In this document: positions 1 through 64,000 of the stretch, piece by piece
Layout: each line of letters begins with the position of its first letter
Position numbering within the stretch: position 1 is the first letter of the stretch
Source of the DNA: a virus
Virus record (IMG/VR): IMGVR_UViG_3300045988_147517
Location: 32,001 to 96,000 of that record
Reading direction: 5' to 3' (one strand)
DNA length: 64,000 nucleotides
The notes under the pieces: generated by a model
Databases searched by the model: none
The model's input: the letters and a program-made list of their open reading frames with translations, nothing else
Told to the model about the DNA's origin: nothing
Program-made: the position numbers and the translations under genes

Positions 1-475
1 CTTTCACAGCATATCGGTTAATCTCTGCCGCCAGTGGACTGGCAATACACGCCGTTGAAACGATAATGTTCTCACTTGTATTAAACAATTCTTCAAATGT
101 AATTCTTGGTGAATTGTAAAAATGGTTATCTCTTGTCCATGACAAACTAAATAAACGGTTTAATTCTTTAAAACCCTCATAATTACGCGCCATTAACACA
201 CAATGGTAGTTATCTCTATGTTTGTCCTCAATCGAATAATCGTTCGTTAGATAGAATTCAGCCGCATGGATATATTTCATCCCGGCATTTTCAATTATTT
301 TTTTTCTGGTATACCACTGTAAGATAGTGCCATGATTCGATATACCAAGTGTGACCATACCATCATCTTTTGCTTTTTCTACATAATGTTTTGCCTTTGT
401 TACGCTATCAATTCCAGCTACAGGATTCGACAACGTATCGTGCGAATGAAAGACAGTGTATATTTTTTTACTCAT
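1..475 (-). CDS. DNA polymerase III alpha-like protein, N-terminal PHP domain (5' part only; gene continues beyond window start)
   Basis: Hand translation from ATG 475-473 (GGAGG at 481-485): MSKKIYTVFHSHDTLSN..GISNHGTILQW..IHAAEFY..YHCVLMARNYEGFKELNRLFS. This fits the PHP-domain pattern of PolIII alpha. The frame is open to position 1, so it is absent from the ORF track. Confidence 0.6.
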   Translation of the reverse strand, partial: MSKKIYTVFHSHDTLSNPVAGIDSVTKAKHYVEKAKDDGMVTLGISNHGTILQWYTRKKIIENAGMKYIHAAEFYLTNDYSIEDKHRDNYHCVLMARNYEGFKELNRLFSLSWTRDNHFYNSPRITFEELFNTSENIIVSTACIASPLAAEINRYAVK

Positions 476-671
476 TATTTCCTCCAACCAGCTTTTCCTC
501 AACCTTTAAACAACGATTTAATGATTTACATTGTTCATAAATTTTGTCTGGACATGACCAGCAACAAATATCTTCCAAACATTTACAATCATTGTTTTGG
601 CGCTCTATATTTTTACATTTTCCTTGTGGTGTTAAATATATACAATATTCAAGATTTCTTGATTTCTTCAT
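468..671 (-). CDS. small Cys-rich protein
   Basis: 67-aa minus-strand ORF with 8 Cys, packed between neighbouring minus-strand genes. Confidence 0.4.
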   Translation of the reverse strand: MKKSRNLEYCIYLTPQGKCKNIERQNNDCKCLEDICCWSCPDKIYEQCKSLNRCLKVEEKLVGGNNE

Positions 672-918
672 CTTTATAATCTTCCCTTATTTTATAAACA
701 AAATGACATGATGCAATAGATAGACATGCGATAACAGCGCCAATGTAATATGCAGAAATCACATATCCAAAATCAATGCCATATACCATCTTAATAATCC
801 ATACACCGATAAAGAATATAACCGCTGTCGTTAATAAATCATAAAATAAATCTGACATAAAAACCCCTCCTAAGTGATTTACTACATCTATTATATCACT
901 TAAAAGGGGTTTTGTCAA
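649..918 (-). CDS. small membrane protein
   Basis: 89 aa with two long hydrophobic segments (TAVIFFIGVWIIKMVYG, ISAYYIGAVIACLSIA). Confidence 0.5.
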   Translation of the reverse strand: MTKPLLSDIIDVVNHLGGVFMSDLFYDLLTTAVIFFIGVWIIKMVYGIDFGYVISAYYIGAVIACLSIASCHFVYKIREDYKDEEIKKS

Positions 919-963
919 GTTATTATATCCGCCGCTTCAATTCGTAAAGTAAGTTTAGCAAAT

Positions 964-1134
964 TTATCGTAGTTTATATACAACGCTGTTAAAATTTTTT
1001 GATACAAAATTTACAAATTCAGCATAACATTTTGGACAAAGGTCTGCTTTCATTGTTTGTTTTCCTTTGTATTCGACCACCTTTTCCACATCTTTCTCAT
1101 CAATTTCTTTATGGCATATATCACATACTATCAT
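964..1134 (-). CDS. small zinc-ribbon protein
   Basis: Hand-translated 56-aa ORF MIVCDICHKEID...CPKCYAEF with a CxxC..CxxC pattern. It fills the gap between tracked ORFs and is below the ORF-track size cutoff. Confidence 0.4.
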   Translation of the reverse strand: MIVCDICHKEIDEKDVEKVVEYKGKQTMKADLCPKCYAEFVNFVSKNFNSVVYKLR

Positions 1135-1143
1135 GAAATACTC

Positions 1144-1554
1144 CTAAATAAAAATATAATTTTCTTCTTCATGTGGAGGAATGACGACTTCTGGATGGTA
1201 AGTTTTTACCTTAATCATTGGAATTAAATCGTGAAAATATACTTTCTTATCAGGAGTAAAATCTCTTATTGATAATGCATAAAAATTACATTCTCTACAG
1301 ATGTCATCTTCTGGAATATTGTATACCAATTGAAATACAGTGTTTATAGTACTATATTCTAACTTTTTATTATCGTTATCACAAATTTCGTCATGAGGTC
1401 TTTGGTCATCAATCTGAATTAAATGATAAGTTTTCCCATCATATTCTACTTTATATCCTTCAATGTCTAAGTATTCATCCCGCTGATGTTTATTATTAAC
1501 AACTTGTTGATTTACATTATCAATAAATTCAGAGAATTTCTTTTTGTTCATCAT
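1144..1554 (-). CDS. hypothetical protein
   Basis: Tracked ORF. Start moved to ATG 1554, preceded by GGAGGA 8 nt upstream. No recognisable motif. Confidence 0.5.
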   Translation of the reverse strand: MMNKKKFSEFIDNVNQQVVNNKHQRDEYLDIEGYKVEYDGKTYHLIQIDDQRPHDEICDNDNKKLEYSTINTVFQLVYNIPEDDICRECNFYALSIRDFTPDKKVYFHDLIPMIKVKTYHPEVVIPPHEEENYIFI

Positions 1555-1780
1555 TAGTTTCGTCCTCCAATGTAATATTACAAACATGACCCCACTTTGT
1601 ATAATCTACATATTCAATAGTTCTGCCAGTAATATCTTGATATTCTTTTAATTCAATTTCTTTTTTCTTTTTGTCTAATATAGTAGAGGTGTAAGCGCCA
1701 AACATAATATCCTCTACTTCTTCTCGTATGATAATCCTATCATCATCTTCTAAAAATTGCACAAAATCATATACCTTCAT
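1529..1780 (-). CDS. hypothetical protein
   Basis: Tracked ORF. Start moved to MKVYDF at 1780, with GGAGGAACA directly upstream. Confidence 0.5.
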   Translation of the reverse strand: MKVYDFVQFLEDDDRIIIREEVEDIMFGAYTSTILDKKKKEIELKEYQDITGRTIEYVDYTKWGHVCNITLEDETNDEQKEIL

Positions 1781-1788
1781 TGTTCCTC

Positions 1789-2139
1789 CTACACTAAATG
1801 AATACAAAGTATTCCAATCTCATCATCGACACGAACAGAATCCACAATTTTGTTCAATAAGTTAGGGTTAAAAGCATAGTCTATGACATCAAAATTACAC
1901 ACGTCAAAATCATTAATGCCAAGTTCAAACCAATGGTGCCACTTACTACTTTCGCTATTATAGTCCGTCAAATAAATACGAACAAGAAGGCAATCTTGCC
2001 TACCTTCTTCTGTCTCTCTATCAGAAATATAATTCCTAAAATTATACAACATTAAGAATTCTCGGAGTGTGATTGCAAAACCACACTCCTCAAGCACAAA
2101 TTCTTTAGTATATTCCCCTGATTCAAAGTTTAATTCCAT
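1789..2139 (-). CDS. hypothetical protein
   Basis: 116-aa ORF whose start overlaps the RNR stop (TAATG). Confidence 0.5.
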   Translation of the reverse strand: MELNFESGEYTKEFVLEECGFAITLREFLMLYNFRNYISDRETEEGRQDCLLVRIYLTDYNSESSKWHHWFELGINDFDVCNFDVIDYAFNPNLLNKIVDSVRVDDEIGILCIHLV

Positions 2140-5100
2140 TAATCACACCCACTATAGCCGCAATCATCGTTAATGCAATGACCGCAACCACCTTCCGCAA
2201 CATAGGTTCTCTGTCCACATTTTGGACAAATTCCTAAATTGCTATTCTCCACTTCATTCTTTAGGTTTGTAACACCGCTAAGGAAATCTGTCAATTCTTT
2301 CATAGTGTTCTGTTCTTCACAAGTTTTACAGCGCGGCTCTGGGATATCAAAAACTCTAGAAACCGCTTCATTCACAATCTCTTCTTCACTATAATCATCA
2401 TCAATCAACTCTTCTTTGATTTGATTTGCCATCTCTTGCAATGCGATTCCCACTGCGGCAGGACAGCAATTCCCCGGCGAAACATCATGTTTAGTCGCCC
2501 TTCGCACCATATAACTAACGCAACCCGGGCAACTCTTTGCTTGGTCTACAATTCCCTCTACTGTTCCACCAAGGCGCATCGCATAAGAAATCATGCGAGA
2601 GCCAAATACCATCCAAGAATTACAGCCGCCCTCTGAGCCTTTGCTTAAAAATGTTTCGCAAAGTTCGCCATCTACTGGGTCAAAGAAAGCTGTTGTGTGT
2701 AAAGAGCCACACCCAGTAACAAGTTTGTGTTTTCTTCCCACAACATCGTCATAAACTTGAACCACATCACCTCGATTAAGTACCTGTAGAGGACGGGTTT
2801 CTTCTTTTGGCGGCTCTTCTTCTTGGTTGTTCACAAGGACACCAGCCCGGTCACAGCCATCTCTATAAACTGTAATGCCTTTAAGGCCTTGTTTCCACGC
2901 CTCATAGTATAATTCAAATACATCTTTAACTGTGGTATATTCAGGGAGATTTACTGTAGAACTAATTGATGCATCGATATGTTTTTGCCAAGCCGCCTGC
3001 ATAGCAATACGTTCTTTATACGGAATCATTGGCGCTGTTACAAACCAACTAGGTAAATCCGCTTCATTATCAATATTATTTTCCTGCATATATTCTTCTA
3101 CAATTGGAGTATATACTTTATACCAATACTCTTGACCATGAAGTGATTCTGTTTTTCTCATATAAGAATTGGCGAAAATGGGTTCCATCCCACCGGATAC
3201 ACCTAGCATTGTGCTAGTACTGCCCGTTGGGGCCACAGTCAACAGTTGCAAATTTCTCAACCCATATTTACGAATATCTTCATATAATTTGTCTGTTACA
3301 TGTGAATTTAAGAAAGGAGAATCTAGCACCGCGCCAGAAAACCTCGGGGCTGGGCCGAATTCTTTTGCTAACTCCATAGATGATTCGAGAGCGCATGAAA
3401 CGATGAATTCACCAATATTATCAGCTAATTTTAAAGACTCCTCACTTCCGTATCTTATTTTCAATTTAATCAGTAAGTCAGCCCATCCCATAACTCCTAG
3501 GCCGATTTGCCTGTAATTTCTTACACTTTCACGTTGATATTCTAGGGGGTGTAATTCCAACCCTTCATCTAAAACTTCATTCAAATAAATTACTGCATTT
3601 TTGACAGTAAATTTCAAAGAATCCCAATCAACTTTTCCATCTTTTTCAAATTGCGCCAAGTTAATTGAGCCAAGTAAACAACTACCTCCTTCTGGTAATG
3701 GTTCTTCTGCACCTTACCACACATAGTTTCCTATGCCATCTAATATAGATGTTGTAGTCTGGACTATATCATCCGTTATTTTATAAAAATAACAGGTGGG
3801 CGCTGGACAATAAATTGCCACTTAGTCTCTGAACCTTCCCCTGTTCGGGGCTTGGATGCTGATTGCCCAATCCATACATTTTTTAACATTCACGCCTAGA
3901 TTTATTTCATTCTTACGTTGTAGTATGTATGGCTCTAAGGGGTTTCCAGCAGTTCACCCACTTTTAAATCCGCATACACTTTACGGATTAACCCCACCAT
4001 ATTGAAAATCAGGGTCTTCACTTAATAAATTATAGTCATTAATTCTATCCCAGAATAATAATCCGGGTTCAGCCTGCCGCCAATTCATCTCTGCTAAACG
4101 CATAAATACATCTTGAGCATTAATTACTTTGGTAATTTCTTCTCCTGTCTCTTGACGATAATATTTTAATGTATATTCTTCATCATTGATAACAGCATTC
4201 ATAAATTCATCTGTTACTTTAATTGAGATATTTGCCTTAGTAACTTTTCCAGCCTCCGATTTTAAATCAATAAAATCTTCAAGGTCTGGATGGCTACAAT
4301 CAAGGCTAATCATCAATGCCCCCAATATGGACTATCTCTTACCACTAATCTAGTGGCTCGGGCGCTAATGTAGTCTTATTGTTATCCTCAACTACTAGTC
4401 TCTGCACGTCCTATATACCTTTTACATTATATAGTTTCGCTCAGGGTTCTTGGGTCTTCCCTGAATTCACCCAATTCAAGACGCAGGGCATTAGCTTTGT
4501 TATACTTTCTATATAATACAATAAATGAATCGTTAGGATATATATAATCTAAAAATTTTAAAACATCTTTTTTGCTAGAAAATCCTAATATAAAACAATC
4601 TTCTTTTCCTTTTGGCTTTATCTTAGATGATACTCCAACCTCATCTATTAAAACATTCTGAACACCTTCTAATAAACGGTATTGAGAAGTAAATGAAATT
4701 CTTTGCCATATCCTATTTCTGTCTTTCCTTCTTCCCCAAGTAATACACCCATCTCCATCAAAAAACCCAAGAATTAAATATCTTTTAAGGTCTTTTCTTA
4801 CAATTGGCAAATGACGGCTGTTCTTTTTTCCACCATATTTATTAATATCTGTAAGTATATTTTTATTATATATTGTATATCTTGCTCTTGGGAACCTCCT
4901 AGATTCCCTATCTAAGTATGTGGTTTCATGAACATTTCCACCAATAATTTGAGATATATAATATAGTATTTCTTTATCAGCTAATGAAACAGATAACTCA
5001 ACACACTTATCTCCAATGTATCCATCCGCTAATATAAATCCTAAGATATATGCTTTTTCTGGGGTATCAATCTTATTAAACATGTATTCATTTTTATACT

Positions 5101-5735
5101 CAACAGGTTTATTTTTTATTAAATGTTTTAAATTAAGTTTACCTATCCAATATAAAACAGTGGTGTAGCATAATCCAACTTTTTTTCCTATTTCCCTACT
5201 AGACATTCCATCTTCTAAATATCCTTTTAATTCATTATATTCCATATATTATCTCCTACTCTATATATTTTCGGTGATTAAATTAAGCTATTTTACGTCT
5301 TCCATTCTGAGCAATTAATTCGCTAACTAATGAATACAAATCGCAAAAACTAACTGAGCCGCTTGTTGTTTTGGCCGCATTATTTACCTTAGCGCCACTA
5401 GGAGCAAGTTTACTAATGTCTACACCACAACCGCCGCCATAACTGAACGTTCTTGCCAAATCTCGCGCACAGTCAAAGATACTTTCAATATTATCTTCTG
5501 GCGCTTTGACTACATAACAATTTCCATATGTCAGTTTTTTAATATGTCCTAGACCTCTATTAGCAAGAATTCTACCTCCTGATAGAAATTTCTGTTCTTC
5601 AATAAGTTTTTCAATAATCTTATTATTTCCTGCTACACGTTTTTTCCATTCTTCAAAAGTTTCATTTTCATCTCGATATTTGTTTTTCCAAATATCTCTT
5701 CCGATTTCTGTGCTAATCCATTGTTCTAATTCCAA
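2139..5735 (-). CDS. ribonucleotide reductase, probably adenosylcobalamin-dependent (class II-like), in three exons: 5735-5295, 4322-3983, 3712-2139
   Basis: Exon 1 ends ..GGGCGVDISKLAPSGAKV..TSGSVSFCDLY..IAQNGRR and exon 2 starts GALMISLDCSHPDLEDFIDLK, restoring the RRGA motif. Exon 2 ends GGVNP plus t, and exon 3 starts gt-AEEPLPEGGSCLLGSINL, restoring NPC-AE. TVYRDGCDR and a Cys-rich C-terminus are present. Exon lengths 441+340+1574 sum to 2355 nt, which is in frame. Confidence 0.8.
3713..3982 (-). mobile_element. group I intron (ORF-less, about 270 nt) in the RNR gene
   Basis: There is a stop codon directly after exon 2. P1 is formed by exon ATCCGT pairing with internal guide GCGGAT 9 nt downstream, with U.G at the splice site. 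Core elements CAGAGACTAAG and GATGATATAGTCC are present and the intron ends in G. Confidence 0.75.
4323..5294 (-). mobile_element. group I intron carrying a LAGLIDADG homing endonuclease gene, in the RNR gene
   Basis: It interrupts RR|GA of the RNR. The 3' part contains GCAGAGACTAG and AAGAGATAGTCC core elements and ends in ..ATATTG. I could not find a convincing P1, so boundaries are accurate to a few nt only. Confidence 0.7.
4427..5245 (-). CDS. LAGLIDADG homing endonuclease (double motif) with N-terminal HTH
   Basis: Contains the motifs LGFILADGYI and LGFFDGDGCI, and lies inside the RNR intron. Confidence 0.85.
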   Translation of the reverse strand: MEYNELKGYLEDGMSSREIGKKVGLCYTTVLYWIGKLNLKHLIKNKPVEYKNEYMFNKIDTPEKAYILGFILADGYIGDKCVELSVSLADKEILYYISQIIGGNVHETTYLDRESRRFPRARYTIYNKNILTDINKYGGKKNSRHLPIVRKDLKRYLILGFFDGDGCITWGRRKDRNRIWQRISFTSQYRLLEGVQNVLIDEVGVSSKIKPKGKEDCFILGFSSKKDVLKFLDYIYPNDSFIVLYRKYNKANALRLELGEFREDPRTLSETI

Positions 5736-5759
5736 ATTACTTCCTCCTAGGTCATTATA

Positions 5760-6005
5760 CTATTCTTCAAAGTCAAAGTCAAATGATTCTTTTGGTTCTT
5801 CAGCGCCATCCTCATAGAATGATGTATTGGCGCTAACCACCTTACAATAATCTTCTTCATCAAAGCAACTAAATACCGCATCTAATAAAGCTTCTTTGTA
5901 TTCTTCTGGGCGCTTTTTAATAATGTTAATAATTCTTTCGCATTCTTCTGTCGAATCTTCCTCTACAATCTCTAAATGAAGCAAACAACTATTTACTACT
6001 CTCAT
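5760..6005 (-). CDS. hypothetical acidic protein
   Basis: 81-aa ORF with GGAGGTG RBS. Confidence 0.5.
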   Translation of the reverse strand: MRVVNSCLLHLEIVEEDSTEECERIINIIKKRPEEYKEALLDAVFSCFDEEDYCKVVSANTSFYEDGAEEPKESFDFDFEE

Positions 6006-6243
6006 CTTTCACCTCCACAAAATAATCTGAATTTGAGAAAAAGATAGGAATGTTTCCAATTCCTTTAACAAAATTACGAAACTCTCCGTCTTTATCATTT
6101 ACATATACTTCAAAAACAATACCACTTTTATTACATATAGCCTTTCCAAGTGGCAGATTATGTTCATTACAATACCACATATATTCCCTATCTGCCTTAC
6201 ATTGGTTAACTAATTGTGTAAAATTCAATCTCTTCTCTTTCAT
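5989..6243 (-). CDS. hypothetical protein
   Basis: Tracked ORF. Start moved to MKEKRL at 6243, behind GGAGG. Confidence 0.5.
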   Translation of the reverse strand: MKEKRLNFTQLVNQCKADREYMWYCNEHNLPLGKAICNKSGIVFEVYVNDKDGEFRNFVKGIGNIPIFFSNSDYFVEVKDESSK

Positions 6244-6254
6244 TGAGCCTCCAA

Positions 6255-6470
6255 TCAAAATGGAAAATTTTTATAAATAAGAATCCACGTACCAATCATT
6301 GCGATATCACCTATTACAGCAATAATAACTCCAGCTAAGACCCCCATTTTTTCTTTTAGCTCTATAGCCTCTACAATAAAAGAAGACCCAATATAAATTA
6401 CAACACTCTCTATGATTGTAATTGCTAATATAAATAGTGAAAAGAAAAATGATTCTATAAATCCATTCAT
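6255..6470 (-). CDS. small membrane protein
   Basis: 71 aa, almost entirely hydrophobic. ATGA overlap with the dUTPase stop. Confidence 0.5.
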
Positions 6471-6898
6471 TTTAAATTCTCAGTTCCTTTTCCAAAACCA
6501 CCCCGGTCTTTGCTATCTAGATGGTCAACTTCTTTAAACTCTACACTATCCATAGATTTAATCAATCTAAACTGGCAGATTCTTTCATTCTTTTTGACGA
6601 ATGTATCTTCGTGGGCGATGGCTGGAAACATCCATTCATCATTATCTCCCGAATAGGAATTATCAATGACGCCAAGAGAATTTGCCTGAGTAATTCGATA
6701 TTTTTTAAATGTACTACTACGTGGCGCAACTAACGCTTCATATCCCTCTGGCAATTTCATAGCAATACCAAGTGGAATTAATTTAAAATCGCCTTTTTTT
6801 AATGAAGTATCTTCTGCGGCTCTTAAGTCAATCCAATCTCCAACATCAAATTTTTCAGGCAATTCCACGCCTCTTAAGTTCTTAATTAAAATTTCCAT
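6467..6898 (-). CDS. dut: dUTP pyrophosphatase
   Basis: dUTPase motifs seen in order: [41 protein letters not shown]. Confidence 0.85.
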
Positions 6899-6961
6899 TT
6901 TATTGACCCTTTCTTATACTATTAATATTATTTTTTACTTATAAAACTATATTTTTTCATA

Positions 6962-7279
6962 CTATTTGTATTGAATTATACTATCGAAAGTACATTCATC
7001 ATACGCAAGCGGTTTAACAAGCCGTACATTTGCGTCACTATCGACAAGAATTCCAGTAGAGTGTACTGACTCGGCTTGGTCAGCCTGCAAAATTGCGGCA
7101 AATAAATCTAGTAGCCAATCACAGGACGAATTAAAATCTCCGATGTCAGTGCTGGACAAACAATCTATAGTAGTATTGTTATGACGACTTACAGCCTCCA
7201 AACCGCCACCAACTGGAACATAAAATTCGTAATCGTACGTATCAATAAGACTGCCAGAATTCTTAAATATAATCCTCAT
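6962..7279 (-). CDS. hypothetical protein
   Basis: 105-aa ORF whose start overlaps the primase stop. Confidence 0.5.
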   Translation of the reverse strand: MRIIFKNSGSLIDTYDYEFYVPVGGGLEAVSRHNNTTIDCLSSTDIGDFNSSCDWLLDLFAAILQADQAESVHSTGILVDSDANVRLVKPLAYDECTFDSIIQYK

Positions 7280-8241
7280 AAAACTTTCCTCCTCTCATAA
7301 AGATATTTCCATATATCTAAACCATAATCTATAGGCGCGTCTTTATTTTTTAATAGAAACCAATCATCTTGAACGTATTCAATTTTTGTATAATGCGCCA
7401 ATCTCATTATGTTTTTATCTTGCTTTATATCAACGCCTTTATCGTAGGCAAATACTACGGGAACCCCTAACCGAATTAATATCTTTAGTTGGTCATCGTT
7501 TAAGTGATTTGTTTGGGATGATACACAGTTATTATACCCCATACTTTCAGCAACCATGACTGATTTGGCTCCTTCAAAAATAATTATCTCATTTTTATCT
7601 ATAATATTTTTTCTGTTCTGATATTCCCAATAGAAAAAATCAACGCCATCATATTTATTATAAGAAATATACTTTGGTATACGGCCACATAATGTGCGGC
7701 TACAGATAGAAATAATATTTCCATTAGAATCAAATAGAGGAAAAACTAACGAATCGTCTTGTGGGTTATATTTAACTTGATGATTCTTTAATGTTTGTCT
7801 GCTTATACCTTCCCTTATCCAACTCATTAATTTTTCCTCGCCATCCCAATACTCATCCATACAAGAAGAATCTAAAATTTTTCGATGAATATATTCTTTC
7901 TCTTTTTTCTTTTTAGATATATACTTTCGCATTTCTTTTAAAATGCTGGGCCGACTAATATATTCACCAGTATCTTCAATCCCAGCAAATTTCATCAACA
8001 TTCGCATAGCGTTCAAGAAATCCACATGATGATATTCTTTTATGAAGGTGAGCAAATCTCCACTATATCCACTACTAAAATCACAAAATCTCTGCTTTTC
8101 TGTATCTACTGAAAATGATGGCGTCTTTTCTTCTTTAAAAGGGCTTAAGCCCCAATATTCACCACCCCTTTCTTCTAGTTCTACATACTGAGAAACATAA
8201 TCATAAATGTCAACTTCTTCAAGTAATTCTTCGTAATCCAA
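7276..8241 (-). CDS. DnaG-like DNA primase (TOPRIM) with a degenerate zinc-binding motif
   Basis: GLSPFKEEKTPSFSVD..RFCDFSSGYSGDLLTFI aligns with the DnaG pattern CPFHxEKTPSF..CFGCGxxGD, but the Cys/His ligands are replaced. IIIFEGAKSVM and VVFAYDKGVD form the TOPRIM-like part. Confidence 0.7.
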   Translation of the reverse strand: MDYEELLEEVDIYDYVSQYVELEERGGEYWGLSPFKEEKTPSFSVDTEKQRFCDFSSGYSGDLLTFIKEYHHVDFLNAMRMLMKFAGIEDTGEYISRPSILKEMRKYISKKKKEKEYIHRKILDSSCMDEYWDGEEKLMSWIREGISRQTLKNHQVKYNPQDDSLVFPLFDSNGNIISICSRTLCGRIPKYISYNKYDGVDFFYWEYQNRKNIIDKNEIIIFEGAKSVMVAESMGYNNCVSSQTNHLNDDQLKILIRLGVPVVFAYDKGVDIKQDKNIMRLAHYTKIEYVQDDWFLLKNKDAPIDYGLDIWKYLYERRKVL

Positions 8242-8259
8242 TTGCTCACCCCCGCCATA

Positions 8260-9639
8260 TTAATATGGCAATCCGTTATCGTCTGCCTCGTCTCTTTCGT
8301 CTCTATGTTGATTCTGAGCTTGATGGTAGTTGAGAGTATTACCATCATACTGAATATCAATCCACTCATTAGAGTTATGTTGTTCTCCATTACGGTTAAA
8401 CACAACTCTTAATCTTGTATTTCCACACGAATTTCCATCTCTAAATATATCTTCTGGCGCTTTTCGCTCTAATGTGATAAGTGTAGAAGTGTTTCTTGCG
8501 ATATTTTTACTAAGCGCCACACTTCCATCTGGATTCATTTGAGCGGCACCCAGTCCGGGAATACCCATATCTCCGCAAATATCATTCTTAATCATGTCAA
8601 CAGTTCTTCCCATAGCCTGAGATACTTCAAATGCTCCGCCCTCAGTTGAGTTTTTAAAGTAATCAATGACCACCAAGTCAAGTTTTTCAATGGCGTTACA
8701 ACGTTTAATCAACATCATGATTTCTGTGTTATCAAACACAGGAACATATTCATGATAAAAATTAAAAGTTTCAATTTCATTATTAGCTTCTTCAATGCGT
8801 TTTAATTTTTCTGGGTCATTAGTTCCATTTTTTACTTCTGAGAAATTAACTCCTGAAACATGAGCAACCATTCTCATATAGTATAACTCATCCGATAACT
8901 CGCTGTCAATAACAACAATTCTTTTTCCTTGTCTTAATAAAAATACAGTAGTGCTTAATAAGAATGCAGATTTTCCCACCTTCTGTTCAGCGCCAATGAT
9001 AACAAGTTCCCCCTCTTCAAGTTGAACATATCTGTCAAGTTCTGGGATTTGCATGGAGATAGATTTAATCTCGCCCTTTTGCCTTCTCAGTAGCTTCTCT
9101 TTAAGAGGTTTTACTTTATATTTAAACTCTTTAACATCCTTAATCATAGCATAGTCACGACTAACTTTTTCAAGTTCATCATAAACTGTGCTTAAAATAT
9201 TGGAAATATCATTATTAAAACACCCGCCCTCGCATTTTTTCAGGGCTTGATATGTATTTCTTCTTAACGCATAATCTTGAACAGTACGTTTGGACATTTT
9301 AAAAGCTTCGGTAGTTCGCTCAGGAAGTAAGTCAGCGTTGTCAAAGATATCTTCAATAATTGAAAACTCAATATCATCAATGTTTTCAGTTTTTGCATCA
9401 GTAGAAGATAACGCGCCAGCAATGTCAATTGGTTTGATGTCTACTTTGGCACCTTCTGTAACTAATTTTGTAAACGCCCAATATATTGACCTATTCGTTT
9501 TGTCATAAAATTGTTTATAAGTCAATCCCTCTGCCGCAAAAATAAGAACTGGTTTTTTAATAATGCTACTAATTACAGCCATTTCTGCATTTGGACTTTT
9601 TAATTCATTAATGTTTTTTCTTTTTAACATTTCTTCCAA
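8260..9639 (-). CDS. DnaB-like replicative helicase
   Basis: DnaB-type N-domain (NAEMAVISSIIKKP) and Walker A IIGAEQKVGKS. A RecA-like C-terminal domain follows. TTG start 6-7 nt after GAGGTGG. Confidence 0.85.
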   Translation of the reverse strand: MEEMLKRKNINELKSPNAEMAVISSIIKKPVLIFAAEGLTYKQFYDKTNRSIYWAFTKLVTEGAKVDIKPIDIAGALSSTDAKTENIDDIEFSIIEDIFDNADLLPERTTEAFKMSKRTVQDYALRRNTYQALKKCEGGCFNNDISNILSTVYDELEKVSRDYAMIKDVKEFKYKVKPLKEKLLRRQKGEIKSISMQIPELDRYVQLEEGELVIIGAEQKVGKSAFLLSTTVFLLRQGKRIVVIDSELSDELYYMRMVAHVSGVNFSEVKNGTNDPEKLKRIEEANNEIETFNFYHEYVPVFDNTEIMMLIKRCNAIEKLDLVVIDYFKNSTEGGAFEVSQAMGRTVDMIKNDICGDMGIPGLGAAQMNPDGSVALSKNIARNTSTLITLERKAPEDIFRDGNSCGNTRLRVVFNRNGEQHNSNEWIDIQYDGNTLNYHQAQNQHRDERDEADDNGLPY

Positions 9640-9659
9640 ATTAAAACCACCTCTTATCT

Positions 9660-10505
9660 CTAGTCTGTTTCAATCTCTTTTGCGTAATATTCACATTCAT
9701 CTCTAAAGTCACAAAGGTTCGTACAATAAAATATATCAGAAGTATTTGGTAACCATAAAAATTCTGATTCAATATTCTTTACTGTATCAACAGCCCAATC
9801 TAACGCTTCTTCTATAACCTCATCGGTCATTTTAAACTTCTCAATATGATTAATTCTAAATTGGTTAAACCATGCTTCTTTAACAGGTTTCCCCCATTTA
9901 TATTGAGCATATAAAGAATAGAGCGCAAGTTGTCTACAATATTCTGCTTTCTCTCCAACAGATTTAAACTTTCCTTTAGATTTATGGTCGATAACATAAA
10001 GTTCGTCGTCCTTATCTACGATTAAGTCAATGAATCCATTTAAAATAAAAGGTTTGCCTTTGTGATTTATTAACAAATTAAAATTTTCTTCAACGCCTAG
10101 AACTTTGTATTTGTTTTTATTTCCAAAGTTATCTTGAAAACCTTCAAAATTTTCAAAGAATTGATAGCCACCATTATAGTATAATTCAGTCAAGTCCTTT
10201 TCAAAGAAATCATTACTCTTTGAAGGTATCAACATTTGAATGCCTTCGGAACATTCTTCCGAAAACCTTTCAACGTATTCATCTTTTAAATCGTTAACGT
10301 TCAATTCTTCGTTAAAATACGATTCTAATATTGAATGAACCATTGTCCCATATGAAGAAAATCCATTTGCTTTCCCATGTTTTTTTCTATTATATCGCTC
10401 ATTATATTGATATTGACAGGTATGATAAGTAGACAATCGGCTGAATGAATACTTATTAATACCTGTCAAATCTTGTACAATGAGTTTATCAATATCTAAA
10501 CTCAT
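9660..10505 (-). CDS. PD-(D/E)XK nuclease, Cas4/RecB-like, with a Cys cluster
   Basis: N-terminal Cys (YHTCQY), then FIDLIVDKDDELYVIDHKSK (D..D/ExK), then a C-terminal CTNLCDFRDEC cluster. It is probably the exonuclease partner of Erf. Confidence 0.7.
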   Translation of the reverse strand: MSLDIDKLIVQDLTGINKYSFSRLSTYHTCQYQYNERYNRKKHGKANGFSSYGTMVHSILESYFNEELNVNDLKDEYVERFSEECSEGIQMLIPSKSNDFFEKDLTELYYNGGYQFFENFEGFQDNFGNKNKYKVLGVEENFNLLINHKGKPFILNGFIDLIVDKDDELYVIDHKSKGKFKSVGEKAEYCRQLALYSLYAQYKWGKPVKEAWFNQFRINHIEKFKMTDEVIEEALDWAVDTVKNIESEFLWLPNTSDIFYCTNLCDFRDECEYYAKEIETD

Positions 10506-10515
10506 TGATTACACC

Positions 10516-10848
10516 TTAGAATGGAGTAACGGTTGCAGAATCTTCGTTATAAGTGATTTCATCAATATCATAGATATTTAAAACAGGATTCTTTGGGTAG
10601 CGCTTTTCTCCATCGGCGTTAACATAAGGGGTATTTTGCATTTTCCCCTGTAAAAGTTTAAATGATTTAATGTCTGGATTCTGGGAAACTTTCTCGTATG
10701 CATTACCAAAGAATGTGCAGAAAAATCTTGAATAAATTCGCTCACCCTTTGGATTTTTATCTGGAACTGAGACAGATGCCCGCGCCAAATTCCCCTTATC
10801 CTCATAGTTATTTCCGTTCAAATACATATACTGTTCTTTTACCCACAT
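10516..10848 (-). CDS. possible single-stranded DNA-binding protein
   Basis: 110 aa, located between the nuclease and Erf, with a C-terminus ending ..TPF like SSB tails. The evidence is weak. Confidence 0.35.
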   Translation of the reverse strand: MWVKEQYMYLNGNNYEDKGNLARASVSVPDKNPKGERIYSRFFCTFFGNAYEKVSQNPDIKSFKLLQGKMQNTPYVNADGEKRYPKNPVLNIYDIDEITYNEDSATVTPF

Positions 10849-10864
10849 AAATTATTACCTCTCT

Positions 10865-11008
10865 TTATTGATATTCTATAAACAAATCTTCGACTTCTAT
10901 TCCCCATGCGCGAAATACATCTTGCACATTGATTAATAGCTCGTCGACATCAATGTTATCAAAACTCTCATCGCATTCTAATAATAAATGCATTTCACCT
11001 TCATACAT
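10865..11008 (-). CDS. small acidic protein
   Basis: Hand-translated 47-aa ORF MYEGEMHLLLECDESFDNIDVDELL.. starting 4 nt after the erf stop, behind GGAG. Confidence 0.4.
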   Translation of the reverse strand: MYEGEMHLLLECDESFDNIDVDELLINVQDVFRAWGIEVEDLFIEYQ

Positions 11009-11011
11009 ATT

Positions 11012-11800
11012 TTACTCCAAATTTTTCACAATGTCAAGTGCTTTTTTAATATCTGCTTCAGTAGTGATTTTATTTACATCGCCTTTTGGCTCTACCTGTT
11101 TTAACGCTTCGATTACCCTCTGTCTTCTAGTGCTATCATTCTGAGTATACTTGGCGCATTCTGCAATAAGATTTTCTTTTAGAGGGTCTTTTGCTTTAGT
11201 CACTGTTTTTTTAGCAGTTTTTGCTGGGGATTTCTTATTAACACCAGCGGCGGCATTACCATCATCATCAACCTCTCCGGCAACACCAGCAATAGCATTG
11301 ACCGAAAATCTTCTTAAATATGTGATTACAGCGCCCATACCCTGAATATCTGCTTTGGCTGGTTTCCCTGTTAAAGATGGGAAAGACATATACGCACCAC
11401 TCTCATGCGTTAAAATCGTCTGTACACTCCCCATGCCATCACTTGTAACTTTTGGAGATTGAATAAGTGCCAAACCATACTTGCCCATGACGGGACGAAT
11501 GGCATTTAATACTTCACTGAGTGGCGCGTACTTTGACTTGAAAAACGGATTATCTGCATTATTTTCAGGATTTCCAACTTCTGCAAAGTATTTCCCTAAG
11601 GCGCCAAACATCTCCGCCCGCGCTTCGTCTGAGCCGCTAATTTCTACATTTCCATCATCCGCTACCACACTGATATCTTCTAAAATTAATTCATCAGGAA
11701 TTGCATATTGCATAACGGGAGTATCGATTAATGGCGCTTCAATAGTACCATATTCTATTGTTGAATTATGAGAATTTGATTGAATAATATTTTCGTCCAT
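11012..11800 (-). CDS. erf: Erf-family single-strand annealing protein
   Basis: SKYAPLSEVLNAIRPVMGKYGLALIQ matches the ERF-family core. Confidence 0.7.
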   Translation of the reverse strand: MDENIIQSNSHNSTIEYGTIEAPLIDTPVMQYAIPDELILEDISVVADDGNVEISGSDEARAEMFGALGKYFAEVGNPENNADNPFFKSKYAPLSEVLNAIRPVMGKYGLALIQSPKVTSDGMGSVQTILTHESGAYMSFPSLTGKPAKADIQGMGAVITYLRRFSVNAIAGVAGEVDDDGNAAAGVNKKSPAKTAKKTVTKAKDPLKENLIAECAKYTQNDSTRRQRVIEALKQVEPKGDVNKITTEADIKKALDIVKNLE

Positions 11801-12492
11801 TAAATAGCACCAACCTTTTCTGCTAATATAACCATTCTTCCAAATGCAGTTACGCCTTCAATGATACTTTCTAAACTCTGTCTTTCATACAATGATAGGT
11901 CTTTGTAACTGTCGCTATTCATCATTTCTTCCATATCATTTGTTAATGAATTAAAAAACTCTTCTACGGTTTTAGCATTGTATAAGTCATCACACACTTT
12001 TCTCATCATTTTTGCGTCCTCTTCCTCGTCCTCGTCAATAATATTTAAGAGTTCTGGAATTAACGACGCTTTTAGTTGTTTAAGAATTTCGGATGATTCA
12101 TCCTTTTCTGTGTCATTCCCTACTTCATTTGTAACGAATCTCTCGAATGCCTCATTAAAATCTGATAGACTGTTCCCTGAAATCGAATCTCCATTGCAAT
12201 CATCAAATTTAACTTTAGGTTTGTTGCTAAGGCGATATTCCATGTAAGTCATAATAGAATAATTTGCCAAATCTCTTAATGTGTCTTCTAAAGACTCATA
12301 CACAACATCATCCTTATCTGCAATTTGTAGCGCACGATTTAACTTATGTTTAATCTGGTAAAGACATGGCTTTACACCATCCTCATCAAACATTTGCCCA
12401 AAGCTATCACCATATTCTTCATTTTTGCTTACGTAAACTTCACTTAACTCTTCACACACTCTTTTAAATTCAATTAATTTTTCTGATACCAT
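11800..12492 (-). CDS. hypothetical protein with a DUF1599-like N-terminus
   Basis: The pattern KNEEYGDSF..IKHKLNRALQI..LEDTLRDLANYSIM resembles the nucleotide-modification-associated domain DUF1599. This is recalled from memory only. Confidence 0.4.
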   Translation of the reverse strand: MVSEKLIEFKRVCEELSEVYVSKNEEYGDSFGQMFDEDGVKPCLYQIKHKLNRALQIADKDDVVYESLEDTLRDLANYSIMTYMEYRLSNKPKVKFDDCNGDSISGNSLSDFNEAFERFVTNEVGNDTEKDESSEILKQLKASLIPELLNIIDEDEEEDAKMMRKVCDDLYNAKTVEEFFNSLTNDMEEMMNSDSYKDLSLYERQSLESIIEGVTAFGRMVILAEKVGAI

Positions 12493-12502
12493 AATATTCT
12501 CC

Positions 12503-12868
12503 TTAAAAATTTAACGTTATTTTCAATTCATTAAGCAATTCTTCATCAAAATAATCAGAATAATCTACTTTAATTTCTTTTGTCTCAGCCTCATATAACT
12601 TTTCAAACGTATCAACTGAGATATTATAGAATTCACCATCAATATTTTTTACTAAATAAGTATTGAATGGGGAGTGGAATAATACTTCGCCGCTATCTAA
12701 AGACTTAAAAGCATAATGAATAGGGGATGTTTCATTTACAACCTCCATTCTTAATCTATTCTTCTCAAGAAATCTTAACAAATCTCTAAATTCATTTTCG
12801 GTATATGCACATGATAATTTAATTCTTACTGCTTCAATTAATGTTGGCTTATGTTTATAAACTCCCAT
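12503..12868 (-). CDS. hypothetical protein
   Basis: 121-aa ORF in the operon. Confidence 0.5.
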   Translation of the reverse strand: MGVYKHKPTLIEAVRIKLSCAYTENEFRDLLRFLEKNRLRMEVVNETSPIHYAFKSLDSGEVLFHSPFNTYLVKNIDGEFYNISVDTFEKLYEAETKEIKVDYSDYFDEELLNELKITLNF

Positions 12869-13583
12869 AATATTCCCTCATTTCTTTGGATTTTCCACAA
12901 GACATATTTCCTTCTGGACAATTTCCGCCTACGCAAAACGGCCCAGCGTCTCTAAATAATACTGGCGCTACTTTTTTACACTCTCTTAACATTTGGTCGG
13001 CAACATCTTGTATTTCATCTTGCGCCCTAGTGCAACATCTTTGATTGAAAAAATGTAACAATTCTCTAGCGTTTGCTTTAAGAATCATTTTAGTTTCACA
13101 AGCATTTGGAAGTACATAACGAGCATTTTCGTATGCCTGTTTCTCATTCATACCACTTTTAATCAACTCATCAACGATATCATTATACGCGCCATATGAT
13201 GATTCCATGGCTCTGGTATACATATCTATAATCTTTGCTCCCCCTACAATGATTGCTGGTGTTGGAATAATATAATTAAAGTCAGTTTCTGACACATAGC
13301 GTTGTGAACGCTGATTAAAACTCATTAACCGATGACGCACTAACTGATGGCTAGTTGAACGCGAAATTCCCTCAATAGAGAATGTGAAATCGGCTTGTTC
13401 TAAAGGCGTTCCATGCGTACTTGGTAAACGTTTTAAGAATTTTTCAGCCTCTTCGTTTGTTGAGATATTAAATAAATCATCGGCCGATTTATCACTATAG
13501 CAGAGCTTAGCGGCCGTTGCTACCGCTTTTTCTGGCTCCGGTGTGTAAGATAATAATTTTACTTTTGGCGCTACTTCTTTCAT
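12855..13583 (-). CDS. thyX: flavin-dependent thymidylate synthase
   Basis: Contains the ThyX signature QLVRHRLMSFNQRSQRY. Confidence 0.85.
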   Translation of the reverse strand: MKEVAPKVKLLSYTPEPEKAVATAAKLCYSDKSADDLFNISTNEEAEKFLKRLPSTHGTPLEQADFTFSIEGISRSTSHQLVRHRLMSFNQRSQRYVSETDFNYIIPTPAIIVGGAKIIDMYTRAMESSYGAYNDIVDELIKSGMNEKQAYENARYVLPNACETKMILKANARELLHFFNQRCCTRAQDEIQDVADQMLRECKKVAPVLFRDAGPFCVGGNCPEGNMSCGKSKEMREYYGSL

Positions 13584-13586
13584 TAT

Positions 13587-13856
13587 TTAATTGTCCTCCA
13601 ATTCTATATTAGCATCACTGTAATCATGTGAAACAACTATATAGTATTCACCATCTTCGCTTTTAAGGATAATGACAATACTATTCCCAGACGAACAATA
13701 ATAATAACTACTATCATCATCATTTTCAAGCGTTTGAATTCCAGTTTTAATCCACTTATTAATATCCTTATCTTTTATCTTTACACCATTTTTAAAAGAA
13801 TAAAAATCTTCTGGATACTGTGGAACATCCACTTCTTTATACACTTTAATCTTCAT
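13587..13856 (-). CDS. hypothetical protein
   Basis: Start moved to MKIKVY (GGAGG RBS), because a TTGACA-N17-TATAAT promoter lies inside the longer tracked ORF. Confidence 0.5.
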   Translation of the reverse strand: MKIKVYKEVDVPQYPEDFYSFKNGVKIKDKDINKWIKTGIQTLENDDDSSYYYCSSGNSIVIILKSEDGEYYIVVSHDYSDANIELEDN

Positions 13857-14041
13857 ATGTACCTCCTTTTTTCTATAATAATTATACCACACCCCATGCA
13901 TTTTGTCAACAGGGTATGGTATTTTTCTTTAAATATTTCTAAATTCAAAAGCAATCCTAATTTAATTAATTACAAATATTTTTATAAAGCTCTATTTCTT
14001 AAAAATGCTTTAAAAAGCAAACAATTATAAAAATTTATTTT

Positions 14042-14275
14042 TTAGTCATCTTCTACGAATAATTTTATTTCTACATGGGGATTTACTCCTTTTTCAAAAT
14101 GGTAATGAAACTCTCTCTTTGCAATTATTCCATGATAAACTGTTCCATTGCTAAGATTAATTACAATCTTTTCATTTTCATTCGGTATGACAGGATAATC
14201 TCTGAAATCCATATTCCCGATTGATTCCCAATTATTTAAAAAATCATCCCAAGCATATAGTACTGTATGTATCAT
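14042..14275 (-). CDS. hypothetical protein
   Basis: 77-aa ORF. Confidence 0.5.
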   Translation of the reverse strand: MIHTVLYAWDDFLNNWESIGNMDFRDYPVIPNENEKIVINLSNGTVYHGIIAKREFHYHFEKGVNPHVEIKLFVEDD

Positions 14276-14745
14276 TTTTCTTTCTTCTTAGTGAGGTCAA
14301 GTTCTACCTCAAATTCCTCAAACTCTGCATCTTCTGGCGCGCTCATTTCGACTTGTTCTTTTGCGGCCTCCATTTCTTCTTGTTCCCTTTCCTGCTCTTC
14401 TTCAAATTCTTTCTGGCGCTCTTCCATTTCTTTTTGGAATTTTTCTGCTTCTTCAGGTGTCATTGGATTCATACCTACAAAAACATAGACACTACATAAC
14501 ATTTCACCAACATCTTCAAAATCAATTTTAACAATTTGATTTGCTTCGAGCGCTACAACGTGAATAACTTTTAATTCATCATTAATATTGCATTCAAAAT
14601 ACGACCCATTTGATAGTCCATACCCTTCAAATAAATCTTCTGTTGGAACGGCAAATTGATATCTCGAAAAACCATTTTCCATTTCTTCATATTTTACACT
14701 ACATCTTACACTTCTTGTTTCATCTTTTTTAATTTCTTCCATCAT
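14272..14745 (-). CDS. hypothetical protein with an acidic C-terminus
   Basis: Start moved to MMEEIKK behind AAGGAG. Confidence 0.5.
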   Translation of the reverse strand: MMEEIKKDETRSVRCSVKYEEMENGFSRYQFAVPTEDLFEGYGLSNGSYFECNINDELKVIHVVALEANQIVKIDFEDVGEMLCSVYVFVGMNPMTPEEAEKFQKEMEERQKEFEEEQEREQEEMEAAKEQVEMSAPEDAEFEEFEVELDLTKKKEK

Positions 14746-14944
14746 CAATCTCCTTTGCTTCTTTATATTCAATCAAGGGGCAATTTGTTCGCCGCTTGTA
14801 TTTTAAACTAGTATCTTTTTTAGCATATGGCAAAATCTTACATTCGTAATATTCTGAATTTCCACCATAAACATGATTGCTCTTAATACTCTTGAATAAA
14901 CATTCTGCACAACTTTCTGGATATTTATCAACAACTATTTTCAT
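14729..14944 (-). CDS. small Cys-rich protein
   Basis: 71-aa ORF. Confidence 0.45.
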   Translation of the reverse strand: MKIVVDKYPESCAECLFKSIKSNHVYGGNSEYYECKILPYAKKDTSLKYKRRTNCPLIEYKEAKEIDDGRN

Positions 14945-15083
14945 CTTACCATTAAACTTTCTAATACTTCATTCTTTATAATGTCGTAAAGCATATCTTG
15001 TGCTACTTTTTCCATAATTGAATTATTCCCATTAATATCTAAATCCATCGCTTGTTTTAGATAATAAGACAAAGGCTCCCCTT

Positions 15084-15163
15084 ATTTAGGCACATTTTCA
15101 CGCTTCTCGCTCAAGCACTACAATAAGTACAGTATCAACGAGCTATCCCCGTCCTAACAGCGG
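15084..15163 (-). ncRNA. TnpB-associated guide-scaffold RNA (omega-RNA-like), orphan copy A
   Basis: Minus-sense CCGCUGUUAGGACGGGGAUAGCUCGUUGAU-[ACUGUA CUUAU UGUAGU]-GCUUGAGCGAGAAGCGUGAAAAUGUGCCUAAAU. It is homologous to the RNA directly downstream of tnpB and has no ORF. Confidence 0.7.
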
Positions 15164-15300
15164 TTCTTGCTAACGATTTGTCAATCTTTGATTAACTCCT
15201 TTTCTCTCTGGGAATCAAATTCAAAATCCTCATTCGATTCTGGTATTTCATAAGGGTCATGGTCATAGCACCACATACAACCATCACATTCCTTTGTTCC

Positions 15301-15329
15301 ATTATAACATAATAGCGCCAATATGTCAA
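15301..15329 (-). promoter_or_regulatory. sigma-70/A-type promoter
   Basis: TTGACA (15329-15324), 17-nt spacer, TATAAT (15306-15301). It lies upstream of scaffold copy A. Confidence 0.65.
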
Positions 15330-15616
15330 CCTTCTTTCGGTTTATCTTCAATTATATTCTTTACTTCCTCCACAAATTCTTTATTGCGTTCCGTGCTTTT
15401 AATCCTACAATGCCGAATTTGTAGCAGTGTTATAAATGCTACAATCCCCAAGATTACTGCCATAAGTCTGGCTTGTACAATTGTAACTCCTAGTCGTCCA
15501 AGCAAATGATAAAAATTAAAAAGATTGTCTGTCGCAAATCCGAAAACAACCATTATACTAAAAACAACAAAAATCGCTTCAAAAAAGCACCATAAAATAT
15601 TTTTAATTTTGTCCAT
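15326..15616 (-). CDS. membrane protein
   Basis: 96 aa with three hydrophobic segments and a GGAGG RBS. Confidence 0.55.
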   Translation of the reverse strand: MDKIKNILWCFFEAIFVVFSIMVVFGFATDNLFNFYHLLGRLGVTIVQARLMAVILGIVAFITLLQIRHCRIKSTERNKEFVEEVKNIIEDKPKEG

Positions 15617-15632
15617 ACTGCCTCCATGCTCG

Positions 15633-16382
15633 TCAATTTACTTCTAAAATTCTATCATATAGCACATGAAATTCGCTGATATAATCTCCTTGCTCAATCA
15701 TAAGCCCCATAGGTATAACTTTATTATTTCCTTCTAATTTATGAAGGCATAAATCATCTTCTATATGGTAATGACCAGCGAACCATTTATCAAATTTAAC
15801 CGCGTTTAAAATTTCATCACTCAAAAAATTTGTAAACACATTGGGTTCAAACCACCTATCTCTCAAAAGTCCAACATAGGTAGGTATATCATGTGTAATA
15901 ATATAATCTACCTCATTATTATTTCTTTGCAAATTATTTATCGCATTTAAACATTCTTTATTATTCGGAACTTCCTCTGGCCACCAATCTAATCCGGGCG
16001 TCCTTAATTCTTTATCATGAGATGGCGCACCCCCTAGTGCCAAAAACTTTTTATCTTCAATAATAAAAATTTCTCCACGCATCAGGTGGTATACGCTGTC
16101 ATTAATTTTATGTGCTTTTCCGCCAAATAAATTAACTGTTTCGAATTCGTTTAATAAGTGGTGATTCTCATGATTTCCATCAATAAATAAAGTTGTGAAT
16201 GGTTTATTGTCGAACCATTTCTGCCAATACTTATCTGTATTGCTATTGTCCCACACCACTCCAAAATCGCCACAGACAATTAAGTAATCCCGCTTAGTGA
16301 GTTGGCGCTGTTCAGGCCATGCTTTCGTAGTGAGTTTATGAATATCTATAGGGCAATGTACATCACCTGTCACAAAAATCAT
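15633..16382 (-). CDS. calcineurin-like metallophosphoesterase
   Basis: Motifs in order: GDVHC, CGDFG, DGNHENH, THDIP, AGHYH. Confidence 0.75.
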   Translation of the reverse strand: MIFVTGDVHCPIDIHKLTTKAWPEQRQLTKRDYLIVCGDFGVVWDNSNTDKYWQKWFDNKPFTTLFIDGNHENHHLLNEFETVNLFGGKAHKINDSVYHLMRGEIFIIEDKKFLALGGAPSHDKELRTPGLDWWPEEVPNNKECLNAINNLQRNNNEVDYIITHDIPTYVGLLRDRWFEPNVFTNFLSDEILNAVKFDKWFAGHYHIEDDLCLHKLEGNNKVIPMGLMIEQGDYISEFHVLYDRILEVN

Positions 16383-16678
16383 TATTTCTCAACCTTTCTG
16401 CAATGCACATTTAAATTATTTGAATCCATATTGTAAATAATTCGTTCAATCACATAATAATTTCCATTCTTATAAACTTCTTCCCCAATTTGCGGGGTGT
16501 GAAAAGTTTTCACATGTTCTGGCTTACTATCGTTGGGAATAAGATAATAATATTGTTCTTCCATCATTTCTCCTATATCCTTATTATGCGTAGTTGTAAC
16601 CTTCCAATAAACAAAACACATTCCAACAACCATTACAACAACTATAATGGCGGTAATTATATTATATCTTATCTTCAT
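16382..16678 (-). CDS. membrane-anchored protein
   Basis: N-terminal transmembrane segment IITAIIVVVMVVGMCFVYW. Confidence 0.5.
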   Translation of the reverse strand: MKIRYNIITAIIVVVMVVGMCFVYWKVTTTHNKDIGEMMEEQYYYLIPNDSKPEHVKTFHTPQIGEEVYKNGNYYVIERIIYNMDSNNLNVHCRKVEK

Positions 16679-17091
16679 ATTTCCTTTTTCCTAAATAAAT
16701 TATTAAAGTGCTCCAGCGTATATATCGTGGCGCTATCCTTTTTAGGATAATCCATTACAATTATATGCGGGATTCCGTCTTTATCTTTTACGCCCTTAAT
16801 AATTTCATACTCATTCCCATATATATCAACATACACCGAATCGGTAGATTTAAACTCCTTATTTAATTCCACACGCCTAACAACTAGCCCTATAAGAAAC
16901 CCAATGATGGTGACACCCATCCAAATACTAGGCATAGCATTATTACCTAAGCCTAGCACTTTCATATACAAATCAAGTGTAAACATTCCATCATAGATAA
17001 ACACGCATATGACTAATGTTAAGACCGCTACCCCAACCCCACAAAACCCATAACGCAACCATGTTAAAATTGATTTTATTTTATCATTCAT
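16675..17091 (-). CDS. membrane protein
   Basis: Two transmembrane segments in the N-terminal half. Confidence 0.5.
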   Translation of the reverse strand: MNDKIKSILTWLRYGFCGVGVAVLTLVICVFIYDGMFTLDLYMKVLGLGNNAMPSIWMGVTIIGFLIGLVVRRVELNKEFKSTDSVYVDIYGNEYEIIKGVKDKDGIPHIIVMDYPKKDSATIYTLEHFNNLFRKKEI

Positions 17092-17121
17092 AAAAGTATC
17101 CTCTCATCCAAAAGTAGTTGG

Positions 17122-17676
17122 TTACATGATGTGGCCGTATCTTTGCAAAAGTCTTAAACCGTCAACCATTTCGCTTAAAGACTCGTCAAAATTATCAGAA
17201 GTTTCATCCTTACTTTCTTCTTCTTGTTCTTCCTCTTCGTCATATCCTATCATATCAACTATAAGCGCAAATGAAGTGAATATTTCTTCCTCAGAAACTT
17301 CTTCATTGTTTTCAATCTTTTCTTCAATTTTATTAAGATATTCTAAAGCATGTAAAAGTTTAAATGCTTCTGATATTTCGGAATTTTCATCCTCCAATTC
17401 AATGGCTGTCCTTTTTGTAGAGCCACAAGCTTTAGGTTCTGCATCGATGCACCATTCAGAGCTTACTTTTAATAATTCGCCGTCTTCCGCCTCTACAATA
17501 TAAGACTTTTCATTTTCACCCAATAATTCATCATGCCAAAATTCTCCTACTATCGGCATCATATCCATTTTATCATATGGCATTTCGATGCCCATTTCAT
17601 TGGTTAAAGCTTTCCCGGCTTCATAGACATTCTTACCTACAACCTCAATCATTTTTTCTTTACTAAATACTAGCAT
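17122..17676 (-). CDS. hypothetical acidic protein
   Basis: 184-aa ORF. Confidence 0.5.
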   Translation of the reverse strand: MLVFSKEKMIEVVGKNVYEAGKALTNEMGIEMPYDKMDMMPIVGEFWHDELLGENEKSYIVEAEDGELLKVSSEWCIDAEPKACGSTKRTAIELEDENSEISEAFKLLHALEYLNKIEEKIENNEEVSEEEIFTSFALIVDMIGYDEEEEQEEESKDETSDNFDESLSEMVDGLRLLQRYGHIM

Positions 17677-17707
17677 TTTGTTCTCCTTTTTTATATAAAT
17701 TTTAAAA

Positions 17708-17785
17708 ATTAAATATAATTCATGTTAACTTTAAACAATGGTAAAAGTCAATCAAATTTAAATACATTCTAATTTAAACACAGAT
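17708..17785 (-). repeat. two degenerate copies of the CRISPR-like repeat downstream of scaffold copy B
   Basis: Plus-strand 17756-17785 ATTTAAATACATTCTAATTTAAACACAGAT and 17708-17737 ATTAAATATAATTCATGTTAACTTTAAACA, compared with the consensus ATTTAAATACATCTCATGTTAAACACAAAC. Confidence 0.5.
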
Positions 17786-17850
17786 TCAACGCTTCTCGCT
17801 CAATAACCTTACGGTTAAGTATCAACGAGCTAACCCCGGTTTAACCTCGG
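17772..17850 (-). ncRNA. TnpB-associated guide-scaffold RNA, orphan copy B, with its own promoter
   Basis: Minus-sense CCGAGGUUAAACCGGGGUUAGCUCGUUGAUAC-[UUAACC GUAA GGUUA]-UUGAGCGAGAAGCGUUGAAUCUGUGUUUAAAU. It starts about 7 nt after a perfect -10 box. Confidence 0.7.
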
Positions 17851-17857
17851 TTCTTTG

Positions 17858-17886
17858 ATTATAACATATAATTTTTGTTATGTCAA
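17858..17886 (-). promoter_or_regulatory. consensus promoter driving scaffold copy B
   Basis: TTGACA (17886-17881), exactly 17 nt, TATAAT (17863-17858). No ORF lies between it and the RNA. Confidence 0.7.
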
Positions 17887-17895
17887 ATTTATTTT

Positions 17896-18237
17896 TTAAT
17901 CATCCCATTCAATATCTGGGTATGGATTTCTATTAATTTCGTCTATATAGAATTCCCCGTAAAACCAATCTTTTAAATTGATATATATTTCATTTATTTC
18001 TTGCAATGTTTTTTCGATAAATTCATTTATTTCTTCGTCATCATATTTATTATCAGCAAAATACTTTTCACTATTAAATATTTTACAAAATGGATAAGAA
18101 TGCACTTCAACTTTTACATGAATGCACCAACCACAATAGCGATAATTTATAATTATATCAAATGGCAAGTCGTATAAATCGTATAATTCTTTACATTCTT
18201 TTGTTTTATTTTCATAATAATATTTTTTAGTAATCAT
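17896..18237 (-). CDS. hypothetical protein
   Basis: 113-aa ORF with AGGGGT RBS, located between the repeat array and scaffold copy B. Confidence 0.5.
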   Translation of the reverse strand: MITKKYYYENKTKECKELYDLYDLPFDIIINYRYCGWCIHVKVEVHSYPFCKIFNSEKYFADNKYDDEEINEFIEKTLQEINEIYINLKDWFYGEFYIDEINRNPYPDIEWDD

Positions 18238-18264
18238 TTTACCCCTACTTTATTTAAACATTCC

Positions 18265-18492
18265 ATTCAAATACATCTCGTGTTAAACACAAACTTTGGC
18301 ACTTGATGTCTATTTTTTCTGGAAATTAAAATTTAAATGCATCTCATGTTAAACACAAACCCCGGCATCTATTACCGGAGACAAACAAATAGTAAGATTT
18401 AAATACATCTCATGTTAAACACAAACCCTAATCGTCTATATCTGCGCCTTTTAGAATATCTAATTTAAATACATCTCATGTTAAACACAAAC
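18265..18492 (-). CRISPR. CRISPR-like mini-array: 4 x 30-nt repeats, 3 x 36-nt spacers
   Basis: Repeats are at 18265-18294 (2 mismatches), 18331-18360 (1 mismatch), 18397-18426 and 18463-18492, with an exact 66-nt period. In crRNA sense the repeat is GTTTGTGTTTAACATGAGATGTATTTAAAT, containing the hairpin ACAU-GAG-AUGU. The spacers are unique. Confidence 0.75.
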
Positions 18493-18513
18493 TATAGTAT
18501 TTATCTCATTCTC

Positions 18514-18591
18514 ATTACGCTAACATTTGATGCTTCTCACTCGATAGTCTAATGACTAAGCATAAATGAGCTATCCCCGGTTTAACCTCGG
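18514..18591 (-). ncRNA. guide-scaffold RNA (omega-RNA / tracr-like), copy C, immediately 3' of tnpB
   Basis: It begins 11 nt after the tnpB stop: CCGAGGUUAAACCGGGGAUAGCUCAUUUAUGCU-[UAGUC AUUA GACUA]-UCGAGUGAGAAGCAUCAAAUGUUAGCGUAAU. The 3' boundary is uncertain. Confidence 0.7.
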
Positions 18592-18602
18592 TTGGTGGTA
18601 AG

Positions 18603-19751
18603 TTAATTTACCAGCCGCTTTCCTTCTTTTAGAATATTTTTAGCGGCATTTATATCCCTATCCTCTTTGTAGCCACAAACCGGGCATACAAAGGTTTTTT
18701 CGGATAAAATATTCTCTTCTATTACATGTTCACACTTATGGCACGTCTTTGAGCTTGGGAAAAATGTATTTACTTGTACATATTTATGGCCATATTCTTC
18801 TGCTTTATACGCTAACATTTGGCAGAAATTAAAGTACCCTATATCGGTAATAGCAGAATTAAAATTTTTCTTTGTTCTATTTAAAAACCCTTCTTTCTCT
18901 TTATTCTGTTTCATCATTTCTTGCAATTTAAGTTTCTCAACCGCAATAATTTTATTATCTCTCGCAATCTTCCTACTCAAATTATGTGCGAAATATGCTC
19001 TTTGTCTAGCAATTTTCTGATGAACTTTCGCTACTTTAATACGTTGTTTTTCGTAATTTTTACTACCACGTTGACAATGACTTAATTTGCGTTGCTCTCT
19101 GGCTAAACGTTCTTTGCTTTTCTTATAGTAGTTAGGATAATCTGGAATACTTCCTTTATTATCCACAAAGTAATCTCGTGATGAAAAATCAAGCCCGATG
19201 GATTGGGATTTCCCTTTCTTCTGTTTCATTTTAAATTCAATGCAGAAGGCAATATAGTATTCCCCTGATGGTGTCCTAGAAAGTGTTGCATCACATATTT
19301 TTGCATCATCTGGAATTGGCCTATCAACAATCATTTTGACGGTTGTTGACAATTTTGGAATTTTAACTCTATTACCTTCAATACGCAACCCATTACCGCC
19401 AACTGTATTTCTCGTTTTAAAGCTATCCCTACATCTACCACGCTTCTTAAATTTAGGAAATCCGGGCTTTTCCCCATTTTTTAATCTTCTAAAAAAGTTT
19501 TTATACGCCTGTTCTAAATCCCGCTGAACAAAATTTAAGGCATGTGCATCCACTTCTTTTAACCAAGTATTATCTGCTTTATATGAAGCGTAGCTCGTCT
19601 TTAATGACTTCCCCGTCTCTTCATAATGCTTTATTTTGTCAGCAAGCATAGCATTCCAAATCCATCTGCAAGCGCCAAATGTTTTATTTAAATATTCTCT
19701 CTGTTCTTTATTTGGGTAGATACGATATTTATAACCTCTAACTACTAACAT
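18603..19751 (-). CDS. tnpB: TnpB-like RNA-guided RuvC nuclease (IS200/IS605 OrfB family), stand-alone
   Basis: Contains YKYRIYPNKEQ, RuvC-I IGLDFS, RuvC-II IAVEKL, the zinc ribbon CHKCEH..CPVCGY and RuvC-III DRDINAAKNI. The protein is 382 aa. Confidence 0.9.
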   Translation of the reverse strand: MLVVRGYKYRIYPNKEQREYLNKTFGACRWIWNAMLADKIKHYEETGKSLKTSYASYKADNTWLKEVDAHALNFVQRDLEQAYKNFFRRLKNGEKPGFPKFKKRGRCRDSFKTRNTVGGNGLRIEGNRVKIPKLSTTVKMIVDRPIPDDAKICDATLSRTPSGEYYIAFCIEFKMKQKKGKSQSIGLDFSSRDYFVDNKGSIPDYPNYYKKSKERLAREQRKLSHCQRGSKNYEKQRIKVAKVHQKIARQRAYFAHNLSRKIARDNKIIAVEKLKLQEMMKQNKEKEGFLNRTKKNFNSAITDIGYFNFCQMLAYKAEEYGHKYVQVNTFFPSSKTCHKCEHVIEENILSEKTFVCPVCGYKEDRDINAAKNILKEGKRLVN

Positions 19752-19779
19752 TTTCTTACCTCATCAACTTTATGTCTAT

Positions 19780-19808
19780 ATTATATCATGTTGGCGCTTA
19801 CTTGTCAA
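19780..19808 (-). promoter_or_regulatory. consensus promoter of tnpB
   Basis: TTGACA (19808-19803), 17 nt (containing GCGCCAA, as in other promoters in this window), TATAAT (19785-19780). Confidence 0.7.
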
Positions 19809-20236
19809 CCATTTTTAAAAAAATTTTTTATTTTTTCTTTCTTCTCATTGCACTGTTTACTTTCATAGCCGTTACAACTATACCTATTATCACAATCTTT
19901 GCACATATTTATAATAGTATACACCGCTTCTTCTTTTGTAGTCGGGAAATCTATTTCAAAATCTTCTGGTGGCGTGTAGATACTATCGTCCTCACTCTCA
20001 TATTTTTCTTTTATTCTTTGCTTCTCTTCCTTCGGCAAACTCAATACTTCATCCCGCACTCTCTTAAAAATTCTTTCATTATCCACTGATAGATTCTGGC
20101 GCGATTTTTCTTCATTTTTCTGAGCAATCATCTCTTCTAACAACTTATCTCGCTCTTCCTCTGGAAGGGATTCTATAATCGGAACCAACCAATTTTCGAC
20201 AAACTCTTTCATAGTCATTACACAATCTTTACTCAT
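19805..20236 (-). CDS. hypothetical acidic protein
   Basis: 143-aa ORF with AAGGAG RBS. It is not a transposase. Confidence 0.5.
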   Translation of the reverse strand: MSKDCVMTMKEFVENWLVPIIESLPEEERDKLLEEMIAQKNEEKSRQNLSVDNERIFKRVRDEVLSLPKEEKQRIKEKYESEDDSIYTPPEDFEIDFPTTKEEAVYTIINMCKDCDNRYSCNGYESKQCNEKKEKIKNFFKNG

Positions 20237-20262
20237 TAACTCTCACTCCTTACTTTACATAC

Positions 20263-20291
20263 ATTATAATACATTGTTTGCATGTTGTCAA
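20263..20291 (-). promoter_or_regulatory. consensus promoter
   Basis: TTGACA (20291-20286), 17 nt, TATAAT (20268-20263). Confidence 0.65.
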
Positions 20292-20362
20292 CAGTTTTTA
20301 TAAAAAATGTCTAAATATTTATAAAATCATTAAAAGGGCATTTTTATTGACAAAATGGCAGT

Positions 20363-20396
20363 AAAAAACCCTAGTAATTACTAGGGTTTTTATTTT
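20363..20396. terminator. bidirectional rho-independent terminator
   Basis: Perfect 18-nt palindrome CCCTAGTAATTACTAGGG flanked by an A-run and a T-run. Confidence 0.7.
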
Positions 20397-20502
20397 GACA
20401 TTTTAGTCATATAAGAAAAAGCCTATCGTCATGCTCATATGAACGTGATATTCTTTCAATTTTATTTTTATACATTATTAACTTATAATTATACATTATA
20501 TT

Positions 20503-20694
20503 TCAATCAATATCATTGCACCAATTTAAATCCATTTTATATTTAATGCCATCGTTCCCGACACACATCCAAACACCATCCGCTCTACAATAAACTCTGT
20601 TTCCATCGCAGGCTTCTACCCACTCTTCTTCAGCGGTGCCATCATAAGCGCCACCAATATCTTCTAAAAATTTTTCCTTACTGAAAACCATCAT
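20503..20694 (-). CDS. hypothetical protein
   Basis: 63-aa ORF. Confidence 0.45.
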   Translation of the reverse strand: MMVFSKEKFLEDIGGAYDGTAEEEWVEACDGNRVYCRADGVWMCVGNDGIKYKMDLNWCNDID

Positions 20695-20786
20695 AATTAA
20701 TTAACCTCGCCTCTCGTCTAACTCTTTTATTGCCCAACTTCTTTATTTTCTTCTTCATTTTATGGTTGACATCAAACACCATCTGC

Positions 20787-21029
20787 TTATGCTGAATATA
20801 CTTTTTCCGCTGGTTGTCCATACGTGTCCAAACCTCCACTCTCAGGCTCAATTACAAGCGCCATCTTCTCACAATCTACTAAGCCGCCTTTAAGAATTAC
20901 CACATCACCTACGGCTGTCTTATGGATACTCTCACAATAGCCACTTGGCATTTCAACCACCACTTCTAAATTTCCGTCATATCTCTTTTTTGCCACATTT
21001 AATCTATTTAGCAACTCATTAATTGTCAT
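20787..21029 (-). CDS. hypothetical protein
   Basis: Start moved to ATG 21029 behind GGAG. Confidence 0.5.
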   Translation of the reverse strand: MTINELLNRLNVAKKRYDGNLEVVVEMPSGYCESIHKTAVGDVVILKGGLVDCEKMALVIEPESGGLDTYGQPAEKVYSA

Positions 21030-21065
21030 ATTTTTCTCCAAAGTTATATTTTTAAAAGCATAATT

Positions 21066-21725
21066 TTATTTTTCCTTTTTATACCATGGTTTAAACCGTT
21101 TAATTCTGTCCAGAAGAGTGGCAGAATGTCCATTAAAAACAATCGCTCTGTCATCCACTACTGCAATGGCGGCTGGTTTACTATCCGTAATATCATCGAC
21201 CTTAATATCATTCTTATCTAGCCATTCTTTGATAGCCTCTCTTCCAATTTTCCATCGACATCTACTACTCTGAATAACTACACTATATCCCTTTTCACGC
21301 ATATCGTCAATAGCTTTTTTAATTCCTTTTGTTGGTGGGTCAAGGATGGTATCAATTCCATTGTAACCTGATTTGTAACTATTAACAACGCCATCAAAAT
21401 CAAGAACAATTGTTTGTTTGAATGGGGTTTCTGATTCTTTAACAAGTTCTAACATTGGCGCTGTAAAACTAAAAGGATAAAGTTCATTTTCACCTTCAAA
21501 TAAAATATAAATATTTTGAATATGTTTATCTAATAATGAATTATATATTATACCTATATCCATTACTACACCAACACATTCACATTTATCTCTCATTTCT
21601 AAAACGAAATAATCCCCTTCAATTTCTAAGTCATTTTCAGAATCAACTTCGTCACAAATATCTAATAATTCTTTAAGTGGACGAACCTTTACTGTATCGC
21701 CCACCCTGTATTTAATCCTACTCAT
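21066..21725 (-). CDS. HAD-superfamily phosphatase-like protein
   Basis: The C-terminal half has IVLDFDGVVNS (the DxDxV/T motif I), VVIQSSR and VVDDR. The start overlaps the upstream stop. Confidence 0.5.
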   Translation of the reverse strand: MSRIKYRVGDTVKVRPLKELLDICDEVDSENDLEIEGDYFVLEMRDKCECVGVVMDIGIIYNSLLDKHIQNIYILFEGENELYPFSFTAPMLELVKESETPFKQTIVLDFDGVVNSYKSGYNGIDTILDPPTKGIKKAIDDMREKGYSVVIQSSRCRWKIGREAIKEWLDKNDIKVDDITDSKPAAIAVVDDRAIVFNGHSATLLDRIKRFKPWYKKEK

Positions 21726-22035
21726 TTTCAACAAACATTTCTGGTGAAAAATCAAACATCCAATTTAAACCGCCATCTTCTGGTTTAAAATCAGGGTCTA
21801 AAAATCGCGCATCATGTAATAAGATTTTATTCGGCCCATTAACAGATGCAACATATCCTCTCATACCACATAATTTCTGCATATCTGGTGTAAAATAATT
21901 TGCAACCTTTCGATTTGATTTTGCGTTTGGATAAGTATATCCACACAAAAATGTACCATTTTCATCTGGCGCACCATACTCATTCAACAATTCTTCATAC
22001 GTTTTAATTCTTACAATATCGCCTTTTTTTACCAT
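21718..22035 (-). CDS. hypothetical protein
   Basis: Start moved to MVKKGD behind GGAGGG. Confidence 0.5.
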   Translation of the reverse strand: MVKKGDIVRIKTYEELLNEYGAPDENGTFLCGYTYPNAKSNRKVANYFTPDMQKLCGMRGYVASVNGPNKILLHDARFLDPDFKPEDGGLNWMFDFSPEMFVENE

Positions 22036-22262
22036 TTTAAACCCTCCATCATATTTCTTTTTACCCAATATTCATTACTTGCCCTAATAAAATCTACATC
22101 CTCTTTACTAAGTTCTACTGCATCTTCCGGTACCGGATTTTTATCGGAAATAGTGCGAAAGTATACTCCGGCCTTATCAGCAGATGGAAACCACAAATCG
22201 CCCTCTTTAGGTTCGATTGGAGTTAGATTTTTATTCCAACACATTACTATTCTAGGTTCCAT
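22029..22262 (-). CDS. hypothetical protein
   Basis: 77-aa ORF with GGAGGA RBS. Confidence 0.5.
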   Translation of the reverse strand: MEPRIVMCWNKNLTPIEPKEGDLWFPSADKAGVYFRTISDKNPVPEDAVELSKEDVDFIRASNEYWVKRNMMEGLKW

Positions 22263-22757
22263 TTATTCCTCCAAAATTAAACATTTAAAAATATAATTAT
22301 TTTCCCTTAAAAATTCTAATGGGATTAAATAACCAGCGCCATAGCAGTTATCCGTTTTATTCCAAAATCTACGATAATACTTACTTTCAACGCTCTGTTC
22401 GGTGCAAAATTTCTTAAGTCTAGGCCAATTAACAATATATGCAATACGATTAATGTCATCCACATAGCATAACAAATCGCTCCTACAATAATGTAACCAG
22501 CCCTTTTTATTTCCTTCTTGGCGCTCCATCATATCTTCAACAAAAATATTCTTGGTAGAATTAATGCGTTTATCAGCTTTAATTTCCATGAAATATTTCT
22601 TATTATTGATAATTATTTCTGCGTCAATATCATATTTTTGGTACTCTTTATTTTTGCTGGTATCTATTACTTGAAGCCCAACACTCCTCAATTTATCAAA
22701 TACAATATTTTCAAATTTCTTTCCATACCTTAAATCAGTTGTAAAATTTCTTTCCAT
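22263..22757 (-). CDS. possible PD-(D/E)XK nuclease
   Basis: YDIDAEIIINNKKYFMEIKADK fits the D..(D/E)xK pattern. Confidence 0.4.
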   Translation of the reverse strand: MERNFTTDLRYGKKFENIVFDKLRSVGLQVIDTSKNKEYQKYDIDAEIIINNKKYFMEIKADKRINSTKNIFVEDMMERQEGNKKGWLHYCRSDLLCYVDDINRIAYIVNWPRLKKFCTEQSVESKYYRRFWNKTDNCYGAGYLIPLEFLRENNYIFKCLILEE

Positions 22758-23692
22758 TTTAAAGCCGAACCTATGTTTGGGTAACTTTGAGAACTCATTA
22801 AAATATTAATTAATTCCGAAATATCCATTCCATATTCACACATTACTTCAATAGTATCTTTAATAAACTCAAGATTTCTCAAATCATCATGCGTATAATA
22901 AGTAATTAAATTTAAGAGTCTTCCTTTCTCATCATAAACACTTTCTTCTAACAATGATTTGATTTTATTAAAATAAAATACTAAAAGAAAATCTCTTCCC
23001 ATATCACACAATTCTTCTTTATATTCATCTTTGCATTTCATAAATGATGGAAAGTTTTCTATATCTTGAATAATATGTTCAGCCCAATTTATATCCATAG
23101 TATACAAAGGAATATATTCTTGCAATACTATTTTTGATGCCACAATTTTCCAATTTTCATCTTTAATACATTTTTCATAATATTTTTTAGAAACATAAGC
23201 TTTTACTTTGAATAATTTTGATTCTCTTATGCTATATGCATCGACAGTTTCCATTGGCGAATTGGAAAAGTGAAACCCTTGCAGACATAAAATTGGAAAA
23301 TCCACGCTGTATTCTTTTCCAATTTCATATTTTAATCCTTTTGAAACCATATTAAATGGAACGCGTTTATATCCTTCTACCCAAATTTTCTCCTCTTCGT
23401 CATAGAGTTCCTTCATTGTATTATAAGCAACCCCATCTTTGTTTTGAATATCAAATTCACCTACTTTCAAAAGCGAAAGTCCACCACGAATTTCATAATA
23501 AAACAACCCATCATTGAAATCATAAATACTATTACGCAGTGGGCTACTATCTAATTCCTTTTTCAAATTTTCAATTTTCCTTTCTCTTTCTGACATCGGC
23601 TCTTCCTTATTCATTTCATCATTAATATCTTCAATTTCTTCATTTGATGATGCCACTTTACCATTCGTATTACCTTTATTAAACCAAAACAT
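22730..23692 (-). CDS. hypothetical protein
   Basis: 320-aa ORF with AAGGAGGA RBS. Confidence 0.55.
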   Translation of the reverse strand: MFWFNKGNTNGKVASSNEEIEDINDEMNKEEPMSERERKIENLKKELDSSPLRNSIYDFNDGLFYYEIRGGLSLLKVGEFDIQNKDGVAYNTMKELYDEEEKIWVEGYKRVPFNMVSKGLKYEIGKEYSVDFPILCLQGFHFSNSPMETVDAYSIRESKLFKVKAYVSKKYYEKCIKDENWKIVASKIVLQEYIPLYTMDINWAEHIIQDIENFPSFMKCKDEYKEELCDMGRDFLLVFYFNKIKSLLEESVYDEKGRLLNLITYYTHDDLRNLEFIKDTIEVMCEYGMDISELINILMSSQSYPNIGSALKWKEILQLI

Positions 23693-23704
23693 TATATTTC
23701 CTCC

Positions 23705-23884
23705 TTATACCCAAATGCAAACTACAACAGAAATAAAAAAACAAATCATACATACTATTAAAGCACCCATAAAAAGTCCGGCTATTTTTCTGCTATTCCT
23801 ACTAGGAAAATCACTAAAAATACATACTAAAATTGCAAATAGTAGCCCCAATATTATAAATGTTACTACAAATTTTTGCGCCAT
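23705..23884 (-). CDS. small membrane protein
   Basis: Hand-translated 59-aa ORF MAQKFVVTFIILGLLFAILVC.. with AGAGG RBS. It is preferred over the antisense tracked ORF 23715-23951. Confidence 0.45.
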   Translation of the reverse strand: MAQKFVVTFIILGLLFAILVCIFSDFPSRNSRKIAGLFMGALIVCMICFFISVVVCIWV

Positions 23885-24029
23885 ATTATACCTCTTTCTT
23901 TTTAAAACCCCTAGTAGTCAATCGGCCAAAATTAGTTTTATTATTATTTAAATTTAAACTGTAAAATAAACACCTACTAGGGGCATAGCGGCCTTCGAGA
24001 GATTGTAATCGCTCCCTCACCATATCTAT

Positions 24030-24058
24030 ATTATACAACAAAAGCGCCAATATGTCAA
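24030..24058 (-). promoter_or_regulatory. consensus promoter
   Basis: TTGACA (24058-24053), 17 nt, TATAAT (24035-24030). Confidence 0.65.
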
Positions 24059-24083
24059 TAGATTTCTGGCGCTTTTTAAAATT

Positions 24084-24347
24084 TTATTCGTGAAACAGAA
24101 AATAATAGGATTTTTCAATGGGGTATGCGTTAATAATTTTAATCTTTGGATTTGTCAATAATTCTAAATCTTCATTATAAGCATTTGCATAATATACAAT
24201 TTTATAAGCTAAAGCCTTCTCTGTACTAATAATATACTCAGGTACCTCCATATCATCATTTTTAATTACCACACAAAACCCGCAATATAATCCTTCCGTA
24301 TCATCTTTTGTTTCAAACATCATTTTTAATAATTCAGTCTTTTTCAT
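24084..24347 (-). CDS. hypothetical protein
   Basis: 87-aa ORF. Confidence 0.5.
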   Translation of the reverse strand: MKKTELLKMMFETKDDTEGLYCGFCVVIKNDDMEVPEYIISTEKALAYKIVYYANAYNEDLELLTNPKIKIINAYPIEKSYYFLFHE

Positions 24348-24928
24348 CGTTTTAAAATTTTTACTCCTACTAATTCTTCAATTAAATCTCGATAGCGCGA
24401 TTCGGCTTCGAGCAATCGTGCATCACCATAATTAATCACGTCTTGCAACCCTTCGTTTCTTTTTCGGAGCGCCACAATCAAATCCTCGTATTCGCGAATT
24501 TTTGATTTATTTTCATCCATTTCATCACGAAACTTCTTTACTTCACTTTCATTTTCGTTTTTTAATTCAGTGATTTCATTATCTAAAGCATTAAGCTTAT
24601 CTATTCTAGTTCTAATAAACAAACTATTTAACTCTGCATCTTGCTCCGTTTCTTCTTTTACTGCTTCAATTTTATAAAGTGTAATGGCAATTTCTTCTTT
24701 GCGGTCTGTTAATAGAACCCATGGATTTGAAAAGAAAATATGGACAAAATTTCCATCTTCTTTAGTTTTTCCCTCATAAATTTTAGTGCCATATTCATAC
24801 ATTTTGTTAACACGTTCACTAATTTTATCTTCATTTTGGGCAATGTAGGTATTAATAGATAGTTTCTCATCCCTTCCCATGATACGTTCTGCGTATCTTT
24901 CTTGGCAATGTTTGCTAACTTTTAACAT
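24344..24928 (-). CDS. hypothetical coiled-coil protein
   Basis: 194 aa with a heptad-like, charged C-terminal half. Confidence 0.5.
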   Translation of the reverse strand: MLKVSKHCQERYAERIMGRDEKLSINTYIAQNEDKISERVNKMYEYGTKIYEGKTKEDGNFVHIFFSNPWVLLTDRKEEIAITLYKIEAVKEETEQDAELNSLFIRTRIDKLNALDNEITELKNENESEVKKFRDEMDENKSKIREYEDLIVALRKRNEGLQDVINYGDARLLEAESRYRDLIEELVGVKILKR

Positions 24929-25185
24929 GAACTACTCCTATCTTCGTCTTTATTCATAGCAGTGACTTTTGGCTGAGTGTTCGGGTCGATTCTAAAAGGA
25001 TTCAGATGTCTAGGCGCTGTTACAAATGGATAGTTTTCTCTAAAATTTTTACAACTTATATTTATTTCAAATGAATCGCTATGTTGAATGCCGTCTACTT
25101 TATCTTGTAGCGCGTATGCTTCTTCAATATTCTTACATACGTCATGATGATTACATAAGTCGCATTTTTCTCTCATATTACTCAT
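24922..25185 (-). CDS. hypothetical protein
   Basis: 87-aa ORF with AGGAGGA RBS. Confidence 0.5.
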   Translation of the reverse strand: MSNMREKCDLCNHHDVCKNIEEAYALQDKVDGIQHSDSFEINISCKNFRENYPFVTAPRHLNPFRIDPNTQPKVTAMNKDEDRSSSC

Positions 25186-25210
25186 TTAGTTTTCCTCCTT
25201 TTTTATTTTG

Positions 25211-25597
25211 TTAATTTTTTAATAATTGGTCAACAATTTTTCTACATTCATTTTGAACGTACTCAAGAGAGCATACTTGACCTTCATATCCAATATCTAA
25301 AATAAGCCTTTTAGGATAATACATTTTTGCCAATTCAATATCATTCCCATCCTCAAAATGTACGCAATCAAACCCGAACCACCATAAATCGGATTTGATA
25401 GGATGCGCACTATCTTTACCACCATCCGAATAGGTGAGTCCACCGTGACATTCTATCTTTAAATCATCATAGAACTTTCCATAATACTGACTTTCTGATG
25501 TTACCCCAACATAACCACACCGATATCCTCCCGGTGTAAAGGTAACAACACAGCGTAGACCTTTATAGATAAAATCACTTTCTATCTTTAACTGCAT
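25211..25597 (-). CDS. hypothetical protein
   Basis: 128-aa ORF with GGAGG RBS. Confidence 0.5.
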   Translation of the reverse strand: MQLKIESDFIYKGLRCVVTFTPGGYRCGYVGVTSESQYYGKFYDDLKIECHGGLTYSDGGKDSAHPIKSDLWWFGFDCVHFEDGNDIELAKMYYPKRLILDIGYEGQVCSLEYVQNECRKIVDQLLKN

Positions 25598-25776
25598 TCT
25601 TCAACCTCCAACTCTTCTTCAAAAACGTCTTCTCTATATTCTATAATTTCCATCATTCGTTCTTCAAGCCACTCTAATTCTTCTACGTTTTTACATTTAT
25701 CAAATAAGTCATCAACAAATAATTCAAAACCAAAACTATCTAAACCTAATCTTCCACTCTCATCTCTTCCCAGCAT
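25588..25776 (-). CDS. hypothetical acidic protein
   Basis: 62-aa ORF with AGGAGG RBS. Confidence 0.45.
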   Translation of the reverse strand: MLGRDESGRLGLDSFGFELFVDDLFDKCKNVEELEWLEERMMEIIEYREDVFEEELEVEECS

Positions 25777-25952
25777 CTTTCAACCTCCTGATAAAGTTCT
25801 CCTAAATTTTCTGGTACCTCTTCTGCATTATTTAAAGACTCCTCATACCATTCCCAATTATCCACGCCGCCATATTTTAAAGATAATAACTCAGCTTCTC
25901 TCTCAAGCAATAACCGCAATTCTTTTTCTACAATAATATATTCTTTACTCAT
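25746..25952 (-). CDS. hypothetical protein
   Basis: 68-aa ORF. Confidence 0.45.
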   Translation of the reverse strand: MSKEYIIVEKELRLLLEREAELLSLKYGGVDNWEWYEESLNNAEEVPENLGELYQEVERCWEEMRVED

Positions 25953-26195
25953 TTAAACCTCCCTAAAATATTTTTGCATTGCTTCTTCTGGTATTTCTAA
26001 CCAGTCCCCCGGGTCACCGTTTTGCTCAAGGTGTACGTAATTATCAGGTCGTTTCTCATGCGTTTCCACCCAGATTGTGCCCAACTTGACGGGAGGAATT
26101 TCGCTATCACTAAACACAAGTCCTTTTATGCATTCATATTTTTCATTCTTCTTCATTTCACTACCGCACAAACCTATGTATGTATAGCTCTTCAT
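25953..26195 (-). CDS. hypothetical protein
   Basis: 80-aa ORF with AGGAG RBS. Confidence 0.5.
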   Translation of the reverse strand: MKSYTYIGLCGSEMKKNEKYECIKGLVFSDSEIPPVKLGTIWVETHEKRPDNYVHLEQNGDPGDWLEIPEEAMQKYFREV

Positions 26196-26388
26196 CTAAT
26201 ATCTCCTGTACTTCATCTTTCACCTGTTGAGCTTCAAGCGTTGAATTTCCATTAAACACTTCTTCAAACACCATTGAGAGTAGGCAATCTAGTTCGTTAA
26301 GCTCTTTGCAAGAATTAACCAAGTCAGACACCACAACTTTTAATTTTTTTCCATTATAAAACATCTCATCATTTACATACTTTAACAT
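26161..26388 (-). CDS. hypothetical protein
   Basis: Start moved to MLKYVND behind AGGAGG. Confidence 0.45.
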   Translation of the reverse strand: MLKYVNDEMFYNGKKLKVVVSDLVNSCKELNELDCLLSMVFEEVFNGNSTLEAQQVKDEVQEILDEELYIHRFVR

Positions 26389-26753
26389 TCTTTTACCTCC
26401 TGGTTCCAACAATCATAACAAGTATAGCCCAGTCTCATACATTCCACAGATTTATCATCTTCGCCATATACATCTACAATACATGCAGTAGGATAAAGCC
26501 CACTCCCATCATCTTCTAATCTAGCATTCGGGAACTTCTCTAAAAATACATTCATGTAGGTCTTTGGTGGATGTTCTCTGTCCCACTTTTCAACAACAGA
26601 AACAGCCTCTCGAGGATAATCCTGTTCAAAACTTGCACAATAGATATGTCTTTTATTATTATGTGATTCAAACGGGCACTCAGAACAAGATGACGCTTTG
26701 CAACATTGTGTCATTCTTCTCTTTATTTTTAAATATTCAACTGCGTTCATCAT
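26382..26753 (-). CDS. Cys-rich hypothetical protein
   Basis: 123-aa ORF with several Cys pairs. Confidence 0.5.
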   Translation of the reverse strand: MMNAVEYLKIKRRMTQCCKASSCSECPFESHNNKRHIYCASFEQDYPREAVSVVEKWDREHPPKTYMNVFLEKFPNARLEDDGSGLYPTACIVDVYGEDDKSVECMRLGYTCYDCWNQEVKEC

Positions 26754-27148
26754 TCAGTTACCCCAATCAAATTAAGAAGGTCGTCAATGTCAATTTCGAC
26801 GTTATTATAGTCAGTTGGATGACGATGTGATGATTTCATAGTAATATTTTCCGCGTCTAACGTTTCATCTAAAATATCAATCAAAGAATTTTCTTCATTC
26901 TCAAACAATTTATCCTTTAAAAGACCAAATAATTCTTGGTATGGCATTTCTTTTACATCATTTTCTGCTTCAATATATCCAGAGTAGCTTCCAATTTTCA
27001 CCACTACCAATACAGCATCTGATAATGGGTGTAAATACCACTGCTCCCAGTAATAACCATCATCGTATCCAAAAAACAAGGCTTTTTTATTTTGTTTATG
27101 TACCTTTAAAAGCGCATCTCTTAATTCATCTGGTGTGTCAATGTTCAC
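26750..27148 (-). CDS. hypothetical protein
   Basis: 132-aa ORF. Confidence 0.5.
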   Translation of the reverse strand: MNIDTPDELRDALLKVHKQNKKALFFGYDDGYYWEQWYLHPLSDAVLVVVKIGSYSGYIEAENDVKEMPYQELFGLLKDKLFENEENSLIDILDETLDAENITMKSSHRHPTDYNNVEIDIDDLLNLIGVTE

Positions 27149-27555
27149 TCCCTTACCCCCTTCTTAATTTCCTCGAATTTCGCCAACATTTCGGGCACTG
27201 CCGCCACCGCCTCCTCTTCGGTCGGGAAACAGTTACCCATGTTGAGCATGGCAAGAGAGGCTTCTTCGTCTTTATAGAAGTGGCACCATGTCACGCGTCC
27301 ATTAAGAGAGACGGTATAATATTTACCATCATCTTTCGGCTTCCAAGGGCGTTTCTGAATTGTGTATTCTCCGGTTAATAAATACCATAGTTGACTATAC
27401 GCCATGTCATCATCGTCATAATCAATAATTGAGTCATTCGTAAATCTATAAGGACTATAAGCGACAATACTTCCATTTTTATCCATAACATCAAATTTCT
27501 CCCCAATCTCTACGCCTAACATTTTTGCCACTTCTTGCATGTAGTTTTTATTCAT
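27145..27555 (-). CDS. hypothetical protein
   Basis: 136-aa ORF preceded by a structured leader and no obvious SD. Confidence 0.5.
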   Translation of the reverse strand: MNKNYMQEVAKMLGVEIGEKFDVMDKNGSIVAYSPYRFTNDSIIDYDDDDMAYSQLWYLLTGEYTIQKRPWKPKDDGKYYTVSLNGRVTWCHFYKDEEASLAMLNMGNCFPTEEEAVAAVPEMLAKFEEIKKGVRE

Positions 27556-27871
27556 CTAATCTTTGGCAATGAAACTCCCTACTTCTATAAGTAGGAGAGG
27601 AATTGCCTTCTCCTTTCTTCCTGTAAATAACTCATTCTAGCTTTTAATAATTTTAATTTTTTACAACTTATACCCGTTAGTCTAGTCAACAAGGGCTTTT
27701 CAAGCCCCCACTTCAACAAGACCTATCTTGTAAGTAGTGGGTTATTGACTTTAAATCTCCTTTACCTTTCTTATTTTAACTGGTTTTCTTTTCTTGGGTC
27801 TACGCCTTTCTTTCAAATCTTTTTCAGCTAGGCGCTCTTCTTCTTGTTCCATAATATAATTAAAGTATTCT

Positions 27872-28405
27872 TCACTCGTTATCGGTAGATTCTTTTTCTT
27901 GTAACTCATCGTTCTTCCTAAAAATAATTAGCTTTACATGTTCGCTATCATCAAAAACTTCATGTAATATCTTACTTACAATTTTCCAATCTCCTCCACC
28001 ACATCCGCAACCTAGCTTATATGGTACTCCAATTGTCCAAATATCATCTTTTTTTGAAAAAGTAAGGGCCTCACAATGTTCTCTTAACAATATTAGTGCC
28101 TCTTTAAGCGCCCTATAATCTGTCAACCTTTCACCATTTGGGGCATGATGAAACTGGGCGAATAAATTAGCAACCAAGTCTTTTCTGCCCCCATACCGTT
28201 CCACTTCGACTATCTGAACAACGCCCATCATTGATTCAGATAGACCATATTCTTTGCAGAATTTATTATATTGCTTCAATAAATCTTTGTAAATATACCT
28301 TAAATCTCTCGAAAGTCCGGCGTGCATTTTCCCTTGACAATTTACCTGATGGGCGATAATATCAACTTTAGATTTAATTAAATCTCCATCTTTCATTTCT
28401 ACCAT
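27872..28405 (-). CDS. macrodomain protein, TARG1/DarG-like (ADP-ribose removal)
   Basis: DGDLIKSKVDIIAHQVNCQGKMHAGLSRDL matches the GDL..D.iaH.vNC.G.MGaGiA pattern of TARG1/DarG-type macrodomains. Confidence 0.55.
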   Translation of the reverse strand: MVEMKDGDLIKSKVDIIAHQVNCQGKMHAGLSRDLRYIYKDLLKQYNKFCKEYGLSESMMGVVQIVEVERYGGRKDLVANLFAQFHHAPNGERLTDYRALKEALILLREHCEALTFSKKDDIWTIGVPYKLGCGCGGGDWKIVSKILHEVFDDSEHVKLIIFRKNDELQEKESTDNE

Positions 28406-28406
28406 T

Positions 28407-28625
28407 TTAATCCCTCATAAGCCTTTTAATATCTCTTACATTCAAACTCAATACTATATTCACATTATCAGGCGGATTCATATTATTTACAAACCGCTTC
28501 AAACACCCAGTCGAACAAAAATAATGGCCGTGCGACCGCACCCCGTTATTGGAGATTTCTTGAATCGTCAACTGAATCATATTACAGGTACAACCCGCTT
28601 CTCCACTACAAAACTCACACTTCAT
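28407..28625 (-). CDS. small Cys-rich protein
   Basis: Start placed at ATG 28625, 9 nt after AAGGAG. Confidence 0.5.
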   Translation of the reverse strand: MKCEFCSGEAGCTCNMIQLTIQEISNNGVRSHGHYFCSTGCLKRFVNNMNPPDNVNIVLSLNVRDIKRLMRD

Positions 28626-28637
28626 AATATTCACTCC

Positions 28638-28727
28638 TTAGTTAATTAAAATACCGCCAACATATTCAATATATTCGTATGCCGCCTTTGGCGATTCCAC
28701 AACATCATTTTTGCCAATCGTTTCCCA
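28638..28727 (-). pseudogene. orphaned ancestral 3' end of the upstream gene (diverged duplicate of 28826-28915)
   Basis: Ungapped hand alignment gives 68 of 90 nt identical to the real 3' end. It translates as WETIGKNDVVESPKAAYEYIEYVGGILIN*, against WDAIAKDDVIESPEKAYEYIETVGGILIN*. It retains the original stop, RBS and junction to the next gene. Confidence 0.75.
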
Positions 28728-28802
28728 ATTTAGGTGTACTAATGTACTTCTCACTCGATAGCATAGCTAAGCATAAATGAGCTAACCCCGTCCTAACAGC
28801 GG
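28728..28802 (-). ncRNA. TnpB-associated guide-scaffold RNA, orphan copy D
   Basis: Minus-sense CCGCUGUUAGGACGGGGUUAGCUCAUUUAUGCU-[UAGC UAU GCUA]-UCGAGUGAGAAGUACAUUAGUACACCUAAAU. It is followed directly by the orphaned gene fragment. Confidence 0.7.
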
Positions 28803-28825
28803 TTATTGTTGGTGCTATATAATTA

Positions 28826-29248
28826 TTAATTGATTAATATGCCGCCAACAGTTTCAATATACTCATAGGCTTTTTCAGGCGATTCTATAACATCATCTTT
28901 AGCAATCGCATCCCAAGAATATTTACCCGCATATCGGGTAAAAGCCTTTTGAAAATCAACACCTTTTTTATTTTTATACAATACAATTTCATCCCACATT
29001 CTTTGACTACTCACCACAATATTATCATGCGCCATGTTTACTATTGTATTCGGCCCCATAACTCTATACCCTTTAACGTCATGCGGGATTGTCCCAATGC
29101 CATGGCAATAATGACAAACACTTTGTAAAAGGGGGTATCCCGCTTTTAAACCACGAGCATACCCCTTACCACCACATTTCGGGCAACATACTTCATCTAC
29201 GCGAAACGTTCCTTCTTTAATATAATATACTTCGTCTCCTAGTTCCAA
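28826..29248 (-). CDS. DnaJ-type zinc-finger (CxxCxGxG) protein
   Basis: Contains CPKCGGKGY and CHYCHGIGT. Probable TTG start behind AAGGAGGG. Confidence 0.55.
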   Translation of the reverse strand: MELGDEVYYIKEGTFRVDEVCCPKCGGKGYARGLKAGYPLLQSVCHYCHGIGTIPHDVKGYRVMGPNTIVNMAHDNIVVSSQRMWDEIVLYKNKKGVDFQKAFTRYAGKYSWDAIAKDDVIESPEKAYEYIETVGGILIN

Positions 29249-29275
29249 AACTACAAAACCCTCCTTTAAAATTTA

Positions 29276-29350
29276 TGGTGCGGGGACTGGGAATCGAACC
29301 CAGTTTTCAGGCGTATAAGACCCGCGCACTAACCGATGTACTATCCCCGT
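29276..29350 (-). tRNA. tRNA-Ile (anticodon UAU)
   Basis: Hand-folded cloverleaf: acceptor ACGGGGA/TCCCCGC, anticodon arm CGGGT-CTTATAC-GCCTG, T arm CTGGG-TTCGATT-CCCAG, and an encoded CCA. Position 1:72 is an A.C mismatch. Confidence 0.75.
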
Positions 29351-29383
29351 ATAAAAGGGAAATACATCCCTTTTTATAAACAT

Positions 29384-29412
29384 ATTATAACATACTGTTG
29401 GCGCTTTGTCAA
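29384..29412 (-). promoter_or_regulatory. consensus promoter upstream of tRNA-Ile
   Basis: TTGACA (29412-29407), 17 nt (contains GCGCCAA), TATAAT (29389-29384). Confidence 0.65.
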
Positions 29413-30047
29413 TCAGTTTCGCCCGGAATAATATACTCAAACAGTTCTTCACAGTCAGCGCACATAACAGAAATATTTGCTTTTCCTCTTACAACCGCGC
29501 CACATGTTGGACATTGGTAATATGGTCTAGGTTTTCTAGGTTTCTTTGGCTCTTCACCTTCACTTGCGGCTAAATCTGACAATTGCCTGTTAATATTAAA
29601 AACGTCGCTGATATTAAGCGTATCAATAAATTCTATAAATTCGTCTGATGGCGCTGTCTCTGAATAACCAATTCCATCAACCTTATTAATAATCAAATCT
29701 CTCTTTTCAGCTTTTGCTTTAAACCGCTTATTATGATAGCGGTTACCTCGGGAAGTATCTTTAATATCATTCTCCCAGCAATAAATATGCACCATCTCAT
29801 GCGCCAGTGTAGAAATGATATCATATTTATCAAGGTTTAAATACTCGGCTGTAATGTTTAACTCATAGTATCTTTTCCCACTAATATCAATCCACCGATT
29901 TTTTGAAGCCCACCCATAAGCATCTCCACTTACTACTTTCTTACTTTGAATTGTAATAATTACTAGCGGCAATTCACCATCATAATATTTTTCGTTTAGA
30001 GCGTTATATACTCTTTCTAACTCATTATAAATTTCTGCCAAATTCAT
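29409..30047 (-). CDS. SprT-like zinc metalloprotease
   Basis: Contains HEMVH (HExxH) and a C-terminal CPTCG..CADCEE zinc ribbon. Confidence 0.65.
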   Translation of the reverse strand: MNLAEIYNELERVYNALNEKYYDGELPLVIITIQSKKVVSGDAYGWASKNRWIDISGKRYYELNITAEYLNLDKYDIISTLAHEMVHIYCWENDIKDTSRGNRYHNKRFKAKAEKRDLIINKVDGIGYSETAPSDEFIEFIDTLNISDVFNINRQLSDLAASEGEEPKKPRKPRPYYQCPTCGAVVRGKANISVMCADCEELFEYIIPGETD

Positions 30048-30048
30048 T

Positions 30049-31314
30049 TCATTCGCCTTTCATATCATCAAAATTCCAAGCACCATAGGCCGGAGTGGAT
30101 TCAAAAATACCTTCTGGATACTTTTCACCATCTGCAAGTGGAACAATTTTATCAATATATATTTCATTAAATAAAATTCCTGTTTTATTTAACGCACTAA
30201 ATGGAGATATATTCATATCGGCTCGTTTATTAACATGCATAAATACAAAAGCCCTGTCTTTGTTACAAGAATATGTTGAATGTGGCGCGCCAATGATAGA
30301 ACTCCCATATATGTTATTATAATATTCTCCCTCTTTATATTCAAATGAATTATCATAAAATGATACGTATTTATCCCCATCAATCTTCACATATTTCACA
30401 AATCTTAATGGGAAATTACAAGGTACTTGTTTTTCAATAGCATTGAGTCTTTTTATCATTATATCCCTTTTCGCGCTATCATTAAAAAAATAAGAACTGT
30501 AAAAATTATCGTCGAATAGGACAAACCTTTCCATTATATTGTCATTTTCTACTGTCCAATATATCTGTTTTCCCAAACAATATGAGACCAATAAATTATA
30601 GTTAATACAATATTTTGTGAAAAAATTTATACAATTAGATTGTCCTTGTTTTTCTTCAAATAATTCCATTGCCCTATTAATATCGAATGGCTCATCCCGA
30701 ATTTCTTCAAAAATATCTTCCGATTCTTCACCATACATTCCGCCTATTTGCTCAGATAAGGCATCATAACTTTCGATATTTACATTTTTCATAGACAATC
30801 CTATTTTATATAACGTTGATGTGGGAATACTATATCCTCTCTGCCTGTATTTTTCCATACGTTTTAAAGATGTAAGCGGATAAGGTGTCTTTACATTATA
30901 ATTTAGGCATCGTTTAAGATTATCTGCAATAAAATTATCATCTACGATAAATTTATCTTCATCAAAATCATATAGCCCCATATTAATAGTAAAATCAAAA
31001 CTTTCAAAAATACTTTGTGGAGTAGGATACGCCTTTAAAGTAACCACTTGCACCATCTTATTGCCTCCACAATAATCTTTAAAACTGATAGCCCTTTTAG
31101 AACACACTCTAAAATTCCCACTAGCCCATGATGACCTTAAAAAAGACTCCATATCTTTTTCTGTTTTAAAATATACATCATAGTCATTAATCTCGTTTCC
31201 AGTATAAACAGAAGTAATAGCGCCACCAGCAATCATTGCATGGTTCAGTTTTAATAAATCATATAAATCGTCACTCATTTCATCAAATAGAACTTCTTTT
31301 TTATCTTTACTCAT
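30049..31314 (-). CDS. hypothetical protein, possible nucleotidyltransferase
   Basis: Start moved to MSKDKK behind GAGGAGG. MIAGGAITSVYTGNEINDYDVYF resembles the GG..(x)n..DxD motif of pol-beta-fold nucleotidyltransferases. The evidence is weak. Confidence 0.35.
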   Translation of the reverse strand: MSKDKKEVLFDEMSDDLYDLLKLNHAMIAGGAITSVYTGNEINDYDVYFKTEKDMESFLRSSWASGNFRVCSKRAISFKDYCGGNKMVQVVTLKAYPTPQSIFESFDFTINMGLYDFDEDKFIVDDNFIADNLKRCLNYNVKTPYPLTSLKRMEKYRQRGYSIPTSTLYKIGLSMKNVNIESYDALSEQIGGMYGEESEDIFEEIRDEPFDINRAMELFEEKQGQSNCINFFTKYCINYNLLVSYCLGKQIYWTVENDNIMERFVLFDDNFYSSYFFNDSAKRDIMIKRLNAIEKQVPCNFPLRFVKYVKIDGDKYVSFYDNSFEYKEGEYYNNIYGSSIIGAPHSTYSCNKDRAFVFMHVNKRADMNISPFSALNKTGILFNEIYIDKIVPLADGEKYPEGIFESTPAYGAWNFDDMKGE

Positions 31315-32278
31315 CTGCGAGTTCCTCCTCGTCCCCTTCGCACCAAAGGATACTACTTGTAATTTCATCTTGGTAATTTTTATCAACCATCTGTACGTAG
31401 CGCATCGTCATTTCAACGCTTTGATGCCCTAACATCGTTTGAATATTTTTCACATTCGTACCATGAACAGATTGTAAAGTGGCGGCAGTACTTCTTAATT
31501 TGTGGGGTGTGATATCTTTGGTGATTCCAGCGCGTTCACATACCCGCTTTAATTCTTTTGAAACATTTCTACCATCTACTTTGCCACCAGATGTCGATGT
31601 AAAAAGATAATTATTATTCCCAGACATGCGTTCTGTTGGAACAATTCTTTCGCCATCTCGATATACGGGGTAACCAAACCTATCAAGCACTACTTCACCA
31701 TTTTGTTTAACAATTTCTTTTCTACCGATATAATCATTAATATATCTCTTACATACCCAGTTAATTGGGATATAGCGAAGTTCATTACGTTTTGCTTTGC
31801 GAATATTAATGCGGCTCTTTTCAAAGTCCACATCTTCTAATTTTAAATCAGTCACTTCGCTAATACGCATTCCTGTATTAATCATCAGGTAAAATATTGC
31901 CTTTTGGCGCTTTGTTCTACAATTCTTAATAAGTAGTTTTGCTTCACTTTCAGTTAAATAAGTCATTGGTTTAGGTTGAGTTTTACGAGAACTAACATGA
32001 ATATCATGGTCAATATAACCCTCACCATATAAAAAATGAATAAATTTTAACACTGGCGCGGTGTAAGTATTAATTGTGCTATCCGTAAGTCCATCCTCAT
32101 CAAGCATAATCCTATATTCTTGAATGTCCTTTTTCTTCAGTGTCTCAATCTGAGTAAAATTCTTAATCCCCATACGGTCGAAAAATTTGTTTAAATTTTT
32201 TTCATATTCAAAAAGAGTCTTATCAGCGGCACCATCAGCTTTTAAATCCTGAAGAAACAACTTGACTTCTAACATCAT
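31307..32278 (-). CDS. tyrosine recombinase / integrase
   Basis: Contains TGMRISEV (Arg), HKLRSTAAT (HxxR) and LGHQSVEMTMRYV (His, Tyr). Confidence 0.85.
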   Translation of the reverse strand: MMLEVKLFLQDLKADGAADKTLFEYEKNLNKFFDRMGIKNFTQIETLKKKDIQEYRIMLDEDGLTDSTINTYTAPVLKFIHFLYGEGYIDHDIHVSSRKTQPKPMTYLTESEAKLLIKNCRTKRQKAIFYLMINTGMRISEVTDLKLEDVDFEKSRINIRKAKRNELRYIPINWVCKRYINDYIGRKEIVKQNGEVVLDRFGYPVYRDGERIVPTERMSGNNNYLFTSTSGGKVDGRNVSKELKRVCERAGITKDITPHKLRSTAATLQSVHGTNVKNIQTMLGHQSVEMTMRYVQMVDKNYQDEITSSILWCEGDEEELADE

Positions 32279-32368
32279 TTCTAATTACCTCTTTCTTTGT
32301 TTTATAGCTATATTGTACCATCTAATTAGACTCTTGTCAATACATTTTTAATTTTTTGTGTAAAATTG

Positions 32369-32935
32369 TTAAAACTTTTTAATTTGCTGTAAGAGATTTT
32401 CGGCTTTTTTAGCCGCTTTTTCTTTTTGTTGCATAGAATGTCCTAATTCTCGTGTTAAAAACTTAATAAAACCATCCAGTTCGTTCTTTTCTTCTAATGC
32501 TTGAGTACGTTTTGCTTTTAAGAGCGCCACAGTCTTACCTTTTTCTTCGTCATACTTATCGTTTTTCTTTAATTTGGTAATACCCTTAGTGCCATCTTCT
32601 AGAATACAAACAGTAGTATTCCCTGAATAAATAAATTTTTCAATACCATCATCGTTAACATGCTCAACTTTATGATGGTTCCTAAAAAGCGAAAGCGCAT
32701 CTTCTTTGTCAATGACTAAAGCGCCAAAACCTAACTCACATCTTGGAATCAACTTAACAGATTCGCTATCTACCGACTTAAGCTCAAACGTACACTTATC
32801 TAAAACAAATTCCATCTTCTGGCGCTCGTCTTCCGTGTAATCTAAATCACCCATATCTACAATATAATCTACAAGATGTTTAACATCATTCGGCATATAT
32901 ACCGCGCCAATAACCAAATCTTTCTCTTTTAACAT
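32369..32935 (-). CDS. hypothetical protein
   Basis: 188-aa ORF. Confidence 0.5.
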   Translation of the reverse strand: MLKEKDLVIGAVYMPNDVKHLVDYIVDMGDLDYTEDERQKMEFVLDKCTFELKSVDSESVKLIPRCELGFGALVIDKEDALSLFRNHHKVEHVNDDGIEKFIYSGNTTVCILEDGTKGITKLKKNDKYDEEKGKTVALLKAKRTQALEEKNELDGFIKFLTRELGHSMQQKEKAAKKAENLLQQIKKF

Positions 32936-32956
32936 AATATTCCTCCTCTTATGTTT

Positions 32957-34084
32957 TTAATTATAACGTTTGTAAATCAATTTTTTATTTTTTGCATACT
33001 TTTTCAAAAACTCTACTTCATTCTCATTTGGCTCTCTATTATAATATCCTCTCACTTGATTTAAAGTGCCATCACGAATCTCAATAGTGACTAGCGGCTT
33101 TTCTGGGTTAGCTTTTTCTCTTAGGAAAACAATGCTCGTTTTACCGTCAATAACATCATCAATATAAGAAGATACACAGTGCACTAATTGAGAACCTTCT
33201 TCTTTAATTTCATCTGTACTTTCTGGATATTTTACCATATACGCGCCATAACTATACTCAAGATTTTTATCAATACGCTGTTCGAATAATTCTTCTTTAT
33301 ACTTTTTCTTATAGTTATTATAGGAAATGGTAGTAATGTCATGAACTGATTTTAAAAATTTTGGGTATTTTTCAAATTTCTTTCCTTCTGGAAGAATTGT
33401 CGTTTTCATTTTTAAATAATCAGAAAGCATAACAACTGCATCCATAAACATAATGTTTTCATAGCGCGGTAGATACCAGAACAGATAGTCAATTAGACTT
33501 TTGTATTCATAATTATATTTCCTTACCATATTTGAAAATGAACAGAAAATATTTTTTGTATACCCACCAAGTACAAATACACTTACAAGGTGAAAATCAT
33601 TTTCATCTTTCCCATATTTACTGTCTATGTAGCGCAATACATTGAAACATAACGATTCATCATACTCTACAATATCTTCAAATGGAGTAAGTAAATGTAT
33701 ATCATGTTTTGATAGTATTTTTAAAATATCTTTTGGGTAATAAGATGTTGGATTATGGATATGTATATCTACATCAATATTTAATAGAAAATAATTTTCA
33801 AGATTAGAATGCCTACGCAGTCTTTCTAAAAATGTACCCATATTACTGCACTCATTATAATATGTGCTTATTTTATTTATGAGTTTTGCATAAGCTATAT
33901 TGTCATCTTTTAGTTCTTCTAATACATTTTCAATGGGGATATTTGTAAAATATTTATTTAATGATTTTACAGGATTCCACTTTTTATTATAGTAGCGCCA
34001 ACATTCCCCCGTTGATAAATCAAACTGTGCTAACTTACCATCAATTTCAAACTTTAGAAATTTACCTTCCTTTTTACATTTCAA
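32957..34084 (-). CDS. PcfJ-like protein
   Basis: The C-terminal EGSQLVHCVSSYIDDVIDGKTSIVFLR..PLVTIEIRDGTLNQVRGYYN matches the PcfJ-like pattern as I recall it. TTG start. Confidence 0.5.
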   Translation of the reverse strand: MKCKKEGKFLKFEIDGKLAQFDLSTGECWRYYNKKWNPVKSLNKYFTNIPIENVLEELKDDNIAYAKLINKISTYYNECSNMGTFLERLRRHSNLENYFLLNIDVDIHIHNPTSYYPKDILKILSKHDIHLLTPFEDIVEYDESLCFNVLRYIDSKYGKDENDFHLVSVFVLGGYTKNIFCSFSNMVRKYNYEYKSLIDYLFWYLPRYENIMFMDAVVMLSDYLKMKTTILPEGKKFEKYPKFLKSVHDITTISYNNYKKKYKEELFEQRIDKNLEYSYGAYMVKYPESTDEIKEEGSQLVHCVSSYIDDVIDGKTSIVFLREKANPEKPLVTIEIRDGTLNQVRGYYNREPNENEVEFLKKYAKNKKLIYKRYN

Positions 34085-34387
34085 TACCTCATTTCTCCTT
34101 TCTATTCCCCACTTTCCAACTATATATTATAGATTGACGGGGACTTTCCAACTTTTTAAAAGCTACTTTGAAATTCATTTTTAAATTTCTACGCTACGTT
34201 TAAATTCATTCAGGCCATCAATTCTTTTACTTGTTCTTTAGGAAACCAATTTTCTTTTTATTTTTCTACTTTTAAAATCATTTTTTTTATAACGTAATCA
34301 TTTTTTACTTTATTACGTTATAAATTATCTACTGGCGCGTAGCGACAGGTAGATAAGAATTGATAGTGAAGAGAATAAACACAGCTT

Positions 34388-34416
34388 ATTATAATACAAT
34401 TTCAGCAAGATGTCAA
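34388..34416 (-). promoter_or_regulatory. consensus promoter with a ~300-nt structured leader
   Basis: TTGACA (34416-34411), 17 nt, TATAAT (34393-34388). Confidence 0.6.
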
Positions 34417-34938
34417 TACCTTTTTAAAATATATTAAATTATCAAAGACCAATTAAGTTTTCATTAAGATAACAATTTTGTTTATTAGCGCGGCATAGTA
34501 ATATTAAATAAGAATTTCACCAGTTAAGCCTCCATTCACTATCTAAAATTTCTATTATTGGCGCTATATAAATTTACTAAAATTATCTTACGCAGTTTTT
34601 ATTATTTGTGTATTATAAATATGTCAAAATCCATAAGCTTTTTAATTTTATCATCTTTTATCTATATGTATATTGTTCCCAGTTTAAATGTATTTTTATC
34701 TTGTATTAATTTTTTATCATCGCTTACTTCATTTTGTTTCCATATAAATATTGCCAATTGTTACCTTGCCAATCAATCATATGGCGCTAGATTTTTCAAT
34801 CTATCCTTTTCATATTTACAATATTATTATACTACAAAAAATAATATTTGTCAACAGAAAATTTAAAATATTTTATTTTTTTTATTTTAATTAAATTGAA
34901 TTATAAAATGTTTGTTTTTTTTAATTTAAATATTATAT

Positions 34939-35063
34939 CCCCCGGAAATTTTGATTCGCATTTTACCTTTTTGGATTTTTCTACAATTATCCCGGGAATT
35001 TTTATTTCACATTTTACCCCATTTTGTATATTGCCCCGGGAAATTAGGTATATGTTTTACCCT
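34939..35063. repeat. three copies of a ~30-bp dyad motif CCCC(G)GGAAAtTTt..CATTTTACC
   Basis: Copies are at 34939-34967, 34991-35020 and 35034-35063. They appear as GC-rich islands in AT-rich spacer. Confidence 0.7.
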
Positions 35064-35453
35064 TTTTCCTTATTTATGCCTAAATTTTAAAGTTTTTATT
35101 ATAAACTTTGTTAAACAATTCTAACATTTTATAGATTATAATTATATTCTATGGCAATATATTTTTTAAAATAAAATTTTATCTGATATTTTTTCATTTA
35201 TAATTATTCAGTTTTCAAAGACCGCTCTTATTTCTTTTGTATCTATATTATAGCATACTTAAAGGGGTAGCGATAGTCCCCATCGAAAATTTTTTGTCAA
35301 GCATTTTTTTTATAAAAATAGATTTATTAAGAATATATTAAGATTAATATGGCGATTTAAGGCGATTATTTTTTACGAGCCTATAGATATATCCTATTAT
35401 CAAACAAAGTCTCTATATGGTTAAAATTAAACGATTACATATATAAATACAGA

Positions 35454-35478
35454 TAAAAAAAAGAGCGGTAAACCGCTC
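35454..35478 (-). terminator. rho-independent terminator
   Basis: GAGCGG-TTTA-CCGCTC followed by a T-run on the minus strand. Confidence 0.65.
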
Positions 35479-35698
35479 AATCATATATTACTGGGTGACT
35501 ATCTATAATTTCTTGTCGATATTTTACAGTGGGGCTGTTATCATACCCCCACACAAAAGCATAAAATACACCACAAAATAATATAATTATTAGTAGTCCA
35601 CAAAACAACTTTTTTAGAATTTCTTTCAGTGTATTTTCTGTAAAGAATTCATATACACTTAAAACAATTTTACCGATGGCTCTTTTTAATTTCTTCAT
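35477..35698 (-). CDS. small membrane protein
   Basis: 73 aa with the transmembrane segment LFCGLLIIILFCGVFYAFVW. It has its own promoter and terminator. Confidence 0.55.
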   Translation of the reverse strand: MKKLKRAIGKIVLSVYEFFTENTLKEILKKLFCGLLIIILFCGVFYAFVWGYDNSPTVKYRQEIIDSHPVIYD

Positions 35699-36127
35699 GT
35701 TTATACCTCATTTCTTATGATATATATATTATACATTATATACAATATCATGTCAAGTGATTTTGTACAAAAATGAAAAATTATTTAAAGAAATCCAAAA
35801 TAAAACCCTAGTTTTTATTACCCAAAACTGCATGGAAATTTTGTACAAAATAAAATCCTCATATTTCCTTTTATAGGCGTTTTAAAAAATTTTAGGTATA
35901 AATATACCTTTGAAATTTTAACCTGAAATCAATCGTTTACATCGGTATATATATAAAAACGTTTACAATTCATTGCAGGAGTGGCGGCTAACAGGTATTA
36001 GCTGAAATTCTCTTGCCCACTTGACGCTTTCTTTATTTGATTATAGTTAAATTATACACTATTTTATAAATCTTGTCAAGCATTTCTTAAATATTTTTTT
36101 TATTTTGTTAACGTTTACATTTTTCAT

Positions 36128-36153
36128 AAAATAAAAAGGCGGATAACCCGCCT
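36128..36153 (-). terminator. rho-independent terminator
   Basis: AGGCGG-GTTAT-CCGCCT followed by a T-run on the minus strand. Confidence 0.65.
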
Positions 36154-36515
36154 TAAAATGGTTTTAAATATTGATTGTAATTTTCCCTTATAAATAGACA
36201 TGCTTTTTTAAGATAAAACTGAACAGCGCCATCTTCGATATCATGCTTGCTTAAGTATACATCATTATCTTCCGTTTTGTTTCCAGCAAATAAATATTCA
36301 TTTTCAAAATAAATATATAATTTATAATTGATATACTCCCAGTCTTGTTCTATATTCATTAAATCTTCCTGAATATCATAGAAACAACTTATTATATTAT
36401 CAAGATTATAAAGTATAAGCTCTTCATCTTTTTTATGTTTTTCTTTTAATTTACTTGCTAAAAATTCAATTGTCTTGTTTACTAAATTAATTAAAAATTC
36501 CTTTTCTGTTTTCAT
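36153..36515 (-). CDS. hypothetical early protein
   Basis: 120-aa ORF with AGAGGT RBS. Confidence 0.5.
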   Translation of the reverse strand: MKTEKEFLINLVNKTIEFLASKLKEKHKKDEELILYNLDNIISCFYDIQEDLMNIEQDWEYINYKLYIYFENEYLFAGNKTEDNDVYLSKHDIEDGAVQFYLKKACLFIRENYNQYLKPF

Positions 36516-36627
36516 AATCTTACCTCTTTCTTATTTCTTATTGTAATTATATTATACACATTTTGAATACATTTGTCAAGTATTATTAAACGTTTTCATA
36601 AAAAAAATAAAAAAAAGGATAATTCGT

Positions 36628-36894
36628 TTATCCTTTTAAACAAATTACCCTATAAATTCTTTTTCCATGGGCATCATCTTTAATAACAAATATGTTTAGT
36701 CCCCTCTTAACATTTTCAATTTGTTTCAAATTTTCTTTATCCTTTAAAAAATCAATAATATCGCTGTCTGTTAGGTCACAATAATGCATTTTAATAAAGT
36801 TATAGTTTAAATTTTTATTATTAAATACACCTATGTATGCCACACACTTAAATATAATTAGTTTTATCAAATAATTATCATATTTAATATTCAT
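36628..36894 (-). CDS. hypothetical early protein
   Basis: 88-aa ORF with a hairpin plus T-run at its 3' end. Confidence 0.45.
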   Translation of the reverse strand: MNIKYDNYLIKLIIFKCVAYIGVFNNKNLNYNFIKMHYCDLTDSDIIDFLKDKENLKQIENVKRGLNIFVIKDDAHGKRIYRVICLKG

Positions 36895-36996
36895 TTTTTC
36901 TGTTTCTTATTTCCTCTTTAATCGATTTAATTAATAAATACCCTAAAGTTAAAAGAATTATATTAGCATTAAAAAATATTATAAATATTTCTACCA

Positions 36997-37389
36997 TTAG
37001 TCAATATCTCCATCTTCCATGGAAGATGTTCTAGAAATATAATAAATCTTTTTATCTTCGTCATGGATTTCAACATTTACATTTTCTAAGGTTGCCGCGC
37101 CAATGATATGTTCAAAATAATCATCATAAAAATTTATGTATATTCCATCTTTATATAGCTGTCCAATTTTTTGCGCAATCATTTCTGCTCTTAATTTTGA
37201 ATATGTTCTCATAAATTTGTTGTAATTATCTAACTCTGAGATAATCTCTCTTTCTCTTCCTGAATCTTCAACTACAATATACTTTAAATAATATTTCTTT
37301 TTATATTTAACCGCACCAATACAATAAACAAGAATGGTATTTTCACTTTTTCTAATTTTATTTAATTCTTTTCTACTATAAACTTTCAT
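36997..37389 (-). CDS. hypothetical protein
   Basis: Start moved to MKVYSR, overlapping the upstream stop (TAATG). Confidence 0.5.
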   Translation of the reverse strand: MKVYSRKELNKIRKSENTILVYCIGAVKYKKKYYLKYIVVEDSGREREIISELDNYNKFMRTYSKLRAEMIAQKIGQLYKDGIYINFYDDYFEHIIGAATLENVNVEIHDEDKKIYYISRTSSMEDGDID

Positions 37390-38225
37390 TATCCTAAACA
37401 CCTTTTAATAATATCCTTACCTCTCAATTTATTAATCCATTCGATGGGAATATTTTCATATCCATAAATTAACCCGGCCAAACCACCAGCCAAAGCGGCA
37501 ATAGTATCGGTATCGCCACCTAAATTAACAGCCGTTAGCACACAATCTTTATAATTGTTAGTGTTTACCACACACCAAAGCGCCGCTTCTAATGTATGAA
37601 CTACAAATGGAGTTGATTTAATATCGTCTTTTGAAATTTCTTTTAATTTGTTTAATCTGTCATAAGGCTCATCAAAATTATCTCCATCTAACGTGGCTAT
37701 CTCTATACCATCATTTAACAAACTGACTACATAACTATATATTTGACACGCCTTAATTGAAAGATTATGAGCATGTGTCAGACTGGCCAGTGTTTCAATT
37801 TGTTTATAACTTTTATAATAAGGCGATAATGCTAGAGGTAAAATACGCATTAAAGCGCCATTACCATTAGCCGTAAATCTATTATCCCCACAACTGCTAT
37901 AGTGGGAACCATTTTTATATCGCTCAATGGCTCTAGAGGTTATCCCTCCTACATCAAATTTGTACCCATCTACTGTAAAAGCGCCATCATCATACCATTT
38001 TACAAAATTATTCATAATATCATCATAATCGATTTTTCGCCGTCTTTTCATAGATTCACACGTCGCTAGAATCAAACTGGTATCATCTGACCATGTTCCC
38101 GCTGGTTGATTGTGAGTGCCATATCCTATCATGTCGTTGCACTCTGGCGCTATCATAGATTCGTATGGGACACCCAAAGCGTCCCCTATTGCGAAACCAT
38201 AAATCGCATTTTTTAAATTACTCAT
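37389..38225 (-). CDS. ADP-ribosylglycohydrolase (ARH/DraG family)
   Basis: Contains GFAIGDALGVPYE, GTWSDDTS and NLGGDTDTIAALAGGLAG. Confidence 0.8.
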   Translation of the reverse strand: MSNLKNAIYGFAIGDALGVPYESMIAPECNDMIGYGTHNQPAGTWSDDTSLILATCESMKRRRKIDYDDIMNNFVKWYDDGAFTVDGYKFDVGGITSRAIERYKNGSHYSSCGDNRFTANGNGALMRILPLALSPYYKSYKQIETLASLTHAHNLSIKACQIYSYVVSLLNDGIEIATLDGDNFDEPYDRLNKLKEISKDDIKSTPFVVHTLEAALWCVVNTNNYKDCVLTAVNLGGDTDTIAALAGGLAGLIYGYENIPIEWINKLRGKDIIKRCLG

Positions 38226-38397
38226 AACATTCCCCATCTATATACATTAATTCTTCCATTAATTCATCACACATAATTGACCAAAGCAAAGCATTGTCTA
38301 TATCTTCTCTTAGAATAGCCTCTCTTTCCGCTTCTCTTGCATAATCTAAATGATATAATATACTTTCATAATAACTAGAATTCATAAAATCAAACAT
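38218..38397 (-). CDS. hypothetical protein
   Basis: Start moved to MFDFMN behind GAGGTG. Confidence 0.45.
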   Translation of the reverse strand: MFDFMNSSYYESILYHLDYAREAEREAILREDIDNALLWSIMCDELMEELMYIDGECYE

Positions 38398-38398
38398 T

Positions 38399-38773
38399 TT
38401 ACACCTCTTTAATATTTTCAACTTTATTTTCTTCTATTTTCTGCACAAACAACGAGCCGTCTTTTCTCATGATGATTTCTTCGTCCCAATTATCACTCAT
38501 TTTATTCTGTTCGCTAAGATGTTCTTTAAAATATTCCACGCAAGCATCATAAGATTCAAGTAAAGCATATTCTGCTAAGTGGTTTCCGTTTAGTATTAAA
38601 AATTTAGTGGGCTCTACACCATTAATGCGAACAAGAGCAGTAGTGTCACTTCCATAATCTGAGATTGAACAATTGTTATAACTTACATAACAACCCTTTT
38701 CAGTCAATGCGAAAGTATCATTCGGTGAAAAAATAGGCACTCCATTGTAAAATTCCATTTGTCCAGTTAACAT
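38399..38773 (-). CDS. hypothetical protein
   Basis: 124-aa ORF. Confidence 0.5.
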   Translation of the reverse strand: MLTGQMEFYNGVPIFSPNDTFALTEKGCYVSYNNCSISDYGSDTTALVRINGVEPTKFLILNGNHLAEYALLESYDACVEYFKEHLSEQNKMSDNWDEEIIMRKDGSLFVQKIEENKVENIKEV

Positions 38774-38794
38774 CTTCCTAACCTCATTTCATTT

Positions 38795-39082
38795 TTAGAC
38801 ATTTTCGATACAATAATAGTAACGTTCAATTTCAATATAACCATATTCTTCAAGTGTTTCACAAAAATTTAAATACCGCCATCTTTTATAATCGTCATAA
38901 TCATAAAAACCATTTGCGCCATATTCATCAATGTAATCGTGATATTCTTCTACTAAACAATAGCTCTCATTGCAATAGTCAAGAATGTCTCCATAGAAGT
39001 TTTCTTTACTTAATTCAATTTTTTCTAACGTTTCTTTATCCTGCCGATAACACTTTAATTCTTGTGATTTTTTCATTTTCAT
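38795..39082 (-). CDS. hypothetical early protein
   Basis: 95-aa ORF with the conserved leader AAATGAGGT. Confidence 0.5.
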   Translation of the reverse strand: MKMKKSQELKCYRQDKETLEKIELSKENFYGDILDYCNESYCLVEEYHDYIDEYGANGFYDYDDYKRWRYLNFCETLEEYGYIEIERYYYCIENV

Positions 39083-39150
39083 AACCTCATTTCATTTCTT
39101 ATTATGGTTATATTATACACCATATATATTTACTTGTCAAGCGTTTTTTT

Positions 39151-39429
39151 TTAATCTTTTAACAATTTTATATAATCTTTAATGGTTTTTAGCTGAATAA
39201 ATAAGTAAAATGGTGTAGAGGAGGGCTTATTTCTTCTAATACTCTTTAAAAATTCATATCCTACACCTGTAATTTCAGATAATTCCATCAAAGTATAATA
39301 TTCAAAAACAGCACTAAAATATTCTTTTGCATTTTTTTTATTTTCTTCCCATTCTTTCTTCAATGCAGATATCTTTTCAATATCCGCAATCATTTCACCC
39401 ATAACAATTTCCTTGTCTAAATTATTCAT
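39151..39429 (-). CDS. hypothetical protein, possible HTH
   Basis: Start moved to MNNLDK behind GGAGG. LSEITGVGYEFLKSIRR looks HTH-like. Confidence 0.45.
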   Translation of the reverse strand: MNNLDKEIVMGEMIADIEKISALKKEWEENKKNAKEYFSAVFEYYTLMELSEITGVGYEFLKSIRRNKPSSTPFYLFIQLKTIKDYIKLLKD

Positions 39430-39925
39430 TCCACGAACCTCCAATAAATTTATCAATCAATGTATATATTTCCATTCCAAAAACTTCTTTTATACTATCA
39501 GGAAGCTCCATTCCTGAGTTAATACAGTCTAAAAAATCGCTATTATCAGACAAATAGATTTCTAACAACTTTAGGTCTATGTTATCTTCACGTACAGCGA
39601 ATGAGATATCTATTCCAATTTCCTCCTCAATTTTTTCTGGAATTGAAACCCATTCATCATAAAATGGTTTGGTTTTGGCGCTTTCAAATTCCTTATTTAA
39701 ATTTATGTCTGAGATATTTTTATCAAATTCTGATATGAATTTCTCGCATTCTTTAACAGTTTTTGCCTTACCAATGATAGCGCCATTAGCACATAATATG
39801 ATATTGTAATCTTTTTTATTTTTATAATATCCATATACCGTAGAATTATAAATGGTTTTCCAGCCATCAATTACCGCTAAATATAGAGGTTTTTGGATTA
39901 CTAGTTTTTCTCTTGTTCTTCTCAT
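39422..39925 (-). CDS. hypothetical protein
   Basis: 167-aa ORF. Confidence 0.5.
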   Translation of the reverse strand: MRRTREKLVIQKPLYLAVIDGWKTIYNSTVYGYYKNKKDYNIILCANGAIIGKAKTVKECEKFISEFDKNISDINLNKEFESAKTKPFYDEWVSIPEKIEEEIGIDISFAVREDNIDLKLLEIYLSDNSDFLDCINSGMELPDSIKEVFGMEIYTLIDKFIGGSWNE

Positions 39926-39927
39926 AT

Positions 39928-40422
39928 CTAAACCTCTTTAATCATAATAGTTTCGGCAGTAGCATAGAATTCGTTGTTATTTGTTTTATCTTTGCACAGA
40001 TATACAGTTTCTTTAATTACATCATTGATTAATCTGTCATATTCAATACCTAAAATAACAATTTCATTACCTGTATTACAATCAAATAAAGTAGTTTTTA
40101 AATCCCTACCATCATAATAATGTCCACAATTTTCACAAAAATCTTCATCAACATCTACGCCAATCTCAGACAATTCTCCACAATATTTACATTTTATGGG
40201 ATAAAATTCAGGATTGCTTTCATACTCTTCAATTATAAAATTAGAATAGTATTCAAGCTGATTTTCTTTAAAATCTTTGATATGATTCCATAATTCTAAA
40301 TCATTATTAGTATCTTTAACGACATCTTCCTTTAAATCATTAATAATGTAATCAATAATATTAATTAATTCTTCGCTATCGGCACACATATCCCCTCTCA
40401 TAATCATTCTAATACTTTCCAT
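39928..40422 (-). CDS. hypothetical protein with a CxxC..CxxC motif
   Basis: 164-aa ORF containing CKYCG..CENCG. The start is uncertain. Confidence 0.45.
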   Translation of the reverse strand: MESIRMIMRGDMCADSEELINIIDYIINDLKEDVVKDTNNDLELWNHIKDFKENQLEYYSNFIIEEYESNPEFYPIKCKYCGELSEIGVDVDEDFCENCGHYYDGRDLKTTLFDCNTGNEIVILGIEYDRLINDVIKETVYLCKDKTNNNEFYATAETIMIKEV

Positions 40423-40504
40423 ATCAAAGCGATTGACTTCATTGAGATAGCTAGAAGCATTTCCCCAGTTAGAACAAAAATAATCGTAAATATTATCTAA
40501 TGTA

Positions 40505-40855
40505 TCACAAAAACTTTTTTTCTATATTAAAATTAGAATTATTCATACGGAATGAACTTGTTCTACCCATATATTTAACACATTCATGAAATTCTTTGCC
40601 AAATTGTTCTTCACACCATTCGTTAAGGCAATAAAAGTTATCTTCACAAAATACATCGAAATTATCTTTTAGAATATCATCTGTTAATATTTCTTTAATA
40701 TTTTCAGGTATGTTTAAATCACTTTTATTACAAAAGGCACAATCATATAATTTTAAATTTGTATATTTATGAAATGCTTCGTTGCTTAAATATTTTTCCA
40801 ATGAATCTAATATTTCATTTGCTTTTTGAATTTTTTCACTAATTTTCATCTTCAT
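40505..40855 (-). CDS. hypothetical early protein
   Basis: 116-aa ORF with the leader AACGAGGT. Confidence 0.5.
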   Translation of the reverse strand: MKMKISEKIQKANEILDSLEKYLSNEAFHKYTNLKLYDCAFCNKSDLNIPENIKEILTDDILKDNFDVFCEDNFYCLNEWCEEQFGKEFHECVKYMGRTSSFRMNNSNFNIEKKFL

Positions 40856-40935
40856 AACCTCGTTTCATTTGTTATTATGTGTATATTATACACCATGTAC
40901 TTTTGCTTGTCAAGTATTTTTTTTTATTTTTTTTT

Positions 40936-41145
40936 TTAATCAATAATTGCGCCCCAGTTAATATGATGAGGGTTCACATAATATTCTTTATGATAAAATA
41001 ATACATGGCTTTCTGCATGAGTTCCGCCATAAGTGATAATCTTTTGATTATTTAATGTGAATTTTGCCCCCAAACAAAAACTTAAGGTCAAACTCAATCC
41101 AAACAATAAACCGAACGCTACCTTTTTAATTTTCTTTGTTTTCAT
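40936..41145 (-). CDS. small secreted or membrane-anchored protein
   Basis: MKTKKIKKVAFGLLFGLSLTLSFCLG has a signal-peptide-like N-terminus. The start was chosen downstream of the predicted transcription start. Confidence 0.45.
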   Translation of the reverse strand: MKTKKIKKVAFGLLFGLSLTLSFCLGAKFTLNNQKIITYGGTHAESHVLFYHKEYYVNPHHINWGAIID

Positions 41146-41216
41146 TTTATTACCCCGTTTCATTTCTTACTATGGTTATATTATACACGTTTTGAAATAT
41201 TATGTCAAGACTTTTT

Positions 41217-41257
41217 TTAAAAAAAATAAATAAAAAAAACAGGGGATAAACCCCTGT
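41217..41257 (-). terminator. rho-independent terminator
   Basis: ACAGGGG-TTTAT-CCCCTGT followed by a long T-run on the minus strand. Confidence 0.65.
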
Positions 41258-41264
41258 TAAGTTT

Positions 41265-42047
41265 CTAAAAGAAATTTTCTTTGAAGTATTTAAAAGCATT
41301 AAATATTGCTTCACTGTCCGCCCCAACAAAATCGGGTGACATTTCAGCAGAATCTTCGTCGATATCAACGGCTTTATTAATATCAGTAGTATTACCATTA
41401 GTAGAATCTACTAATTTATTAATTTTAATCATATATGGCTCATCATTTTCTAAGTCTGAACATGAATTATATAGCTCATCTAAAGAATCAAAAGTTCCAA
41501 TCTCTGTATCAAAAGACAAGTGACTTTCAAACCACTCATTATAGGAATTCCACAAGAAATCATTCACATATGTTTCTAATTCGTCAAACCTATTTATATT
41601 ATTAGTGTAAATCCACAAACTATCAATTCTATCTTTGATAACATTAATATAATTAACTGGAATATATTCCTCTTCTCTATTAATCATTTCCTCGATTGCA
41701 TTTAATACGATATTTTTCAAAATAGTGTCAACATTACTATGTAACATTTCTAAATTATAAATGCACCATGCATGTTGTATCAATTTAGAAATACTACCGT
41801 CAGAACTATCGAAATTTTCTAAAGCTTCTTCCATATAATCTGTATTATCCAAACATTCAACATTTTTATATATGTCTGAATAATAAATGCCAACTTGACC
41901 GTCTGCCCATTCCATTATAGCGTCACCTACATAACTACTATCCCAAATGCTATAGTTGTTTGCAAAATCTTCACATAACTCTAAATCGTCTTGTGTTTTT
42001 AATAAATTTTCTACTTTATACAATTCTCTTTCTAATTCTAATAACAT
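41265..42047 (-). CDS. hypothetical strongly acidic protein
   Basis: 260 aa, rich in D and E, with its own promoter and terminator. Confidence 0.55.
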   Translation of the reverse strand: MLLELERELYKVENLLKTQDDLELCEDFANNYSIWDSSYVGDAIMEWADGQVGIYYSDIYKNVECLDNTDYMEEALENFDSSDGSISKLIQHAWCIYNLEMLHSNVDTILKNIVLNAIEEMINREEEYIPVNYINVIKDRIDSLWIYTNNINRFDELETYVNDFLWNSYNEWFESHLSFDTEIGTFDSLDELYNSCSDLENDEPYMIKINKLVDSTNGNTTDINKAVDIDEDSAEMSPDFVGADSEAIFNAFKYFKENFF

Positions 42048-42247
42048 TTTTTCTTACCTCGTTTCTTTATTTTATGTTTACATTATACACTATATAATCT
42101 GTCTTGTCAAGTACTTTTTTATTTTTTTTCGTTTTTTTTATTTTGACCCCCGTTTCTTTAACTTGATTACATTATACACTAATAGCGCCAATATGTCAAT
42201 GGTTTTTTAAAAATATAAATAAAAAAAATAGAGTAGCGTAAACCACT

Positions 42248-42454
42248 CTATTCTTCGTTCATATCGTTGAAAAAATCTGCTATTACTTTAGCCGCCCATC
42301 TAGGCCGCCGCCTCAATACCCTGAAACAAGATTTATAATCATCTTCCTTGACTAGGTCAATCATGCGGCAGGACGAGCAATCGTTCAGGCTACAAAATAA
42401 CGAGAAGTCTTGTAACGTGATGTTACCTCGGCTGTACTTTTTCTTTAGTTTCAT
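42248..42454 (-). CDS. hypothetical protein
   Basis: 68-aa ORF with a terminator hairpin downstream. Confidence 0.45.
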   Translation of the reverse strand: MKLKKKYSRGNITLQDFSLFCSLNDCSSCRMIDLVKEDDYKSCFRVLRRRPRWAAKVIADFFNDMNEE

Positions 42455-42788
42455 TTTCGTTCAACTCCGGCTCAGTTTCATTTAACTCCGCATCTTCCAA
42501 AGATTTAATCATACTTAAATCAAACTTTAATAAGTGCCAAAAATCATATAATTCCCCATTTAATTTAATAATCCCGGTAGGTCTTCCTTTAGAATTCTTT
42601 TTTATTTCTGTTACTTTTGCTTTCAATCCCCCAAAGTCAAACATCTGCCTTGTAAATACTTCTTTCTTACATGGAATCTCCCCATATTCGTCAAACCCGT
42701 ACTTTTCGGCAAGTTCCTGAACTGTCCTCACCCGTACATCGTCATTCAATTCTACACTTAAAACATTACCCTCTTTATCAACTACCAT
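42423..42788 (-). CDS. hypothetical protein
   Basis: 121-aa ORF with GGAGGA RBS. Confidence 0.5.
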   Translation of the reverse strand: MVVDKEGNVLSVELNDDVRVRTVQELAEKYGFDEYGEIPCKKEVFTRQMFDFGGLKAKVTEIKKNSKGRPTGIIKLNGELYDFWHLLKFDLSMIKSLEDAELNETEPELNENETKEKVQPR

Positions 42789-42962
42789 TTAAATTTTCCT
42801 CCATTCATTTTTAATTTTGAGTGGGTACTTTCCAACTCATTCTTAAATAATAAGGTGGGGTTTCCACCTTTTAAAAGCTACTTTAAAATTCATTCTTAAA
42901 ATTAAAAAATTATTTTCAAATTCATTTTACTTTTTATAAAACTATTTTTAAATTCATTCTTT

Positions 42963-43247
42963 TTAAAGTTTGAAAATTTTGATACTTTTTAAATCAACAT
43001 TTAAAAACAAACCAATAACTTTATATATTAACGAAAGCACAATTTTACCTAAACATACAATAATAAAATTCAATGTACAATTGCCTATAATATTTAAATA
43101 AATATTGAAATCTTGTTCTGGCGCAACTCCTAATAATATTATTATCAAAATCGTCACCATAGCATATAAAAATGCCGCAATCCATAAAATTGATTGGCCA
43201 ATATAAAATATTATATACAATTTGTCAATTAGTGACATATTTTTCAT
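42963..43247 (-). CDS. membrane protein
   Basis: 94 aa with three hydrophobic segments. Confidence 0.5.
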   Translation of the reverse strand: MKNMSLIDKLYIIFYIGQSILWIAAFLYAMVTILIIILLGVAPEQDFNIYLNIIGNCTLNFIIVCLGKIVLSLIYKVIGLFLNVDLKSIKIFKL

Positions 43248-43273
43248 CTTTATTTCCCTTCCAAATTTCCTCC

Positions 43274-43579
43274 TTATTTTTTCTTCATTGATTTTAAAAA
43301 TTTATTGAAACTCTCTTCGTTCCAACCTTGCGCTACATTAAATATTGCATTCTCTGGGGCGGCTTCTGCTTTTGTAAAGTATTCATCGATTATCATATTT
43401 GTATCATCTTTGACAGTTTTAATACAGACATATCGATTTCCAAAATCGCCCTTGTTATTTCTCTTGTCCAGTAAAAAAGATGTTTCAACTACCATTTTTC
43501 TATTGGCGCTTATATATTCTTCCCGATATGGGAAAACCATATTTGTTCTTTTTGTTTTTGGTTTTATTTTTTCATTCAT
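43274..43579 (-). CDS. hypothetical protein
   Basis: 101-aa ORF with AAGGAGG RBS and a TTGACT-N17-TATAAT promoter at about 43600-43628. Confidence 0.5.
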   Translation of the reverse strand: MNEKIKPKTKRTNMVFPYREEYISANRKMVVETSFLLDKRNNKGDFGNRYVCIKTVKDDTNMIIDEYFTKAEAAPENAIFNVAQGWNEESFNKFLKSMKKK

Positions 43580-43678
43580 TTAAACCTCCTTTTAATTATT
43601 ATAAAGTAAATTAAAAAATAAGTCAAGAAAAAATTTTATAAATTGAAAATCAAAAAAATTTTCCAAAAATTTCATATA

Positions 43679-43753
43679 CCCCCGGGAAATTTTGATTCGC
43701 ATTTTACCCCCTGCGCCCATACCCCCGGGAAAATTGCATATGCATTTTACCCT
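43679..43753. repeat. two further copies of the dyad motif CCCCCGGGAAAtTTg..CATTTTACCC
   Basis: Copies are at 43679-43710 and 43722-43753, 50-150 nt upstream of the 43600-43628 promoter. Confidence 0.7.
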
Positions 43754-44436
43754 TTTTGGATTTTTGCATTCAGATTTCAAAGTTTTTTGTTTTAAACTTT
43801 GTTAACTTAATCTAACATTGTTCACCTTACTTTATCGCTTAAACTTATTATATGTTAGATTTGACTAACAATTGTAAGTTTTCATGAAAAATTTACAATA
43901 ACTCAGGCTTATTATTTAATTGCCAAAGACCAACTTTTAAAAGTTTAAGATATTTCAGGGTTGTTATGACCTATTATTATTTTAGCATGGATTTTTCGTG
44001 TTAGTCAAGTAAAACAAAGGGTAAAATTTTGTCATTAAGAATTATTTAAGTGTTAGCGTTTACATTGGAATGCCGATTTAAGTGGTTTTATTTTTATCGC
44101 CCATGGTATATATCCTTTTACAAATAAATCCGCTCTATGGTCAAAATCAAACGATTACATATATATTATTATACCTTATTCCCGTTGGTTTGTGGTTCCA
44201 TGGAAACCTAAAATCGTTTATAATCTCCATGGAGATTCAGAAATTTTTATATCTTTGAGTTAGAACATACTTAATTGCGTTTTTAAGAGACTTTTTTAAA
44301 AATAGGTATAAGTATAAGGGTAGAAAATAAAACGCCAATTCAATCGTTTACAATGGATTTAAAAGACAAATAAAAAAGGGCTTTCGCCCTTAATATATAA
44401 TCTTATCATATTTTGCAATCTTGTTCCCTGGGACGC

Positions 44437-44931
44437 TTAAGAAATTTTTTTAAGCTCTGTTTTTTCTTTTACCGTTTCAGCGCCATAATAAGATTTTATT
44501 TCTTCGTATGATAAATATTTTCTTGTTTTCTTCGTGTAGCTGTTTCCATTGTAATACCATTTCTTTTTGCCTTTTGCCCAGTTAAAGCCCAGAGACTTTA
44601 AAATTTCTTTGATTGAATAAGTTTCACCTCCATAAACCCATATCCACGAGCCGACAATATCAATATTAACATTATATCTTATAATACTGTCAATAATATT
44701 TTTGAATTTGTTGGAACTTTCCCCCGTTTCTTTTGTATACGTTTCGCCGTTCTTTGTTTTAAATATAGCGCCAAAGACCTTAAATAGTAATTCGTACTCG
44801 TTTCCCATGGCTTTAAACTGTTCAGGGTCTCCGCCCCTGTCTGGATGCAGTTCAAACGCCAATCGCCTGTACTGTTTCTTCAAATCCTCGCCTGACTCAA
44901 TTTTATCAATATTAAAAAATTTATATTGCAT
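44437..44931 (-). CDS. J-domain (DnaJ-like) protein
   Basis: LKKQYRRLAFELHPDRGGDPEQFKAMGNEYELL carries the HPD motif. Start moved to MQYKFF behind AGGAGG. Confidence 0.8.
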   Translation of the reverse strand: MQYKFFNIDKIESGEDLKKQYRRLAFELHPDRGGDPEQFKAMGNEYELLFKVFGAIFKTKNGETYTKETGESSNKFKNIIDSIIRYNVNIDIVGSWIWVYGGETYSIKEILKSLGFNWAKGKKKWYYNGNSYTKKTRKYLSYEEIKSYYGAETVKEKTELKKIS

Positions 44932-45001
44932 ATGTCCTCCTTTTTGATAAATATTATTCACGGTAGCGGCCTATTTAAAAGCCGCTACAATTAATAATAT
45001 T

Positions 45002-45256
45002 TTACCATGTTACAACTACTAAATTATTGTTGTATTCGAAATAGTTATAATCTATCAATAATTCTTCTCCCAGGGATTCCCAGTCAACATAAGGCCTTAC
45101 ACATTCTGGAACATCTTTTTCAATTTTTTCCATGGCATAATCTTCAACACTGTCGTAAATTTCTACAGAATTGCAATTTATTAATTCTACAGCTTCCTCT
45201 TCATCGATAACCAATTCTTCCATTAATTCCTTGATTAAGCTTTCATCGTATAACAT
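45002..45256 (-). CDS. hypothetical acidic protein
   Basis: 84-aa ORF with AAGGAG RBS. Confidence 0.5.
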   Translation of the reverse strand: MLYDESLIKELMEELVIDEEEAVELINCNSVEIYDSVEDYAMEKIEKDVPECVRPYVDWESLGEELLIDYNYFEYNNNLVVVTW

Positions 45257-45385
45257 TTTTTTATTCTCCTTTATAATTTATTTAATTTATTTGTAATAAT
45301 AATTATTTTTTTTAATCTTAAAAAATTAACCAACTTAGCGCAATAAACGCGCCAACAACCAAACCACCTTTAATAATATCTATCA

Positions 45386-45652
45386 TCATCTTTCTACCCC
45401 ATACCATTTTATGATTTCGTTTTTCGTCCCAGACTTGAAGCCGTTCTGTTGCAAAAACTCCTTAATATGCCTTAACGTTGTGGCGCTGTACGTTCCGTAA
45501 ATAATCGGTTTCCCGTCTTTAATCTCCGCCACAATCGTATTATAAGACTGCAATCTTACATTTCCATGCCACTCTTGTACTTTTGCTTTCTGATAAAAGC
45601 TTTTCGCCCTATCGTAAATTGGTTCTAATTCATAACTTTTCAGTCCTAGCAT
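45386..45652 (-). CDS. hypothetical protein
   Basis: 88-aa ORF. Confidence 0.5.
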   Translation of the reverse strand: MLGLKSYELEPIYDRAKSFYQKAKVQEWHGNVRLQSYNTIVAEIKDGKPIIYGTYSATTLRHIKEFLQQNGFKSGTKNEIIKWYGVER

Positions 45653-45653
45653 T

Positions 45654-46199
45654 TTAGTATATATCCTCCATTTTTACATAAATATCAATTTCGCCATACT
45701 CAAAACAAACAGAATACCAAATATAGTTAAAGTATTGTCCGGATAAACCGTTATTTTTACAATCCGGATAATCAAATTTTTCCAAAAATTCCTCAAACTC
45801 GTCAAGGCTCATTCTTGCGCCATTATATTCATCTAGAACCTCTTCTTCTGTTAATGTTTCAAAATTGTAAAAACCCTCGTCACATTCCATACATTGCCAA
45901 TTATAACCATCTATTTCACTTTTAACAAGTTCCTGCCCACAATTTTTACAAAATCTCTTTTCTTGTTCGCTCATTTTCAATTCACCTCTTTTAATAAGTA
46001 TTTCCTCTAAAGCTTTCTTGTAACCTTTGTAACTATCGGTTTCAGTTCCATTCGTTAGCTCGAGCATTCTTTTTAATTCTGCCTCACAGAATCTAACGCC
46101 AAAGTTTTCACAATCACTGATACAATGGTCATGACCGTGTTTTTCCCAATATCTCTGTTTTTCCTCTTTACTCATTTTTGCTGACCATCTTTTATTCAT
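45654..46199 (-). CDS. hypothetical protein with a zinc ribbon
   Basis: 181-aa ORF containing CKNCG..CMECDE. Confidence 0.5.
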   Translation of the reverse strand: MNKRWSAKMSKEEKQRYWEKHGHDHCISDCENFGVRFCEAELKRMLELTNGTETDSYKGYKKALEEILIKRGELKMSEQEKRFCKNCGQELVKSEIDGYNWQCMECDEGFYNFETLTEEEVLDEYNGARMSLDEFEEFLEKFDYPDCKNNGLSGQYFNYIWYSVCFEYGEIDIYVKMEDIY

Positions 46200-46279
46200 T
46201 TTGTGTTCCTCACTTTCTTAACCATATTCAATTCATGCCTTAATTATACACGCCTTTTTTATAGCTGTCAACCTTTTTA

Positions 46280-46822
46280 TTAAAAATTTAAGGATTCAAA
46301 CAAGCCTAACTTTGTTTTCCGTGCAATTAATAATTTCCCTCTTCTTTCCACAAGCGGGAAAACCATTTTTAAAAATGCAATATAGTCTTGCGTTTTTGCG
46401 TTTCGCTGGTATCCCTTACAAGTTAACTTCCCTTTTCCGCTTCTGTCTCCCTCATAAACGTTCAGGAAGAGCGTCCCATGGACGTTCAAGTTGTTATATA
46501 TATCCTCTAATATATCTATAATAACATCGTTTTCCGCTATTACATTTAGCACATTAGCGCACAAACAAACATTCACGCCGCCCATTTGCTCAACATTCCT
46601 GAACGTTTTTAAATTACTTTCTCTGCTTCTGTTGTATTTATCATATGGCAGGACGGTAATATTTTTGCTTTTATAATATTCTATTCCAGTGTTATATTTT
46701 CCAGCGCCATAGTCTAGAATCGTGCTGTTTTCCGTTATGTATTTTTCCACTATCTTATAAAGTGCTGGAACCTTGTTTTTATTTATAGACGTTTCCGCAC
46801 TACTATATTTTTGCTTATCCAT
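46280..46822 (-). CDS. SAM-dependent methyltransferase (class I fold)
   Basis: ILDYGAGKY looks like the glycine-rich motif I. The substrate is unknown. Confidence 0.5.
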   Translation of the reverse strand: MDKQKYSSAETSINKNKVPALYKIVEKYITENSTILDYGAGKYNTGIEYYKSKNITVLPYDKYNRSRESNLKTFRNVEQMGGVNVCLCANVLNVIAENDVIIDILEDIYNNLNVHGTLFLNVYEGDRSGKGKLTCKGYQRNAKTQDYIAFLKMVFPLVERRGKLLIARKTKLGLFESLNF

Positions 46823-46832
46823 TTTCTACCTC

Positions 46833-46952
46833 CTATAATAAGTTAATTAATGCCGCTAACGGGCTTAACTCCGGCATTAAAACCGCCAAACCCAAAGACA
46901 GAACCAAAGTACCAATACTAAGATAAAATTCTTTAATTTTGTTATATTTCAT
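46833..46952 (-). CDS. small membrane protein
   Basis: 39 aa, MKYNKIKEFYLSIGTLVLSLGLAVLM.., behind GGGAGG. This is a trimmed version of tracked ORF 46833-47051. Confidence 0.4.
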   Translation of the reverse strand: MKYNKIKEFYLSIGTLVLSLGLAVLMPELSPLAALINLL

Positions 46953-46956
46953 TTTT

Positions 46957-47193
46957 TTAATCCTCCCAGGGATGTTTTTGCCCAATTTCGAAACGTGCGC
47001 CAAAGTTAAAATATGTTTTATTTTTACTACACTCATAATTGTAAAAAGCATTCTCAGGGGCTTTGCGCTCTATCAGCTTTCTACATTCTCTTTCTGTATA
47101 AAGTTCACCGCCTACCAAAAACGTATAATATTTTCCCTTTTTGTTAAGAACCATTATACCGTCATATGCTTCTTTTACTTTTTTATACTTCAC
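46957..47193 (-). CDS. hypothetical protein
   Basis: 78-aa ORF with a GTG start behind GAGGT and a TTGACA-N17-CATAAT promoter at about 47225-47255. Confidence 0.5.
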   Translation of the reverse strand: MKYKKVKEAYDGIMVLNKKGKYYTFLVGGELYTERECRKLIERKAPENAFYNYECSKNKTYFNFGARFEIGQKHPWED

Positions 47194-48230
47194 TTTGTTA
47201 CCTCGCTTTCAATATTTTCAATTGTGCTTAAATTATGCACGTTTCTAATTGCGCTGTCAAGTAAAATTTTTGCTGTTTAAGAAATGTTTTTTTTAGCTCC
47301 TTGTATACAAGCGATTATTTTTAAATTGCCCTTATATTTATACCTTTAGAAAAAAAGTCCGCTCTAAACGTCAATAAATCGTTTACATGAGCCATATGAA
47401 AACGCAAATTTTGCGCCCTGACCACTAAAGTTTATTCAGGCTCTCATTATTTAATTTTATAATACGCCTACCGCTTTATGCGCTACCACTCTAATTGTTT
47501 CGCCATATTCACTTTATTCATTCGTTTTAACAGGTATCCTATATCCTTTTCTAAATAAAGTCGCTATATGGTCAAATTTAAACGATTACACGCCTATTTA
47601 TAAAGCGCCATGGCTACAATCTATTCTTATTGAGTTTACTTCAGCGCCATAACCATAATCAGTAAGTGTTCAATTATATTTACTTGATTCGTTTGCCCTG
47701 ATTTATTGTACATCATCTAACATTGTTCATAATACCCGCCTTTGTTATATCGCTCTAACAATATTCAGTTTGCCTATCTTTGTAAGTTTGCGCTACCTCT
47801 GTTATAGTATCCTTACTTTGTTTATCCCCATGTTCTAAGTTAGTCCCATCTTAATAATTTAGCCCTATATAATTTTATTCAGCTATTCTATTTTTGTTTG
47901 CGCTTCGCTTACTTTGTTCGTCTCGTCTAACTTTGTTTAAATCAATTTACAATTTGGTTTTGTTTTAAATTAAAATTAATTTTATTTTAATTTTAATAAG
48001 GTTGCGCCAAAGACGAGCCTATTCTAGTTTTAAAATGCGCTTTCTATTTAACTTATTATTAGATTGCGCTTTAAATTGTAATCGTTTGATTTTCGCTTTA
48101 TAGCTGTTTTATTTTTATTCAGGATATATTATACCTCTGTATTTATAAGCGCCATAACACCCATCTAAATAGTTTATAATAATATTTCGCCTATCTAAAT
48201 TATATTAAAATTATTAATTATATTGTTTTG

Positions 48231-48530
48231 CTCTATGTTTGTTCTTTGTTCATTGTATTATTGCAAACAAGTGTTCTTGCTCTGCTTTGTTTGTTTGCTT
48301 AATGTATGTTATGTATATATGTTTAATGTGTTTATCTATGTATAATGTACTAACATGTATGTATGTGTGTGCTACGTGTGTTATATATATATGTTTAATG
48401 TGTTTGTTCTCTTGTTATGTATTGTTCTTGTGTGTGTTTAATGAACTGTCAATGTCCATGGACGTGTAAAGCATGTGCTTAAGAGGATAGATAACATGTT
48501 AATGGGTTGTTGTGGTGTGTGTAAAATATT
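48231..48530. repeat. TG-rich low-complexity tract with an internal duplication
   Basis: The plus strand here is almost devoid of C. ATATATGTTTAATGTGTTT occurs twice, and (TG)n-like runs are present. Confidence 0.6.
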
Positions 48531-49149
48531 TTTTTTTATTATGGAAAGTATTTTTTTATTTTTAGATTGGTTTAGGTTGATATGGAAATACTTAAAAAGT
48601 TGCTTTCTTTTTACCCTTAAGCAATTTTAACCGTGGTTAATATTAAATTTTTAATTTGTTCAAATTTTAAAGTTTTAAAAAACTAACTTTGTTATCCTGA
48701 ACTAACAAGTACCTACTAACTATATTTAGTGGGTATCTTTTCAAAACAATAGGTGATATTTTAAGTGTAAAGGATTACACTATCACCCCTACTTCTCAAC
48801 TTTGGTTTTGAAAATTTTCAGAAATCGTTACCATGCACTTTCATTCCAGACCCATATACAAATTTCTACAATTTTTTAACAACCTTCAACAAAAAAAATA
48901 AATTTTAAACACATTACATTAAATTTAAAAAATCTCCTCTAGCGCCATATCACTATATTTAGTTTTTGATAAAAGATGATTTTCTTAAATTTATCCTCTA
49001 ATTGACAATTTTGATGAAGATTTGTACACAGACACTTAGCGCAAATTCATCTCCTAAAATTATTAGTAAATAGCCGCATTTTATAATCTAAAAAAATATT
49101 ATCATTTTCTTAAATTATTGTATAAGTTTTTATTATTATTGCATTAAAG

Positions 49150-49625
49150 TTTTAAATAATCTAGGATTATCATCTTCTGTAGATATTTGAAGGAATCTTA
49201 AAGACGGCTCTCAGTCTAGCCAGAAAAGCATAGGTGTAGTTACCAAGGACTTTATGATTATGGCGCGGTACGTATAGGGGCAATCAGGTTTCACTTACTG
49301 AGTTCTACCAAGGTCATGAGTGGTGCGTTGTTAAAGTTCGGTAAGTCAAAGAGATTAACTGCAAGGCGTTCATTTTAAGACAAATTAAAGGGGCTTTTCA
49401 CCAAAGTGGAAAGTACCTTTAATTTAATAGGCTTAAAATGATAAGCACCAAAGATAAAAAATTGTCCGTTTGGCTTAGCGGGCTTTGACCTTGTAGCACC
49501 ATAGAGGAATGTATTTCCAAAGCCCCTATTTTTTACACACAGATGTGTGCTCCACCCCGCATATGTGCTAGCTTTTAAGGGGTGGCTCTATAATATATAT
49601 ATTATATAGAGAGAGCATTAAAAAA
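49150..49625. ncRNA. candidate large structured RNA (unidentified class)
   Basis: This ORF-free segment looks more GC-rich than its surroundings. It contains several long helices: TTAAAGG..CCTTTAA enclosing CTTTTCAC-CAAA-GTGGAAAG, GGGCTTTG..CAAAGCCC, and CCACCCC..GGGGTGG. The strand is uncertain; one G.U pair favours the plus strand. Confidence 0.4.
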
Positions 49626-49731
49626 GAGATGATTTAAGCGTTCTACGTAGAGATGTGAAAAAAAAAGATTCTAAAATACACTTTCTTCGAAACCGTATTT
49701 TCTCGTTTCATTTTTACACAAATTTGGCAAG

Positions 49732-49812
49732 TTATCCACAGGGATGTTGATAAGTCTAAAGTTATCCACAGAAGTTATCCACAGGCTGTTGATAACTAGG
49801 CACTTATCCACA
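49732..49812 (+). promoter_or_regulatory. DnaA-box cluster (putative origin or DnaA-binding region)
   Basis: Four perfect TTATCCACA boxes at 49732, 49762, 49775 and 49804, plus two inverted TGTTGATAA boxes at 49746 and 49788. Confidence 0.7.
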
Positions 49813-49822
49813 GGTAGCGCAA

Positions 49823-49850
49823 TAAAAAAAAAGGCGTTAAGCCTTTTTTC
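49823..49850. terminator. bidirectional terminator
   Basis: A-run, AAGGC-GTTAA-GCCTT, T-run. It overlaps the stop of the helicase-like gene. Confidence 0.65.
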
Positions 49851-51186
49851 GAGATTTATTAAAGTAGCGGGATTTTTGGTAGGGCACGTAGGCGATTTCT
49901 TCATCGTTGAGCCATTGAGTGAAAAGCGTTCGCATACGCAGGGATGGAATGTAGAGGTAAATTTCTTCATTATTTCTTATGGCGCTTCTCCATACCCATT
50001 GAACCATATCAGCCAGCGCGAATTTATCTTGGTCGACGGCAATATTTCTAATTGAAAAAAGTTGTTTAATAAAAGGGTTCATGTAGCGGTTTACCATGTA
50101 GGCGCAATGTGTGCGGTTTCCATATTCGTTTGTCGCTTTAGCATTGAGTGGAACAAAAGCCCTTCTACTAATGCGCGCTGGCTTCACTTGCTTATTAAAA
50201 GATTTAAAGGTGGTATACATTCGTTGTTTTGGTGGCGCGCTTCTCAGAAAATTAAAGATACATCGGCTTACATCCTCAAGTTCCTCTGGATGTGAGGCAT
50301 ACCAATTATTACTAAGCGTACTGGAGAACTCCTGATTATTATTTGCTACATAAGGTCGACCAATTTCATTAAGGCTATCACTCTGGCAAATGTGGATAAG
50401 CGGTTTTACATTTTTCTTCCATTCTCTCTCATAGTCTTGGTTAATGGTTGGAACAAAACAATATTGTCCATTTTGGCGCTCTGTGTGATAATATTCATAT
50501 GTTATATCATAGAAGCGATAATAGTATGCCTGCATTTGATGTTCAAACATGTAGGTAAGGATAAAAACGTCATTAAAAATATCCTCTTCGAAAACCTGTA
50601 CGGGGAACGACCAAAATAAGGCACTATCATTAATATAGTAGAGCAGTCCATTATCGGCCAAATGTTTCATGTGTTGGTAGCGTGATAAATCAGCCCATTC
50701 TTCTTTTGACCAATTCACTTGAAAATCTGGGTCGATAGATACATATCCTTTGCGAATAAAAGATGCCATATCCTTTATTGTATGAAGTTGCCTTTCTCTT
50801 TCGGTGAAGTTGGATTCGGAATACTTACATAAGTCATATTCATTAATAACGTTTATGACCTCGTCTAGAAATAAGATATAATTCCCACCTCTTAAGATAT
50901 CGAGCAACTCTTTGTCTACATAAGAAAAGAGCGCATGTGTACAGACGATATTTTCTCCTTTTGCAAGTAGCGCTTTTAGGTGCCTTCCCTTGGTTCCAAA
51001 TTCTTCCTCAGATGGTTGAACAAAATTCTTTGATTCACATTCTTTTATAACCCTATCACATTCGGTTAGGAATGGTGTTACAAACATAATATTGGTATCA
51101 TTCCCTAACATATTAATATGATGAATGGCGGCACTTGTTTTGCCGCTACCCATCGGAGAGTCAACAACTTTAATTCTTCTTTTCAT
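49837..51186 (-). CDS. P-loop NTPase, helicase-like (DEAD/DEAH-type N-domain)
   Basis: Walker A SPMGSGKTS and Walker B-like ILFLDEV, with AAGGAG RBS. Confidence 0.55.
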   Translation of the reverse strand: MKRRIKVVDSPMGSGKTSAAIHHINMLGNDTNIMFVTPFLTECDRVIKECESKNFVQPSEEEFGTKGRHLKALLAKGENIVCTHALFSYVDKELLDILRGGNYILFLDEVINVINEYDLCKYSESNFTERERQLHTIKDMASFIRKGYVSIDPDFQVNWSKEEWADLSRYQHMKHLADNGLLYYINDSALFWSFPVQVFEEDIFNDVFILTYMFEHQMQAYYYRFYDITYEYYHTERQNGQYCFVPTINQDYEREWKKNVKPLIHICQSDSLNEIGRPYVANNNQEFSSTLSNNWYASHPEELEDVSRCIFNFLRSAPPKQRMYTTFKSFNKQVKPARISRRAFVPLNAKATNEYGNRTHCAYMVNRYMNPFIKQLFSIRNIAVDQDKFALADMVQWVWRSAIRNNEEIYLYIPSLRMRTLFTQWLNDEEIAYVPYQKSRYFNKSRKKA

Positions 51187-51220
51187 ATAATTCTCCTTAT
51201 CTTATATAAAGTCCAATTAC

Positions 51221-51249
51221 ATCTTATCATACCACTGACGCTTTGTCAA
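51221..51249 (-). promoter_or_regulatory. promoter of the helicase-like gene
   Basis: TTGACA (51249-51244), 17 nt, TAAGAT (51226-51221). Confidence 0.55.
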
Positions 51250-51271
51250 GTTTAATTTCTTGCAATGGGGC

Positions 51272-51300
51272 TTGACATTTAATTAAATCTGTGCTATAAT
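51272..51300 (+). promoter_or_regulatory. consensus promoter of the plus-strand module (divergent)
   Basis: TTGACA (51272-51277), 17 nt, TATAAT (51295-51300). Confidence 0.7.
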
Positions 51301-51333
51301 AGAGCCAGAGCAAAATAATACAGGAGGATGTTA

Positions 51334-51507
51334 ATGAAATGTGATAATTGTTATTGGAATATATATTGCTCGCAGGCAGAAATGGATTTAAATATTAATG
51401 GTAATTACTGTTATCATTTTGATGATATAGATAGCGGCGGTGAATATGTTCCGACTAGGGATGATTTTTATGACGAGTTTTACAAATACGTAGAGGAATA
51501 TAACTAA
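51334..51507 (+). CDS. small Cys-rich protein
   Basis: Hand-translated 57 aa, MKCDNCYWNIYCSQAEMD..., behind CAGGAGG. It is below the ORF-track cutoff. Confidence 0.5.
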   Translation: MKCDNCYWNIYCSQAEMDLNINGNYCYHFDDIDSGGEYVPTRDDFYDEFYKYVEEYN

Positions 51508-51675
51508 ATGGATAATGAATCTTATAACTTAGACGAATTGTTAGAAGAAATTGCAGATGATGCAAACAAGCTATTTGATGAATGTTGTGATGAATGGGAC
51601 AAGGCGTCAATGCGTAGAAAGATTATTGACATTATATGGAAAGTGTATGATGGCGAATTTAAGGAGCTAGACTAG
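51508..51675 (+). CDS. small acidic protein
   Basis: Hand-translated 55 aa, MDNESYNLDELLEEIADD.... Its start abuts the previous stop. Confidence 0.45.
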   Translation: MDNESYNLDELLEEIADDANKLFDECCDEWDKASMRRKIIDIIWKVYDGEFKELD

Positions 51676-51691
51676 AAATGAGAGGTTAAAA

Positions 51692-51928
51692 ATGTTTTTT
51701 GGTATTGGAAGTTTACCCTTTTGGCTATGCGGCCTACCTATTTTAGTTGGATTGTTTTTTATAGCATGTGCTAACCCAGAAAAATATATTTATCCACATG
51801 TTATAAAACACGAAGAGAGAAAGCGCAATTCATCGCCTTCACCTTATAATTCGGGAGAGGGAATTATGATTGTATGTGTTTTAGCTTGTGCTTTTATTTT
51901 AATCTATATATTGAAGTTATGGTGGTAG
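51692..51928 (+). CDS. small membrane protein
   Basis: 78 aa with two transmembrane segments and GAGAGG RBS. Confidence 0.5.
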   Translation: MFFGIGSLPFWLCGLPILVGLFFIACANPEKYIYPHVIKHEERKRNSSPSPYNSGEGIMIVCVLACAFILIYILKLWW

Positions 51929-51929
51929 A

Positions 51930-54900
51930 ATGAAGAATCGACAATTTTATATAGTAAAACTAAATAGTTCTGATTTAAAGTATTTCAAATATACTTTAGA
52001 GGGGGATTTTGATATTTTTAAAAAGCGCGACCAGATAGCCGCGGTGGCAGATAGTCAGACATTAAGGTTGATTAGAGAACTTACAAATAAAGATGTAGAC
52101 TTGGAAGAGATTGAGAAGTTATACAAAAAAAGAGATTGGCTCAAAAAACAGGAGAGCACACAGGCCGCTTCAAATGAAATTGCTTTTTTGCAACGTAAGA
52201 TTAATAACGCTATGTTTATTCCAGAATATGTCACAGTCACCATGAGTGGAAATAAACAATATGAGTATTTGTTCGAAAAAGGATTTGAGCTTATTATAGA
52301 TGGTAGGCGCATTCATTATAAGCGATTGTCATGTTCGGCAGGGCAGGCTCGTGTTTCTACTGTTGTATTCTGTGATAGTAATATTATTGATGAATTGGAG
52401 CGTCGATTAAACAACGGACGTGATATGAACTTTAAGATAGCGCCATCTAAATTCAATGCATACTTTGGATTATATACTTCCGCAACTAAAGTAGTTAGCG
52501 AGCCTAACTTTTGTGTTGTGCCAGACTATGAAAATAATTTGGATGTAGAGGTAAATTATGTAACTGAAACGGATTATGATTCGGACGATTTAATTGATAC
52601 GCGAACCGTCAACTTAGGGTTTAACCGAACTGATGGGATGGGGCTAATAAATTATGAACGCGCCTCTAAATGGGCAGAAGAGTTAGGGCTAGATTATGTT
52701 CCGGCCCAATTTTGCATACGACAATCATTTATTAAGGGAATGTTGTGCACCTTTCCCATTCAAGAGTTTTGTGAGCTTGTTAATTATGGTAATTATATCA
52801 CAAAAGATATTTATGGCGCTGAAATAGATTTGAGGGACTATGATGTTATTTTAACGGAGAGCCAATTTAAATTGTGGGGTGCTTATCCAAATCTTGATTA
52901 TTACAAAGAATGTTGCCATAAAAATAATCTTAAATGGGGTGTAGCTATTTATACCCCTAAGCATGATAAAGATATTATCAAGATGAACTATCAATTTCTA
53001 CAAACATTAGATTTATCAGACGAAGATATTGAAAATTTATGCTCAATGTTTGTTAATTGGATTCAGGGTGTAACTTGTGACAACTTAGGATACACGCTCC
53101 TCTATTTAATTGGAGAGGGTAAAACTGAAGAAGAAGTTCGGGCCTACATGCGTAGCCCGGATAACTATTGGATTAAATCTTTAATTATGGAGCCGGAGTT
53201 AATTAAAGATAGGTATATCAAACAGAAGATATATCGCCTAATTAAAAAGCGCATTCAAGACGGTTGCCTAGGAGAGATTATTTTAAATGGCAACTTTCAG
53301 GTACTCGTAAGCGACCCATTTGGATTTATGCAACATGTATGCGGGTTAGAGCCAACTGGGTTACTTGGCGCTGATGAGTATTACTCTAACTATTGGAATG
53401 AGCGGGATGTAAAAGTGGTGGATGGTATGCGTTCCCCCTTGACATATCGCTCCGAACATGTTAAAATGAAGTTAGTGAGAAACAGCCGTATAGATTATTG
53501 GTATCGTTATATGTATACGGGCGTTGTTCTTAATTACCATGGACACGATGTAATGTGTTTTGGTGGCGCGGATTTTGATTATGATATTTTAGCCACTACT
53601 GATTGTCCAGAGGTGGTTAATGGTATATATCCAAATGAGTTACCTGTCTATTATGAGCCACCCAAACCAGCGAAGATAGTGCCTACAAAAGAGGATTTGT
53701 TTAAATCAGACACATTCAGTTTTGGTTCTATCATTGGTAGCATTACAAATAAAGGTTCTAGCGGATATGCATTACTTTCCGACATTGAATATATGTATGG
53801 GAAGAATAGTATAGAGTATGTTACTACGCTAAATAGATTAAAAATGTCTTGCAAGTTACAGAGCGCGCAAATTGATTAATGTTGGTCACTTCATAGGGAA
53901 ACCTATGTCGAAACGTGGTGAACACTCAGAGAGTGGGTATACATATATTGTATGCTATCGGGGAAAGCTAAAGCCATAAGGTATGCCAATCCCGAGCCGA
54001 ACACCTATTGGAGGTGGAGGTGTAACGACTATCCGCAAGGAGTAGCGCCATAGCGATATGGTGGCGAAGTGCCACGCCCCTAACGTAAAGCCGAGGGTGA
54101 AGATATAGTCTAGTCCCCTAACAAATATCGGGAAACCGAGGGTATGAACGAAAGCGAAAATAGGAAGAGAAGTAAAAGGAATTCCTAAAATATGGGTCAA
54201 ACGCCAGAAAATAGAAGATGACGACGATGAACAAACGATTAAATATAAGGAGCGGATGAATTATTTATGTCTAGACAGGCATCCTTATTTTTTTATATAT
54301 CGTTATGCTGATACCAGAAAGAAATATCGCAAGCACATTGACACTTATCAACATTGGTGCAAGACTTCATTTAGATTGTCTCTAGAGGAATTATTTAAGG
54401 TAGAAAATAAGACACAGCAACAAAAGGATTTTTTAGCTGGATATTTCCGTTATATGCCTGTTATTGATAGCAATAGTACGATGAATCGTATTTGCCATTA
54501 TATTGAAGGGTTGAATATGAATGTACGTAGCCACCTTAAAGTAAAAGAAGGGCACGACATGCATAAATTATTTATGCCTGATAATATTGAATGGAATGAA
54601 GAGCGCTACAATAATGTGGTAGAAGCCTATAAGCGTTATTGCAAGGAGTGCACAAAAATGAATTCTCTTGGCGCTTCTAATTTTGATTTTGAGACAACGA
54701 AGGATTATGATTTTTACGCTTCTATGTTTATAGGAATGTTGTATTCCTATGTCAATGAGGTATGCAGTAATGTGTACGAAGCCATTACATATTTGGCGCA
54801 TTATATGTATGTGGAAAAAGATAGCGCCAATAAGGAAATGCTATGGCAAACATATGGGTATGAAATATATAGTATGATTAAGGAAAGAAATAGCGGTTAC

Positions 54901-54984
54901 ATTATGTTTCCACTAGAAGATGAAGATGGTGATATAGAGTATTTAAATAAAAGGTATTCTATGCAGGAGGTTTGTATTGATTGA
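51930..54984 (+). CDS. RdRP-like / YonO-like single-subunit RNA polymerase, two exons (51930-53877 and 54197-54984)
   Basis: SCSAGQARVSTVVF, KFNAYFGLYTSATK, FNRTDGMGLI..PAQFCIRQSFIKGM, MRSPLTYRSEH and FGGADFDYDIL follow the order and spacing of the cellular-RdRP/YonO motifs (SSSQLR, ARxGQxFSxT, DGxG..QIRxxGxKG, RxP, GGDxDGD). Exon lengths 1948+788 nt are in frame. Confidence 0.55.
53878..54196 (+). mobile_element. group I intron (ORF-less, about 319 nt) in the RNA polymerase gene
   Basis: The segment looks GC-richer than its flanks. P1 is formed by exon TGATT pairing with internal guide GGTCA 6 nt downstream, with U.G at the splice site. Core elements AACGACTATCC and GAAGATATAGTCTAG are present. 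The intron ends in G. The junction could shift by 1 nt. Confidence 0.75.
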
Positions 54985-55795
54985 TAAATTTACATATAAA
55001 GAGACAGATTATGTGAACGCTTTATTACAAAATGGTTTTATGACACAATATGAGAACTATGAGATGTCTTTGTTGTGTAAATTTTGGAAAGAGACTGGCG
55101 TGACAAAAAAAGAGGCGCGCCAGAATCTTATTTATTTTTGTGAATTATATTCAGATAGTTATGATGAAATGCTATATCATGCACGCTTAGATAGAATTGT
55201 CAATGGAGTATATCGAAAAGAGAATAAGCTAATTCAAATAGATTATGTTCCTATATATAAACATGAATTTGAATACATTCAAAGTTGTGACCTTCCTCAT
55301 CCTTATCAAAGATTGCTCTTTGCTTTCTTGGTATTAAAGAAAATCCATTCTGAAATATGGGTTATAAATGGCGGGGAGCGTAAGCTAAGTGGCCTGATTA
55401 ATGGTGATAAAAAACAATTTAAAATAGTTAGCGAGATGGCGCATTTAAAAGGTGGAAAAAAGGAAGATATCTTTTATATGATATACGATTTGGCTCAACA
55501 GGGAATGGTTACATCATTGGCGCTTGCTCAGGTTTATTTGAATTTTATAGACGAATTAAAAGAAAACGAATCAGAGGAGATTGTTCGCGTGTCAGATTTT
55601 GAGCATGTTTGGATGTATTATGATTATTTGAGTGGGTATAATCGGGCTGGAAGGGTCGTAATTTGTCAAGAATGTAATAGCCCCTATCACGCAAAGAGTA
55701 ACCGACAAAAGTATTGTAATGAATGTGCCGTTGAAAAACAGAGAGAAAGAGATTTGGAATACAGAAGAAGGGTTAGAAGTTCTAGTGAATACTAG
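54977..55795 (+). CDS. hypothetical protein with a C-terminal zinc ribbon
   Basis: TTG start 6 nt after AGGAGG. Contains CQECNSPYH..YCNECA. Confidence 0.5.
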   Translation: MIDKFTYKETDYVNALLQNGFMTQYENYEMSLLCKFWKETGVTKKEARQNLIYFCELYSDSYDEMLYHARLDRIVNGVYRKENKLIQIDYVPIYKHEFEYIQSCDLPHPYQRLLFAFLVLKKIHSEIWVINGGERKLSGLINGDKKQFKIVSEMAHLKGGKKEDIFYMIYDLAQQGMVTSLALAQVYLNFIDELKENESEEIVRVSDFEHVWMYYDYLSGYNRAGRVVICQECNSPYHAKSNRQKYCNECAVEKQRERDLEYRRRVRSSSEY

Positions 55796-55934
55796 TGTTG
55801 TCGATGTTTAGAGATTTTCAAAAACCCTAGTAAAAACTAGCATTTTCTAATGGTAGTAAAAAAAAGGAGATAATAGTAGAGAATACTAAAGTTTTTTCTT
55901 CTTAATATTTTTTCTTAAATATTTCTTAATACTG

Positions 55935-55963
55935 TTGACATCAGTGTTAAGACATGCTATAAT
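55935..55963 (+). promoter_or_regulatory. consensus promoter upstream of the tRNA cluster
   Basis: TTGACA (55935-55940), 17 nt, TATAAT (55958-55963). Confidence 0.7.
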
Positions 55964-56131
55964 ATATGTATAGTGAATGAGAGATAACGATACACCGCTA
56001 CGGTGGTGATTGTATAGAGCTTGGTGTTAAGCTCATGACAGCAACTTAATTTTAAAACAGTCAAAACTTTGGTATGTGAGTTTATTAAATAGAATGCCTG
56101 CATTTCGTTTAAATTTTAGAGCATACCATAT

Positions 56132-56207
56132 TGGGGTATAGCCAAGTCGGTAAGGCACCAGACTTTGACTCTGGGATGCGTAGGTTCGAGTCCTTCTGCC
56201 CCAGCCA
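56132..56207 (+). tRNA. tRNA-Gln (anticodon UUG)
   Basis: Acceptor TGGGGTA/TGCCCCA, anticodon arm CCAGA-CTTTGAC-TCTGG, T loop TTCGAGT, encoded CCA. Confidence 0.85.
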
Positions 56208-56381
56208 ATAATTTGATAATATTTATATGCCCAGACAGCAAAATTAAAGTTTTTATTAAGCCAAAAAAAACATAAATTGGGCGTAGTTTTAATTTTTAAC
56301 CTCATTTCTTTGTGCGCTTACAGCAAACATTTTTGGATATTACTTTTAATAATACACCCAAAAAGCGCCCAGTCTTATTTT

Positions 56382-56455
56382 GCCACTATAGCATAACGGT
56401 AGTGCGAATGATTTGTAATCATTTTATCGGGGTTCGACTCCTCGTAGTGGCTCCA
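56382..56455 (+). tRNA. tRNA-Thr (anticodon UGU)
   Basis: Acceptor GCCACTA/TAGTGGC, anticodon arm AATGA-TTTGTAA-TCATT, T arm CGGGG-TTCGACT-CCTCG, encoded CCA. Confidence 0.85.
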
Positions 56456-56472
56456 TTTTATAATCAAACCAA

Positions 56473-56550
56473 CCGTTGTTAGGACGGGGATAGCTCGTTG
56501 ACACTTAACCATAAGGTTATTGAGCGAGAAGTACGTTAGTATGCCTAAAT
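56473..56550 (+). ncRNA. TnpB-associated guide-scaffold RNA, orphan copy E (plus strand)
   Basis: CCGUUGUUAGGACGGGGAUAGCUCGUUGACAC-[UUAACC AUAA GGUUA]-UUGAGCGAGAAGUACGUUAGUAUGCCUAAAU. It starts 17 nt after the tRNA-Thr CCA end, in the same orientation as local transcription. Confidence 0.7.
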
Positions 56551-56655
56551 ATAAAAAAGTTTTTGGCATGTCTCCGATTGGGCGCGAACAGCAAAGTATT
56601 GATTTTTTAGAGAAAAAATTAAAGCGCTCAGAGAATTATTGAAAGAGGTACACAC

Positions 56656-58191
56656 ATGTTTATTGAAAATTTACGAAATACTTTAAATGATGAAAAACAA
56701 CTGACAGAGAATGGCGCTTTAGGGTATAAGACCAGCGGGCATAAGCTTGTTGATTTAAACTTTAGAGCTTCTACACTTCGGTATGAAGAAGATGAAAAAA
56801 TCAAAAGTGCGTTTCTAGACGCTTTTGCACAAGAGCCAGAAATGGCAGTTAAGTGGTTATTCTTTGCGAGAGATATTCGTGAGGGTATGGGAGAACGTAG
56901 AGTGTTTAGAGTTATCATTCAACACCTGTGTAATTCTTATCCCGACCAAATGTGTGAAATTTTGGAATACATTCCAGAGTATGGGAGATGGGACGATTTA
57001 ATTTATATCATTAAGAGAAGAGTTCCTGATAAAATTTTCAACAAGGTAGTTGGTATCATTGTAAATCAATTACGTGAAGATATGGAAAATGCATTAAATG
57101 GCAAAAACATTTCGCTTCTTGCTAAATGGATGCCAAGTGAAAAGTCCCATAATAAAGAAGCGCGCAATGTAGCCTACAAGGCTATGAGTTTTCTTGGATT
57201 AACTCCTAGGAATTATCGTAAGATGATTTCTGGATTAAGGAAAACTCTTGATGTGGTAGAGCGTAAAATGAGTGCAAATGAATGGTCGTTTATTAATTAT
57301 TCATCCGTTCCTTCAAATGCGAATTTGAAATACAGGAATGCATTCAATAGACATGACCATGAAAGATATAATGACTTCTTAACGAAAGTATTGACAAAAG
57401 AAGCTAAAATGAATTCTTCAACATTGTATCCTCATGAAATTGTTAAAAAATATAGAAGTGACGATATGTGGGAGGTTAGTTATTTCCCCGAATTTGAACC
57501 TGATTTAGAGGCATTGTGGAAATCCTTACCACGAGACAACTCTCTTAAGGATACAATTGTTGTTAGTGATGGCAGTGGCAGTATGTATACTACTGCGTAT
57601 GGCGTTCAACCAATTGATGTTGCACAAGCACTTGCTATTTATTTTTCAGAAACCTGTCAGGGAGAATTTAAGGATAAATATATCACGTTCAGCCAAACAC
57701 CACAGTTAGTAGATTTTGGTAAGGCAGAGAATTTATTAGATAAGTTAAAAATTATTGATAAATATAACGAGGTTGCTAATACAGATATCGAAGCTGTGTT
57801 TGACTTAATCCTAAAAGTCGCTACAGATGCTCATATGGCGCAGGAGGAAATTCCTAAGAATATCCTAATCATTAGCGATATGGAGTTTGATAGCGCTACA
57901 TCTGCTCCGTTTTTTAGTGATGAACCATCAAGAGTGAATAAAACGTTATTTGATAGTATCTCTGAAAAATATCATAATGCTGGATATGAAATGCCAAAAT
58001 TAATTTTCTGGAATGTGTTATCGAGAACCAATACCATTCCATTAAAGGAAAATGATTTGGGGGTGGCGCTATTAAGCGGATATTCTCCGGTTATTGCAGA
58101 TATGATTATGTCGGGTAGGTTAGACCCATATAGCATTTTAATTGAAAAATTAAATAGCGAAAGATATAAAGATATTAAATTTAAATTATAA
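56656..58191 (+). CDS. TROVE/DUF2828-like protein with a C-terminal vWA domain
   Basis: The N-terminus LTENGALGYKTSGHKLVDLNF..WLFFARDIREGMGER is TROVE/DUF2828-like by recall. VVSDGSGSMY is a MIDAS DxSxS motif. Confidence 0.5.
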   Translation: MFIENLRNTLNDEKQLTENGALGYKTSGHKLVDLNFRASTLRYEEDEKIKSAFLDAFAQEPEMAVKWLFFARDIREGMGERRVFRVIIQHLCNSYPDQMCEILEYIPEYGRWDDLIYIIKRRVPDKIFNKVVGIIVNQLREDMENALNGKNISLLAKWMPSEKSHNKEARNVAYKAMSFLGLTPRNYRKMISGLRKTLDVVERKMSANEWSFINYSSVPSNANLKYRNAFNRHDHERYNDFLTKVLTKEAKMNSSTLYPHEIVKKYRSDDMWEVSYFPEFEPDLEALWKSLPRDNSLKDTIVVSDGSGSMYTTAYGVQPIDVAQALAIYFSETCQGEFKDKYITFSQTPQLVDFGKAENLLDKLKIIDKYNEVANTDIEAVFDLILKVATDAHMAQEEIPKNILIISDMEFDSATSAPFFSDEPSRVNKTLFDSISEKYHNAGYEMPKLIFWNVLSRTNTIPLKENDLGVALLSGYSPVIADMIMSGRLDPYSILIEKLNSERYKDIKFKL

Positions 58192-58212
58192 TAATTAAAA
58201 CAAACTTACACT

Positions 58213-58236
58213 AGCCCGCTTGGCGGGCTTTTATTA
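58213..58236 (+). terminator. rho-independent terminator
   Basis: AGCCCGC-TTGG-CGGGCT followed by TTTTATT. Confidence 0.75.
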
Positions 58237-58275
58237 TACGAAAAATTATAGGAATTATAGAAGGAGTGTAAAGTT

Positions 58276-58557
58276 ATGACAAGAAATGAACTGTATAGGA
58301 AAGTTAGTAAGGCAACAGGAGTCAAGCAAGACGACGTAAAGGAAATAGGCAACGCTATTTTTGACTTGATTAAGACAACTGTTTGCACAGGTGAAAAAGT
58401 TTCAATTTCGAAATTTGGAACTTTTAATCCAAAGGTATATAAACCACATACATTTTTTAATCCTCTAACTCAGGAATATAGCAATATCTCGGCCCGCGCT
58501 GTTCCTAAGTTCTATCCATCACAAGACTTTAGAGAAGGTTGCAAGTCCGATGGCTAA
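58276..58557 (+). CDS. HU/IHF-family DNA-binding protein
   Basis: MTRNELYRKVSKATGV..VSISKFGTFNPKV..FNPLTQEYSNISARAVPKF follows the HU-fold pattern. Confidence 0.75.
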   Translation: MTRNELYRKVSKATGVKQDDVKEIGNAIFDLIKTTVCTGEKVSISKFGTFNPKVYKPHTFFNPLTQEYSNISARAVPKFYPSQDFREGCKSDG

Positions 58558-58762
58558 GTATGGAATCACAAAAAGTGTTGGCCTAAAGATTGTAGGTATG
58601 CTTGATATTCGAATGGAAGAAGAGCGAGTATATGTAGAAATTGAAGGGCAGACACATTCACTGGCGCTTTTATTAGAAGAATATGACGGGCAGGACGTAA
58701 CAATTACTACTGGTATGGATGTAATGCCAGAAGGATTGGTGCCAGAAGAGGATGAGGAATGA
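58550..58762 (+). CDS. hypothetical protein
   Basis: 70-aa ORF with overlapping start and stop codons on both sides. Confidence 0.5.
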   Translation: MAKYGITKSVGLKIVGMLDIRMEEERVYVEIEGQTHSLALLLEEYDGQDVTITTGMDVMPEGLVPEEDEE

Positions 58763-59979
58763 ACTTAGAGAGATTGAAAGACGAGACTAATTATGAATAT
58801 CATAAGCGCTTAGTTTATGGAAAACTAGTCGACAAAACATTAGATGCGGACTATACAGAAATAGCGCCATATCTATATGGTAGGGAATATGCCCCTGATG
58901 TAGCAAGGCGTATGATGTATGGTAGCAGGGCAACTTTAGATATATTAGAATCTGAGGTTGAAAGTTTATTAGATACAGATGAAGACGATTACATATCGTC
59001 TATCGAATATAAAAAAGTAGAATTACAAAAAGAGCGTATTAAGCTACAGACAGAAAAACAAGAATATAATAAGTGGGTACGCGAAGATGCCCGAGAAGAA
59101 CAATTTTTAGAAAAAATTATAGAAGCAATGAAAGAATGTAGCCCCCCCCGCAAGGCTAATGTATTAGTTAGCGAGGGTAATTTAGCGCATCATAAAGAAG
59201 GTGTGCTATGTTTTGCTGATTGCCATTATGGAAAAGAGTTTGTTATTTATGGGCTTGAGGGCGAAATCCTCAATCAATATAGCCCAGAAACATTTTTCTT
59301 AAGAATGGATATGCTTTTGACAGAAACTATCAAAAGAGGACACGAAAATAATCTGAACAAAATCAAAGTATTATTTTTGGGTGACGCTCTTGATGGTTTC
59401 CTTAGACACTCACAACTTAAAACGTTAAGGGAGGGTGTTGTTGATAGCGCAATTAGCTATGGTCGTTACATGTCAGATTGGTTATACAAACTATCACAAG
59501 AATTTTTTGTAGAATATTATCAAGTATGTGGTAATCATGGAGAATTACGTCTCTTAGATGGTCGTAAAGAAGAACATCTTGACGATAATATAGAAAAGAT
59601 TACTCTTGAAATTATACGTGCTTATAATATTAATAATCAAAATTTAAAGATAGTAGAGAACAAATCGGGTAATATATATACAAACATTTGCGGATATAAT
59701 GTTTTAGGTATCCATGGAGAGTTCAAAGACTCTAAAAATGCTATGAGAGATTATATTGCCGCATATGATAAGGATATTGATTATTTGATTTGCGGTCATA
59801 AACATCATTCTTCTTTAGTAAATTGTGGATATCGAAAGTATGTTATCGGCATAGGAAGTATCGTTGGGATAGACGATTATAGTATGAAGATACTAAAGAC
59901 ATCCGAAGCAAGTGCGAACTTTTTAATATTTGAAGAAGGAAAAGGAAAGACAATTGACTACTCTATTATCTTGAATTAA
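58759..59979 (+). CDS. metallophosphoesterase, Mre11/SbcD-like
   Basis: Motifs in order: FADCHYG, FLGDALDG, CGNHGE, GIHGE, CGHKHH. The N-terminal domain is about 130 aa. Confidence 0.6.
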   Translation: MNLERLKDETNYEYHKRLVYGKLVDKTLDADYTEIAPYLYGREYAPDVARRMMYGSRATLDILESEVESLLDTDEDDYISSIEYKKVELQKERIKLQTEKQEYNKWVREDAREEQFLEKIIEAMKECSPPRKANVLVSEGNLAHHKEGVLCFADCHYGKEFVIYGLEGEILNQYSPETFFLRMDMLLTETIKRGHENNLNKIKVLFLGDALDGFLRHSQLKTLREGVVDSAISYGRYMSDWLYKLSQEFFVEYYQVCGNHGELRLLDGRKEEHLDDNIEKITLEIIRAYNINNQNLKIVENKSGNIYTNICGYNVLGIHGEFKDSKNAMRDYIAAYDKDIDYLICGHKHHSSLVNCGYRKYVIGIGSIVGIDDYSMKILKTSEASANFLIFEEGKGKTIDYSIILN

Positions 59980-60000
59980 TATTTCAAAAAGGAGAAAATA

Positions 60001-60750
60001 ATGAGAGATGAAAAGGGTAGGGCTTTTAGCCTAAAAGAATCCGAAAAACAATACGCCACACAACGTCTTGGTGGTGGCATGATTAGTGACGAGCAAATTA
60101 TAAGTGTTTCTGCAAGTAAAATTACAGGTGGAGATGTCCCCGGTGCGGGTACATTAGAAAATGCACTCACTATTAGAGAGAGTGGAAAAGATGATATTGT
60201 GTTTGATGGCGCTCAACCAGAAACAATTACAATACCCATTGTTGAACAGTCGTTAAGCAATTCATCTTTGAATGCCATTTCAAATAAGGCAGTAACACTT
60301 GCATTGGCTGACAAAGCGCCAAATAGTGGTAGTGCACCTAATTTAACTGTAGGTGTTGCAAATAAAACAAAGTCACCGCTTACATTTACTGGCGCGTCAA
60401 CGGGCACATTTGATGGTTCGGCGGCACTTTCTATTAATATTCCAGAAGCGCCAACAGTTCCAACTAAAACAAGTGAGCTTACAAATGACAGTGGATTTTT
60501 AACATCAGTTCCGGCTGAGTATGTTACGGACACTGAATTGACAGCAAAAGGCTACCAGACATCTTCTGATGTTTCTGGCGCTATTACAACAGCATTAACC
60601 CCTTATTTAAAGAGTGCGGATGCTGATACTACTTACGTTAAAACAGCAGATTTAACAAACGCAATTAATACGGCTGTACAGGCGGCACTGGCTAATTATT
60701 ACACAAAAGCAGAAGCAGATGACCGTTTTGCTCCGAAAGCAACTTCCTAA
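60001..60750 (+). CDS. structural protein, tail-fibre-like
   Basis: TSELTNDSGFLTS and YYTKAEADDRFAPK are motifs common in phage fibre proteins. The composition is rich in Ala, Thr and Ser. Confidence 0.4.
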   Translation: MRDEKGRAFSLKESEKQYATQRLGGGMISDEQIISVSASKITGGDVPGAGTLENALTIRESGKDDIVFDGAQPETITIPIVEQSLSNSSLNAISNKAVTLALADKAPNSGSAPNLTVGVANKTKSPLTFTGASTGTFDGSAALSINIPEAPTVPTKTSELTNDSGFLTSVPAEYVTDTELTAKGYQTSSDVSGAITTALTPYLKSADADTTYVKTADLTNAINTAVQAALANYYTKAEADDRFAPKATS

Positions 60751-60763
60751 GGAGGAAATTTAG

Positions 60764-61273
60764 ATGGCTAAAAGAAATGTCTTTTTAAAACCAAACGATG
60801 TATTTTCATTGAGTAAAATGGAAACACTTAATGTTATTACTATTAAACCATTAGAGTTTATGTCTACTACTATTGGCACGTCGCTGGCTGGTATTCAAGT
60901 TCTGCTACAGGGCAAGCCATTTGAAATGGTACCGTTCGCGTCTATTGATAGCGCGGATAATATCGGTAAATTTACAGTCGACACAAATAATCAGCTTTTG
61001 CTGTTTGTTGATAATACACAGATTCAAACTGAACAGCAGGCAAGAGATTATGTGTGGGGCATTGTTGTCATTTACGAAATGAAAGAATTAAAAGTGGCAG
61101 ATAATATCCCAACGTATGTTTGCGAGTCTTTTGATAGCAACGGCTATCAGGTGAGTGAAACACTTGCATCACCGTTGCCAGAGGTTATGAATAAGATTAA
61201 GTGCTTGGATAACATACTAGATATTAACGAAACTGGTTATTATTATCATATTTTAACACGAAATATGAATTAA
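60764..61273 (+). CDS. hypothetical protein
   Basis: 169-aa ORF with GGAGGA RBS. A terminator-like hairpin GCCCCAATTATATTGGGGCTTTT follows it. Confidence 0.5.
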   Translation: MAKRNVFLKPNDVFSLSKMETLNVITIKPLEFMSTTIGTSLAGIQVLLQGKPFEMVPFASIDSADNIGKFTVDTNNQLLLFVDNTQIQTEQQARDYVWGIVVIYEMKELKVADNIPTYVCESFDSNGYQVSETLASPLPEVMNKIKCLDNILDINETGYYYHILTRNMN

Positions 61274-61322
61274 GTAAAGATGTTGCCCCAATTATATTGG
61301 GGCTTTTACAATGAGGTGAATA

Positions 61323-62327
61323 ATGGGAAGAAGCGTAATAAAAGCGCCAGAAGAAATGTTCACCTGTATCGAATGTAATGAGAAAAAGCGAAAAGCTGAT
61401 TTCTATAAATCATATCATCCAGATAGCAAGGACGGGATAATTCCTTATTGTAAAGAATGCTCTCGTAAAAAATGTTCGGATGAAAAAGGTAGAGTAGTTA
61501 AAGAGAAGTTAATGAACTTCCTTAAGGATGAAAATGTTAATAAGCCATTTATAGAAGAAGTGTGGAATATTAGTGTTTCTGATAAAAGAGAAACGCTTGG
61601 CATATATATGCGTAACCTAGCTTTAACAAAGTACAGAGATATGGGTTGGAGTGACGGAGAAACAAATGCGTACACTGGCGGTTTAACAATAGATGATTTA
61701 GATGGAAGTTATCATAGTACGGATTTTGAAGTAACACCAGAAATTATGAAAATGTTTGGTGAAGGGTATTCAGAAATGGAATATAAAGTCATGTATGATA
61801 AATATGATAAACTAAGTCCGTTTTATGCAATGCCTACTCCATTCCATCGGGAAGCTTTAATGAATTACGTTAGGGCAAAAGCAAAAGAGGAAGTTGCTAT
61901 TACCCAGAATAGAATGACTGATGCTAAGTTTTGGGGCGATATTGCTCGTCAAGCGGCAAAGGATGCTAACATAAATCCTAGCCAGCTAAGAGAGCAGGAT
62001 ACAAAAGATGGTTTAAATAGCTTTTCTAAGATATATGAAGAAGTGGAACGTGCTGTTGACATCGTTCCAATATTACCAAAATTCAAACACCGCCCAGCGG
62101 ATTCAGCAGATTTTATTATTTATACCGAGGCTCTTTATGTAAGAGATTTATTAGGAATGCCGCCATGTTCTTATGAGGATGTTTATTCGTTCTATGATAG
62201 AGCGGTAAATTCTTATCTGGAACGATATGGTGATAAATATGGTATTTTTACAGATGACCCAACTATGGAAAATAGGCCAAGAATACGAGCATTTCTAGAT
62301 GAATGTAAGGATATCGTAGATGGCTAG
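61323..62327 (+). CDS. hypothetical protein with an N-terminal zinc ribbon (position suggests a packaging accessory or small terminase)
   Basis: Contains CIECNEKK..YCKECS. It lies immediately upstream of, and overlaps, the terminase large subunit gene. Confidence 0.4.
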   Translation: MGRSVIKAPEEMFTCIECNEKKRKADFYKSYHPDSKDGIIPYCKECSRKKCSDEKGRVVKEKLMNFLKDENVNKPFIEEVWNISVSDKRETLGIYMRNLALTKYRDMGWSDGETNAYTGGLTIDDLDGSYHSTDFEVTPEIMKMFGEGYSEMEYKVMYDKYDKLSPFYAMPTPFHREALMNYVRAKAKEEVAITQNRMTDAKFWGDIARQAAKDANINPSQLREQDTKDGLNSFSKIYEEVERAVDIVPILPKFKHRPADSADFIIYTEALYVRDLLGMPPCSYEDVYSFYDRAVNSYLERYGDKYGIFTDDPTMENRPRIRAFLDECKDIVDG

Positions 62328-64000
62328 TTATAACAATTTTAGTCAAGCTGTTCAGCGGGAACACCAAAGGCGCGCTGGTCTGTTAGGTGAAGTTAACACA
62401 GTAAAATTTAAAAGTGATGGTATGCAGGATTCTTTTGATAGAAATTTAGATAAATGGATTTATTTTTCGTCATGGAGTCGCTGGTACCCAGATTTGTTTT
62501 TAGATTTAATTCACCCTAGTGACGGTGGTATTGTATTAGATTTAGACCAAAGAGTATTCCTAAGAAGCATATTAAGATTTGTGAGTGTATACGGAGTGTA
62601 CCCCCGTGCATATGGAAAATGCGAAAGCTTGAATAGTTATTTGTATACCGACAAAGGAATGTTACAGCTCTCAGATTTTATTGATAGCAAATATGAATAT
62701 CATGCATCTGATTTCGACACAGTCAATAAATATGGTGAAATGGAGCATACCTACTTGGCCACATATAATGGGTATAAACCAACACTTAAGATTAAGACGA
62801 AGTATGGGTATGATAATGAATGCACAGATAATCACAGGCTTATGGTTATGGAAGAAGATGGGAATCTCGCTTGGAAATATGCTAGAGATATTAGAGTTGG
62901 AGATTATATATGTGTAAATCGTCATAATAATATATGGGGAAATTTAACAGATATATCTTATGCTACAAATAATCTTTGTGAAAATATTTCTAAGTTATGT
63001 AATAAATATAACTTTATCACTGAGAATACACCAGATTTTTCTTATTTAATAGGGTTATTAGTTGGGGATGGCAACACAACACTTAAATCACAAATTACCT
63101 TAACATCGGCTGATAGTGAAATTTCAGATTTCTTTATTAAGTATGTTAAAGATAATTTTTCTTATGATGTTCAAAAATATGGAAAGTATGAATATAAAAT
63201 CTATTCGACTTATTTAAGAAAATGTCTATATAATTTGGGCATAAAATATGATACGTCTCATACAAAGGAGATTCCGAGATTTATCCGACAATCACCAAAA
63301 GAATGCTGTAGAGGTTTTTTACAGGGGTTATTTGACACTGATGGTGGTGTAGAGCAAAAAATTGTTTCATATGCTACTACTAGCGAAGAACTTAGTAGGC
63401 AAGTACAATTAATGTTATTGAATTTTGGAATTATTTCTAAAAGAGTATTTTGTGACAGAGGTGAGTTTAATCATTGGCGCATTTATATAATGGGAGAGAA
63501 TGTTAATATTTTCTATAGCAATATCGGATTTAGGTTAAGTAGGAAGCAGGAACAACTTAGGTCGATATTAAAACCTGTTAATGAAATAAATACGAACACA
63601 AATTATATACCATACCAGAAAGACAATGTAAATGACTTCTTTGAATATATTAAGAAAAAAGGAGAGCATAATTCTCAAATATTTGATAAATTTTATCATG
63701 TAAGAAAAGGAAATAATGAACTAACATATAACAAAGCTACCATTTTATTGGATGAATTCCACTCTTTTAAAGATTGCGGAGACGCTCCACAATTATTTGG
63801 TATAATAGAAAGAGATTATTTTTATACTCCTGTTGTTGGAATTGAAAATTCTGTTGCGGAAACAGGGGATATAAATATGCCGGACACTAATTCATGGATA
63901 TGTAATGGAGTTGTATCTCATAATACCTTTATAGAAGTTTTATCCTTATTCTTAATATGTATGTTTTATCCGAATATCGAAGTAGCTATGACCGCACAAA
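62320..64000 (+). CDS. terminase large subunit (partial, open at window end), interrupted by an intein
   Basis: Hand translation from ATG 62320: ..WSRWYPDLFLDLIHP..LDLDQRVFLRSILRF..GVYPRAYGK|intein|TFIEVLS... Removing the intein restores the Walker A motif YPRAYGKT. No stop codon occurs before position 64000, so it is absent from the ORF track. Confidence 0.6.
   Translation, partial: MASYNNFSQAVQREHQRRAGLLGEVNTVKFKSDGMQDSFDRNLDKWIYFSSWSRWYPDLFLDLIHPSDGGIVLDLDQRVFLRSILRFVSVYGVYPRAYGKCESLNSYLYTDKGMLQLSDFIDSKYEYHASDFDTVNKYGEMEHTYLATYNGYKPTLKIKTKYGYDNECTDNHRLMVMEEDGNLAWKYARDIRVGDYICVNRHNNIWGNLTDISYATNNLCENISKLCNKYNFITENTPDFSYLIGLLVGDGNTTLKSQITLTSADSEISDFFIKYVKDNFSYDVQKYGKYEYKIYSTYLRKCLYNLGIKYDTSHTKEIPRFIRQSPKECCRGFLQGLFDTDGGVEQKIVSYATTSEELSRQVQLMLLNFGIISKRVFCDRGEFNHWRIYIMGENVNIFYSNIGFRLSRKQEQLRSILKPVNEINTNTNYIPYQKDNVNDFFEYIKKKGEHNSQIFDKFYHVRKGNNELTYNKATILLDEFHSFKDCGDAPQLFGIIERDYFYTPVVGIENSVAETGDINMPDTNSWICNGVVSHNTFIEVLSLFLICMFYPNIEVAMTAQ
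62620..63924 (+). mobile_element. intein (435 aa) with a LAGLIDADG homing endonuclease domain, inserted in the terminase P-loop
   Basis: It starts with Cys (CESLNSYLYTDKG). Block B is TDNHRLMV. The LAGLIDADG motifs are LIGLLVGDGN and FLQGLFDTDGG. It ends ..NGVVSHN followed by Thr. It is in frame with no stop codons. Confidence 0.85.

What the first reader, a model, noticed from the sequence alone, without database searches (positions are those of the whole stretch)
17708..19808. Domesticated phage TnpB-like nuclease with a downstream scaffold RNA and a multi-spacer CRISPR-like array
ORF 18603-19751 (minus) is a complete TnpB. It has YRIYPNKEQ, RuvC-I IGLDFS, RuvC-II IAVEKL, a CHKC..CPVC zinc ribbon and RuvC-III DRDINAAKNI, all intact.

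It is not in a recognisable IS. There is no TnpA nearby, and it sits behind a perfect TTGACA-N17-TATAAT promoter (19780-19808) of the same class as the neighbouring phage genes.

Eleven nt after its stop a ~78-nt structured RNA begins (18591-18514). About 21 nt further on there are four 30-nt direct repeats with an exact 66-nt period (18463, 18397, 18331, 18265). In crRNA sense the repeat reads GTTTGTGTTTAACATGAGATGTATTTAAAT. Three unique 36-nt spacers separate them. Repeat decay increases away from tnpB (0, 0, 1 and 2 mismatches), as at a CRISPR trailer end. No cas1 or cas2 is in the window.

Canonical TnpB carries one guide fixed by its transposon end. A TnpB-sized effector with a fixed scaffold plus a spacer array, inside a virus and under viral transcriptional control, looks like a TnpB-to-Cas12 intermediate. 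It may serve as a phage weapon against hosts, competitors or mobile elements.
Basis: partly seen in the sequence, partly recalled or inferred. Interest (0 to 1): 0.95.

Follow-up and report, generated by a model that had tools for sequence, protein, structure and literature searches.

The report
Phage TnpB with borrowed CRISPR arrays
A roughly 119-kb gut phage carries one transposase-less TnpB nuclease, at least five guide-RNA scaffold genes for it, and two small CRISPR arrays of the bacterial type I-B kind joined to two of those scaffolds; TnpB may therefore be using CRISPR spacers as guides, probably against rival phages.

Summary
There is an intact 382-aa TnpB (18603-19751, minus) behind a perfect promoter. 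A structured RNA starts 9 nt after its stop. Four 30-nt repeats follow at a 66-nt period, separated by three unique 36-nt spacers.

- The "scaffold" is the 5' module of a TnpB omega-RNA. It has lost the terminal hairpin (stem 4) that TnpA binds.
- The repeats and the "linker" are not new. They belong to the type I-B repeat and leader family of Clostridia and relatives.
- A pseudoknot rule, supported by covariation in seven cis omega-RNAs, predicts the partner of the array-linked scaffold loop (TTAAA). That partner, TTTAA-A-N, is exactly the last 7 nt of every repeat. Scaffolds not linked to arrays have TTAGG loops and CCTAAAT tails.
- A sibling phage carries an ATTTAAAT-tailed 20-nt guide that matches a gene in this window 20/20.

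Points against: one relative lacks tnpB but keeps both arrays, spacers are frozen within lineages, and no protospacers or TAM were found.

TnpB-CRISPR intermediates (TranC) are already described, so this is a new variant, not a new category. Confidence that TnpB uses the array is about 0.5.

The parts
19780..19808 (-). Promoter P1 (TTGACA-N17-TATAAT with an extended -10 TG). It drives tnpB, sc1 and array 1.
   Evidence: 12/12 consensus match. In relative L005 the same promoter sits directly in front of the leader and array, with no tnpB.
18603..19751 (-). tnpB, 382 aa. Intact RuvC triad (D188/E272/D366) and zinc ribbon. A clade-specific insertion of about 14 aa follows E272.
   Evidence: dN/dS is 0.056-0.13.
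18532..18593 (-). sc1: omega-RNA 5' module (tracr-like scaffold). The pseudoknot loop TTAAA is at 18585-18581.
   Evidence: 85 bits against model R1. Homologous to the omega-RNAs of IS-borne relatives. 12 pairs, 93.7% paired, 8 with compensatory changes.
18493..18531 (-). 7-nt variable tail (ATCAAAT, 18531-18525) plus a 32-nt CRISPR leader (18524-18493, ...GAGAATGAGATAAATACTATA).
   Evidence: Read. The leader resembles host I-B leaders...AAGAATGGCTATTTTACAGTG. The GTTAG(C/T) start is homologous to the internal linker of sc3 and sc5.
18265..18492 (-). CRISPR array 1. Four 30-nt repeats (18492-18463, 18426-18397, 18360-18331, 18294-18265) and three 36-nt spacers (18462-18427, 18396-18361, 18330-18295). 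Each repeat ends ...ACAT-GAG-ATGT-A-TTTAA-AT.
   Evidence: Weak Rfam CRISPR-DR3 match. The core is shared with more than 120 chromosomal arrays.
17896..18237 (-). 113-aa ORF of unknown function between the two scaffold-array units. It is conserved in relatives.
   Evidence: No Pfam or PHROG match.
17858..17886 (-). Promoter P2 (perfect TTGACA-N17-TATAAT with TG). Its -10 box ends 5 nt before the 5' end of sc2, so transcription should start at or within a few nt of the scaffold start.
   Evidence: The same arrangement is seen in L004, L005, L006 and L138-L148.
17791..17852 (-). sc2: second omega-RNA 5' module (loop TTAAA), with no tnpB of its own.
   Evidence: 80.9 bits. 78% identical to sc1.
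17707..17790 (-). Decayed array 2: linker, a degenerate repeat (17785-17756, containing TTTAAAT twice), a 19-nt spacer (17755-17737) and a terminal degenerate repeat (17736-17707). Relatives have the full form here: leader, 3 repeats and 2 spacers.
   Evidence: Relatives.
56471..56550 (+). sc3: stand-alone omega-RNA gene directly after tRNA-Thr. Loop TTAGG, 11-nt linker, tail CCTAAAT, then a unique guide.
   Evidence: 65.7 bits. Sequence. Pseudoknot test.
15084..15165 (-). sc4: stand-alone omega-RNA gene (loop TTAGG, tail CCTAAAT).
   Evidence: 59.4 bits. Sequence. An ortholog with the same guide is in L005.
28728..28804 (-). sc5: stand-alone omega-RNA gene (loop TTAGG, tail CCTAAAT). Its guide is the start of a leftover duplicate of the upstream gene's 3' end.
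   Evidence: 56.7 bits..
28567..28586 (-). 20-nt site inside the 75-aa gene (28407-28634). It matches 20/20 the ATTTAAAT-tailed guide carried by sibling phage L150.

Best explanation
This is a phage-domesticated TnpB system with several guide RNAs, and at this locus it has probably annexed a CRISPR array.

Shown:
- One intact tnpB with no TnpA partner is transcribed from phage promoter P1, together with the 5' module of an omega-RNA.
- The phage carries at least four more such modules. All lack stem 4, the hairpin TnpA binds.
- In this omega-RNA family, a five-base loop pairs with the five bases at positions -7 to -3 before the guide. Position -2 is always A.
- Every repeat of the two arrays ends in the sequence the array-linked loops require (loop TTAAA, repeat end TTTAA-A-T).

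Inferred:
- The repeat hairpin plus its last 8 nt replace the lost stem 4 and pseudoknot strand. Scaffold + leader + repeat 1 + spacer 1 would then form a complete omega-RNA in cis.
- Later repeat-spacer units could pair with the same loop within the long transcript. They could also do so after cutting by host Cas6, which would leave exactly AUUUAAAU in front of each spacer.
- TnpB would read the first 16-20 nt of a spacer and cut matching DNA next to an unknown TAM.
- The likely targets are competing related phages.

The arrays themselves came from the type I-B repeat family and may still be usable by a host Cascade as well.
For: 1. The scaffold is a true omega-RNA module. It aligns with the omega-RNAs of IS-borne TnpBs that are 41-46% identical. 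Its helices covary: 93.7% of cells paired, 8 of 12 pairs with compensatory changes, 0 of 500 shuffles as good.
2. The pseudoknot rule holds in seven cis omega-RNAs of four sequence classes: GACA/TGTC, GAACT/AGTTC, TTAGG/CCTAA and TTAAA/TTTAA. 97% of cells are paired, all 5 pairs show compensatory changes, and the slid-register controls reach only 0-57%. This matches the ISDra2 structure, including the -2A/G contact.
3. Loop type follows the 3' partner, not the scaffold body. sc3 is 90% identical to sc2, sc4 is 84% identical to L004 sc2, and sc5 is 83% identical to sc1. Even so, the stand-alone copies have TTAGG with CCTAAAT, and the array-linked copies have TTAAA with repeats ending TTTAAAT.
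4. The loop is invariant in all array-linked copies across dS of about 1.9. The scaffolds' own 7-nt tails drift (ATCAAAT, ATTAAAT, ATTGAAT, ATGATAT).
5. Natural fusions exist. L001 6965-7043 reads 5' module, 9-nt linker, the last 12 nt of a repeat, a 31-nt spacer and a degenerate repeat. Window sc2 is similar.
6. sc2 has its own perfect promoter ending 5 nt before the scaffold start.
7. tnpB is under purifying selection without any IS machinery.
8. The layout tnpB-scaffold-leader-array is kept in lineages with 72-96% identical TnpB, but with different repeats and spacers.
9. A guide with an ATTTAAAT tail in sibling phage L150 matches window 28586-28567 at 20/20. L150's own allele carries two synonymous mismatches and a changed flank.
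Against: 1. The repeats (22 of 30 nt identical to the commonest chromosomal repeats), the 34-38-nt spacers and the leader are type I-B in kind. Such arrays sit next to Cas6, Cas7 and Cas5b in bacteria. A host Cascade could use them without TnpB.
2. Relative L005 has promoter P1 directly on leader + array 1, with no tnpB or sc1. Its 72-kb contig holds only one copy of the scaffold 19-mer.
3. L148 and L149 have a frameshifted tnpB with intact arrays.
4. Spacers are identical in many samples of one lineage and change only by point mutation.
5. No protospacer was found in the phage or plasmid collections, in IMG/VR or in the window, so no TAM can be read.
6. The pseudoknot partner is a short AT-rich sequence built on the palindrome TTAA. 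The array-linked scaffolds may share one ancestor.
7. Spacers picked by a type I-B adaptation module need not lie next to a TnpB TAM.
8. There is no repeat:anti-repeat duplex beyond 5 bp.
Confidence: 0.5

Rival explanations
1. Two independent things sit side by side. The arrays are phage-borne orphan type I-B mini-arrays that use the host's Cas6, Cascade and Cas3, as in other virus-borne mini-arrays used in conflicts between viruses. TnpB with its omega-RNAs is a separate homing or competition nuclease, and its guide at this locus is simply the DNA after the scaffold, namely the leader.
For: - Type I-B repeat, leader and spacer length.
- L005 keeps P1-leader-array 1 without tnpB.
- A frameshifted tnpB occurs with intact arrays.
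- Some scaffolds have a passable tail of their own: ATTAAAT gives 4 bp, and L002 has TTTAATG after a 13-nt linker, which puts the leader in the guide position.
- Arrays in prophages of Clostridioides difficile are documented (papers listed).
Against: - It does not explain why array-linked scaffolds, and only they, carry the loop that matches the repeat end while sharing their bodies with TTAGG scaffolds.
- It does not explain why sc2 is kept, with a promoter ending 5 nt before its start, in front of array 2.
- It does not explain the scaffold-partial-repeat-spacer fusions.
- The scaffolds' own tails are not conserved.
- No type I-B cas gene is in the window, and the real host's CRISPR type was not determined.
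Confidence: 0.3
2. The arrays are frozen relics with no current function. TnpB works only through omega-RNAs with cis tails (sc3-sc5 and similar), and the match between loop and repeat end is inherited or accidental.
For: - Spacers do not turn over within lineages.
- Array 2 in the window is decayed.
- Terminal repeats are degenerate.
- No targets were found.
Against: - Arrays, their promoters and the repeat hairpin stems (ACAT/ATGT) are kept across lineages whose tnpB has dS of about 1.9. The hairpin loops and the repeat 5' halves vary.
- Arrays differ between lineages as whole cassettes, which implies exchange and retention rather than decay.
Confidence: 0.12
3. The repeats are binding sites for a protein (iterons or operators), and the 'spacers' are meaningless gaps.
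For: The period is regular and the repeats lie close to promoters.
Against: - The repeat is a member of a CRISPR repeat family with the Cas6-type hairpin.
- Spacers differ completely between lineages, and repeat number varies from 2 to 5.
- Decay follows the trailer-end pattern.
Confidence: 0.02

Closest known systems
TranC (transposon-CRISPR intermediates; Jin et al. 2025 as cited in PMC13565253 and bioRxiv 10.64898/2026.03.27.714800), including the phage-borne TnpB-sized CauTranC9
   Same: - A TnpB-like, TnpB-sized RuvC nuclease with a CRISPR array immediately downstream and no adaptation genes.
- The guide RNA is thought to be an omega-RNA split into a tracr-like part and a crRNA-like part.
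- One described member lies in a phage genome and targets phages.
   Different: - The repeats here are 30 nt and belong to a class 1 (type I-B) family. Reported TranC repeats are 32-38 nt and of unknown subtype.
- Predicted pairing between scaffold and repeat is only the 5-bp pseudoknot, with no second repeat:anti-repeat stem.
- The same nuclease also has at least three ordinary single-guide omega-RNA genes.
- Sequence relation to LaTranC is weak (E about 1e-17 over the C-terminal half), whereas ISDra2 TnpB aligns at 1e-58 over the full length.
- Activity is untested.
Canonical IS200/IS605 TnpB with omega-RNA (ISDra2; PMC10097598, PMC8612924). The homing function is described in PMC10690162.
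   Same: - Protein family, catalytic residues and the position of the omega-RNA downstream of the gene.
- Pseudoknot geometry, including the -2A/G contact.
- Guides that match the allele lacking the element (sc5).
   Different: - No TnpA, no left-end hairpin (only 11 nt between the upstream junction and the ATG) and no right-end or stem-4 hairpin.
- Driven by a phage promoter.
- One gene serves at least five guide RNA genes.
- Two scaffolds run into CRISPR arrays.
- The TAM-reading residues of ISDra2 are not conserved.
Virus-borne orphan CRISPR mini-arrays that use the host's Cas proteins (review PMC11656645; C. difficile prophage arrays PMC4173771 and PMC4556805; Medvedeva et al. 2019 recalled from my own knowledge)
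   Same: - Short arrays of 2-5 repeats in a virus, without cas genes.
- The repeats are of a host CRISPR type.
- The likely targets are related viruses.
   Different: Here each array is fused to a TnpB guide scaffold whose pseudoknot loop matches the repeat end, and a TnpB gene sits directly upstream.
Free-standing homing endonuclease genes of phages (intronless homing; reviewed in PMC13565253)
   Same: - The nuclease targets the rival phage's allele.
- The phage's own allele is protected by recoding (sc5 duplication; the L150 guide against the window allele).
   Different: Recognition is by RNA guides, so one protein can cover many sites.

Membership tests
TnpB (IS200/IS605-type RNA-guided nuclease, protein family) | HTH/WED-REC, split RuvC with a D-E-D triad, and a zinc-ribbon TNB domain. 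| tested here: met
   Three Pfam domains above cut-off. NCBIfam guided_TnpB at 302 bits against a cut-off of 100. Full-length alignment to ISDra2 TnpB. D188, E272, D366 and the four Cys are invariant.
TnpB (IS200/IS605-type RNA-guided nuclease, protein family) | A cognate omega-RNA encoded at or after the 3' end of the gene, with a pseudoknot next to the guide. | tested here: met
   The scaffold is homologous to the omega-RNAs of IS-borne relatives and covaries. The pseudoknot rule is supported. Stem 4 is missing.
IS200/IS605 insertion sequence (mobile element) | A Y1 TnpA, or ends that TnpA can use: subterminal hairpins at the left and right ends. | tested here: not met
   No TnpA in the window. 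Only 11 nt separate the upstream junction from the ATG. The terminal hairpin present in relatives L009, L010, L135 and L136 is absent.
Type V CRISPR-Cas / TranC | A TnpB- or Cas12-like effector with a CRISPR array immediately downstream, kept in relatives. | tested here: met
   The layout is kept in lineages with 96% and 72% identical TnpB. All are syntenic phages, so this counts as one evolutionary event.
Type V CRISPR-Cas / TranC | Repeat pairs with a tracr-like RNA, or itself forms the guide-adjacent pseudoknot. | tested here: inconclusive
   The repeat end TTTAA-A-T fits the scaffold loop TTAAA exactly, at the register defined by homology. That is only 5 AT pairs, and there is no second duplex.
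Type V CRISPR-Cas / TranC | Spacer-guided nucleic-acid targeting by the effector. | not testable with these tools
   Needs RNA co-purification and interference assays. No protospacers were found.
Type I-B CRISPR array (orphan, phage-borne) | Repeat of the type I-B family: 30 nt, a small hairpin, an 8-nt 3' handle sequence and spacers of about 36 nt. | tested here: met
   The 22-nt core is identical to more than 120 chromosomal arrays with a 65-66-nt period. These lie next to Cas6, Cas7 and Cas5b (TIGR02592, 176 bits against a cut-off of 97). The Rfam CRISPR-DR3 match is below threshold.
Type I-B CRISPR array (orphan, phage-borne) | The host of this phage has a type I-B system with a compatible repeat. 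| not tested
   The host is unknown. One relative's TnpB carries a Holdemanella porci RefSeq label.
Iterons / protein-binding repeats | Same repeats and same intervening sequence in all relatives. | tested here: not met
   Spacers and repeat variants differ between lineages.

The most novel reading that the evidence does not exclude
A phage TnpB has captured class 1 (type I-B) CRISPR arrays as a supply of guides. It lost the omega-RNA stem 4 and retuned the pseudoknot loop (TTAGG to TTAAA) to the 8-nt type I-B handle. Repeat-spacer units, in cis or after host Cas6 cutting, then plug into a tracr-like scaffold. This would be a natural class 1 / class 2 hybrid. It would also be a living example of a type V system arising by array capture rather than by duplication of omega-RNA segments. 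The same nuclease would also run a set of single-guide omega-RNAs against rival phages.
Probability: 0.4. Interest if true: 0.9.

Novelty: new variant of a known kind. Interest (0 to 1): 0.7.

Why it matters
How TnpB became Cas12 is an open question with two proposed routes. One is that arrays grew from duplicated omega-RNA pieces. The other is that a TnpB element landed next to an existing array (PMC10691335).

This locus is a concrete candidate for the second route, and it makes a sharp, testable prediction. A two-base change in the scaffold loop, matched to the repeat end, should decide whether spacers can be used.

It also shows a TnpB kept by a virus without any transposase. That TnpB is served by several guide genes aimed at alleles of sibling phages, in effect an RNA-programmed homing or competition nuclease.

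If active, a 382-aa nuclease with a 62-nt scaffold that accepts short handle-plus-guide RNAs would interest genome-editing groups.

Tried and rejected
1. Classic IS insertion with TAM TTGAT.
- The allele without tnpB in L005 joins ...AAAGTTGAT directly to TTAGTAT..., which at first looked like an empty target site.
- I dropped this as the main reading for four reasons. The GTTAG(T/C)A start of the 'leader' is homologous to the internal linker of sc3 and sc5. Relatives L001 and L002 have no TTGAT upstream. The TAM-reading residues of ISDra2 are not conserved. A deletion through TTGA(A)T microhomology explains the junction equally well.

2. Anti-repeat in the leader. GATAAATAC in the leader can pair with GTATTTA in the repeat over 7 bp, and the MFE fold uses this pairing. 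The fold is no better than shuffles (z -1.2), and the idea adds nothing beyond the pseudoknot rule.

3. Spacer targets. There is no hit in 50,697 phage records, 72,556 plasmids, IMG/VR (five seed patterns that tolerate every sixth base), the window or any fetched locus. The only partial hits are 16/18 matches: W1 in L002, and L141b in the window.

4. More relatives. The scaffold 19-mer and the TnpB clade are absent from GTDB representative genomes and from JGI metagenomes. The window is not in the GenBank phage set.

5. Guide aimed at host CRISPR leaders. The phage leader matches the consensus host leader at only 12 of 22 positions, which is too few.

6. Neighbouring small ORFs. There is no Pfam or PHROG function for the 113-, 184-, 143- and 138-aa proteins.


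Full report
THE OBSERVATION

The minus strand between 19808 and 18265 reads as follows.
- A perfect TTGACA-N17-TATAAT promoter with an extended -10 TG lies at 19808-19780.
- A 382-aa ORF lies at 19751-18603.
- Nine nt after its stop comes a conserved structured segment, 18593-18532.
- A 39-nt stretch follows.
- Then come four 30-nt repeats with an exact 66-nt period, at 18492-18463, 18426-18397, 18360-18331 and 18294-18265. Three unique 36-nt spacers separate them.
- The 22-nt repeat core occurs four times, with 0, 0, 1 and 2 mismatches. None is expected by chance.

The protein is a standard TnpB.
- It has three Pfam domains and matches NCBIfam guided_TnpB.
- It aligns over its full length to ISDra2 TnpB at E about 1e-58.
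- D188, E272, D366 and the zinc-ribbon cysteines are invariant.

The window comes from a large phage.
- It encodes ribonucleotide reductase, DnaB, primase, PcfJ and tRNAs.
- The same protein sits on contigs of about 119 kb in many gut metagenome samples.
- tblastn at E<=1 finds no Y1 TnpA, no type I-B Cas5/6/7/8 and no second tnpB in the window.

WHAT THE "SCAFFOLD" IS

IS-borne TnpBs that are 41-46% identical still have a Y1 tnpA (L009, L136). Downstream of the gene they carry four elements in this order:
- a shared 5' module, AACCG..GGGG.TAGC...GAGAAGC;
- a GC-rich terminal hairpin;
- 8-10 nt of tail;
- the flank.

The phage segment aligns to that 5' module. On eight sequences, 12 base pairs are 93.7% paired, 8 pairs show compensatory changes and 0 of 500 shuffles do as well. 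It is therefore an omega-RNA scaffold. It lacks the terminal hairpin, which is stem 4 of ISDra2, the TnpA-binding right-end hairpin. It also lacks any room for a left end.

tnpB is nevertheless under strong purifying selection. dN/dS is 0.056 against the 96% relative (dS 0.32), and about 0.10 against the 72% relatives (dS about 1.8).

WHAT THE ARRAY IS

The plus strand of the repeat gives a sub-threshold match to Rfam CRISPR-DR3. The 22-nt 3' core, TTAACATGAGATGTATTTAAAT, is found in more than 120 chromosomal loci of Clostridium and other Bacillota. There it forms arrays of up to 121 repeats with a 65-66-nt period. Two such loci carry Cas6 next to the array, and one carries Cas6, a 557-aa protein, Cas7 and Cas5b (type I-B).

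Host leaders end ...TATAAT-N8-AAGAATGGCTATTTTACAGTG. The phage "linker" ends ...GAGAATG(G/A)GATAAATACT.., so it is a related CRISPR leader. The array was therefore not built from omega-RNA pieces. It belongs to the type I-B repeat family. That makes "phage mini-array using the host's Cascade" the natural rival explanation.

RELATIVES

- Contig L004 (TnpB 96%) has the same layout: tnpB, scaffold, leader, array, 113-aa ORF, promoter, second scaffold, leader, second array. Its repeats and spacers are different.
- L002/L003 and L141 (TnpB 72-73%) share one scaffold but have two different arrays.
- Within a lineage the arrays are frozen. L138-L140, L142-L145, L147 and L148 come from different samples and carry the same spacers as L004, with only point mutations.
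- L005 (IMG/VR, 72 kb) has promoter P1 joined directly to a leader and array 1, with no tnpB and no first scaffold. It keeps the second scaffold and array.
- L148 and L149 have tnpB split by a frameshift (212 + 188 aa) while both arrays are intact.

So the arrays are real CRISPR-like cassettes that get swapped between lineages. They can also persist without an intact tnpB.

THE SECOND UNIT AND THREE MORE SCAFFOLDS

A second perfect promoter (17886-17858) ends 5 nt before a second scaffold (17852-17791, 78% identical to the first). In the window this runs into a decayed array: a degenerate repeat, a 19-nt spacer and a terminal repeat.

A covariance model of the scaffold finds three more copies in the window and none in about 100 host CRISPR loci:
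- sc3, 56471-56532 (+), just after tRNA-Thr;
- sc4, 15165-15102 (-);
- sc5, 28804-28746 (-).

Each of the three reads: 5' module, 11-nt linker, CCTAAAT, unique sequence. One tnpB therefore serves at least five scaffold genes.

THE PSEUDOKNOT RULE

In ISDra2, the bases at -5 to -3 before the guide pair with a loop near the 5' end, and -2A contacts a G. I transferred this register by homology: AACC, four bases, then the loop.

The loop and the tail are complementary in every cis omega-RNA:
- GACA/TGTC in L135;
- GAACT/AGTTC in L012 and a second L011 copy;
- TTAGG/CCTAA in sc3-sc5;
- TTAAA/TTTAA in L001 6965-7043.

The counts are 97% paired and all five pairs with compensatory changes. No shuffle (0 of 500) does as well, and slid registers reach 0-57%. 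Position -2 is A and the facing base is G in all of them.

All array-linked scaffolds have the loop TTAAA. These are sc1 in three lineages, sc2 in two, and the start of L001 sc1. The partner this loop requires is TTTAA-A-N, which is exactly the last 7 nt of every repeat (...GTATTTAAAT or ...AAAC).

Three further points bear on this.
- The scaffolds' own 7-nt tails vary (ATCAAAT, ATTAAAT, ATTGAAT, GTTGAAT, ATGATAT) and give 2-4 of 5 pairs.
- Scaffold bodies are shared between the two loop classes: sc3 is 90% identical to sc2, sc4 is 84% identical to L004 sc2, and sc5 is 83% identical to sc1. So loop type tracks the 3' partner, not ancestry of the body.
- The repeat's small hairpin followed by A-TTTAA-AT mimics stem 4 plus the pseudoknot strand plus two bases. 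The distance from module to tail (about 62 nt) is within the 9-58 nt seen in cis omega-RNAs.

L001 6965-7043 and window sc2 are natural fusions: module, short linker, end of a repeat, spacer, degenerate repeat.

This is the main evidence that repeat-spacer units can complete the omega-RNA. It is inference, not proof. The pairing is five AT pairs built on the TTAA palindrome.

WHAT THE SYSTEM IS AIMED AT

sc5 sits between a 140-aa gene ending ...SWDAIAKDDVIESPEKAYEYIETVGGILIN* and a leftover copy...NWETIGKNDVVESPKAAYEYIEYVGGILIN*. The guide position starts at the W of the leftover copy. This is the geometry of a homing cassette that brings its own recoded gene end.

In the sibling phage L150, the sc5 ortholog is followed by a second 3' segment, GAGTAGGAAGT-GCGTTAGCAT-ATTTAAAT. 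This segment has no 5' module of its own. Next come 20 nt, TGTAATATGATTCAGTTGAC. These match window 28586-28567 at 20/20, inside the 75-aa gene. L150's own copy of that gene has two synonymous mismatches and a different 5' flank.

So guides with the repeat-type tail do target sibling-phage alleles. At least one such guide has no scaffold in cis.

For the CRISPR spacers I found only weak traces.
- The first 18 nt of spacer 1 match L002 position 693 at 16/18. That site is in the ortholog of window ORF 21066-21755, and the encoded peptide is similar.
- An L141 spacer matches window 1692 at 16/18.
- Nothing was found in the phage or plasmid collections or in IMG/VR.

No TAM can be given. The ISDra2 TAM-reading residues are not conserved.

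COMPARISON WITH WHAT IS KNOWN

- TnpB-sized nucleases with CRISPR arrays are already described as TranC, including one in a phage.
- TnpB genes next to viral arrays have been noted before.
- Virus-borne mini-arrays and TnpB homing are also known.

What I did not find described is a TnpB scaffold fused to class 1-type arrays with a matched pseudoknot loop. I also did not find a phage with one TnpB and a family of stem-4-less guide genes aimed at sibling phages.

VERDICT

- Observation: confirmed.
- Interpretation: partly supported.
- Classification: a new variant of a known kind.
- About 0.5 that TnpB uses the array spacers.
- About 0.3 that the arrays serve only a host Cascade.
- The rest on relics or other readings.

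Noticed in passing
window 56471-56550 (+), 15084-15165 (-), 28728-28804 (-): Three stand-alone omega-RNA genes (sc3-sc5). They have loop TTAGG, an 11-nt linker and tail CCTAAAT, and no tnpB next to them. sc3 starts 15 nt after tRNA-Thr.
   Followed up: partly
window 28638-29248 (-): The 140-aa gene's last 30 or so codons are duplicated downstream of sc5 as a diverged leftover copy. The sc5 guide position begins at that copy, as in a homing cassette that carries a recoded gene end.
   Followed up: partly
L150 1733-1781; window 28567-28586: A sibling phage carries a scaffold-less segment ending ATTTAAAT, followed by a 20-nt guide identical to a site in the window's 75-aa gene. Its own allele has two synonymous changes.
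   Followed up: yes
L148 3001-4150, L149: tnpB is split by a frameshift into 212- and 188-aa ORFs in several samples, while both scaffolds and both arrays are intact.
   Followed up: partly
L141 (123-kb contig); protein P0135: A TnpB of the 72% clade is identical to RefSeq WP_418583517.1, labelled Holdemanella porci. This hints that the host is an Erysipelotrichaceae gut bacterium rather than a Clostridium.
   Followed up: no
window 49729-49813: A tandem 42-nt repeat contains four copies of AAGTTATCCACAG (TTATCCACA is the DnaA-box consensus). It lies just downstream of a 449-aa ORF (49837-51186) with no Pfam match, at the point where gene orientation flips. It may be a replication origin.
   Followed up: no
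window 51930-53879 (+): A 649-aa ORF has a weak match to the eukaryotic-type RNA-dependent RNA polymerase family PF05183 (E 5.6e-8).
   Followed up: no
window 20263-20291, 19780-19808, 17858-17886 (-): Three promoters with a perfect 12/12 consensus lie within 2.5 kb on the same strand. Two have an extended -10 TG.
   Followed up: no
L004 1586-1619 and orthologs: The first spacer of the L004-type array, AGGGTTTTTTATTTTTATAAAAAAAAGGAAATAA, is low-complexity and only 34 nt. That is unlike a typical protospacer.
   Followed up: no
L001 705-3680; L150 1-1040: Relatives encode an integrase, a Gad2-family protein and a SprT-like protein near this region.
   Followed up: no
window 18238-18264 (-): After the last repeat there is one more TTTAAAT motif, directly in front of the ribosome-binding site and start of the 113-aa ORF.
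   Followed up: no

What the first reader, a model, noticed from the sequence alone, without database searches (positions are those of the whole stretch)
17708..17886. Scaffold copy B is an independent sRNA gene with a perfect promoter and two decayed repeat units
A perfect TTGACA-17-TATAAT promoter (17886-17858) places the transcription start about 7 nt before the CCGAGG start of copy B, with no ORF in between.

Downstream of its GUUUAAAU tail the sequence UAGAAUGUAUUUAAAU completes a degenerate copy of the array repeat (17756-17785). A second degenerate repeat follows 18 nt later (17708-17737).

This is either a fossil second array or a scaffold fused to its first repeat. Either way it links the scaffold 3' end and the CRISPR-like repeat by descent. 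It may show how an omega-RNA end can be duplicated into an array.
Basis: seen in the sequence. Interest (0 to 1): 0.7.

Follow-up and report, generated by a model that had tools for sequence, protein, structure and literature searches.

The report
Collapsed second guide-RNA cassette for TnpB
Copy B is the shrunken remnant of a second guide-RNA cassette (RNA scaffold plus mini CRISPR-like array) that serves a TnpB nuclease carried by a gut phage; deletions have turned it back into a single-guide, transposon-style RNA, so it records the loss of an array, not its birth.

Summary
A perfect TTGACA-17-TATAAT promoter (17886-17858, minus strand) lies 7 nt upstream of a second copy of the TnpB guide-RNA scaffold. 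Two repeat-like units follow, matching the array repeat at 23/30 and 22/30, against 0.0-0.1 such hits expected by chance.

Related phage contigs settle what it is. In 11 loci the same promoter and scaffold B are followed by a 33-nt linker, two intact repeats, two 35/36-nt spacers and the same degenerate terminal repeat. The window's copy has lost the linker and most of the array. It is therefore a collapsed second tracr-plus-array cassette. The direction is array to single guide, not omega-RNA to array.

What remains has the layout of an unsplit omega-RNA: three scaffold helices, a 4-bp terminal stem, the pseudoknot tail AUUUAAAU and an 18-nt spacer. Three compact copies elsewhere in the window (C, D, E) have the same layout with a tetraloop.

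Copy B has no terminator and is the 5' leader of the next operon. The promoter is one of 21 perfect ones in the window. I cannot decide whether the collapsed RNA still guides TnpB, and no target was found.

Verdict: a real feature, a new variant of a known kind (TnpB/TranC-like), of moderate interest.

The parts
17858..17886 (-). Promoter P_B: TTGACA, 17-nt spacer with an extended -10 TG, TATAAT. Predicted transcription start near 17851.
   Evidence: It is conserved in L011, L012, L014 and L016 with a 17-nt spacer, and in L062 with a 16-nt spacer.
17786..17854 (-). Scaffold B: helix H1 (CCG, 9-nt loop, CGG) plus nested helices H2 and H3. This is the tracr-like, omega-RNA-like core.
   Evidence: Covariance model hit of 87.6 bits. 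97.6% of cells pair, 7 pairs change on both sides, and 0/500 shuffles reach the observed covariation.
17756..17792 (-). Collapsed terminal hairpin and tail: GCGU (17792-17789), 21-nt loop (17788-17768), AUGU (17767-17764), pseudoknot tail AUUUAAAU (17763-17756).
   Evidence: Alignment A1 shows a deletion of about 34 nt relative to intact orthologues.
17738..17755 (-). 18-nt spacer remnant, or candidate guide: UUGAUUGACUUUUACCAU.
   Evidence: No target was found. Five exact hits in IMG/VR were judged to be chance.
17708..17737 (-). Degenerate terminal repeat of array B.
   Evidence: 22/30 to the repeat consensus. By my count it is 27/30 identical to the terminal repeat of intact B arrays, at the same distance from the ORF184 ribosome-binding site.
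17122..17676 (-). ORF184, the first gene of the operon read from P_B. Copy B is its 181-nt leader.
   Evidence: No terminator-like site lies between them.
18603..19751 (-). TnpB-like nuclease of 382 aa with its own perfect promoter at 19808-19780. It is the only tnpB in the window.
   Evidence: Pfam HTH_OrfB_IS605, OrfB_IS605 and Cas12f1-like_TNB. Aligns end to end with ISDra2 TnpB 8H1J, E 6.5e-58, with the RuvC D/E/D positions and CxxC...CxxC present. tblastn finds only this gene.
18265..18595 (-). Module A: scaffold A (18595-18527), distal anti-repeat plus linker (18526-18494), and four 30-nt repeats with three 36-nt spacers (18493-18265).
15084..15167 (-). Copy C: compact, unsplit omega-RNA-like unit of type 2 (tetraloop GAAA, tail GCCUAAAU).
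   Evidence: Conserved in L012.
28728..28806 (-). Copy D: compact type-2 unit (GUAC-AUUA-GUAC, tail ACCUAAAU).
56469..56550 (+). Copy E: compact type-2 unit, 17 nt after a tRNA. Its H2/H3 core is 93% identical to that of copy B.

Best explanation
Copy B is what remains of a second, separately promoted tracr-like scaffold plus mini-array cassette for the phage's single TnpB nuclease.

Shown:
- In sister phage lineages the cassette reads promoter, scaffold, 33-nt linker carrying the distal anti-repeat, repeat, spacer, repeat, spacer, degenerate terminal repeat, then ORF184.
- The window's lineage has lost the linker, one repeat-spacer unit and half of the remaining spacer.
- This leaves promoter, scaffold helices H1-H3, a 4-bp terminal stem closing a 21-nt loop, the tail AUUUAAAU that pairs with the H1 loop as a pseudoknot, an 18-nt spacer and a vestigial repeat.
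- That is the guide-pseudoknot-stem layout of an unsplit omega-RNA. The compact copies C, D and E in the same genome have it with a tetraloop.

Inferred:
- P_B transcribes copy B as the 5' leader of the ORF184 operon.
- The leader can still be bound by TnpB and trimmed into a one-guide RNA carrying the fixed 18-nt spacer.
- If so, the cassette has reverted from dual-RNA CRISPR style to omega-RNA style.
For: Orthology and direction of change:
- Eleven loci from different samples (L012, L014, L016-18, L056-59, L068, L070) have an identical 275-nt B module with linker and intact array. The window has 160 nt.
- The linker is homologous in every A module of five lineages. Its absence in the window's B is therefore a deletion.

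Architecture:
- Full units fold into H1, H2/H3 and a long terminal hairpin. The hairpin pairs the scaffold 3' end and linker start (GCAU..AUGUUA) with the repeat (UAACAU..AUGU).
- All 11 units examined share T5'(4 nt)-loop-T3'(4 nt)-tail(8 nt). The loop is 4 nt (compact copies), 21 nt (window B) or 55-58 nt (array modules).
- The basal stem and the H1-loop/tail pseudoknot are 100% paired. Changes on both sides occur, for example UUAAA/UUUAA versus UUAGG/CCUAA. 0/500 shuffles reach the observed covariation.
- This matches the ISDra2 omega-RNA, described as a 'natural sgRNA' with a tetraloop and a pseudoknot next to the guide (PMC10097598).

Integrity of copy B:
- It has the best covariance-model score in the window, and its H1-H3 helices are fully paired.
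- All 7 mismatches of its first repeat lie in positions 1-18. The last 12 nt (T3' plus tail) match 12/12. By my own arithmetic, C(18,7)/C(30,7) = 0.016.
- The promoter is conserved in three lineages.

The protein looks active: the RuvC D/E/D residues and the zinc finger are present.

Precedent: array minimisation followed by fusion of tracrRNA and half a repeat, re-creating an omega-RNA, is described for sigma-associated TnpBs (PMC10691335).
Against: - There are no transcript data, and no protospacer for the 18-nt spacer was found in the window, the fetched loci or INPHARED. The five exact IMG/VR hits are at chance level: four share one promoter-like context in unrelated environmental contigs.
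- Several independent lesions look like ordinary decay.
- The minimum-free-energy fold of copy B pairs the tail with the loop (UUUAAAU/AUUUAAA). Forcing the basal stem costs about 5 kcal/mol. The terminal region alone folds at -2.5 kcal/mol, against -9 to -18 for intact units.
- The promoter would be kept anyway, because it drives ORF184.
- Function of the compact copies is itself unproven. The 'guide' of copy E carries a 2-nt indel between relatives.
Confidence: 0.55

Rival explanations
1. Inert fossil. Copy B is a dead remnant of the second cassette. It is still transcribed only because P_B is needed for ORF184 and the genes after it. The RNA neither loads TnpB nor guides anything.
For: - There are at least three separate lesions: the linker and distal anti-repeat are deleted, one repeat-spacer unit is lost, and the spacer is cut from 35 to 18 nt.
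- Five of six bases in the segment that paired with the deleted anti-repeat have changed (my reading).
- The terminal hairpin is energetically almost gone.
- No target was found.
- Relatives show that the system decays readily: tnpB is frameshifted in L068, truncated in L070 and deleted in L012.
Against: - Every element shared by the compact unsplit copies is intact in copy B: H1-H3, the 4-bp basal stem, the pseudoknot tail and a spacer of at least 16 nt.
- The mismatches avoid the last 12 nt of the repeat.
- The scaffold core is 93% identical to copy E. That suggests recent exchange among copies rather than free drift.
Confidence: 0.35
2. Copy B is a primordial omega-RNA whose 3' end is beginning to duplicate into an array, that is, a nascent array.
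For: Its layout (scaffold, short loop, tail, 18-nt guide, one further repeat-like unit) is what an early duplication would look like.
Against: - Positional orthologues in the most widely sampled lineage carry a full linker and array.
- That linker is homologous to the linkers of all A modules, including the 72%-identity clade that has no B at all.
- The terminal repeat is orthologous to the terminal repeat of intact arrays.
- The short form is therefore most simply explained as derived.
Confidence: 0.05
3. Extra tracr supply or decoy. Copy B exists to deliver additional scaffold RNA from a strong promoter, either to pair in trans with crRNAs from array A or to titrate TnpB.
For: It has a strong, independent and conserved promoter. 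In relatives that lack tnpB and scaffold A (L012), scaffold B is the only type-1 scaffold left next to the arrays.
Against: In the window, copy B lacks the distal anti-repeat (AUGUUA...) and the conserved linker core. It keeps only 4 nt complementary to the array-A repeats plus the pseudoknot loop. Pairing in trans would therefore be weak.
Confidence: 0.05

Closest known systems
TranC (transposon-CRISPR intermediate) systems, type V-U-like, including the phage-borne CauTranC9
   Same: A TnpB-like effector lies next to a short CRISPR-like array. The tracrRNA and crRNA correspond to the two halves of a split transposon right-end (omega) RNA. There are no adaptation genes nearby, and at least one such system is phage-encoded (bioRxiv 10.64898/2026.03.27.714800).
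   Different: - The effector here is 382 aa and aligns end to end with ISDra2 TnpB (E 6.5e-58). It matches LaTranC only over the RuvC part (E 7e-18).
- Repeats are 30 nt with 36-nt spacers, whereas 38-bp repeats are reported for clade 9.
- The same genome also carries three compact unsplit copies and a second, collapsed cassette.
- Clade membership could not be tested because no TranC clade sequences were available to me.
ISDra2 TnpB omega-RNA (IS200/IS605)
   Same: It has the guide-pseudoknot-stem layout. The crRNA-like and tracrRNA-like halves are joined by a tetraloop, and the pseudoknot forms between the nucleotides just 5' of the guide and a region near the 5' end (PMC10097598). Copies C, D and E, and in outline copy B, follow this plan.
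   Different: No TnpA and no transposon ends were detected around tnpB here. The scaffold starts after the stop codon instead of overlapping the ORF. In modules A and (in relatives) B, the tetraloop is replaced by a 55-58-nt insert and the 3' half is reiterated as an array.
Sigma-factor-associated (RpoE-linked) TnpB clade, described as having a re-emerged omega-RNA
   Same: The array is minimised and then tracrRNA fuses with a half repeat. This re-creates a single RNA that keeps the 3' end of the former repeat (PMC10691335). It is the same evolutionary path that I infer for copy B.
   Different: In that clade the nuclease is inactivated and the RNA is regulatory. Here the RuvC residues are intact, the event is recent (sister lineages still have the array), and an intact array module A coexists with the collapsed one.
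Cas12f tracrRNA:crRNA
   Same: It is a miniature TnpB-derived effector with two repeat:anti-repeat duplexes and a pseudoknot. The array lies downstream of the gene, and no cas1/cas2 genes are associated (PMC10097598, PMC10691335).
   Different: Cas12f proteins have expanded REC/WED domains and act as dimers. The protein here matches Cas12f structures only weakly (E about 1e-8 to 1e-10).

Membership tests
IS200/IS605 TnpB (OMEGA) nuclease | HTH, OrfB_IS605 (RuvC) and zinc-ribbon (TNB) domain architecture | tested here: met
   All three Pfam families score above their curated cut-offs. The protein aligns end to end with ISDra2 TnpB.
IS200/IS605 TnpB (OMEGA) nuclease | Catalytic RuvC D-E-D triad and CxxC...CxxC zinc finger | tested here: met
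   In the alignment to 8H1J, GLD, AVE and DRD align with the ISDra2 D191, E278 and D361 motifs, and CHKC...CPVC is present (my reading of the alignment).
IS200/IS605 TnpB (OMEGA) nuclease | Residence in a mobile element: TnpA or transposon ends, and multiple copies | tested here: not met
   There is a single tnpB in the window. It is expressed from a phage early-type promoter 28 nt upstream, and no TnpA was seen among its neighbours. The TTGAT just upstream is not conserved in the 72% clade.
omega-RNA (transposon right-end RNA) scaffold | Homology to transposon-borne omega-RNAs found downstream of tnpB genes | tested here: met
   Model R1, built only from phage copies, hits the 3' flanks of Agathobacter tnpB genes in L020 and L021 at 49-53 bits, E about 1e-11, over the full model length.
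omega-RNA (transposon right-end RNA) scaffold | Guide-pseudoknot-stem layout, with the guide directly 3' of the scaffold | tested here: met
   The basal stem and pseudoknot are 100% paired, with compensatory changes across 8 distinct units including copy B. Caveat: the mini-alignment was assembled by hand.
CRISPR array (type V-U / TranC-like) | At least three near-identical direct repeats separated by unique spacers of constant length | tested here: not met
   This result is for copy B in the window: two degenerate units (23/30 and 22/30) separated by 18 nt. The feature is met for module A (four repeats, 36-nt spacers) and for module B in relatives.
CRISPR array (type V-U / TranC-like) | tracrRNA with an anti-repeat complementary to the repeat | tested here: not met
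   This result is for copy B in the window: the distal anti-repeat and linker are deleted. The feature is met for module A and for intact B modules.
CRISPR array (type V-U / TranC-like) | Adaptation genes (cas1/cas2) or evidence of spacer turnover | tested here: inconclusive
   I did not screen for cas genes systematically. Spacer sets differ completely between lineages whose TnpBs are 96% identical, yet they are identical within a lineage across samples.
TranC clades as published | Phylogenetic placement within a named TranC clade | not testable with these tools
   No clade sequences are held. Only LaTranC structures are available, and they match weakly.
Independent sRNA gene | Own promoter and own terminator | tested here: not met
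   The promoter is present. No terminator-like site lies between 17857 and 17677, and the ribosome-binding site of ORF184 follows the last repeat directly.

The most novel reading that the evidence does not exclude
One TnpB-sized nuclease in this phage is served at once by three forms of guide RNA:
- unsplit compact omega-RNAs (C, D, E);
- a split tracr plus CRISPR-like array (module A);
- a cassette caught reverting from the array form to the single-guide form (copy B).

If so, the omega-RNA/CRISPR 'split' would be freely reversible in nature and could be tested with a single natural protein. The solo copies might act as trans-guided homing or marker-exclusion devices against co-infecting relatives.
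Probability: 0.3. Interest if true: 0.8.

Novelty: new variant of a known kind. Interest (0 to 1): 0.58.

Why it matters
[quoted passage not shown] That idea rests largely on comparisons between distant systems and on engineered splits.

Here one natural genome family holds the unsplit form, the split-plus-array form and a collapsed intermediate. All share one scaffold family, they exchange sequence with each other, and there is one intact TnpB. Sister lineages differ only in the state of cassette B.

This gives matched natural constructs for three questions:
- Which RNA elements does a TnpB need in order to use crRNAs?
- Is the distal repeat:anti-repeat helix dispensable?
- How are mini-arrays lost?

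For annotation, it also shows that short, decayed 'repeat' remnants beside an omega-RNA scaffold can be array fossils rather than proto-arrays.

Tried and rejected
1. Close relatives in GenBank phages. Megablast of three parts of the window found nothing relevant. Relatives came only from metagenome assemblies and two IMG/VR contigs.

2. Seed searches for the scaffold (CCGAGGTTAAACCGGGGWTAGC). JGI metagenomes and GTDB genomes gave no hits.

3. Spacer targets.
- blastn-short of 13 spacers against the window and all loci found only the spacers themselves.
- Concatenated spacers against INPHARED found nothing.
- Exact 20-mers of both intact B spacers and of window A spacer 1 in IMG/VR found only self hits or none.
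- The 18-mer of copy B has five exact IMG/VR hits. Four share one promoter-like context (TTGACT-17-TATAAT) in unrelated environmental contigs. I judged these to be chance.

4. tnpB plus scaffold A as a mobile insertion element.
- L012 lacks exactly that block, with the breakpoint right after TTGAT, the ISDra2 TAM.
- I rejected the idea because TTGAT is absent in the 72% clade.
- L012's array A equals that of the L062 type, which has tnpB, so L012 is a deletion derivative.
- There is no room for a left-end hairpin.

5. The window's terminal repeat as a recombinant of repeat 2 and the terminal repeat. The signal is too weak (2 versus 3 mismatches in the 5' half), so I dropped the claim.

6. Rfam. 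There were no family hits, only sub-threshold CRISPR-DR3 matches on the opposite strand of the array A repeats.

7. Conserved linker core (UAAAUAC) as a second anti-repeat for GUAUUUA. This is possible, but the covarying H1-loop/tail pseudoknot explains that tail better. I left it open.

Full report
**Setting**

Everything discussed lies on the minus strand, in an early-type region of a phage contig of about 119 kb from a metagenome. The contig is ENA ERZ19635868; locus L007 is the same DNA. GC content is about 32%.

Reading 5' to 3' on that strand, the region contains:
- a perfect promoter (19808-19780);
- a 382-aa TnpB-like ORF (19751-18603);
- scaffold A (from 18595), then a linker of about 33 nt;
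- four 30-nt repeats (GTTTGTGTTTAACATGAGATGTATTTAAAT) with three 36-nt spacers (18493-18265);
- ORF113 (18237-17896);
- the finding itself;
- ORF184 (17676-17122).

The protein has the three TnpB Pfam domains. It aligns end to end with ISDra2 TnpB (8H1J, E 6.5e-58), with the RuvC D/E/D positions and the zinc finger in place. It is the only tnpB in the window.

**Checking the observation**

- The promoter TTGACA-17-TATAAT at 17886-17858 is exact and has an extended -10 TG.
- CCGAGG begins 7 nt after the -10 box.
- No minus-strand ORF of 20 aa or more lies in the 181 nt before the ATG at 17676.
- Copy B is 78% identical to copy A over 69 nt.
- The two repeat-like units score 23/30 (17756-17785) and 22/30 (17707-17736) against the array consensus. 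A Markov null expects 0.0 and 0.1 such hits in the whole window.

- The window holds 21 perfect promoters of this kind (0.05 expected), so perfection is the rule for this phage and not a mark of copy B.
- No terminator-like site lies between copy B and ORF184. Copy B is a leader, not a self-contained sRNA gene.

Most of these promoters sit 24-43 nt from a start codon. The long leaders are the ones that hold RNA genes, either tRNAs or scaffold copies.

**What the relatives show**

The TnpB has a cluster of near-identical relatives (96-100% identity) on more than 100 metagenomic contigs. A second clade sits at 72% identity. The next relatives are ordinary transposon TnpBs at 45% or less.

In the commonest lineage, position B reads:
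- the same promoter;
- scaffold B;
- a 33-nt linker (GTTAGCACAACAAAAATGGGATAAATACTATAG);
- an intact repeat, a 35-nt spacer, an intact repeat and a 36-nt spacer;
- a degenerate terminal repeat;
- the same ribosome-binding site and ORF.

This 275-nt module is identical in 11 loci from different samples: L012, L014, L016-18, L056-59, L068 and L070. The window has 160 nt.

Alignment A1 shows that the window lacks about 34 nt (the linker and the first bases of repeat 1). It also lacks one repeat-spacer unit and about half of the remaining spacer. The window's second unit is the orthologue of the terminal repeat; by my count the two are 27/30 identical.

The linker is homologous in every A module of five lineages, including the 72% clade, which has no B at all. 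The short form in the window is therefore derived. 'Fossil second array' is right, and 'scaffold fused to its first repeat' describes how the deletion left it.

**RNA architecture**

Full units fold into three parts:
- a small 5' hairpin, H1;
- a nested pair of helices, H2 and H3;
- a long terminal hairpin in which the scaffold 3' end and linker start (GCAU..AUGUUA) pair with the repeat (UAACAU..AUGU).

Across five scaffold sequences, 97.6% of cells pair and 7 of 17 pairs change on both sides. None of 500 shuffles reaches the observed covariation.

A covariance model of H1-H3 finds exactly five copies in the window:

| Copy | Coordinates | Strand |
|---|---|---|
| B (best score) | 17854-17786 | - |
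| A | 18595-18527 | - |
| E | 56469-56537 | + |
| C | 15167-15097 | - |
| D | 28806-28741 | - |

The same model also hits the 3' flanks of transposon tnpB genes in Agathobacter genomes, at 49-53 bits. The scaffold is therefore a genuine omega-RNA scaffold.

All 11 units I examined obey one plan: H1, H2/H3, GAA, a 4-nt strand, a loop, the complementary 4-nt strand, an 8-nt tail, then the variable sequence. The loop length differs by type:

| Unit type | Loop length |
|---|---|
| C, D, E, C in L012, solo copy in L008 | 4 nt |
| Array modules | 55-58 nt |
| Window copy B | 21 nt |

The 4-bp stem is paired in every unit and covaries. The tail pairs with the H1 loop, and this pairing switches on both sides between the two scaffold types: UUAAA/UUUAA in type 1 and UUAGG/CCUAA in type 2. 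This helix is 100% paired, and 0/500 shuffles reach the observed covariation (on a hand-assembled mini-alignment).

This is the guide-pseudoknot-stem design solved for the ISDra2 omega-RNA. There a tetraloop joins the crRNA-like and tracrRNA-like halves (PMC10097598).

It follows that the CRISPR-like repeat is the 3' strand of the terminal hairpin plus the pseudoknot tail. The 'linker' is an expanded loop.

**State of copy B**

Copy B has lost the distal anti-repeat and the conserved linker core. The matching part of its repeat has also changed (CATGAG to ATTAGA).

It keeps H1-H3 fully paired, the basal stem (GCGU/AUGU), the tail AUUUAAAU and an 18-nt spacer. ISDra2 TnpB uses a 16-nt guide.

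All seven mismatches to the array repeat fall in positions 1-18. The last 12 nt match 12/12. By my own arithmetic the probability of this is 0.016.

The H2/H3 core of copy B is 93% identical to copy E. It is only 75% identical to its positional orthologue in L016. The copies therefore exchange sequence.

Against function:
- The unconstrained fold pairs the tail with the loop.
- Forcing the basal stem costs about 5 kcal/mol.
- The terminal region is worth only -2.5 kcal/mol, against -9 to -18 in intact units.

**Mechanism, and how sure I am**

| Statement | Status / probability |
|---|---|
| Copy B derives from a second tracr-plus-array cassette by deletions | about 0.9 |
| It now has the layout of an unsplit omega-RNA | Shown at the level of sequence and structure |
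| P_B transcribes it as the leader of the ORF184 operon | Inferred; no terminator present |
| The leader still binds TnpB and yields one fixed guide | Inferred, about 0.5 |

The main rival is an inert fossil (0.35). A nascent array and a trans-acting tracr supply are each unlikely (0.05 each).

No target was found for any spacer. The five IMG/VR hits to the 18-mer look like chance.

**Comparison with known systems**

The system as a whole works like a TranC or type V-U system: a TnpB-like nuclease with a tracr and crRNAs derived from a split right-end RNA. A TnpB-sized, phage-borne example (CauTranC9) has been reported.

I cannot place it in a TranC clade. It is far closer to ISDra2 TnpB than to LaTranC.

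The path taken by copy B, array minimisation and then tracr-repeat fusion, has a described precedent in the sigma-associated TnpB clade (PMC10691335). There the nuclease is dead. Here it appears intact, and the intact sister state still exists.

**Verdict**

The 'fossil array' reading is confirmed. The 'how arrays are born' reading is reversed. The 'independent sRNA gene' reading is only half right.

Novelty: a new variant of a known kind. Interest is moderate. Most of it comes from the context: five scaffold copies in three structural states around one TnpB. That context offers a natural test bed for the RNA-splitting model.

Noticed in passing
window 15084-15167 (-), 28728-28806 (-), 56469-56550 (+): There are three further scaffold copies (C, D, E) that the finding does not mention. 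They are compact, unsplit omega-RNA-like units with a tetraloop. Their H1 loop (UUAGG) and tail (CCUAAAU) covary together relative to copies A and B. Copy C is conserved in L012, and copy E is 100% conserved in L072.
   Followed up: partly
window 55935-56550 (+): A perfect promoter is followed by tRNA 56132-56204, tRNA 56382-56452 and, 17 nt later, scaffold copy E. In this natural tRNA-guide-RNA arrangement, tRNA processing could set the 5' end of copy E. In the relative L072 the scaffold is identical, but the sequence after the tail has a 2-nt poly-A indel.
   Followed up: partly
window 28638-28900 (-): Copy D lies between the 3' end of a 140-aa ORF (28826-29248) and a diverged duplicate of that same 3' end (about 28711-28638). 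This looks like an insertion that brought its own copy of the gene end. I did not determine the insertion boundaries or a TAM.
   Followed up: no
L012 394-620 (IMGVR_UViG_3300045988_118521): This relative lacks tnpB and scaffold A altogether. The tnpB promoter runs straight into the linker and array A, while cassette B is intact. Other relatives have a frameshifted tnpB (L068, 212 + 188 aa) or a truncated one (L070, 344 aa), again with intact B. No orthologous TnpB was found anywhere in IMG/VR.
   Followed up: partly
window, 21 sites (e.g. 890-918, 13881-13909, 15301-15329, 19780-19808, 20263-20291, 24030-24058): There are 21 perfect TTGACA-17-TATAAT promoters against 0.05 expected, and 19 of them are on the minus strand. 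Most lie 24-43 nt upstream of a start codon. The pattern resembles an early or host-takeover gene region of a large Firmicutes phage.
   Followed up: partly
window 17786-17854 vs 56469-56537; L016 4877-4943: The scaffold copies are mosaics. The H2/H3 core of the window's B is 93% identical to copy E but only 75% identical to its positional orthologue. The core of L016 B is closest to copy C, and that of the window's D is closest to A. This suggests gene conversion among copies. Repeats and anti-repeats also differ between lineages whose TnpBs are 96% identical.
   Followed up: partly
L008 4963-5043: A phage of the 72% clade carries a solo compact type-1 unit 3 kb upstream of its tnpB. The unit reads ACAU-GAUA-GUGU with tail AUUUAAAC. 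It is the unsplit counterpart of that clade's array repeat 3' end.
   Followed up: partly
window 3739-4020 (-): A group I intron (Rfam RF00028, 67.6 bits) lies in a local GC-rich stretch.
   Followed up: no
P0135 / L019: A TnpB of the 72% clade is deposited in NCBI as WP_418583517.1 from Holdemanella porci, on a 123-kb contig. This is a clue to the host of this phage family.
   Followed up: no
L016 5166-5200: In the common lineage the ORF184 start codon is ATA instead of ATG, so the ORF is called 8 codons shorter (176 aa). The gene directly downstream of cassette B therefore also varies between lineages.
   Followed up: no

What the first reader, a model, noticed from the sequence alone, without database searches (positions are those of the whole stretch)
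18265..18492. Loop-tail pseudoknot covaries across the scaffold copies, and the CRISPR-like repeat mimics the scaffold 3' end (split tracr/crRNA-like design)
In copies A, D and E the 5' hairpin loop is GUUAGGA and the 3' tail just before the presumed guide is CCUAAAU, so CCUAA can pair with UUAGG.

In copy B the loop is GGUUAAACC and the tail is GUUUAAAU, so GUUUAA can pair with UUAAAC.

Two base pairs therefore change together (C:G to U:A, twice) in 4 of 4 cis cases.

Copy C, next to tnpB, has the UUAAAC loop but no matching tail of its own. The matching sequence is supplied by every array repeat. Each repeat's 3' end is hairpin ACAU-GAG-AUGU, then A, UUUAA, AU, then the spacer. This has the same architecture as copy D: hairpin GUAC-AUUA-GUAC, then A, CCUAA, AU, then the guide.

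This suggests the repeats are detached 3' modules of the scaffold. They would complete the pseudoknot in trans, so that scaffold C acts like a tracrRNA. TnpB and Cas12 guide RNAs are known to contain a pseudoknot next to the guide.
Basis: partly seen in the sequence, partly recalled or inferred. Interest (0 to 1): 0.85.

Follow-up and report, generated by a model that had tools for sequence, protein, structure and literature searches.

The report
Phage TnpB with split guide-RNA array
A phage carries a very small (382 aa) TnpB RNA-guided nuclease whose guide RNA occurs both as whole single-guide genes and as a scaffold plus a short CRISPR-like array, a natural example of the known "TranC" step between transposon nucleases and CRISPR-Cas12.

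Summary
Window 18265-18492 (minus strand) holds four 30-nt repeats at a 66-nt period with three unrelated 36-nt spacers. They lie directly downstream of an intact 382-aa tnpB and an omega-RNA scaffold (copy C). A covariance model finds exactly five scaffold copies in the window.

The loop-tail pseudoknot holds across the family. In 68 distinct scaffolds all five pairs show double changes, 88.5% of cells pair, and shifted registers give at most 54%. It corresponds to the pseudoknot solved in ISDra2 TnpB RNA.

Every repeat ends in UUUAA-AU, in the family register and complementary to the UUAAAC loop of copies B and C.

Copy C does have a tail, which repeat 1 supplies in cis. The palindrome in the repeat more likely pairs with an anti-repeat in scaffold C (GCAUCAAAUGUUAG) to form stem 4 than folds on itself.

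The tnpB-scaffold-linker-array layout recurs in three TnpB lineages with entirely different spacers. A sibling phage carries an orphan array, and a guide matching this window 20/20.

Best reading: a TranC-like functionally split guide RNA used in phage-phage conflict. Use of the repeats in trans is inferred, not shown. The principle was published in 2025, so this is a new variant, not a new kind.

The parts
19780..19808 (-). Promoter of the tnpB-scaffold-array operon (TTGACA-17-TATAAT with a TG extension)
   Evidence: 12/12 consensus match. The same promoter and leader lie upstream of tnpB in L027, and upstream of the orphan array in L010.
18603..19751 (-). tnpB, 382 aa, predicted active RNA-guided nuclease
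   Evidence: Pfam HTH_OrfB_IS605 + OrfB_IS605 + Cas12f1-like TNB. Full-length alignment to ISDra2 TnpB 8H1J (E 6.5e-58) with the RuvC D-E-D and CxxC..CxxC motifs kept. Closest relatives are 96% and 72% identical; all others are 46% or less.
18534..18593 (-). Scaffold copy C: 5' hairpin with pseudoknot loop AGGUUAAAC, plus two-part stem 2
   Evidence: CM hit of 67.9 bits. Structure supported by compensatory changes.
18520..18533 (-). Proposed anti-repeat GCAUCAAAUGUUAG (5' strand of stem 4)
   Evidence: Pairs with UUAACAUGAGAUGU of the repeat at -12.1 kcal/mol, and -9.5 to -13.0 in three other lineages. Predicted by RNAalifold and by the MFE fold. Inferred, not proven.
18493..18519 (-). Linker (apical loop of cis stem 4) with conserved motif G(A/G)GAUAAAUACU
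   Evidence: Conserved at its ends in the window, L010 (both sites), L025 and L027. Its function is unexplained.
18265..18492 (-). CRISPR-like mini-array: 4 repeats of 30 nt and 3 spacers of 36 nt. Each repeat is GUUUGUGU + stem-4 3' strand + A + UUUAA + AU
   Evidence: Homologous arrays with unrelated spacers follow tnpB in L025/L026 and L027.
17858..17886 (-). Dedicated promoter of scaffold B (TTGACA-17-TATAAT, TG)
   Evidence: 12/12 match. The -10 box ends 5 nt before AACCG, so transcription should start at the scaffold 5' end.
17772..17852 (-). Scaffold copy B, unsplit: loop UUAAAC, tail GUUUAA-AU
   Evidence: CM hit of 75.9 bits. Its 3' module is about 16/20 identical to copy A's by my own hand count, apart from the CC-to-UU change.
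17708..17771 (-). Remnant mini-array after B: half-repeat UAGAAUGUAUUUAAAU, a 19-nt spacer, and a degenerate terminal repeat
   Evidence: Families D3 and D9. The same position in sibling phages (L010, L014) holds a C-type scaffold + linker + 3 repeats.
15084..15165 (-). Scaffold copy A, unsplit single-guide RNA gene: loop UUAGG, tail CCUAA-AU; guide starts at 15083
   Evidence: CM hit of 76.8 bits. The same copy and guide occur in two sibling phage contigs.
28728..28804 (-). Scaffold copy D, unsplit: loop UUAGG, tail CCUAA-AU; guide starts at 28727
   Evidence: CM hit of 62.7 bits.
28638..28727 (-). Guide D plus a displaced old copy of the 3' end of the upstream 140-aa gene
   Evidence: A 91-nt diverged duplicate begins at the scaffold/guide junction, score 94 against shuffles of 25 +/- 4. 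Guide D matches the sibling-phage allele 17/20 and the window's own working allele 15/20.
56471..56550 (+). Scaffold copy E, unsplit: loop UUAGG, tail CCUAA-AU; guide starts at 56551. It sits directly after a tRNA gene
   Evidence: CM hit of 74.8 bits; tRNA at 56382-56452; TATAAT at 56459-56464.
28567..28586 (-). Protospacer in this window for a guide carried by sibling phage IMGVR_UViG_3300045988_118521
   Evidence: 20/20 match to the L148 guide TGTAATATGATTCAGTTGAC. That phage's own allele has two mismatches, both synonymous on my reading of the codons.

Best explanation
The feature is a mini CRISPR-like array that belongs to a TnpB-sized nuclease resident in a phage. It is a natural case of a functionally split omega/right-end RNA, the TranC-like design.

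Shown:
- An intact tnpB, an omega-RNA scaffold and the array lie in one operon.
- Each repeat ends with the family's pseudoknot strand, in the family's register, and it is complementary to the loop of scaffolds B and C.
- The arrangement is conserved in three TnpB lineages, while the spacers turn over completely.

Inferred:
- Scaffold C supplies two docking sites: the 5' hairpin loop UUAAA, and an anti-repeat GCAUCAAAUGUUAG.
- Each repeat supplies the partners: UUAACAUGAGAUGU (the 3' strand of stem 4), then A, then UUUAA (the pseudoknot), then AU, then the guide.
- With repeat 1 the contacts form in cis. The 27-nt linker is the apical loop, giving an ordinary single-molecule guide RNA carrying spacer 1.
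- For repeats 2-4 the same contacts must form in trans, as they must for orphan arrays in sibling phages. The scaffold then acts as a tracrRNA and the repeat-spacer units act as crRNAs.
- Copies A, B, D and E are unsplit single-guide genes served by the same nuclease. A, D and E use a different pseudoknot code (UUAGG:CCUAA), which would keep them from pairing with array repeats.
- The likely biological role is conflict between related phages, as allele-specific cutting, exclusion or homing. This rests on two guides in this phage group that match the sibling's allele better than the carrier's own.
For: Anatomy and count.

Active TnpB.

Pseudoknot covariation across 68 distinct scaffolds. Stems 1 and 2 covary. 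Position equals the solved ISDra2 pseudoknot: PMC10097598.

Arrays follow a scaffold only in the UUAAAC-loop class, plus L106 where loop GGCAC matches repeat tail GUGUC.

tnpB-scaffold-linker-array is conserved with unrelated spacers in L025/L026 (72% TnpB identity) and L027 (96%); L024 (72%) ends inside the scaffold.

Anti-repeat:repeat duplex of -9.5 to -13 kcal/mol in four lineages, against 0.0 for the local hairpins. It is predicted by RNAalifold with one compensatory pair, and by the MFE fold.

A sibling phage has an array at the same site with no scaffold or tnpB next to it.

A guide in that phage (L148) matches this window 20/20, while its own allele differs by two changes that I read as synonymous. 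Window guide D matches the sibling allele 17/20 against 15/20 for its own.

tnpB sits at the same syntenic locus in diverged phages.

No transposase or cas1/cas2 in 15.3-31.4 kb.

The concept is published as TranC, and as the pseudoknot between tracrRNA and the repeat 3' end.
Against: There are no RNA-seq, processing or binding data.

The loop-tail contact is only five A-U pairs (-0.3 kcal/mol).

Within the array-bearing lineages the loop and tail never vary. There is therefore no covariation for the trans contact itself, only inheritance and the single L106 parallel.

The anti-repeat duplex energy is reached by 4.3% of shuffled repeats, and non-cognate pairs score similarly. That contact has only one compensatory pair, seen in 2 of 5 L025 repeats.

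No protospacer was found for the window's own spacers in INPHARED, IMG/VR (first 20 nt of spacers 1 and 2) or the 1.7 Mb of held loci. No TAM could be derived.

The sibling phage with orphan arrays shows no tnpB at this site, so its arrays could be decaying remnants.

How spacers are acquired without Cas1-Cas2 is unknown.
Confidence: 0.6

Rival explanations
1. Each repeat folds its own small hairpin (ACAU-GAG-AUGU), like stem 4 of copy D. It docks to scaffold C only through the 5-bp loop-tail pseudoknot, with no anti-repeat duplex.
For: The repeat has the same linear order as copies A, D and E: short palindrome, one nucleotide, pseudoknot strand, AU. The three loop positions of the palindrome vary freely among 17 repeats while its arms are conserved. 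That pattern fits a hairpin, and it fits a duplex with an internal loop equally well.
Against: The triloop hairpin is predicted unfolded (0.0 kcal/mol). The pseudoknot alone gives -0.3 kcal/mol. Scaffold C keeps a matching palindrome plus UUAG, which extends complementarity into the repeat's UUAA outside the palindrome. L106 repeats are plainly the 3' strand of a long stem 4.
Confidence: 0.15
2. Cis only. Scaffold C + linker + repeat 1 + spacer 1 is an ordinary, rather long omega-RNA. Repeats 2-4 are non-functional duplications of the transposon right end, or spare units that work only after recombination moves them next to the scaffold.
For: The cis fold is complete and is the predicted MFE. 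The thermodynamic support for trans pairing is modest. No targets were found for spacers 2 and 3. Spacer 2 contains a terminator-like hairpin that could stop transcription inside the array.
Against: Slippage cannot produce spacers that are unrelated in sequence yet constant in length (34-38 nt), and that are fully replaced between phages whose TnpB is 96% identical. Repeats stay conserved through 4-5 units in three lineages. An orphan array persists without a cis scaffold.
Confidence: 0.12
3. tnpB plus scaffold C is simply an IS200/IS605-type insertion whose omega-RNA guide is the flanking DNA (TTAGCGTAATGAG...). The neighbouring repeats belong to something else, such as a host-Cas-dependent viral mini-array or a regulatory repeat.
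For: A sibling phage lacks exactly tnpB + scaffold between ...AAAGTTGAT and TTAG... TTGAT is, from my own knowledge, the ISDra2 TAM. The scaffold belongs to an abundant IS-borne family in Clostridia.
Against: No TnpA or recombinase lies within about 12 kb. tnpB keeps the same promoter-leader and the same syntenic position in phages whose neighbouring proteins are only 27-83% identical, which points to deletion in the sibling rather than insertion here. The repeats share the scaffold's tail and stem-4 strand and occur only with this scaffold class. The B/C-type scaffold is absent from 185,579 species genomes.
Confidence: 0.06

Closest known systems
TranC (transposon-CRISPR intermediates; Jin et al., Cell 2025, cited in bioRxiv 10.64898/2026.03.27.714800 and PMC13565253). 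Examples include LaTranC (PDB 9JFO) and the phage-borne CauTranC9
   Same: A TnpB-derived RuvC nuclease sits next to a short CRISPR array, and the right-end/omega RNA is functionally split into a tracr-like scaffold and repeat-spacer crRNAs. From my recollection of the Cell abstract, TranCs are reported to use both reRNA and CRISPR RNA. No adaptation genes are found nearby. CauTranC9 is also phage-encoded, TnpB-sized, lacks the ISDra2 C-terminal domain, and has spacers against phages.
   Different: The protein is 382 aa, below the 414-aa mean of the smallest reported clade. It aligns full-length to ISDra2 TnpB, but only over the C-terminal RuvC to LaTranC. Repeats are 30 nt, against 32-38 reported. 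One genome also carries four promoter-equipped or orphan unsplit guide genes, three of them with a different pseudoknot code, plus a second scaffold with a remnant array. Clade membership could not be tested because no TranC sequences were available.
ISDra2 TnpB-omega RNA (IS200/IS605 OMEGA system; PDB 8H1J/8EXA)
   Same: The proteins are homologous over their full length with the catalytic triad kept. The guide RNA has a 5' hairpin, stems, and a pseudoknot formed by the nucleotides just upstream of the guide. The order guide, pseudoknot, stem 4 is the same.
   Different: The scaffold is shorter, about 80 nt against 116, and lies outside the ORF. No TnpA or transposon ends were found. The gene is at a fixed syntenic phage locus. 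The 3' module is multiplied into an array.
Cas12f and other tracrRNA-dependent type V systems, including phage-borne Cas12 'hacker' (bioRxiv 10.1101/2025.01.20.633832)
   Same: The 3' end of the repeat forms a pseudoknot (R:AR-1) with the 5' part of the tracrRNA, and a second repeat:anti-repeat duplex lies next to it.
   Different: Those effectors are larger (400-700 aa) with expanded REC/WED domains or dimerisation. Here the effector is an unexpanded TnpB, and unsplit guides coexist with the array.
Virus-borne mini-CRISPR arrays used in conflicts between viruses (Medvedeva et al. 2019, recalled from my own knowledge; related review PMC11656645 surfaced but was not read)
   Same: Very short arrays sit in viral genomes, with spacers aimed at close relatives of the carrier virus.
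   Different: Those arrays borrow the host's Cas proteins. Here the phage encodes its own nuclease and scaffold.
Intronless homing and marker exclusion by free-standing phage homing endonucleases (e.g. T4 SegF), and TnpB-driven non-restorative homing (PMC13565253)
   Same: A sibling's allele is cut, while the carrier's own allele differs at the target site. The cassette sits beside the target gene.
   Different: Specificity would come from a guide RNA gene located far from the nuclease gene. Cutting and homing have not been demonstrated.

Membership tests
IS200/IS605 TnpB-omega RNA (OMEGA) | TnpB protein with HTH, RuvC (D-E-D) and zinc-ribbon domains | tested here: met
   Pfam PF12323, PF01385 and PF07282. 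Alignment to 8H1J at E 6.5e-58 with D, E, D and CxxC..CxxC conserved.
IS200/IS605 TnpB-omega RNA (OMEGA) | Structured guide-RNA scaffold at the 3' end of tnpB, with a pseudoknot next to the guide | tested here: met
   CM hit of 67.9 bits starting 10 nt after the stop codon. Stems covary and the pseudoknot covaries.
IS200/IS605 TnpB-omega RNA (OMEGA) | Part of a mobile element: TnpA or transposon ends present, multiple identical copies, guide equals the flank of the insertion | tested here: not met
   No Y1 or serine transposase in 15.3-31.4 kb. There is a single tnpB. The locus is the same in diverged phages. Left- and right-end hairpins were not searched for specifically.
TranC / nascent type V CRISPR | TnpB-derived nuclease adjacent to a repeat-spacer array | tested here: met
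   Four repeats and three spacers begin 111 nt after the tnpB stop. The same layout is found in L025, L026 and L027.
TranC / nascent type V CRISPR | Spacers vary between relatives while the repeats are conserved | tested here: met
   17 repeats from four lineages share GUUU..UUAACAU...AUGYAUUUAAAY. No spacer of the array next to tnpB is shared between the window, L025 and L027. One spacer of the separate B-locus array is shared by L027 and the two sibling contigs.
TranC / nascent type V CRISPR | Guide RNA functionally split into a tracrRNA and crRNAs that pair by repeat:anti-repeat and pseudoknot | tested here: inconclusive
   Complementarity is in the right register, and orphan arrays exist. 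There are no transcript or binding data, and no covariation within the split lineages.
TranC / nascent type V CRISPR | Phylogenetic placement in a published TranC clade | not testable with these tools
   Only LaTranC is in the PDB, and it matches over the C-terminal 150 residues only (E 7e-18). The supplementary sequences of the TranC papers are not held.
Canonical adaptive CRISPR-Cas | Adaptation module (cas1/cas2) near the array | tested here: not met
   None among the ORFs from 15.3 to 31.4 kb. The rest of the window was not scanned.
Rfam-curated RNA families | Scaffold reaches the gathering score of a described family | tested here: not met
   Only a group I intron and three tRNAs were reported for the window.

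The most novel reading that the evidence does not exclude
One 382-aa phage TnpB is served by a distributed set of guide loci: an array, an array remnant, and three orphan single-guide genes with their own pseudoknot code.

Together these would act as an RNA-guided allele-exclusion or homing network among sibling phages. Each guide matches the rival's allele, while the carrier's own allele is recoded. At locus D the cassette even brings a replacement 3' end for the gene it interrupts, which would make it a natural analogue of a recoded gene drive.

The arrays gain spacers without Cas1-Cas2.
Probability: 0.3. Interest if true: 0.8.

Novelty: new variant of a known kind. Interest (0 to 1): 0.6.

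Why it matters
The step from transposon TnpB to CRISPR-Cas12 is thought to have been a split of the guide RNA, and TranC systems were published in 2025 as the intermediates.

This phage group displays several stages side by side:
- whole single-guide genes;
- a scaffold whose first repeat still completes it in cis;
- further repeats that must act in trans;
- orphan arrays in a sibling phage;
- presence or absence of the nuclease gene among near-identical phages.

The nuclease is no larger than an ordinary TnpB. That makes three open questions directly testable in one small system:
- whether a pseudoknot plus a short anti-repeat is enough for trans guide loading;
- how spacers are gained without Cas1-Cas2;
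- whether such systems serve phage-phage competition.

A 382-aa nuclease with an RNA scaffold of about 80 nt is also of practical interest for genome editing.

Tried and rejected
Database searches that found nothing useful:
- Rfam has no family for the scaffold.
- INPHARED holds no related phage, and no target for six spacers beyond chance 24/26 matches.
- Exact IMG/VR scans found nothing for the repeat or for the first 20 nt of spacers 1 and 2. Guide A matched only the two sibling contigs that already carry copy A.
- The GTDB scan for the B/C-type scaffold found nothing.
- Tandem Repeats Finder does not report the array. This is expected, because the spacers differ.

TAM. The only two protospacer flanks (..TGTACC and ..TATTCT) are too few to define a motif.

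Loop pairing with the 5' part of the repeat. In the window GUUUAAC pairs 7 bp with the loop (-7.1 kcal/mol). This is rejected as the conserved contact, because other lineages have AUAUAAC, AAUUAAC or GAUUAAC there (-3.3 to -3.5).

Linker as anti-repeat. UAAAUAC pairs with GUAUUUA at about -5 kcal/mol. It is less favoured because it overlaps the pseudoknot strand and shows no variation. The conserved linker motif remains unexplained.

IS insertion at TTGAT|TTAG. This is judged less likely than deletion in the sibling, because of the shared promoter-leader and the synteny.

Flank duplications were tested for all five copies. Only D has one.

The weak 17/20 similarity of spacer 3 to window 39648 is within chance expectation.

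A full-window scan for cas and transposase genes was not completed. Only 15.3-31.4 kb was scanned.
Full report
**What is there**

Genes in this part of the window run on the minus strand. ORF 18603-19751 encodes a 382-aa protein with the three TnpB domains. It aligns end to end with ISDra2 TnpB (PDB 8H1J, E 6.5e-58). The RuvC Asp-Glu-Asp triad and the zinc-ribbon cysteines are kept, so it is predicted to be an active nuclease. A perfect TTGACA-17-TATAAT promoter precedes it.

It is followed by a 27-nt linker and then by the reported feature. That feature is four 30-nt repeats (GUUUGUGUUUAACAUGAGAUGUAUUUAAAU) at a 66-nt period, separated by three unrelated 36-nt spacers. The next ORF's ribosome-binding site follows the last repeat, so the array lies inside an operon.

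**The scaffold copies**

I built a covariance model from 35 family members. Searched without filters, it finds exactly five copies in the 64 kb:
- A at 15165-15084
- B at 17852-17772
- C at 18593-18520
- D at 28804-28728
- E at 56471-56550 (plus strand)

They score 63-77 bits, and the next hit scores 12 bits. Only C is next to tnpB. B has its own perfect promoter, placed so that transcription would start at the scaffold's first base. E follows a tRNA gene and has a TATAAT box 6 nt upstream.

**The scaffold family**

The scaffold belongs to a large omega-RNA family. The genome hits are mostly Ruminococcus, Lachnospiraceae and Oscillospiraceae MAGs, often at contig ends as expected for IS copies. 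RNAalifold gives a 5' hairpin and a two-part stem 2. Nine of the 15 pairs show compensatory changes.

**The pseudoknot**

I took the 5' hairpin, and separately the last 12 nt before the conserved right end. The right end was located without reference to the loop, using the stem-4 hairpin and the terminal CAC/AAU motif. This gave a gap-free alignment of 68 distinct combinations.

The five loop positions before the closing pair pair with tail positions -7 to -3. 88.5% of cells form standard pairs, and every pair shows changes on both sides. Examples are GACA/UGUC, GAAC/GUUC, GACG/CGUC, GGAU/AUCC, UUAGG/CCUAA and UUAAA/UUUAA. The covariation score is 0.447 against 0.136 in shuffles (0 of 500). 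Sliding the partner by 1-3 columns gives 34-54% pairing.

This is the position of the pseudoknot solved in ISDra2 omega-RNA, where nt -6..-2 pair with -102..-106 (PMC10097598). It is a general and already known property of TnpB guide RNAs. The window's copies stand out only for their A/U-rich codes and their very short stem 4.

**The repeats as 3' modules**

Every repeat ends ...AUGUAUUUAAAU. UUUAA occupies the family's pseudoknot register, two nucleotides before the spacer, and is complementary to the UUAAA of the B/C loop. Given about 33% each of A and T, a fixed-position 5-mer match has a probability near 0.004 (my own estimate).

All 17 full repeats recovered from four lineages keep AUUUAAA(U/C), and all cognate scaffolds keep the GGUUAAACC loop.

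Among 244 scaffolds, arrays follow the scaffold only in this loop class, with one exception. A metagenome contig (L106) has loop GGCAC, and its 29-nt repeat is the 3' strand of its long stem 4 plus the tail GUGUC-AC, present 2.5 times with 33-34-nt spacers. In both lineages the repeat carries the strand that matches its own scaffold's loop.

First, copy C is not tailless. C + linker + repeat 1 folds as a complete omega-RNA, both in the single-sequence MFE and in the four-lineage consensus. In that fold GCAUC/AAUGUUA of the scaffold pairs with UAACAU/GAUGU of repeat 1. The linker is the apical loop and the pseudoknot strand follows directly.

Second, the small palindrome in the repeat is not predicted to fold on itself (0.0 kcal/mol). 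The scaffold:repeat duplex gives -12.1 kcal/mol here, and -9.5 to -13.0 kcal/mol in the other lineages.

The repeat therefore looks like the 3' strand of stem 4 plus the pseudoknot strand. This is the split point predicted from the ISDra2 structure and reported for TranC.

This part is weaker than the pseudoknot evidence:
- 4.3% of shuffled repeats reach the same duplex energy.
- Non-cognate pairs score similarly.
- Only one pair is compensatory (G.U to U:A in L025), and only in two of its five repeats.

**Conservation and turnover**

The closest TnpB relatives are 96% (L027) and 72% (L024, L025/L026) identical. Everything else is 46% or less. L025/L026 and L027 show tnpB, the same scaffold, a linker with the conserved motif GGGAUAAAUACU, and arrays of three to five or more repeats. 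L024 ends inside the scaffold. No spacer of the array next to tnpB is shared between these lineages.

The L024 and L025 contigs are collinear with window 29.2-18.6 kb. Their neighbouring proteins are 27-83% identical to the window's. tnpB is therefore a resident, vertically inherited phage gene rather than a recent insertion.

ORFs from 15.3 to 31.4 kb contain no transposase, recombinase or Cas1/Cas2/Cas4. The B/C-type scaffold is absent from 185,579 species genomes.

**Sibling phages**

Two IMG/VR contigs (3300045988_118521 and _129962) are close relatives of the window phage and carry copies A, B and E.

In 118521 the tnpB promoter and leader run straight into the linker and a 2-3-repeat array. 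tnpB and the scaffold are missing. At B's position there is a promoter, a C-type scaffold with anti-repeat, the linker and three repeats. That phage thus has an array with no scaffold in cis. Such an array either needs a scaffold in trans or is a remnant.

The window's own B locus is a reduced version. It has an unsplit scaffold whose 3' module is nearly identical to A's except for the covarying CC-to-UU change. This is followed by half a repeat, a 19-nt spacer and a degenerate terminal repeat.

**What the guides aim at**

Only copy D has a flank duplication. A 91-nt diverged copy of the 3' end of the upstream 140-aa gene begins exactly at the scaffold/guide junction, with score 94 against 25 +/- 4 for shuffles. 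Guide D is therefore an old allele of that gene.

In 118521 the working gene has that old-type allele. It matches guide D 17/20 with the first eight positions intact, whereas the window's working allele matches 15/20.

Conversely, the D locus of 118521 carries an extra 5'-truncated scaffold module ending AUUUAA-AU. Its guide, TGTAATATGATTCAGTTGAC, matches this window 20/20 inside the neighbouring 75-aa gene (28586-28567). Its own allele has two differences, and its 5' flank also differs. On my reading of the codons both differences are synonymous.

This reciprocal pattern suggests allele-specific targeting between sibling phages. Cutting, a TAM and homing are not shown.

No targets were found for the window's three array spacers.

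**Comparison with what is known**

The principle is published. TranC systems are TnpB-derived nucleases with arrays and a functionally split right-end RNA (cited). Cas12 tracrRNAs form a pseudoknot with the repeat's 3' end. A phage-borne, TnpB-sized CauTranC9 with anti-phage spacers has been described, though no tracrRNA structure was reported for its clade.

The present protein is closer to ISDra2 TnpB than to LaTranC. I could not test whether it belongs to a published TranC clade.

What I did not find described is the multi-locus layout in one genome, supported by relatives that show loss of the nuclease and complete spacer turnover:
- three orphan unsplit guide genes with a second pseudoknot code;
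- a second scaffold with its own promoter;
- a cis-complete first repeat.

**Verdict**

It needs two corrections. Trans action remains an inference. I file this as a new variant of a known kind, with interest 0.6.

Noticed in passing
window 28638-28727 versus 28826-28915 (minus strand): The 3' end of the 140-aa gene is present twice in diverged form. The working copy encodes ..WDAIAKDD..ETVGGILIN. The displaced copy encodes WETIGKND..EYVGGILIN and starts exactly where guide D starts. It looks like a guide cassette that brought its own replacement gene end.
   Followed up: partly
L148:2062-2081 (IMGVR_UViG_3300045988_118521) and window 28567-28586: A sibling phage's guide matches this window 20/20 inside the 75-aa gene. 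The sibling's own allele has two differences (synonymous on my reading of the codons) and a different 5' flank. That guide follows a 5'-truncated scaffold module (TTGAGTAGGAAG-TGCGTTAGCA-T-ATTTAA-AT) placed after its copy D.
   Followed up: partly
L010:395-640 / L149 (IMGVR_UViG_3300045988_118521): A near-identical phage lacks tnpB and scaffold C precisely between ...AAAGTTGAT and TTAG... It keeps the promoter, the linker and a 2-3-repeat array. L027 (TnpB 96% identical) has tnpB at this site and shares a B-array spacer with the tnpB-less phages.
   Followed up: partly
L106:1100-1340 (metagenome contig ODAI010824055.1): An independent nascent array lies next to an ordinary-size TnpB of the same RNA family. 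The repeat TGTAAAGCCTATGCGCGCGTGGGTGTCAC is the stem-4 3' strand plus the pseudoknot tail. It is present 2.5 times with 33-34-nt spacers.
   Followed up: partly
window 18496-18507 (minus strand): The linker motif G(A/G)GAUAAAUACU is conserved in all lineages, including the orphan array, although the model treats the linker as an apical loop. Its function is unexplained; it could be a processing or protein-binding site.
   Followed up: partly
window 18360-18380 (minus strand): Spacer 2 plus the start of repeat 3 forms a terminator-like hairpin (CUCCGG..CCGGGG followed by UUUGUGUUU). It could end transcription inside the array.
   Followed up: no
window 15037-15056 (minus) and about 56586-56605 (plus): Degenerate repeat-like sequences lie 27 nt after the tail of copy A (AACAAGCGATGGATTTAGAT, 17/20 to the repeat) and about 35 nt after the tail of copy E. 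The single-guide loci may therefore be one-spacer arrays with decayed terminal repeats. The match for A is near chance level.
   Followed up: no
window 3739-4020 (minus) and ORF 4427-5245 (minus): A group I intron (Rfam, 67.6 bits) and a LAGLIDADG-type endonuclease ORF lie between ORFs that, by eye only, resemble ribonucleotide reductase fragments. This phage would then also carry classical homing elements.
   Followed up: no
window 25746-25952 (minus): A 68-aa ORF matches the T7 gp5.9 RecBCD-inhibitor family (E 4.6e-08). This is relevant if the phage makes or suffers double-strand breaks.
   Followed up: no
window 34-42 kb, e.g. 39070-39160 and 40843-40933: There are families of about 60-90-nt direct repeats that read as TTGACA...TATAAT promoters on the minus strand (repeat finder families D1, D2, D4). 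They are probably the phage's own promoter set, and the tnpB promoter (19770-19832) belongs to family D2.
   Followed up: no
window 39629-39648 (minus strand): The first 20 nt of array spacer 3 match a window gene 17/20 (..DEWVSIPEKIEEEIG..), and the spacer would encode a similar peptide (FPEKID). This may be chance, or the spacer may come from a diverged homologue in another phage.
   Followed up: no
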